DNA from: Dictyostelium discoideum
Taxonomy: Eukaryota
Assembly (NCBI GenBank): GCA_000004695.1
Contig: CH709148.1
Span: forward strand, 1-11,086
Length of the DNA stretch: 11,086 bases
Direction: 5' to 3'
The notes below the pieces were generated by a model, which had not been told where the DNA came from, did not search any database, and saw only the letters and a program-made list of their open reading frames with translations. Positions within the stretch are counted from its first letter, which is position 1; every line of letters starts with the position of its first letter. This document shows positions 1-11,086 of this stretch, piece by piece. The position numbers and the translations under genes are program-made.

Positions 1-363
1 ATATCATACTATATATGTGTAAAGCAGTTCATCTTCTTCATCGTTAATTAATTCTTTACTAGAATTTAATATCTTTGGACGATTGAATATGTTTACAGTA
101 TAGTTTTTATCTTGAACATTTGTTAACTCTGTTGGAGTATTAAATTCAATCTTCTGTGGTTTATACTTCATCTCTGATTCAACAGCTTTTGGAATTGGAA
201 CGGTTGTATCAGGAACTAGTTTTATACCATATGAGTCTTTGACGTATTCTTTAAGTTTGTTGATGTTTTTATGAACATCATGTTGCTGGCTTTGTTGATG
301 TAACTGTTTAACAATGTTTTGATTATAAAAAGAGTTAAGAGTATAAAGTGAATCTTTGTTCAC
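1..363 (-). CDS. pro (retropepsin) N-terminal region, partial; same frame as the NC ORF after a single TGA
   Basis: AVESEMKYKPQKIEFNTPTELTNVQDKNYTVNIFNRPKILNS is shared with ORF 9297-9755, which continues to the protease active-site DTG (in LILDTGSNV). 714 and 363 are both 0 mod 3. Confidence 0.6.
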
Positions 364-453
364 TGGGTAATCATTATCCTCAAGGTGATGATATTGTGAA
401 ATTTTATAATTTTTATTTAAAATCTTTGACTTGGACTCATCACCTTCATCGAG

Positions 454-714
454 TCATTGTTGCTTTTTGGCTGATGGACCTGGATTGGCTTTGGCATCGA
501 CCGGATCAATTCTACATGTAGATGTGGAGTGATTTGATTTACCACAATTGAGACAGTAGCCTTTGCTCTGACGGTAAACGATGAAACTGCTTCTTATCTT
601 TTTGAGGTCTACCTTAGAGTCTTTTCTTATTTCAGGTAATATTGCAGCTCTAATCTTATCAGCTTGAGCATCAAAGGAATTCCTGTTATTGAGAGTTATG
701 ATTTGGAGTAGCAT
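454..714 (-). CDS. gag nucleocapsid segment with CCHC zinc knuckle (CLNCGKSNHSTSTC = C-X2-C-X4-H-X4-C)
   Basis: The zinc-knuckle motif is read directly from the ORF translation. It is in a different frame from the capsid ORF and overlaps it over 686-714, implying a frameshift or degeneration. It ends with TGA at plus 454-456. Confidence 0.75.
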   Translation of the reverse strand: MLLQIITLNNRNSFDAQADKIRAAILPEIRKDSKVDLKKIRSSFIVYRQSKGYCLNCGKSNHSTSTCRIDPVDAKANPGPSAKKQQ

Positions 715-1246
715 GATTCTTTTTTAATGGAAACTTCTCATCATTATTCGATGCGGAATCGGAAGGTCTTCTTCTCGAGAACTTATCAGCATTGTTAAGA
801 ACCAACTCGGTGATGGTTTCACGACATTCGGTGATATCGGTTTGAGTGTTGAGTTTGATTGCAATATCAGTTTGTAACCAGTCTGGTACAACCATCTTTA
901 ACAAAGCAAGGATATTATTATCTAAAATTGATCTTAGATACTCTAATTGAACTTCAGCAGTACCATGGATGAGATACACCGGATTAATTACATTGTGGTA
1001 ACTCATAATGGCTTCGATGTTTTTTATAACATCTTGGGCTGAGTAGCAATTACGATGGTTAATAGCTTCGACTACTTTAGTGTTGGCAGCTTCGTAGTCA
1101 GTTTTGAATGGAACCAAAGTCTTGGATCTAAAGTTACGGTGTATAAGCTTCTTCCAATGTTTCACCTTCAATTTTATCGTTGTTCTTAACTGATTCATTG
1201 TGGGTAGGTTGAAGCAATTGAAATAATTCATTTGATGCAGCACCAT
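686..1246 (-). CDS. gag capsid-like central segment (same frame as 1274-1624, separated from it by one TGA codon)
   Basis: ORF track. Frame arithmetic: 1624 and 1246 are both 1 mod 3. A diverged copy lies at 4110-4563. Confidence 0.55.
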   Translation of the reverse strand: MVLHQMNYFNCFNLPTMNQLRTTIKLKVKHWKKLIHRNFRSKTLVPFKTDYEAANTKVVEAINHRNCYSAQDVIKNIEAIMSYHNVINPVYLIHGTAEVQLEYLRSILDNNILALLKMVVPDWLQTDIAIKLNTQTDITECRETITELVLNNADKFSRRRPSDSASNNDEKFPLKKNHATPNHNSQ

Positions 1247-1273
1247 TGTCCATAAGTGGTCTTCAAGGTTGGT

Positions 1274-1624
1274 TCAACACCATTCTGGGAGCAGTGGATG
1301 GTAGAAGAGATTCATGAGAGAGTGACAGCAGGTGGCAGCATTTTTTAAAGCGTCAATGGTTTTAGCTTCAATGGAATTGGTCTTTGATTTCTTTGGCACT
1401 TTCTCTCTGACTTCGACGTCGGATACATCAGTGCTTTCAGTTGAATAAATTTCATCATCAACTTCAGTGGGACGAAGAGTCTTTTTTGATTTTACTTGAA
1501 CAGTAATAGCATCATCGGAGGCGGTTGTCACTTCAGCGGCACGTTTGGCGGTGGAAGACACTTTGGCTTTACGGATGGCTTTCTTTGAAGGAGTAGTAGT
1601 TGATGACATGACTTTCACCAACAA
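1274..1624 (-). CDS. gag N-terminal segment (likely true start MSSTTTPSKK...), terminated by in-frame TGA
   Basis: ORF track. Basic/acidic low-complexity N-terminus typical of retroelement Gag. The stop at plus 1274-1276 is TGA, and the next ORF is in the same frame. Confidence 0.55.
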   Translation of the reverse strand: MLVKVMSSTTTPSKKAIRKAKVSSTAKRAAEVTTASDDAITVQVKSKKTLRPTEVDDEIYSTESTDVSDVEVREKVPKKSKTNSIEAKTIDALKNAATCCHSLMNLFYHPLLPEWC

Positions 1625-1640
1625 TTATATATAAAATTTA

Positions 1641-2300
1641 TTAAATATAATTTAATTTTATAATTTAATTTTTTAATTTAATTTACATAATTTAATTATA
1701 TAATTTAATTTAATTTATTTAATTTAATTTAATTTAATTTTTAATTAAATAATTAAATATAAGTATTAATATATGTTAACTGTTATTCCACTAATATATT
1801 TTTATTGTGGTGTCTTTATATTATTTAATTGATAATAAATATTATCTTAAATTATTTTAATTATAACAATGCATCAATATAACTGTTATTCCACTAATAA
1901 TTTATATTGTGGTGTCTTTATTTAACTGTTATTCCACTAATAATTTATATTGTGGTGTCTTTTTTAACTGTTATTCCACTAATAATTTATATTGTGGTGT
2001 CTTTATTTAACTGTTATTCCACTAATAATTTATATTGTGGTGTCTTTGTATTTGAGCATTATTATTAAATTAATTGATACAATCTTGTTTTATATTACTT
2101 TATAAAAGATGCATGTTTACAATGTGAGTAGGAAGTGTCGTTGTACCGCCTAAGCAGTACAGCGTTAATCTTGCAAACAGAAGGGCCATTGTAATGCATT
2201 TTTATTTTGTTTTAAATACTACTGTTATTCCTCTAATCTGAAGAGTCGACTTCTTCATCATGAGGTGTCATTGTATACGAAATATAAGGATTGTATCTAA
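1641..2300 (-). repeat. Putative LTR / upstream non-coding region of the Skipper-like element, internally repetitive
   Basis: Lies immediately 5' (on the minus strand) of the candidate PBS and gag start. Contains (AATTT)n-like low complexity at 1625-1780, a 43-bp tandem array, and diverged partial units at 1778-1822 and 2219-2280. Boundaries are not determined. Confidence 0.3.
1881..2051. repeat. Tandem array, 4 units of 42-43 bp (AACTGTTATTCCACTAATAATTTATATTGTGGTGTCTTTATTT)
   Basis: Direct reading: units start at 1881, 1924, 1966 and 2009 with only 1-3 substitutions. A diverged fifth unit lies at 1778-1822 and a half-unit relative at 2219-2280. Confidence 0.85.
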
Positions 2301-2952
2301 TTATTTGTTTTAATGTATTTGTTTTATGTTAAAATTAGAAAAAAAAAGTGTAAAAGTCACTCACACTAATCTTCAATCCATTGTTCAATCTTTAATCAAA
2401 CAGTCCAATCTTTAAAGTAATGTTTTTTAATATGAAGGATAGAAAGAGTGAAAGACTAATATAATAAAAGTAAACATACATAAAAGAGATAATTAAAAGT
2501 AAGGGCGTTATGAAAACTAAACCAAAAATCAGAATTTTTATTATTTTTTTTAAATTTTAATTTAATTTTATTTTATTTAATTTAATTTTTTATTGTTCAA
2601 CTGAAAAAATAAAAAATTAAAAAAATAAAAATTAAAATTTAATGAAATATTTTTACATGGAGATGCGCGAATTTGTTACGTTGTTGAGCTCATACTAACT
2701 TTAAATTAATTTAGTTTTGAGTCTCTAACAACTATAAAAAGAAACTAGGTTTCTAATTCAAACTCAGTAATAAATATATACAAATAATAAAAACACGATA
2801 GGGCTACTGTCATCAATTAAATATATGTGTACATTTATTTCTTAAATAATTAATTTTAATAATAATAAAATAAATAAATTCAGTAATAATAAAACAATAA
2901 TTAAATTAATAATATAAATAACCAAATTTTATTAAAAAATTTTTTTTAAAGA

Positions 2953-2960
2953 ATGTCAAC

Positions 2961-2996
<36 letters not shown>

Positions 2997-3192
2997 TAAT
3001 AATAATGAAGATATTGATAACGATGAATTTCAACAACAGGATAGTGAGGAACAACAACAACAACCACAGGTATCAACATTCAATGAACAGCAACGTCAAA
3101 TAAGGGAACAGCAGCAGGTAATAGATAAACAAAATCAACTTCTTCAACAACACATTCAATTAATAAATCAACAATCTAATAACAAAATATAA
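2953..3192 (+). CDS. Small N/Q-rich ORF (79 aa: 15xAsn run, poly-Gln, coiled-coil-like QQ repeats); possible short gene or first exon
   Basis: ORF track. AT-rich upstream region with TATAAAAAG at about 2735. Codon usage (aat, caa) is typical of Dictyostelium. GTAA-type donor-like site at 3118. No recognisable domain. Confidence 0.35.
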
Positions 3193-3195
3193 AGA

Positions 3196-3699
3196 GATAT
3201 GGGATGCAAATCAAGTATTTAAGCACTTATCTACTATCAAAGTCATCCCCAAGTACACATACACTGCACTATTAAACAAGACACTTGTACTCTGTAAAAT
3301 GTTTGGTTTAGCATATCATCAGACTTGGTGAAGTGGTCTTTCAAAGGTCTCATTATTACTCCTGACTCAATCAAAGGTCCAGTTATTAATTGTAATATCA
3401 ACACTCTCAAAGTCAGGCATTGATATTGTCAAGTTCAAATCTCACTCTACCCGTTTCGCTATGGCTTCTCTGCTGTTGTCCAATAACGTTCTGTTTCACG
3501 TTGTCAGAAGATGGATCGTTGGAAATAAAATGATACTGTAGAGACCTTCTCCGAAAAAAGAATCATTGGTGAAAAATCTGGTGGTTTCTTAAATACTGTC
3601 GTCCAAATTTCATAATATATATATATATATGATAATATAAATTAAAAATTTAATTTATTAAATTATATTTTATATTAAATATATATATATATTAGTCCC
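3196..3699 (+). other. Unassigned GC-richer non-coding stretch immediately inside an ITR copy; possibly the degenerate 3' internal end of a DIRS-1-like element
   Basis: Only short frameshifted ORF pieces on the plus strand (about 40 aa each). Position directly adjacent to the inner end of the 3700-4035 ITR copy. No direct homology visible within the window. Confidence 0.2.
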
Positions 3700-4035
3700 A
3701 TCCCACCCGCCCTTAGTCGGAATTCCATAAATCATATTGTTTTAGTTTTTAGTGCCACTATTTATACGTTTTTATTTTCTTAAAAATTTCGCAAAACTCA
3801 AAAAAATAAGTGTTTTCGACCCTTCACAAATTTCGTGCATAGTGTCGGTTCGGAATTTTTATGTTTTTGGACCTTGTGCAATGATAGCGTCATTGTGCCG
3901 GTTCGAAATTTTTACTTTTCTTTCGAAAATTTTTTATTCTTCGAATGTTCTAGAACATTCTAAAAAATTATCTTAAATATTTGGGAAATTCAAATAAATA
4001 AATGTTATTCATAATATATATATATAATTAATATA
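3700..4035 (-). mobile_element. DIRS-1-like inverted terminal repeat copy (right-ITR-type inner end), outer end at about 4035
   Basis: Reverse-complement match to 10006-10390 over about 300 bp and direct match to 9121-9344. Contains tandem nGAAnnTTCn heat-shock-element units. The outer end carries a (TA)n run. Confidence 0.6.
3937..3960. promoter_or_regulatory. Heat-shock element (TTCTTCGAATGTTCTAGAACATTC; 4-5 contiguous alternating GAA/TTC units) inside the ITR
   Basis: Direct reading. The same element is at 9325-9344 and 10067-10092. DIRS-1 ITRs are known heat-shock promoters. Confidence 0.65.
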
Positions 4036-4109
4036 AATTCGTTTTTCAATAATCAACAGTAGTCTCTGATTTCACGGGAAACTTCTCATCTTTTTCAGAT
4101 CTGAATCAC

Positions 4110-4563
4110 TTATTAATTCCGGCAATATTGCATCTATAATCTGATCAGCTTGAGCATTTAATGAATTCCTACAATGAGGGTTATTTGGAACATCATGATT
4201 CTTTTTCATTGGAAACTTCTCAGCAGTATTAGATGCCGAATCTGAAGGTCTTCTTCTTGATAACTTGTCAGCATTGTTAAGGACAGTCTGGTAAAACCAT
4301 CTTTAGCAAAGAAAGGTTACTACTATCTAAAATTGATCTTATATACTCTAATTAAACATCAGCTGTATCATGGATGAGATACACCTGATTAACTAACTCA
4401 TAATGGATTCGATGTTTTTTAGGACGAGTAGCAGTTACGATTGCTAATAGCGTCCACTTCTTTAATGTTGGCAGCTTCGTAGTTTTGACATGGACCAAAG
4501 TTTAAAGTTAAAGTGGATAAGCTTCTTCAAAGTTTTACCTTCAATTTTATCGTTGTTATTAAC
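4110..4563 (-). pseudogene. Degenerate, internally deleted copy of the Skipper-like gag capsid region
   Basis: Collinear DNA similarity to 610-1195 with several deletions and many substitutions; no intact ORF. Confidence 0.6.
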
Positions 4564-4786
4564 TTAAAAATCAAAAAGTTTAAACCTCGTCATCTGGATT
4601 GGCTAAAACAGGTTCAAATAATGGAGATGGTACCCAAAAACACCCATTTAGGTTGGGTTCTTAGTTATCGTTAGAGAATACAATTATTCGAGACGATCCA
4701 AATAATTAGTTTCATAAATTGGTCAAAATCAATTCATAATATAATAAAGGTAATGTGGGGAAAAAATCTATTTGATTTTTCCAAAA

Positions 4787-5069
4787 CTATACCATATTAA
4801 GATGGTAAGTGGAAGTAATGTTAGTCTAATCAAAAAGAGGTTGATTTCAAAAGAGATGAAGAACCACTTTCACAAAATCAAAGCCAAGGTTGAATTCCCG
4901 CTACTAGACGTCAAATAAGAGTTTGTTGAACAAATCAATATACAAGTTAACAATGAAATTCATAGCTTCTTTATAAAAGAATTGGATATCATTTATGTAC
5001 TTTTCGGTAATGAAATACTTAAGGACTCTATCATTAACCAAAAAGATAAAATAATCAAGTTGGATAATA
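4787..5069 (+). pseudogene. Skipper-like protease (pro) fragment on the plus strand, truncated at 5069 by the TIR element
   Basis: 4811-4867 is about 93% identical to the reverse complement of 9351-9407. The translation ...GSNVSLIKKRLISKEMKNH... then *EFVEQINIQVNNEIHSFFIKELDIIYVLFGNEILKDS contains a retropepsin hhG-x-(D/N)-x-L-like motif. One in-frame TAA at 4916 and a degenerate DTG region. Confidence 0.55.
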
Positions 5070-5815
5070 CACAGCTAAGAAAAATGCACCTTTAAAGCAA
5101 ATTTAAAGCAAAGTTGATTTAAATTGGATTTAAATTGAATTTAAAGCCGCGTTTAAAAAATTCATTTTTAAGGTAATTTTTAAGGTAATTTTTAAGATAT
5201 TTAAAAATGCCTTTAAAATTTGCTTTAAATTAAATTTTTAAGCAATTTTAAAGGTGATTTTAAAGGTAATTTTAAAGGTGATTTTTAAGGTAATTTTTAA
5301 GATAATTTTTAAGATATTTAAAAATACCTTTAAAATTTATTTTAAATTAATTTTAAATAGGATTTAAAGTAGATTTAAAGTAGATTTAAAGTGAATTTAA
5401 ATTTCCTTTAAACATAAATTTAAGGTTTTTAATAAAAAAGATCTAATTTTAGAACAAAAAAATGGGGATAAAATATTCTATCATTTTTAAATTTTTCATC
5501 AAAGCAATCAAATGGTGTAATGGTTGATGAGACTATCCTTTGATAGAGGGTCGGGGGATCGAATCCCTTTTGGTAATTTTTGAAAAATTAAAAAAAAAAT
5601 TTAAAAAATTTATCCGTTAAATAACGGCTTCGAACTCAGGACCTCGCTTTTAAAGCGATTAAAAAGGTAATTTTAAAGGTAATTTTAAAGGTAATTTTAA
5701 AGTAACCTTAAAAATTACCTTTAAAATTACCTTTAAAATTGCTTTAATTCAGGACTTTAAAGCAAATTTAAATTTAATTTAAAGCGAATTTAAAGGTGGT
5801 TTTTTCTTCGCTGTG
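5070..5815 (+). mobile_element. Unclassified non-autonomous TIR element, copy A (746 bp), with subterminal GGTAATTTTAAA / ATTTAAAG repeats and a central tRNA-like module
   Basis: Terminal inverted repeats: CACAGCTAAGAAAAATGCACCTTTAAAG versus the reverse complement of the end, CACAGCGAAGAAAAAACCACCTTTAAAT. A 97-98% identical second copy at 6852-7610 has different flanks. The flanking dinucleotide TA is found on both sides. Confidence 0.5.
5505..5575 (+). other. tRNA-related pol III promoter-like module (box A TGGTGTAATGG at 5513-5523; box B GGGATCGAATCCC at 5555-5567); pseudo-tRNA, not foldable as a canonical cloverleaf
   Basis: Box A matches 9/11 and box B 10/11 of the consensus (TRGCNNAGTGG / GGTTCGANTCC), spaced about 43 bp apart. 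TGGTGTAATGGTT resembles the D-loop of Glu/Gln-type tRNAs. The acceptor and D stems do not pair. Confidence 0.3.
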
Positions 5816-5956
5816 TAGTTCGATCCAGAATAATTTTAAACAGTCAAATCAATTACATTGTAATGTAAAATCTCCATCAATTATTAATATTAATTAATAT
5901 TATCATTATATAGGGTATTATTATTATTAATATTATTTTAATATTTATAAAAAAGG

Positions 5957-6648
5957 CAACTAAATGACCGATTACTTTGAATCAATATCAATTATTGTTT
6001 GTAAATCACCAATAATTACACAATCATCCTCATCATCACTGAATGTGATGTATAAGTCATCAAGAAGCTCAATCATCAAACCTATAAAGCATTTGACCTC
6101 CTTTTGATCAAAAGGTGGTATATTATTGATGAGTTATACTTTCCCATTTTTGTAAGAATGAATTCTGATGATTCTTTATACTGATCATAGAGAAGCCAAA
6201 CGATGTGATTACTGAATACATGGATATCGCCACATTTTTTACAACTCTTGTTTCTATTTGAATATACTAATTTTGTCTGATACCAATCATATAAACAATT
6301 GAGTTAACACATATAAAGGTTTTATCTTCTTTGATATTGTTAAAATAACCCATCACACCATTGTACTGGTCTACATTCGAGATCAATTTACTCATCATAA
6401 ATGACCCTTTGGTGTCTTCAGATTTTGAAAGAATCACCACAAAGGCATTTTTTGGTTTGTGATGAGGAGGTTGTTGGGGACATAAATGATGAATGTGATG
6501 AAGTTGTTGAGGTAGTTGTTGAAGAGGATGTTGATATTGATGGTTTGGTTAGTGAAGATGTGGTAAATGTTGTTGTTGTGGTTTTTATTGTGGATTTCAA
6601 AAACTCTTCATTAATCAATTGGTTGTTTTCAACCAAAGGAATTAACAT
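5957..6648 (-). pseudogene. Degenerate minus-strand gene remnant: T/S-rich ORF (6648-6418) followed by frameshifted ORF pieces down to 5957
   Basis: ORF track 6418-6648 (M...TTTTTFTTSSLTKPSISTSSSTTTSTTSS...). Manual translation of 6417-5957 gives four contiguous open pieces in shifting frames (MMSKLISNVDQYNGVMGYF..., YIQIETRVVKNVAISMYSVITSF..., MIELLDDLYITFSDDEDDCVIIGDLQTIIDIDSK*). No domain recognised. Confidence 0.3.
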
Positions 6649-6680
6649 TTACAACTTCTTTTTATTCAATGTTTTTTGGA

Positions 6681-6717
6681 CAATAATAATGATAATAATT
6701 ATAATTATAATTATAAT

Positions 6718-6765
<48 letters not shown>

Positions 6766-6776
6766 TATTATTATTT
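6681..6776. repeat. (AAT/ATT)n microsatellite, about 30 units, preceded by (ATAATT)n
   Basis: Direct reading. It generates the poly-Ile run in the spurious plus-strand ORF 6401-6805. Confidence 0.9.
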
Positions 6777-6851
6777 ACCAAGTTTCAATCTCTTTTTATC
6801 TCTAATGTCTTTTTCTTCTTTTTCTTTTTCAATTTGTTTTCCAATTTGAAT

Positions 6852-7610
6852 CACAGCAAAGAAAAATGCACCTTTAAAGCAAATTTAAAGAAAAGTTGAT
6901 TTAAATTGGATTTAAATTGAATTTAAAGCCGCGTTTAAAAAATTCATTTTTAAGGTAATTTTTAAGGTAATTTTTAAGATATTTAAAAATGCCTTTAAAA
7001 TTTGCTTTAAAATAAATTTTTAAGCAATTTTAAAGGTGATTTTAAAGGTGATTTTAAAGGTGATTTTTAAGGTAATTTTTAAGATAATTTTTAAGATATT
7101 TAAAAATACCTTTAAAATTTATTTTAAATTAATTTTAAATAGGATTTAAAGTAGATTTAAAGTATATTTAAAGTGAATTTAAATTTCCTTTAAACATAAA
7201 TTTAAGGTTTTTAATAAAAAAGATCTAATTTTAGAACAAAAAAATGGGGATAAAATATTCTATCATTTTTAAATTTTTCATCAAAGCAATCAAATGGTTT
7301 AATGGTTGATGAGACTACCCTTTGATAGAGGGTCGGGGGATCGAATCCCTTTTGGTAATTTTTGAAAAATTAAAAAAAAAATTTTAAAAAATTTATCCGT
7401 TAAATAACGGCTTCGAACTCAGGACCTCGCTTTTAAAGCCATTAAAAAGGTAATTTTAAAGGTAATTTTAAAGGTAATTTTTAAGGTGATTTTAAAGTAA
7501 CCTTAAAAATTACCTTTAAAATTACCTTTAAAATTTTTTTAATTCAGGACTTTAAAGCAAATTTAAATTTAATTTAAAGCGAATTTAAAGGTGGTTTTTT
7601 CTTCGCTGTG
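6852..7610 (+). mobile_element. Unclassified non-autonomous TIR element, copy B (759 bp), direct orientation relative to copy A
   Basis: Collinear with 5070-5815. Differences are a few substitutions and one extra 13-bp subrepeat unit. TIRs are CACAGCAAAG...CTTCGCTGTG. The flanking dinucleotide AT is found on both sides. The tRNA-like module is at 7286-7356. Confidence 0.5.
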
Positions 7611-7619
7611 ATTTATCCT

Positions 7620-7925
7620 TGTCCAAAACATGTCTGCTACTGTTAACAATATTTAAGCCTCTAGTAGTTACTCTGCCTGAATCCTTTGATTTAAGAATGA
7701 AATCAATGGAGGATCAAATCAACAACATTTCCTTAGCCTTTACCATATTCATGAAAGAAACTATGTTCTCTTCAAATATGAACTCTCCTAGCCAACGTTC
7801 TCATGATGACTCTGACACCGAGAATGAAAAAAATAAAGAAAAAAGTAACAATGTCGATGTTCCAACTGACTATCAATTATCCTATTCCTTACTTGTTCAA
7901 GGTTTATTCGTCGAAAAAAGAATGT
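7620..7925 (+). pseudogene. 5' fragment of a DIRS-1-like ORF1, lacking its ITR and abutting TIR element copy B
   Basis: The translation ...ESFDLRMKSMEDQINNISLAFTIFMKETMFSSNMNSPSQRSHDDSDTENE...NNVDVPTDYQ is collinear with ORF 10436-10702. Homology ends at about 7925. Confidence 0.5.
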
Positions 7926-9039
7926 AAGAAAGAACACACAGGAATCGTCAGAGCATTCACTGACTATATTGACTTCAGAATACTTATAAATCCACCATTC
8001 TGAACGTCAATGGAAGCAATGAACTGATTCAGAATTGGTTGGTTTATCGTGCCTCTATCGGGATGTATCCCTAAGGCGAGATTAAAGAAACTGAACTGAA
8101 TGCCGCTAAAGCAAATTCATGCAGCTGATTTTAAAACACCGGTAATAGTGGAGATGGATACCAATCATATGATAAGGTTGATGAGGATGTTAATATAGAA
8201 GTGAAGACAACCTTAATATAACATATGTTAGAGTCAAGGAATACGATAAAGGAAAGAATAAATGAGGTCATTTTAAAATTATTGACGAAAGAGTAATCAA
8301 GAAGAGAAGGACAGAAGGTCATCAAAGTGATAATGAGGATAACAATAGCGATGATATCAGTGGCTACGACAGTGGATAAAAGAAGGTGCATCATATGGGC
8401 TTCTTTTGTGCTCATCTTCCTTCTCTTCTTCTGTCGAAGAGAAGCATTAAGCTCAGGCATCTCCTGGACTCCCTGTTCGAGATTCCACTTACAAGTGAAC
8501 TTCAATGAACATATAATCAATGCCTGTCTCAGCAAGATCTATGAGAGAGAATGGGAGACACAGTACCCCAGAGCATGAGAATTATTAATAAGCACGGAGA
8601 GAATTATTAATACCTTCCTCTTTCTCAGATTGGTTGTTATGAAGGGTTCAAGGTCCTACCTTATCATTTAGGACTTTGTTGGTGTCTTATCAATAAAAGA
8701 TATTGGATTTGGATGCATCAATACTATTCTCTTTAATATGGGTCCTTATTACTATGTTATGGACTTTTTCTACAATGAAAAGTATACTTTTCATTGTAGT
8801 AAAAGTCCAAGAAAAGTTTATGTCCTCTCCGACTGATGACGACAACAACATATCAAACGAGGTTATAGACAGTGGTTCAATCTCAGTAAGATAGGAGGAG
8901 GAGGAGACTGTAGGAAGAGGTGCCTTGAAAGTCTTGTTCAAGGAGGAATCGATTTTGAGAGCAAGACACGTAGACTAAACCAGTGAAGGGTACCTGAACG
9001 TTAAGTAATTAATATATGTCACATATTACAGAGGACAAT
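7926..9039. other. Unassigned GC-richer sequence with only short overlapping ORFs on both strands; probably a degenerate repeat-element interior
   Basis: No ORF over 134 aa, no recognisable motif, and a base composition unlike the AT-rich intergenic DNA here. The right end abuts the inner end of the ITR copy at 9040. Confidence 0.2.
8761..8808. repeat. 48-bp near-perfect palindrome (22-bp arms GGACTTTTTCTACAATGAAAAG / CTTTTCATTGTAGTAAAAGTCC, 4-nt TATA spacer, 1 mismatch)
   Basis: Direct reading. It explains the mirrored peptide WTF(S/T)TMKSILFIV in ORFs on both strands (8703-8894 plus, 8690-8941 minus). Confidence 0.85.
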
Positions 9040-9344
9040 TAATAAAGAGAAATAATTATTTGTATAAAATTTGTGTGTGTATCTTAAATATATAGGAAGA
9101 ATTCCCAAATAAAATAAATCAAATTGTTTTAGTTTTTAGTGTCACTATTTATACGTTTTTATTTTCTTAAAAATTTCGCAAACTCAAAAAAAAAAGTGTT
9201 TTCGACCCTTCACAATTTCGTGCATTGTGTCGGTTCGGAATTTTTATGTTTTTCGACCTTGCGCAATGATCGCGTCATTGTGCCGGTTCGAAATTTTTAC
9301 TTTTCTTTTGAAAATTTTTTTTTATTCTTCGAATGTTCTAGAAC
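9040..9344 (-). mobile_element. DIRS-1-like ITR copy (left-ITR-type inner end), truncated about 65 bp at the outer end where it joins the retrotransposon pro sequence
   Basis: Reverse-complement match to 10070-10385 and direct match to 3728-3958. Heat-shock element at 9325-9344. The junction reads GTTCTAGAAC|GTGGTTC. Confidence 0.6.
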
Positions 9345-9928
9345 GTGGTTCTTCATATCTTTTAAAATCAACCTCTTATTGATTAAACTAACATTACTTC
9401 CAGTATCGAGAATTAATTTGAATTGTTTTTCTTTGGAATGAGAGTTAATTATAATCTTGGGTTTATCCATGTTTTCTCTGTTTGGAACGATTAAACATTT
9501 GAGAGTCGGAATGAGAGCAGTATCACTTGTACCAGTACTATGTAATAATGAGATGATTGGTTTGTTTGTTTCTTTATCGAATTTAATTGTGTAAAGCAAT
9601 CCATCTTCTTCATCGTTAATTAATTCTTTACCAGAATTTAATATCTTTGGACGATTGAATATATTTACGGTATAGTTTTTATCTTGAACATTTGTTAACT
9701 CTGTTGGAGTATTAAATTCAATCTTCTGTGGTTTATACTTCATCTCTGATTCCACAGATTTTGGAATTGGAACGGTTGAACTAGTTTTATACCATATGAG
9801 TCTTTGACGTATTGTTTAAGTTTGTTGATGTTTTTATGAACATCTTGTTGCTGGCTTTGTTGATGTAACTGTTTAACAATGTTTTGATTATAAAAAGAGT
9901 TAAGAGTATAAAGTGAATCTTTGTTTAT
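9345..9928 (-). pseudogene. Second copy of the Skipper-like gag C-term / pro N-term, including the retropepsin active site (LILDTGSNVSLI); broken by an 8-bp deletion
   Basis: 9591-9928 matches 18-367. ORF 9297-9755 carries DTG. The deletion of TATCAGGA relative to copy 1 near 9770 shifts the frame. The final 15 residues of that ORF are read from ITR sequence, not from protease. Confidence 0.7.
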
Positions 9929-10040
9929 ATTATCATATATATATATATATATATATAATGAATAACATTTGAATTTCCCAATTTATATTATCATATATAT
10001 ATATATATATATATTATGAATAACATTTATTTATTTGAAT
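9929..10040. repeat. Junction with a tandemly duplicated ~50-bp ITR outer terminus (TATATTATCA(TA)nATGAATAACATTT...GAATTTCCCA appears twice)
   Basis: Direct reading; (TA)8-9 microsatellites are present in both units. Confidence 0.6.
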
Positions 10041-11086
10041 TTCCCAAATATTTAAGATAATTTTTTAGAATGTTCTAGAACATTCGAAGAATAAAAAATT
10101 TTCGAAAGAAAAGTAAAAATTTTGAACCGGCACAATGACGCGATAATTGCGCAAGGTCGAAAAACTGAAAAATTCCGAACCGACACTATGCACAAAGTTG
10201 TGAAGGGTCGAAAACTCTTATTTTTTTGAGTTTTGCGAAATTTTTAAGAAAATAAAAACGTATAAATAGTGGCACAAAAAACTAAAACAATTTGATTTAT
10301 TTTATTTGGGAATTCCTCCTATATATATTTAAGATACACACACACACAAATTTTATACAAATAATTATTTCTCTTTATTAATTTTTAATATTATTATTTT
10401 TCTCATATTATAATTTTAGATATCAACAATAAAATATGTCTACCACTGTTAATAATAATGATGCCTCTAGTAGTAGTACCTCTGCCTCTAATAGCGCTGA
10501 ATCCTTTGATTTAAGAATGAAATCAATGGAGGATCAAATCAACAACCTTTCTTTAGCCTTTACAAGATTCATGAAAGAACCTATGTTCTCATCTAATACC
10601 AATTCACGTAGCCAACCTTCTCATGATAACTCTGACACCGAGAATGAACAAAGTGATGATGAATCAAGTAACAATGTCGATGTTCCAACCGATTATCAAT
10701 AATCCGATACCTTACTTGGTCAGTACAAACATATGGTAAACAATCAAGGTTTACTCGTCGAAGAAGAATGTATCCTCAAGAAAGATGAGATATCCGAATT
10801 GAATAAAGTATTCAACTTTCCATCTAACTTCCAAGTGAATGTCGCTCCATTCGGTACACCTGAAGGTATTACTGTATCATCCAACGTCAAGAACAATGAT
10901 ACTGAATTGTTGATTGTTGAAAAGCGAATCAACGATAGCTTGAAACCTTTGCTTCTCATGTCAAGTATGTTATCATCTGATAGCTCTAATGTCGATGTAG
11001 AACTTATTAGTTACTTAACTCAGAGTGCAATCATCTTAGCTGTTAATGCTCAAGCATCGCTTAGTCGTGTCCGTCGTAACAACATC
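10006..11086 (+). mobile_element. Left end of a DIRS-1-like tyrosine-recombinase retroelement: left ITR (10006-10390) plus the start of ORF1, running off the window
   Basis: ITR with heat-shock element at 10067-10092. The ORF begins 45 bp after the ITR. Orientation is opposite to the other two ITR copies. Confidence 0.6.
10436..11086 (+). CDS. DIRS-1-like ORF1 (gag-like), open to the window end apart from one in-frame TAA at 10700-10702; possibly a pseudogene
   Basis: ORF track 10436-10702. The same frame stays open from 10703 to 11086 (...GLLVEEECILKKDEISELNKVFNFPSNFQVNVAPFGTPEGITVSS...). Relative to the 7620 copy there is a 24-bp in-frame insertion and TTA changed to TAA. Confidence 0.5.

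Follow-up and report, generated by a model that had tools for sequence, protein, structure and literature searches.

The centromeres of Dictyostelium discoideum have been described as highly fragmented mosaics of DIRS, DDT and Skipper elements at the chromosome tips, 86% repetitive (DIRS 48.8%, DDT 19.4%, Skipper 9.6%) and with about 14% internal non-repeat DNA (PMC2665215). We analyzed a stretch of 11,086 nucleotides, hereafter the window, which is very probably an interior segment of such a centromeric transposon cluster, a fossil of successive insertions, truncations, and rearrangements rather than a functional unit. Like the published clusters, it holds the same three classes (DIRS-1, Skipper, and a DDT-type DNA transposon), is strongly fragmented with mixed orientations, includes some internal non-repeat DNA, and lies near a chromosome tip. 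Its composition departs from the published average in being richer in Skipper (37% versus 9.6%), poorer in DIRS (24% versus 48.8%), and lower in total repeat (74-75% versus 86%), and it differs from those clusters in containing recognizable host-gene pseudogene fragments (PMC2665215).

All protein matches (49, 81, and 5 in three protein comparisons) came from Dictyostelium species, in agreement with the genus proposed in the preliminary description. Positions 2008-11086 (9,079 nt) correspond to JBTAPE010000033.1, a contig assembled from long reads of D. discoideum, without a mismatch and with a single gap. The chromosomal position of the window was read from this identical locus in another assembly, where it sits on a contig of 4.89 Mb, at 33.5-44.3 kb from one end; the centromeric context suggested earlier thus fits both this terminal location and the published mosaics. 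Alignments to DIRS-1, Skipper-1, and a DNA transposon with terminal inverted repeats (TIR element) cover 73.9% of the window (Skipper-1 37%, DIRS-1 24%, TIR element 13.6%), so the claim that a small open reading frame (ORF) was nearly the only unique sequence does not hold. The non-transposon part, about 25%, consists of two decayed host-gene fragments and about 1.3 kb without assignment, mainly at 7927-9009. The window is the least repetitive patch within a 40-kb stretch.

Skipper-1 is represented by four fragments that stem from no fewer than three copies, in both orientations and with differing deletions, just as had been noted for a gypsy-type element. In full-length relatives of these gag-pro segments, TG..CA LTRs enclose RT, RNase H, Integrase_H2C2, and rve, which identifies the segments as Ty3/gypsy Skipper-1, consistent with the family first proposed. 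Copy ages are spread from near-consensus (F1 and F4, 97-100% identical to a full-length copy) to old (F2, 79%). The largest fragment, F1 (16-2731, minus strand), spans 2.7 kb from the 5' end of Skipper-1 in one contiguous alignment to the related loci L001 (96.3%) and L002. On the same strand it comprises a 383-bp TG..CA 5' LTR (2349-2731, ends from a three-way alignment), a leader in which a 43-bp unit is repeated in tandem (1880-2047), and a frameshifted gag (about 1624-454; matches at E=4e-196) with a CX2CX4HX4C zinc knuckle, followed by the start of pro. The region 1760-2300, in which these repeats lie, is no separate element but normal Skipper leader contiguous with LTR and gag; the copy number of the 43-bp repeat varies between assemblies. 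F2 (4081-4564, minus strand; Skipper positions 1561-2160) is a decayed gag fragment with internal deletions, 79% identical in nucleotides to gag in L001, L002, and L004, that aligns in two blocks with a deletion of about 77 nt between them and best matches canonical Gag residues 139-338. F3 (4783-5876, plus strand; Skipper positions ~2893-3238) derives from the pro region and is split into 4783-5069 and 5816-5876 by an insertion discussed below, with 93% identity to the left of it (4810-5069 versus L002 11773-12030) and 91% directly after it (5831-5876 versus L002 12046-12091). F4 (9341-9925, minus strand; Skipper positions 2390-2981) covers the end of gag and pro at 97% identity to L001 and L002 and carries the protease active-site motif LILDTGS in the translation of ORF 9297..9755. 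The LTR, the CCHC knuckle, and a separate pro region with DTG are those of Skipper-1, but compared with a complete element the window holds only the 5' 3.2 kb, lacking RT, RH, IN, and chromodomain.

One may ask whether the mosaic is an assembly artefact, produced by collapsing or joining reads of different repeat copies or by filling gaps with consensus. Between the window and the long-read assembly, positions 16-2007 show 40 mismatches and several indels, the window is locally nearer to canonical Skipper than to the orthologous copy (1631-1880: 97.6% to L002 versus 83% to the orthologous locus, L007; segments of F1 over 16-2348 are 97.6-100% identical to canonical Skipper), and for the published centromeres the bridging of some gaps with transposon consensus is on record (PMC2665215). 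Against this, every junction across 2008-11086 recurs in the independent assembly with 0 mismatches, and the junction between Skipper and DIRS with which the window opens is present there as well. At that junction, in the orthologous locus, the left inverted terminal repeat (ITR) of a further DIRS-1 copy, on the minus strand and beyond the left end of the window, begins at the AT-rich junction (1-15); window 1-662 aligns to L004 3139-2478, with the DIRS-1 ITR starting at L004 3124 and Skipper alignment from window position 16. Since the junctions are reproduced independently, an artefact could touch at most the interior of F1 and not the architecture, and we regard this explanation of the mosaic as very unlikely.

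DIRS-1, the founding member of the DIRS order, is a tyrosine-recombinase retrotransposon. In the window it occurs as four substantial fragments and two short terminal remnants, with identities between 84% (D2) and 98% (D4, which belongs to a near-complete copy extending past the window). The ITR-ORF1 segments have full-length relatives that encode a tyrosine recombinase in addition to RT and RNase H, and the segments are therefore DIRS-1, as the earlier DIRS-like assignment anticipated. We recovered the three ITR copies in two orientations reported before (3727-4037, 9010-9344, and 9975-10383); the heat-shock element (HSE) GAANNTTCNNGAA occurs five times in the window against 0.29 expected, only inside these ITRs.

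D1 (3183-4037, plus strand) is a DIRS-1 3' end, 96% identical to DIRS-1 reference 3747-3955 and 4150-4804. It encodes a tyrosine-recombinase C-terminus with an internal deletion of ~194 nt, its translation matching residues 1069-1245 of the 1275-aa DIRS models, followed on the same strand by the internal complementary region typical of DIRS-1 just before the right ITR (~3609-3694, complementary to the ITR termini) and by the right ITR itself (3727-4037, HSE at 3943-3960). D2 (7611-7926, plus strand) is an old ORF1 5' fragment without ITR or 5' UTR, with stops and a 24-nt deletion; 7625-7899 is 83-85% identical to DIRS-1 ORF1, and homology runs out at about 7926. D3 (9010-9344, minus strand) is a left ITR truncated at both ends plus 5' UTR, 92-93% identical to the left ITR (10383-10072; DIRS reference 404-92), missing its outer ~70 nt with a break just past the HSE (9331-9343), and its homology extends into the left-specific 5' UTR (9010-9080 versus 10340-10410). 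The young 5' end D4 (9975-11086, plus strand; 98.1% identity to full-length copies) consists of the left ITR (9975-10383, HSE at 10068-10085), the 5' UTR, and ORF1 from 10436 with one in-frame stop at 10700. Its ORF1 (10436-11086) is 98% identical to the 1275-aa models and, with the 84% match at 7625-7926, makes up the two ORF1-like fragments already recognized. D4 extends past the window as a near-full-length element, giving a 1146-aa RT + integrase gene model in the orthologous locus; no DIRS-1 copy is complete within the window. Canonical ITR copies begin at window 9975-9981, and a further difference from DIRS-1 is a partial extra copy of the ITR outer terminus (~50 nt; 9926-9974, plus strand), read from the sequence as a direct repeat ahead of the real terminus. 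The supposed nesting of DIRS-1 in DIRS-1 had no clear instance inside the window, where the neighbors of the DIRS fragments are Skipper pieces, unassigned DNA, or the remnant of a host gene.

The third class is a TIR element present as T1 (746 bp, 5070-5815) and T2 (759 bp, 6852-7610), both on the plus strand and 97% identical, making them two copies of one element of about 750 bp. T1 is flanked by a 2-bp target-site duplication (TA) and lies within F3, with Skipper sequence resuming on both sides; T2 has an AT duplication. Both elements had been described as inserted into retrotransposon fragments: the two exist, but only T1 demonstrably sits inside one. Further copies in L001, L002, and L007 are 87.6-98% identical, and matching 2-nt flanks were found in six of six independent copies (chance 0.089 each). 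T1 has the termini CACAGC...GCTGTG, arrays of 12-nt TTTAAAGGTAAT repeats, a hairpin of ~36 bp (z-score -11.8; T2 -9.5), and tRNA-like A/B-box-like motifs such as those reported for DDT-B (PMC9012585). The element is probably a non-autonomous, non-coding cut-and-paste transposon of DDT type. It resembles the putative DNA transposons DDT-A/-B/-S in being enriched in centromeric clusters and differs from that family in being short and non-coding. We take its 2-bp duplications and CACAG termini to resemble CMC (CACTA/Mirage/Chapaev)-type elements. This DNA-transposon class, ~20% of these centromeres per the literature, and the host-gene pseudogenes had been overlooked in the preliminary description.

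Remnants of two ordinary host genes make up part of the other sequence. The small ORF noted earlier (2953-3192) is the first codons of a truncated paralogue (2732-3182, plus strand) comprising ~230 nt of upstream region and 77 codons, cut off by D1; it is 75.5% identical in nucleotides to the promoter and 5' end of a 478-aa gene (P0133; L006 5768-6206) whose neighbors, 1.8 Mb inside a contig, are ordinary genes. The second (5877-6851, minus strand) is a 5'-truncated pseudogene with stops and frameshifts that includes the gene's 3' flank, 58% identical in amino acids to the 391-aa P0131 (E=6.5e-69) and 79-82% in nucleotides to L005 7480-6359. Segments 7927-9009, 4565-4782, and 4038-4080 matched no element in ~130 kb of related loci. 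The 218 nt between F2 and F3 (4565-4782), with no significant match by blastn or tblastx, may be a heavily decayed part of the Skipper protease region that runs on into F3, given a weak by-eye resemblance of its +0 translation to pro. The 1.08-kb segment between D2 and D3 (7927-9009) has no intact ORF and matched nothing in L001-L006 by blastn, tblastx, or tblastn. It contains an island of ~100 nt (8480-8581) related at 84% over 31 aa to P0139, a dictyostelid-like gene with a terminase-like ATPase motif and weak TerL PHROG matches, and a 23-bp hairpin (8760-8809; z-score -7.6).

Host-derived sequence at 2732-3182 and 5877-6851 and a repeat share of only 74% are what one might expect of an array edge, where the centromeric cluster meets unique chromosome-arm sequence, as had been proposed. 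However, both flanks of the orthologous locus, 8.66 kb past the right end and 20.8 kb past the left, are 100% DIRS, Skipper, and TIR element, and the window is therefore interior. Rather than intact arm genes, the host-derived pieces are paralogues reduced to truncated pseudogenes with stops (75-82% identity), and published centromeres themselves hold ~14% non-repeat DNA (PMC2665215), leaving the edge reading highly improbable. It is just as improbable that the window is a non-centromeric island like the inner DIRS region of AX4, a non-functional 36-kb island of similar composition where the chromosome-2 duplication has its breakpoint (PMC2665215), as the identical locus lies near the end of a contig whose 4.89 Mb approximates chromosome 1 (4.92 Mb), with its centromere at its tip, and the window lacks the TRE element that marks the inner island. 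The preliminary description was thus partly supported: its observation stands and most of its interpretation was right, with the array edge and the near-absence of non-repeat sequence failing.

As an interior centromeric segment, the window belongs to a kind of region already known from Glöckner & Heidel 2009 (PMC2665215). Judging from the literature, Skipper-1 may have built up in this region via its chromodomain or via selection, and DIRS-1 via circular cDNA recombining into existing copies, and the region would be CenH3-bound and H3K9-methylated.

Skipper-1, DIRS-1 and a small element with terminal inverted repeats (TIRs) account for 37%, 24% and 13.6% of the window in our element map, and automatic coverage assigned 73.9% of it to transposons. 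Host-gene fragments (12.9%) and unassigned sequence (12.1%) take up more room than the preliminary description allowed in finding almost no unique sequence. The window is AT-rich (15-39% GC in 500-nt windows), and three protein searches with translations of the gag-pro, ORF1/recombinase and unassigned parts matched only Dictyostelium proteins, mostly from D. discoideum. A representative search led through gene model P0138 to the orthologous locus in another D. discoideum assembly (L007; GCA_054883475.1, contig JBTAPE010000033.1, positions 24,813-45,673). There, window positions 2008-11086 align with L007 17735-8658 (9,079 nt, 0 mismatches, one gap), which puts the window at about 33.5-44.3 kb from the end of this 4.89-Mb contig. 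All of the window's junctions were found again in this second assembly, and the architecture is therefore real. Beyond the window, the orthologous contig is 100% DIRS-1, Skipper-1 and TIR element for 20.8 kb to the left and 8.66 kb to the right, with no unique arm sequence on either side; this places the window in the interior of a centromeric cluster and not, as had been supposed, at an array edge. The earlier observation is otherwise largely confirmed, and its organism and family assignments are correct.

This type of region is already known, as the DIRS-1/Skipper/DDT centromere mosaic was described in 2009. D. discoideum centromeres are 171-361-kb clusters at chromosome tips that are 86% repetitive, consist of DIRS (48.8%), DDT (19.4%) and Skipper (9.6%), and contain elements strongly fragmented by later insertions (PMC2665215), a description with which the window agrees. 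DIRS-1 and Skipper-1 have also been reported to co-localise with CenH3.

The longest Skipper-1 fragment (16-2731, minus strand) aligned contiguously over 16-2730 to Skipper copies at two related loci, L001 (96.3% identity) and L002. The L002 copy is full length, with two LTRs, a 382-aa gag and a 1376-aa pol carrying RVT_1, RT_RNaseH, Integrase_H2C2 and rve in that order, while the window holds nothing of pol beyond pro. A three-way alignment with both L002 LTRs defined the only LTR inside the window, a 5' LTR of 383 nt at 2349-2731 (minus) that begins TGTTAG and ends TTTACA, with the TG..CA ends. Next to it, 1760-2300 is ordinary Skipper leader, including a 43-bp tandem array at 1880-2047, and not the foreign insertions that may have been read there previously. 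The copy number of the 43-bp repeat differs among copies and assemblies, with 3.9 units in the window (+129 nt relative to the orthologous copy). Positions 16-2007 within this fragment correspond to L007 19503-17735 and are the same locus, but they carry three additional 43-bp repeats and differ by an 82-nt indel and 40 mismatches; in parts the stretch resembles canonical Skipper more closely than it does its own orthologue. This divergence from the long-read assembly could have arisen between strains, by gene conversion, or through patching of one of the assemblies with consensus sequence.

Frameshifts break the gag of this fragment into three ORFs, yet the CX2CX4HX4C knuckle is retained (CLNCGKSNHSTSTC, in ORF 454..714; weak Pfam match, E=0.04), and gag matches reached E=4e-196. 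Three further Skipper-1 fragments were found: a 97% identical piece at 9341-9925 (minus) with a DTG protease motif (LILDTGS, in ORF 9297..9755), a 93% identical piece at 4783-5069 and 5816-5876 (plus), and a 79% identical relic with internal deletions at 4081-4564 (minus). An assignment of the relic to Skipper-2/DGLT-P was unsupported, its best protein matches being canonical Skipper-1 Gag. In Skipper coordinates the fragments at 16-2731, 4081-4564, 4783-5876 and 9341-9925 cover 1-2734, 1561-2160, approximately 2893-3238 and 2390-2981, and these overlaps imply at least three source copies. Because Pfam returned nothing over threshold for ten window ORFs, families were assigned through full-length relatives. 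The LTR, the gag knuckle and the pol domains of the full-length relative identify the gag-pro segments as Skipper-1, of the Ty3/gypsy family first proposed.

DIRS-1 is likewise present as four fragments, identified by inverted repeats, heat-shock elements, ORF1, the tyrosine-recombinase C-terminus and the internal complementary region. The fragment at 9975-11086 (plus) is 98% identical to full-length DIRS-1 and contains the left inverted terminal repeat (ITR), the 5' UTR and ORF1 (10436-11086), which shares 98% identity with the N-terminus of 1275-aa D. discoideum models; one such full-length relative, P0052, carries RVT_1 (6e-28), RT_RNaseH and Phage_integrase (3e-9). The element's 3' end lies at 3183-4037 (plus; 96% identity, with a deletion of about 194 nt), where the translation of 3183-3620 corresponds to residues 1069-1245 of the 1275-aa models, the tyrosine-recombinase C-terminus, which is all that the window carries of the RT/RNase H and recombinase region. 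Just 5' of the right ITR (3727-4037) is the internal complementary region (3609-3694), which is 76-81% identical to the ITR outer terminus at 9932-10020 and can be aligned to it in both orientations. The ITRs are inverted, with 3727-4026 being 96% reverse-complementary to 10002-10300 and 9037-9344 being 92.7% reverse-complementary to 10072-10383. The latter belongs to a minus-strand fragment at 9010-9344, a left-type ITR that has lost its outer 70 nt and reaches into the left-specific 5' UTR. The fourth fragment (7611-7926, plus) holds the start of ORF1 at 7625-7926 without an ITR (84% nucleotide identity over 7625-7899). The heat-shock consensus GAANNTTCNNGAA and its complement occurred five times against 0.29 expected and were confined to the three ITR copies; ITR promoter activity and heat-shock-induced DIRS-1 transcription have been reported in the literature. 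Within the window no unambiguous nesting of DIRS in DIRS was visible. At 9926-9974, a partial copy (about 50 nt) of an ITR outer terminus forms a direct repeat ahead of the true end of the young DIRS-1 copy. This repeat, perhaps left over from a DIRS end that lay there earlier, is the sole hint of such nesting here.

The two further elements noted in the preliminary description are both present, at 5070-5815 and 6852-7610, and proved to be direct, 97% identical copies of a single TIR element of ~750 bp. Each has its own TIRs (CACAGCNAAGAAAAA..CACCTTTAAA), whose termini match over about 27 nt, and each contains arrays of a 12-nt unit. With the copies at L001 11479-12168 and 13144-13915, L002 6869-7615 and L007 2852-3599, all six independent full-length copies examined have the termini CACAGC...GCTGTG and a 2-bp target site duplication (TSD) of variable sequence. 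The 2-nt flanks are identical in 6/6 (TA, AT, AC, AA, TA, TA), for which the chance is 0.089 per copy and about 5e-7 overall. Reading 5070-7610 as one LTR-type or composite element fails because the two repeats are each bounded by separate TIRs and a separate 2-bp TSD, Skipper continues straight after the first copy, and the L001 pair flanks unrelated Skipper RT sequence. The first copy is a clean insertion into the Skipper fragment at 4783-5876, since Skipper sequence resumes past it, and the TSD of the second implies an insertion at a point where the left-hand pseudogene and the right-hand ORF1 relic already adjoined each other. The full-length Skipper copy taken as reference itself sits in the same 12-mer repeats as those of the TIR element (L002 8699-8853 and 15870-16110), indicating that Skipper and DDT-type elements interrupt each other in both directions.

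The combination of these termini with a variable 2-bp TSD recalls CMC/CACTA-like transposons, although the transposases of Dictyostelium DNA transposons are reportedly like no known family. Both copies contain an A-box/B-box-like pair, TGGTGTAATGG ... GGGATCGAATCC, at 5512-5572 (plus) and 7295-7355, and a second B-box-like motif on the opposite strand, GAGTTCGAAGCC, at 5610-5645 (minus) and 7395-7430. Neither ARAGORN nor Rfam called a tRNA in the window, these tRNA-like motifs included. DDT-B has been reported to have an A/B-box motif that attracts TRE5-A integration (PMC9012585), and DDT elements make up about 20% of the centromeres; the TIR element therefore most plausibly belongs to the DDT family, a placement by centromere abundance and A/B-box likeness. 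Inverted 12-mer arrays form near-perfect hairpins of 36-46 bp at 5664-5745 (z -11.8) and 7441-7543 (z -9.5), which several Rfam miRNA models matched, all below threshold, and which could be Dicer substrates. Published D. discoideum miRNAs (PMC4894637, Table 2) were absent from the window at up to four mismatches, and thus no link to thug-S or known miRNAs was found.

Three blocks of the window lie outside the transposons. At 2731-3176 the window resembles P0133 (75.5% identity) over the promoter and about the first 200 nt of this ordinary 478-aa gene, which lies 1.8 Mb into a contig and has Tgr and Arf genes around it. The small ORF at 2953 does exist, though it is not unique as once described: this likeness makes it the N-terminal part of a gene paralogue that the DIRS fragment truncates at 3183. 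Another block (5880-6852, minus) shares 58% amino-acid and 79-82% nucleotide identity with the 391-aa gene P0131 and is a paralogue of it, truncated at the 5' end and riddled with stop codons. The block at 7927-9009 has no intact ORF and, apart from one island, no match in ~130 kb of related loci or 135 retrieved proteins. That island (8480-8572) comprises 31 codons 84% identical to P0139, a 482-aa protein from Logan assembly SRR13208906 with a weak terminase-large-subunit-like ATPase region. The block is not a diverged DIRS-1 interior, as no DIRS or Skipper protein or locus proved similar to it by blastn (word 7), tblastx or tblastn. It also contains a near-perfect 23-bp hairpin at 8760-8809 (z -7.6) matched below threshold by several miRNA covariance models. 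On a reading that we consider very improbable, the TIR element, with its hairpins and A/B-box-like motifs, is more than inert debris: its transcripts, perhaps made by Pol III, could be diced to give small RNAs that help to nucleate or maintain heterochromatin at the centromere. Separately, on this reading, the 7927-9009 block could be what is left of a virus-like element, uncharacterised and living in the centromere, that encoded a terminase.

The fragments fall into an oldest identity class of 79-84% (4081-4564 and 7611-7926), a middle class of 92-93% (9010-9344 and 4783-5876) and a youngest class of 96-100% (3183-4037, 16-2731, 9341-9925, 9975-11086 and the TIR copies), a spread that suggests repeated waves of insertion. 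Targeting mechanisms proposed in the literature are a chromodomain that directs Skipper-1 to heterochromatin and, for DIRS-1, circular cDNA that recombines into resident copies. The window is a record of accumulation and decay and not a working device.

In the new D. discoideum assemblies, several of the NCBI gene models, including those at L007 10001-10861 (P0138) and at the related locus L003 10001-12317 (P0005) as well as P0135, are chimeras spliced over transposon junctions and thus annotation artefacts. Among such models, Skipper protease is joined to the 7927-9009 block across a DIRS ITR, Skipper gag to DIRS recombinase, and DIRS recombinase to a host-gene N-terminus. As a textbook sample of the mosaic, the window has small value beyond annotation; its by-products are an exact map of the locus, element by element, evidence that the small TIR element consistently duplicates 2 bp of its target, and evidence of host-gene fragments inside the cluster.

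Follow-up and report, generated by a model that had tools for sequence, protein, structure and literature searches.

The repeats of Dictyostelium discoideum were reportedly catalogued by Glockner et al. (2001), with DDT-A, DDT-B, DDT-S, thug-S and thug-T among them. The DDT and thug families have been described as putative cut-and-paste elements with transposases that match no known family (PMC5633606). The A/B-box of the DDT-B transposon is a landing site of TRE5-A, which targets tRNA genes (PMC9012585), and small RNAs derived from a hairpin have been reported for thug-S (PMC4894637, PMC6161686). Elements of the CACTA/Mirage/Chapaev group possess invariable 5'-CAC/GTG-3' termini (PMC4079192). 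Duplications of 2-5 bp have been described for this CMC/CMCT clade, as has the motif order D..D..C(2)C..H(3)H..E for CACTA/Mirage/Chapaev transposases (PMC12730594, PMC4079192).

The window analysed here, a stretch of 11,086 nucleotides of D. discoideum (contig CH709148.1), lies close to one end of a chromosome-sized contig, in a centromere-proximal transposon cluster rich in DIRS-1, and its positions 2008-11086 show a 99.99% match to locus L005 of assembly GCA_054883475.1. Within it are two copies of one element, here termed A and B. The preferred reading, with a probability of roughly 0.85, is that they are independent insertions of a single family of ~750-bp non-coding, non-autonomous cut-and-paste elements, which is mobilised in trans and is CACTA/Mirage/Chapaev-like. 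The features of the region are as follows.

5068..5069, TA target-site duplication to the left of copy A (filled versus empty site)
5070..5815, + strand, copy A, ~750-bp non-autonomous transposon (746 bp)
5070..5096, + strand, left terminal inverted repeat of copy A, CACAGCTAAGAAAAATGCACCTTTAAA
5164..5313, + strand, left subterminal 12-bp array of copy A, ATTTTTAAGGTA type (copy B equivalent, 6946-7095)
5506..5576, + strand, decayed tRNA-like module of copy A: A-box-like TGGTGTAATGG, B-box-like GGATCGAATCC 43 nt downstream, then TTTT (copy B equivalent, 7288-7358)
5614..5647, - strand, tRNA T-arm/B-box-like segment of copy A on the opposite strand, reverse complement GCGAGGTCCTGAGTTCGAAGCCGTTATTTAACGG (copy B equivalent, 7397-7430)
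5663..5747, + strand, right subterminal repeats of copy A, (AAAGGTAATTTT)x3 facing (AAAATTACCTTT)x2-3 (copy B equivalent, 7446-7535)
5789..5815, - strand, right terminal inverted repeat of copy A, reverse complement CACAGCGAAGAAAAAACCACCTTTAAA
5816..5817, TA target-site duplication to the right of copy A (filled versus empty site)
5816..5876, + strand, first 61 bp of the intervening DNA, continuation of the retroelement interrupted by copy A
5877..6851, - strand, rest of the intervening DNA, with a frame-shifted ORF remnant, outside the transposon
6850..6851, AT flank to the left of copy B, presumed 2-bp duplication
6852..7610, + strand, copy B, the same element in the orientation of A (759 bp)
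6852..6878, + strand, left terminal inverted repeat of copy B, identical at 27/27 positions to the terminus at L009 3123
7584..7610, - strand, right terminal inverted repeat of copy B
7611..7612, AT flank to the right of copy B, matching the AT at 6850-6851

An earlier note on this DNA had described two near-identical direct copies bounded by terminal inverted repeats, and both observations hold, the copies lying at precisely the coordinates given there. Copies A and B are 98.5% identical over their aligned bases, the differences amounting to a single 12-bp repeat unit, a single base of an A-run and ~11 substitutions. The terminal inverted repeats of each are ~27 bp in length (CACAGC...GCTGTG); the left end reads CACAGC(T/A)AAGAAAAATGCACCTTTAAA and the reverse complement of the right end CACAGCGAAGAAAAAACCACCTTTAAA. 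Imperfect inverted symmetry extends past the termini for ~150 bp at 74%, and the element as a whole folds as a snap-back structure (z = -13.9). Copy A has no coding capacity, its longest ORF being 37 amino acids.

Dense subterminal direct and inverted repeats, also described previously, were confirmed by motif counts and TRF. Each copy carries 11-12 of the 12-bp repeats, and AAGGTRATTTT occurs 23 times in the window against an expectation of 0.09, all 23 occurrences falling inside copies A and B. TRF identified 12-bp arrays and a 105-bp unit present at 1.8-2.1 copies. The latter is the internal tandem duplication previously put at ~100 bp; in copy A (5164-5285 versus 5281-5398) it includes the left subterminal array. 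The subterminal repeats are likely to be transposase-binding sites. Those at the right of copy A form a near-perfect 35-bp hairpin (RNA fold -42.2 kcal/mol, z = -11.3), for which Rfam gave only sub-threshold matches to microRNA hairpins (mir-548 and similar). A mir-548-type identity was rejected, as these scores reflect an AT-rich hairpin alone.

Members of the family were sought in ~190 kb of related sequence. Four further full-length copies were identified there (L007 15710-16457, L011 16685-17441, L012 16969-17725 and L012 18241-18998), bringing the total with A and B to six, with identities of 98.1-99.5%, both pairwise among the six and between copy A and the other five. CACAGC...GCTGTG termini are located at the exact ends of all six, as well as of a diverged subfamily copy in L013 (~82% identical). 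Further pieces comprise one copy cut by the end of a locus, several fragments, and a 56-bp mini-element in which one terminal repeat is joined to the other. Two candidates were discarded: L006 6066-7503 is not a single 1.4-kb ORF-bearing element, as it contains a DIRS-derived fragment and its 56-bp unit (7448-7503) is a separate mini-element; and L011 13048, considered as the genuine left terminus of an autonomous variant, proved to be a 138-bp fragment nested in the larger element. No copy was found in a 22-kb sample of D. citrinum, a result that is uninformative. Exact-pattern scans gave four unrelated bacterial matches among bacterial and archaeal genomes, and none among viral or metagenome contigs.

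The flanking dinucleotides are identical in all eight elements with both ends readable (TA in six, AT in one and GG in one). The chance of such matching is ~0.082 per element and ~2e-9 overall, and the consistent target-site duplication that the earlier note had proposed to look for is one of 2 bp. For copy A and the L007 copy, an exact duplication of TA is seen on comparison with paralogous empty sites; the filled site of copy A, ..ggataaTA[element]TAgttcg.., corresponds to ..gaataaTAgtacat.. at the empty one (L007 17725-17782). No empty site was found for copy B with its AT/AT flanks. Comparison of the outer flanks, left of A and right of B, showed them to be mutually unrelated, as had been stated. 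The unrelated sites occupied elsewhere, the target-site duplications and the paralogous empty sites support the earlier view that these are mobile copies and not a segmental duplication. Target duplications are 8 bp in length for hAT elements and 9-11 bp for Mutator elements. The hAT/Mutator-like affiliation proposed in the note is unsupported because the duplication here is 2 bp.

A larger partner with the same terminal repeats, which the note had suggested searching for, was identified. This ~3.9-kb relative was pieced together from L012 14381-16469 and L009 1-3123, a complete copy in one piece not having been seen. The end at L009 3123 is that which is identical to the left terminal repeat of copy B; the terminal 150 bp of the relative are 80.6% identical to those of copy A, and its only observed end has an AC flank. 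Located ~600 bp inside the L009 3123 end is a 573-aa ORF, a putative transposase, with copies in L011 and L012 (96-97% amino-acid identity) and an 806-aa paralogue in L008 (~54-56% identity). The L008 and L009 paralogues have the motifs LLRIFTD(G/S), GLTMDIPEF, CHTC, FHLLLHYP and TSAE(T/R)FEAQ in common. The order of motifs in the 573-aa ORF is D, D, C(2)C, H(3)H, E, with catalytic residues assigned by eye. The L009 ORF is without the first ~250 residues of the L008 paralogue, and therefore that copy may itself be defective. The termini, the 2-bp duplication, the lack of a transposase ORF and the existence of an ORF-bearing relative with the same termini uphold the identification of the ~750-bp element as a non-autonomous DNA transposon with terminal inverted repeats. 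Judging from its termini and subterminal similarity, it would be mobilised in trans by the transposase of the ~3.9-kb relative.

The DNA between copies A and B is 1036 bp in length. Its first 61 bp are matched at L007 17753-17813, L009 4072-4132 and L012 7302-7362 and, over positions 16-61 only, at L011 20735-20780 (84-91% identity); the L007 match directly adjoins the sequence found left of copy A. As the flanks of copy A are contiguous in this L007 retroelement and a TA duplication is present, copy A is a simple insertion, and as it interrupts the retroelement, the 61 bp belong to the host retroelement. The remainder holds the decayed ORF and the microsatellite that had been reported previously, namely the minus-strand ORF remnant and (AAT)n at 6682-6765, together with a pyrimidine-rich stretch. 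At 82% identity, positions 6210-6508 match L006 7697-8003, a region coding for the hypothetical protein P0002; no other homologue of 5877..6851 was found in the sampled sequence, and P0002 has no homologues beyond itself. The possibility that this DNA is the remnant of a sister element's transposase was rejected as unsupported (P0002 versus the L009 ORF, BLASTP E = 0.26; tblastn with the transposase finds nothing in the window).

The earlier note had proposed that 5070-7610 could move as a composite, with A and B as arms carrying the 1-kb cargo as a unit, in the manner in which bacterial IS-flanked composites move theirs. The arrangement has the look of one, both copies being direct and intact, 1036 bp apart and with intact outer termini. 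However, copy B carries matching AT/AT flanks of its own, the dinucleotides outside the pair, TA before A and AT after B, do not form a duplication, and the cargo is missing from all other copies, occurring nowhere between such elements in the ~190 kb sampled. Because the cargo never recurs and the flanks of copy A are contiguous in the paralogue, the composite is rejected as highly improbable. Its appearance arises from two same-orientation insertions ~1 kb apart, in a stretch where transposons have repeatedly inserted into each other. Near-identical direct repeats around ~1 kb, each with LTR-like short inverted termini, could also suggest a miniature LTR retrotransposon in which the 750-bp repeats are LTRs around a short non-coding interior. 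LTR retrotransposons and TRIMs have direct repeats, one shared 4-6-bp duplication, a primer-binding site and a polypurine tract. Here there is no 4-6-bp duplication around 5070-7610, a primer-binding site is not recognisable after the first repeat, and the + strand before the second is pyrimidine-rich instead of a polypurine tract. The repeats also occur singly at other loci, with their own 2-bp duplication and empty site, and A and B (98.5% identity) are no closer to one another than A is to unlinked copies (98.7-99.1%). This explanation can be given next to no credence, and independent insertion of two family members is preferred to both.

The other question is which transposases move the family. 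Mobilisation by a Tc1/mariner/pogo transposase, as for a Stowaway-like miniature element, would be in keeping with the small, AT-rich and hairpin-capable nature of the element and with the excess of TA among its duplications (6/8, where TA forms 8.9% of dinucleotides; P ~1e-5). Tc1/mariner integration occurs strictly at TA, however, whereas two of the eight duplications are AT and GG, and AC flanks the only end of the larger relative that was observed. That relative, the only ORF-bearing one with the same termini, has no Pfam match to Tc1/mariner or pogo, and its ORF has the C(2)C / H(3)H pattern instead. CACTA-type elements typically end in CAC..GTG and carry dense arrays of subterminal repeats, and those of the present family point in that direction. 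A Tc1/mariner-type origin is accordingly considered unlikely. The termini, duplication length, subterminal repeats and ORF motif order suggest that the family would work like the CACTA/Mirage/Chapaev DDE group. As the putative transposase has no significant Pfam match and no match to any solved structure, this assignment consists of short motifs recognised by eye together with terminal features.

The tRNA-like module is kept in every copy and shows unusual conservation across subfamilies, being 94% identical in the subfamily copy that is ~82% identical overall. Four B-box matches occur in the window (0.24 expected), all of them within copies A and B. The Rfam tRNA model spans the module end to end, scoring only 12.4 bits where the gathering score is 29; ARAGORN called no tRNA there, and its RNA fold is no better than that of shuffled sequence (z = 0.10). 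The surviving tRNA features are limited to the A-box, B-box, T-arm and 6/7 acceptor pairs. On the basis of the Rfam score, the ARAGORN result and the fold, a tRNA gene or tRNA-derived SINE was rejected. In a truncated L011 copy, an element inserted 23 bp upstream of the module was considered as a tRNA-gene-targeting retrotransposon and found to be DIRS-type (RVT_1, RNase H and Dam). A tentative and rather doubtful proposal is that the family keeps the module under selection as a functional RNA polymerase III/TFIIIC-binding site. If it were true, the module could provide safe landing pads for tRNA-gene-targeting retrotransposons, form a chromatin boundary or aid the element's own propagation, and it would answer the question about DDT-B left open by Barth et al. 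2022 (PMC9012585).

The effect of these findings on genome annotation is small, as they concern routine nested transposons in a DIRS-1 cluster of a model organism, and the useful outcome is a negative one, in that two insertions that happen to lie close together account for the composite appearance. For specialists, the points of interest are the TA-biased 2-bp duplications, backed by clean empty sites; CACTA/Mirage/Chapaev-like hallmarks, seen in the family together with its ~3.9-kb ORF-bearing relative, in a species whose DNA-transposon transposases were described without recognisable relatives; and the retention by a short element of a tRNA-like A/B-box module similar to the one that recently proved to attract TRE5-A in DDT-B.

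Compared by published descriptions, in which nothing demonstrably sets it apart, the family is probably one of the already catalogued DDT or thug families, which the earlier note had reasonably listed as candidates; by its size and non-coding nature, a DDT-S or thug element would be the best guess at a name. The literature mentioning thug-S or DDT gave no sequences that could be matched to the element. The likeness lies in the same species and the same transposon-cluster habitat, in the putative cut-and-paste nature of elements with transposases unlike any known family (PMC5633606), in the A/B-box-like module, which recalls the A/B-box motif of DDT-B (PMC9012585), and in the 35-bp near-perfect hairpin, which recalls the hairpin source of small RNAs in thug-S. 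Like Stowaway and Tourist MITEs, the element lacks coding sequence, ends in terminal inverted repeats, is AT-rich and multi-copy, can form hairpins and is presumably trans-mobilised; unlike them, it exceeds the typical MITE size at 750 bp, contains internal tRNA-like modules and has a duplication that is strictly neither TA (Stowaway) nor TAA (Tourist). With the CMC/CMCT clade, especially Mirage and the TA-duplicating EnSpm-like 'ESTA', it shares CAC...GTG termini, a 2-bp duplication within the range of 2-5 bp and subterminal repeat arrays in both orientations. Read by eye, the partner ORF resembles those of the clade in the placing of candidate C(2)C and H(3)H motifs, which follow a second acidic motif of DxP type and precede an FE motif (PMC12730594, PMC4079192). 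It differs in that this ORF is without significant similarity to the Pfam transposase models of the group, and in that the duplication is TA-biased and not of arbitrary sequence; classical CACTA elements make duplications of 3 bp, whereas those of this family are 2 bp.

The earlier note described two direct copies of an element with terminal inverted repeats (TIRs), subterminal repeats and a ~100-bp internal duplication, and reading of the window bore out every detail. The features of these copies are as follows:

5070-5815: copy A, 746 bp, in direct orientation relative to copy B
6852-7610: copy B, 759 bp, in direct orientation relative to copy A
5506-5576 (copy A) and 7288-7358 (copy B): tRNA-like module (AATCAAATGGTGTAATGGTTGATGAGACTATCCTTTGATAGAGGGTCGGGGGATCGAATCCCTTTTGG), near the element centre
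5614-5647: T-arm-like piece, on the opposite strand to the tRNA-like module

The two copies are 98.5% identical over aligned bases, differing in one 12-bp repeat unit, one A-run base and ~11 substitutions. The left end of each reads CACAGC(T/A)AAGAAAAATGCACCTTTAAA and the right end (...TTTAAAGGTGGTTTTTTCTTCGCTGTG) is near-complementary to it, with imperfect inverted symmetry reaching ~150 bp into each element; the predicted self-folding of the whole element is far stronger than that of shuffled sequence (z = -13.9). The window has 23 occurrences of AAGGTRATTTT against 0.09 expected, all of them within copies A and B. Tandem Repeats Finder identified arrays with a 12-bp unit and ~2 repeats of a 105-bp unit in the copies. 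No ORF of >37 aa was found within copy A or copy B. Opposed 12-bp repeats at 5664-5745 and 7447-7535 form a near-perfect 35-bp hairpin (z ~ -11), for which Rfam gave sub-threshold hits to microRNA families derived from MITEs, mir-548 among them. As thug-S elements have reportedly been found to give small RNAs, this hairpin could be a Dicer substrate.

Using DIRS-1 reverse-transcriptase proteins as bait for transposon-rich loci, ~190 kb of Dictyostelium DNA (loci labelled L) was sampled. Four further full-length copies were found, a count of copies having been proposed in the earlier note, together with a subfamily copy and a mini-element:

L007 15710-16457: full-length short copy, on the same contig as the window and 8.5 kb beyond it
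L011 16685-17441: full-length short copy
L012 16969-17725: full-length short copy
L012 18241-18998: full-length short copy
L013 ~5039-5790: subfamily copy in another strain (assembly GCA_054859385.1), 82% mean column identity in alignment, TA/TA flanks
L006 7448-7503: 56-bp mini-element, left TIR joined almost directly to right TIR, TA/TA flanks

The sample also gave one short copy ended by the locus boundary and several fragments. Full-length copies are 98.1-99.5% identical in pairwise comparison, A and B being no more similar to one another than either is to unlinked copies. An extreme internal deletion could have given rise to the mini-element.

Consistent target-site duplications, which the earlier note had proposed to look for, are present: all eight elements with both ends readable have matching flanking dinucleotides (TA in six, AT in copy B and GG in one). 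The chance of such a match is ~0.082 per element, or ~2e-9 across the eight, with TA accounting for only 8.9% of dinucleotides. The L007 copy splits a DIRS-1 recombinase ORF (...ctgtagaTA[element]TAccttctacg...), the empty site being seen in an intact DIRS-1 2 kb away (...ctgtagaTAccttctacg...). Similarly, the filled site of copy A (...ggataaTA[element]TAgttcgatcc...) has an empty counterpart in a paralogous retroelement (...gaataaTAgtacatac...). These two paralogous empty sites show that the short element is a bona fide cut-and-paste-type insertion, which duplicates 2 bp with a TA bias.

The proposal that copies A and B form a composite transposon, moving the intervening DNA (the cargo, 5816-6851) as a unit of 5070-7610, fails. 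At the empty site of copy A, the sequences that flank it on the left and on the right join as one uninterrupted retroelement, and thus 5816-5876, the initial 61 bp of the supposed cargo, are that retroelement resuming after copy A; this retroelement also has these 61 bp in L007, L009 and L012, and only the last 46 bp of them in L011. Copy B possesses AT/AT flanks of its own, the outer flanks of the proposed unit (TA left, AT right) show no duplication, and the cargo was not found between two elements elsewhere in the sampled DNA. What remains of it consists of a minus-strand frame-shifted ORF remnant, an (AAT)n microsatellite and a pyrimidine-rich tract. The stitched translation of the remnant matches two hypothetical proteins of Dictyostelium discoideum, and the only relative of this DNA is an 82%-identical stretch of L006 encoding hypothetical protein P0002, a search for homologues of which found no others. 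A miniature LTR element was rejected on the same grounds, as solo copies have duplications of their own. Two same-orientation copies 1 kb apart are what one expects by chance with six copies within a few tens of kb.

A larger element provides a candidate for the autonomous partner with the same TIRs that the earlier note suggested seeking. At its end at L009 3123, the terminal 27 bp are those of the copy B left TIR exactly (27/27), and with the next ~125 bp included, the terminal 150 bp are shared with copy A at 80.6% identity. An ORF of 573 aa starts ~600 bp inside this end, reading inward. The opposite end of this element type was located at L012 14381 (CACAACGATGAAAATTACACCTTTTAAAGC), with subterminal repeats similar to those of the short element, and the L012/L009 overlap gives a length of ~3.9 kb. 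Further ORF copies in L011 and L012 show 96-97% amino-acid identity, while a paralogue in L008 (~54-56% identical; 806 aa when rebuilt across two frame-shifts) possesses a cysteine-rich N-terminus. Neither the 573-aa ORF nor the 806-aa paralogue matched a Pfam family or solved structure, in agreement with the published statement that the transposases of Dictyostelium DNA transposons are unlike any known family (PMC5633606). Both share the motif order LLRIFTD(G/S), GLTMDIPEF, CHTC, FHLLLHYP and TSAE(T/R)FEAQ, read as D, D, C(2)C, H(3)H and E, an order also described for transposases of the CACTA/Mirage/Chapaev group (PMC12730594).

At L011 13048-13185, 138 bp from the 5' part of the 750-bp element lie inside the ~3.9-kb element with a ~35-bp target duplication around them, as if insertion or repair had been aberrant or abortive. 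In the larger element, the putative transposase gene also carries two insertions of a second short family with related termini (CACAGCGGCGAAAATCAACAC... or CACAGGGGCGAAAAAAAACAC...), which has tRNA-3'-half-like modules in tandem (GGGAGGTCACGGGTTCAATTCCCAC) as well as palindromic repeats of the ACTTAATAAGTAT type in long arrays:

L011 15176-15520 and L008 16771-17300: second short family
L008 2681 and 11815, L009 19730-20114, L012 1630: modules similar to the second short family

With regard to superfamily, the 2-bp duplication rules out hAT and Mutator, to which the earlier note had likened the elements. Tc1/mariner (Stowaway-like) elements would account for the TA bias, but the duplications of AT and GG, the AC flank at the L009 end and a partner ORF lacking any Tc1/mariner domain count against this reading. 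Dense subterminal repeats are classic in CACTA elements. The CACTA/Mirage/Chapaev clade has 5'-CA..TG-3' termini and 2-5-bp duplications, with an EnSpm-like lineage with TA duplications described (PMC12730594), and the 5'-CAC/GTG-3' ends are invariable (PMC4079192). Based on motif order, termini, short duplication and subterminal repeats, the family appears to work like a CACTA/Mirage/Chapaev-type element and may belong to this group, the protein evidence being at motif level only.

The tRNA-like module, found in every copy, combines an A-box-like TGGTGTAATGG with a B-box-like GGATCGAATCC, which lies 43 nt downstream and precedes a T-run. Four B-box matches (<=1 mismatch) occur in the window, all inside copies A and B (0.24 expected). 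A tRNA gene was rejected: ARAGORN identified none, the Rfam tRNA score of 12.4 bits fell short of the threshold of 29, and folding was no better than shuffled. Despite this score the Rfam model aligns end to end, and by eye the T-arm and 6/7 acceptor pairs are kept, with the D and anticodon arms lost. In the L013 subfamily copy the module is the most conserved part (94%, 67/71) compared with ~70-80% for flanking subterminal segments by the same measure, a single comparison that gives no more than a hint of constraint. The module's relevance lies in the finding of Barth et al. (PMC9012585) that DDT-B contains an A/B-box motif upstream of which TRE5-A integrates, the role of this motif for the transposon being left open there. 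In the one truncated copy looked at (L011 1411-1758), no tRNA-targeting retroelement was found next to the module; interruption by one was rejected, as a DIRS-type element cuts this copy.

One of the two hypothetical proteins matched by the ORF remnant is encoded on contig JBTAPE010000033.1 (4.89 Mb; assembly GCA_054883475.1). This contig agrees with window 2008-11086 at 99.99%, the locus lying 28-50 kb from the contig end in surroundings dense in DIRS-1 (reverse transcriptase and tyrosine recombinase) and other retroelement fragments. Centromere-proximal transposon clusters of this kind are known for D. discoideum (PMC5633606, PMC3950715). Further repeat pairs of the window (16-360 with 9588-9925; 3727-4038 with 9114-9344 and, inverted, 10002-10300; 93-96% identity) correspond to terminal parts of DIRS-1 and to other pieces of retroelements in L005 and L007, making the whole window a nest of transposon fragments. 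At 1837-2090, a 42-43-bp unit (TAACTGTTATTCCACTAATAATTTATATTGTGGTGTCTTT...) forms ~5 tandem repeats. At 904-2320 and 6128-6790, L010 (D. cf. discoideum, JBTAPI010000064.1) carries bacterial-looking EPSP synthase, HisG and DUF1840 genes and a GC-rich stretch, between DIRS and other transposon sequence; contamination or a chimera in the assembly could explain them, or possibly horizontal transfer.

From its size, absence of coding and larger ORF-bearing relative, we take the short element to be probably DDT-S or a thug element. Complex repeats of D. discoideum have been catalogued (Glockner et al. 2001), with three groups of DNA transposons reported, Tdd, DDT and thug (PMC5633606). Given its many near-identical copies, the family will almost certainly have been included in that catalogue; it was absent from the bacterial/archaeal genomes, viral DNA and metagenome contigs scanned. 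For specialists, novelty might lie only in the CACTA/Mirage/Chapaev-like hallmarks and in the short element's conserved A/B-box-like module.

Follow-up and report, generated by a model that had tools for sequence, protein, structure and literature searches.

The DNA analysed here (hereafter the window) is an 11,086-bp stretch of Dictyostelium discoideum contig CH709148.1 and consists of a mosaic of decayed D. discoideum transposable elements. Positions 10703-11086 correspond to a fragment of DIRS-1 ORF1, whose protein matches are exclusively from Dictyostelium and up to 96% identical, and much of the window aligns at 85-95% to DIRS-1/Skipper clusters from D. discoideum assemblies, alignments from which the window is judged to originate in a D. 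discoideum transposon cluster. Its base composition is 78% A+T. Comparisons were made against a sample of eleven 20-kb loci from Dictyostelium assemblies (L-numbered below). Embedded in the window, with Skipper and DIRS-1 sequence at their flanks, are two copies of a short element:

5070..5815, plus strand: copy 1, a non-autonomous terminal inverted repeat (TIR) transposon of 746 bp, inserted into a Skipper retrotransposon fragment.
5068..5069, no strand: left target-site duplication (TSD) of copy 1, TA; the right TA lies at 5816-5817, and the empty Skipper site has a single TA.
6852..7610, plus strand: copy 2, 759 bp, 98.7% identical to copy 1, with AT/AT flanks (6850-6851 and 7611-7612).
5650..5747, no strand: long hairpin in the right arm of the element, with 49-nt arms that are 88% complementary and sub-threshold matches to miRNA-precursor families.

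The termini of the element read CACAGC...GCTGTG, and its imperfect inverted-repeat arms align over ~150-170 bp. No open reading frame longer than 37 aa is present, and a look-up with the 37-aa frame inside the element gave no match. The empty site of copy 1 exists as uninterrupted Skipper sequence at L002:12699/12700, with a single TA against the TA-element-TA of the window, whereas none was found for copy 2 among the sampled loci. Further genomic copies were recovered: a diverged full-length one at L003:17816-18556, with 83% identity to those of the window, and a truncated one at L004:19655-19903. The empty site of the L003 copy lies in the same genome, at L008:17122/17123, and reveals an AA duplication, so that two empty sites prove target-site duplications of 2 bp. 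The ~230 kb sampled holds three full copies and one truncated copy, together with fragments made of arms alone; the D. citrinum (L005) and D. firmibasis (L006) loci, 20 kb sampled per species, contain no copy of the element. Exact-pattern scans for its core returned no matches in metagenome, prokaryotic and viral contigs, collections without Dictyostelium DNA. The 746-759-bp repeat is a genuine mobile, non-autonomous cut-and-paste DNA transposon of an orphan D. discoideum family.

Two other assignments of the repeat were rejected. A pair of LTRs flanking a retroelement is at odds with ends that are not TG...CA, with the lack of a primer-binding site and a polypurine tract, and with the presence in each copy of its own inverted termini and flanking duplication. 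Membership of Tc1/mariner is at odds with duplications that are TA once and AA once, and with the protein of the coding relative described next, which matches nothing in Pfam and no PDB sequence.

At L009:10742-15549 lies a 4.8-kb element that shares the termini of the short one and encodes proteins of 737 and 264 aa. The 737-aa protein has 31 relatives, all from D. discoideum or D. cf. discoideum, falling into two groups with ~50% mutual identity. It matched no Pfam family and no PDB structure by sequence, which agrees with the statement that transposases of D. discoideum DNA transposons resemble nothing known (PMC5633606). An AlphaFold model of the family (16-sequence alignment) reached a pLDDT of 35 and was unusable, and a look-up of AX4 protein P0070 gave no match. 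The core of the short element has no match in the 4.8-kb element or in the locus of a B-type gene (L011). Three D. discoideum DNA transposons, DDT-A, DDT-B and the short DDT-S, were reportedly described by Glockner et al. in 2001; two coding subfamilies and a short form fit this set, and we take the family to be probably DDT and its short form probably DDT-S, with the thug family as the alternative. The literature that mentions thug-S by name gives no sequence for it, and the literature searched, a scope outside which the original DDT description falls, contains no mention of a tRNA-like core in D. discoideum DNA transposons.

In both window copies, the core of the element holds a tRNA-like sequence that starts 437 bp into the element:

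5506..5576, plus strand: tRNA-like sequence of copy 1, 71 nt, a near-cloverleaf (Rfam tRNA, 12.4 bits; found by ARAGORN at 80% thresholds).
7288..7358, plus strand: tRNA-like sequence of copy 2, the best-scoring one (Rfam tRNA, 20.2 bits; found by ARAGORN at 90% thresholds).

The initial annotation, which had read this centre as a tRNA-derived module in a DNA-transposon-like shell, is in this structural respect supported by the TIRs, the two empty sites, the further copies, the 4.8-kb relative, the sub-threshold alignment to the tRNA model and the fit to the A-box motif and A-B spacing of D. discoideum. All of the motifs it listed are present in copy 1 (TGGTGTAATGG at 5513, GGGATCGAATCCC at 5555, CCGTTAAATAACGG at 5614, GGCTTCGAACTCAGG at 5626 and CGCTTTTAAAGCG at 5645), and its distance of ~43 bp between box A and box B measures 42 bp from start to start. 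It placed the same motifs in each copy, which holds for three of them, identical in copy 2 at 7337, 7397 and 7409, whereas two differ by one base: the A-box-like motif of copy 2, at 7295, is TGGTTTAATGG. Both of its perfect palindromes are perfect in copy 1, but CGCTTTTAAAGCC in copy 2 no longer is.

Scored with profile models, the box matches persist as full-length tRNA alignments, though below threshold. The Rfam tRNA covariance model (RF00005, searched with Infernal; gathering score 29) aligned over model positions 1-71 in the window copies, and the L003 copy gave no Rfam tRNA match. ARAGORN reported no tRNA gene at default settings and, at relaxed thresholds, returned Infernal's coordinates in a different anticodon register. 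Falling below every curated threshold, the module is therefore a tRNA-like sequence and not a tRNA gene.

These scores also leave room for the view that the tRNA resemblance is a coincidence and that the core was never a tRNA gene, and they bear on it from both sides. Every copy falls short of the Rfam gathering score, and ARAGORN makes no prediction at its default settings; an A/T-rich acceptor "stem" arises easily in DNA of this composition; the tRNA-like sequence folds no more stably than its shuffles (z -0.15 to -0.46); and scaling of E-values predicts about two chance matches at 20 bits per 34-Mb genome. Yet the E-value of 2.8 obtained across 4227 families becomes, by division, ~7e-4 per window for the tRNA family alone. 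The individual signals, moreover, co-occur: an A box, a GTC signature, a B box, their spacing and a terminator. GTCNNNNGWTCRANNC occurs four times against 0.03 expected (200 shuffles); GWTCRANNC located 25-50 bp after an A box of D. discoideum type is seen once in each copy, where 0.007 would be expected per window; and an A box/B box pair that includes the GTC signature arose in 0 of 1500 simulations. With a second, mirrored copy carrying a canonical B box (below) to be accounted for as well, we regard coincidence as very unlikely.

The initial annotation also stated that the module does not fold as a canonical cloverleaf, which is half right: it falls short of a canonical fold, but a near-cloverleaf forms in the model alignment. 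The acceptor stem has six of seven pairs and the anticodon stem all five, around a UUGAUAG loop; the D stem has four of four pairs in copy 2 and three of four in copy 1, with a G-G mismatch in two copies; and the T stem consists of four pairs around AUCGAAU, after a variable loop of 2-3 nt (canonically at least 4 nt). Infernal's register places GAU at the anticodon, unusual for a eukaryotic nuclear tRNA-Ile, and ARAGORN in mitochondrial mode calls copy 2 an mtRNA-Ile(gat), features that together with the A/T-rich acceptor stem would suit a relic of a mitochondrial tRNA (Ile, GAU), that is, captured mitochondrial DNA and not a nuclear tRNA gene. The anticodon is, however, ambiguous, because ARAGORN in standard mode chooses the registers TGA or TTGA, and both the GTC-N4-B-box signature and the A-box motif have been described for nuclear genes; a mitochondrial origin is accordingly rated highly improbable. 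No parental tRNA of the module was identified.

The A box of D. discoideum tRNA genes follows the motif TRRYNNARYNG (PMC5391098) and the B box GTTCRANNC, with the internal-type consensus GTCnnnnGTTCRAnYC that includes the GTC signature (PMC3159450; PMC5391098); the +1 position, seven bp upstream of the A box, is G in 83% of tRNA genes (PMC5391098). The module was assessed for these motifs and for an A-B spacing of 30-60 bp, a G at +1 and a T-run terminator, and carries the following candidate promoter features:

5513..5523, plus strand: A-box-like motif TGGTGTAATGG, which fits TRRYNNARYNG and is retained in all three copies.
5550..5565, plus strand: internal-type B-box-like motif GTC-GGGG-GATCGAATC, with the GTC signature and with T54 replaced by A.
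5577..5581, plus strand: T5 run directly after the 3' end of the tRNA-like sequence, in the place of a Pol III terminator; T4 in L003.

The A boxes of the three copies (TGGTGTAATGG, TGGTTTAATGG and TAGTGTAATGG) all fit the motif, and the spacing of 33 bp lies within the range given. The plus-strand B-like box, GTC-N4-GATCGAATC, departs from GTTCRANNC at T54, a position that is A in all copies, and has C56 intact; the +1 of the tRNA-like sequence is A, not G. Pol III nonetheless transcribes eukaryotic initiator tRNA-Met genes, which also carry A54; the substitution may thus leave the box functional and is not decisive.

On the other strand, the segment that follows the tRNA-like sequence yielded a second set of features:

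5617..5659, minus strand: mirrored partial tRNA-like copy, from an anticodon-arm-like hairpin to the T loop, aligned to the plus-strand 3' half.
5627..5642, minus strand: canonical internal-type B box GTC-CTGA-GTTCGAAGC, which fits GTTCRANNC throughout and has the GTC signature.
7410..7425, minus strand: B box of copy 2, GTCCTGAGTTCGAAGC.

Aligned with the 3' half of the plus-strand tRNA-like sequence, 5617-5659 scores 27, whereas shuffles reach 12.5 +/- 2.7 (p ~0.001). The second TTCGAA-containing motif and the palindromes of the initial annotation are thus present as described, but their identity had been missed: by alignment, they together form a mirrored, 5'-truncated and more decayed half-copy of the tRNA-like sequence. 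The minus-strand B box is conserved in L003 and L004 as GTCCAGAGTTCGAAGC. With no A box in its upstream sequence, it counts as a solo B box.

Between the two subfamilies, identity reaches 93% over the tRNA-like segment, compared with 83% over the element as a whole and 88% in the part of the core that immediately precedes it. For this excess the binomial p is 0.016 versus the element and the Fisher p 0.07 versus the remaining core, and conservation is similar in other core segments. At 35 nt, the longest stretch unchanged in all three copies coincides exactly with the tRNA-like 3' half including the B-like box, and a 23-nt invariant run spans the minus-strand B box; the five substitutions within the tRNA-like segment all spare the A-box motif and the B-like box. 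This pattern is weakly suggestive of selection on a promoter or TFIIIC-binding function, being that expected from such selection while statistically weak and drawn from two lineages only. The stems present a different picture. None of their pairs has changed on both sides among the three sequences, the two variable stem positions include broken pairs (alignment position 31 varies between C, U and A, facing G), and L003 has A in place of U33. Because no compensatory changes occur in the three full copies and U33 is lost in one of them, the module is not a working tRNA. A functional tRNA gene was likewise rejected, given the sub-threshold scores, the variable loop of 2-3 nt, A54 and the lack of covariation.

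The main rival reading is that the module might be a still active Pol III/TFIIIC site, with TFIIIC binding the A box together with the B-like box, the solo B box of the minus strand, or both. Such a site might produce a tRNA-sized RNA of ~75 nt ending at T5, or form a chromatin boundary of the "extra TFIIIC" type spread by the transposon. The A-box motif retained in all three copies, the 33-bp spacing and intact C56, the T5 run immediately 3' of the tRNA-like sequence, the minus-strand GTTCGAAGC with its full consensus and GTC signature, the placement of the longest invariant runs over the B-box regions and the tolerance of A54 in initiator genes all speak for activity, as does the use by TRE5-A of B-box loci in the rDNA element that have no tRNA homology. 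Against it, the plus-strand box fails at T54 and +1 is A where 83% of tRNA genes have G; the terminator is reduced to T4 in L003; the conservation is weak (Fisher p 0.07 as above); and a B box on its own recruits the Pol III complex poorly (PMC5391098). We consider an active site unlikely on balance. More doubtful still is the proposition that a cut-and-paste transposon here spreads a working A/B-box unit as a mobile TFIIIC/Pol III entry site.

The initial annotation offered two functional readings of the module. One, a Pol III-transcribed, SINE-like hybrid, finds no support: the module is located in the middle of the element, the element moves as DNA, T54 is replaced by A and an A stands at +1. 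A SINE or a retro-copied tRNA was rejected in general, on account of the mid-element module, the inverted termini and the fixed 2-bp duplications. The other reading took the module for a tRNA-gene mimic on which TRE5, TRE3 and DGLT-A would land. TRE5-A needs just a TFIIIC/TFIIIB-competent A/B-box locus and not a real tRNA gene (PMC5633606; PMC3159450; PMC5391098), and the element has boxes at the right spacing. However, the three full copies contain no insertion 13-50 bp upstream or ~100 bp downstream, and TRE5, DGLT-A or TRE3 ends are absent from the 13-50 bp before the module and the ~40-150 bp after it. Between -50 and +150 relative to the module, the three copies remain collinear save for one indel of a 12-bp repeat unit, whereas 61% of real D. 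discoideum tRNA genes have a TRE. The truncated L004 copy breaks 21 bp 3' of the expected end of the module, and nothing marks the DNA beyond the break as a transposable element, because it occurs only once in ~230 kb. Although the copies sampled are few and those of the window young, a landing pad seems scarcely credible.

The reading that we favour, and think fairly probable, is that the module is a decayed and partly mirror-duplicated relic of a tRNA gene that the transposon carries passively. The core is not derived from the 4.8-kb relative and would stem from captured host tRNA DNA. Its plus strand most likely holds the remains of a tRNA gene, followed after 40 bp by a second copy that is mirrored onto the minus strand and lacks its 5' part. 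The short element is presumably moved in trans by the protein of the 4.8-kb relative with which it shares its termini. Since transposition depends on those termini, the relics would play no part in it, and they would give no working tRNA.

TRE5, TRE3 and DGLT-A integrate safely in D. discoideum by using tRNA genes, and A/B-box loci alone, as address labels, and the retrotransposon biology of the species is organised around such landmarks. Were the element to carry a working label of this kind, a DNA transposon would couple two otherwise separate transposon systems, new Pol III/TFIIIC sites could be seeded in centromeric clusters, and every new insertion would create a tRNA-gene-like chromatin landmark, with possible roles as a boundary element, as a unit giving rise, upstream of the hairpins, to a small RNA that resembles tRNA, or as a new safe landing site for tRNA-targeting retrotransposons. 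The module looks like a decayed passenger, and its practical value therefore lies in annotation: a relic would explain the sub-threshold tRNA and B-box signal that recurs wherever the element sits. For the orphan transposon family itself, 2-bp target duplications and a coding partner are now documented.

Among known systems, tRNA-derived SINEs likewise combine a tRNA-like region that has A and B boxes with A/T-rich sequence downstream, but in the element described here the tRNA-like part lies mid-element, there is no LINE-derived tail, the termini are inverted and the TSD is 2 bp long. B boxes outside tRNA genes, including those at rDNA loci, provide a second parallel, some of them having A boxes at tRNA-like spacing; the rDNA B-box loci have a perfect GTTCRAnYC and a G at +1 and are targets of TRE5-A at which integration has been demonstrated, whereas the element has A54 on the plus strand, an A at +1 and no integration seen. 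With MITEs and other non-autonomous TIR elements it shares its short length, its lack of an ORF, a resemblance to a coding element that is confined to the ends, TSDs proven by empty sites and an internal hairpin with miRNA-precursor-like matches (cf. MADE1/mir-548). It differs from them in that ~750 bp exceeds the length of classic MITEs and in that its filler is a tRNA-gene-like inverted partial duplication. A further likeness is to the DDT family, which would match in host species, in the setting of DIRS-1/Skipper clusters and in terminal inverted repeats, in coding relatives whose candidate transposase is unlike known transposases, and in the combination of two protein subfamilies ~50% identical to each other with a short non-coding form.

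Among the sampled 20-kb Dictyostelium loci, a 4.8-kb coding transposon (L009:10742-15549), flanked by 2-bp duplications, carries the termini of the short non-autonomous element present twice in the window. Proteins of this coding family (P0082-P0112) are 700-830 aa long and contain numerous invariant D/E residues; relatives were detected solely in D. discoideum and D. cf. discoideum, searches of this family returned neither a Pfam domain nor a PDB sequence match, and its AlphaFold model was unusable (pLDDT 35). A coding-element derivative of ~2 kb (L011:16789-18834) has undergone internal deletion with retention of its two termini, which shows that deletion derivatives arise in the coding-element family, separately from the short form with the tRNA-like core.

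The right arm of the short element contains a long near-perfect hairpin in both window copies:

5650-5747, right-arm hairpin of copy 1
7433-7542, right-arm hairpin of copy 2

The copy 2 hairpin includes one additional 12-bp repeat unit. Sub-threshold matches linked the hairpin to the MITE-type miRNA precursor families mir-548 (42.6 bits) and mir-3938 (40.6 bits), and D. discoideum is known to produce miRNAs that originate from thug-S transposons (PMC4894637).

The DNA separating copy 1 from copy 2 holds a decayed open reading frame (window 5960-6650, minus strand), interrupted by frameshifts and stops and Ser/Thr-rich in its N-terminal part, a portion of which is matched at 80% by L001:14842-15145. 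Separately, in D. cf. discoideum a related element is represented by a right-arm fragment with terminus GCTGTG (L007:15385-15706), which adjoins DIRS-1 sequence just upstream of ORF1; this junction falls near the position at which copy 2 of the window adjoins DIRS-1.

A 19-nt sequence, AAATGGTGTAATGGTTGAT, exactly matching the A-box/D-arm part of the tRNA-like module, occurs at L003:9760-9778 and L004:9759-9777, in surroundings unlike the sequence context of the module. At L003:9515-9570, ~190 bp upstream of this match, 55 bp from a terminus of the element are present; this may be the leftover of another rearranged copy.

On the right side of copy 1, the 28 bp of Skipper retrotransposon adjoining the element (window 5816-5845) show 9 differences from the uninterrupted Skipper copy of the empty site, whereas the remaining Skipper flank is ~92% identical to it. 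The changes next to copy 1 produced a perfect B-box 9-mer, GTTCGATCC, at window 5818.

B boxes were also observed in ~57-bp tandem units at L003:18690-18840, ~140-280 bp away from the insertion site of the diverged full-length L003 copy, in an array comprising a partial unit 1 and full units 2 and 3. Further occurrences of these units are:

L002 ~17060-17125, tandem ~57-bp B-box units
L008 ~16860-16980, tandem ~57-bp B-box units
L009:1-60, tandem ~57-bp B-box units

Every unit ends in an internal-type B box (e.g. GGTCACGGGTTCGATTCCC), and the units yielded a weak Rfam match to the tRNA clan (tmRNA, 16.6 bits). The ~57-bp tandem units are similar to the B-box loci known from the rDNA palindrome.
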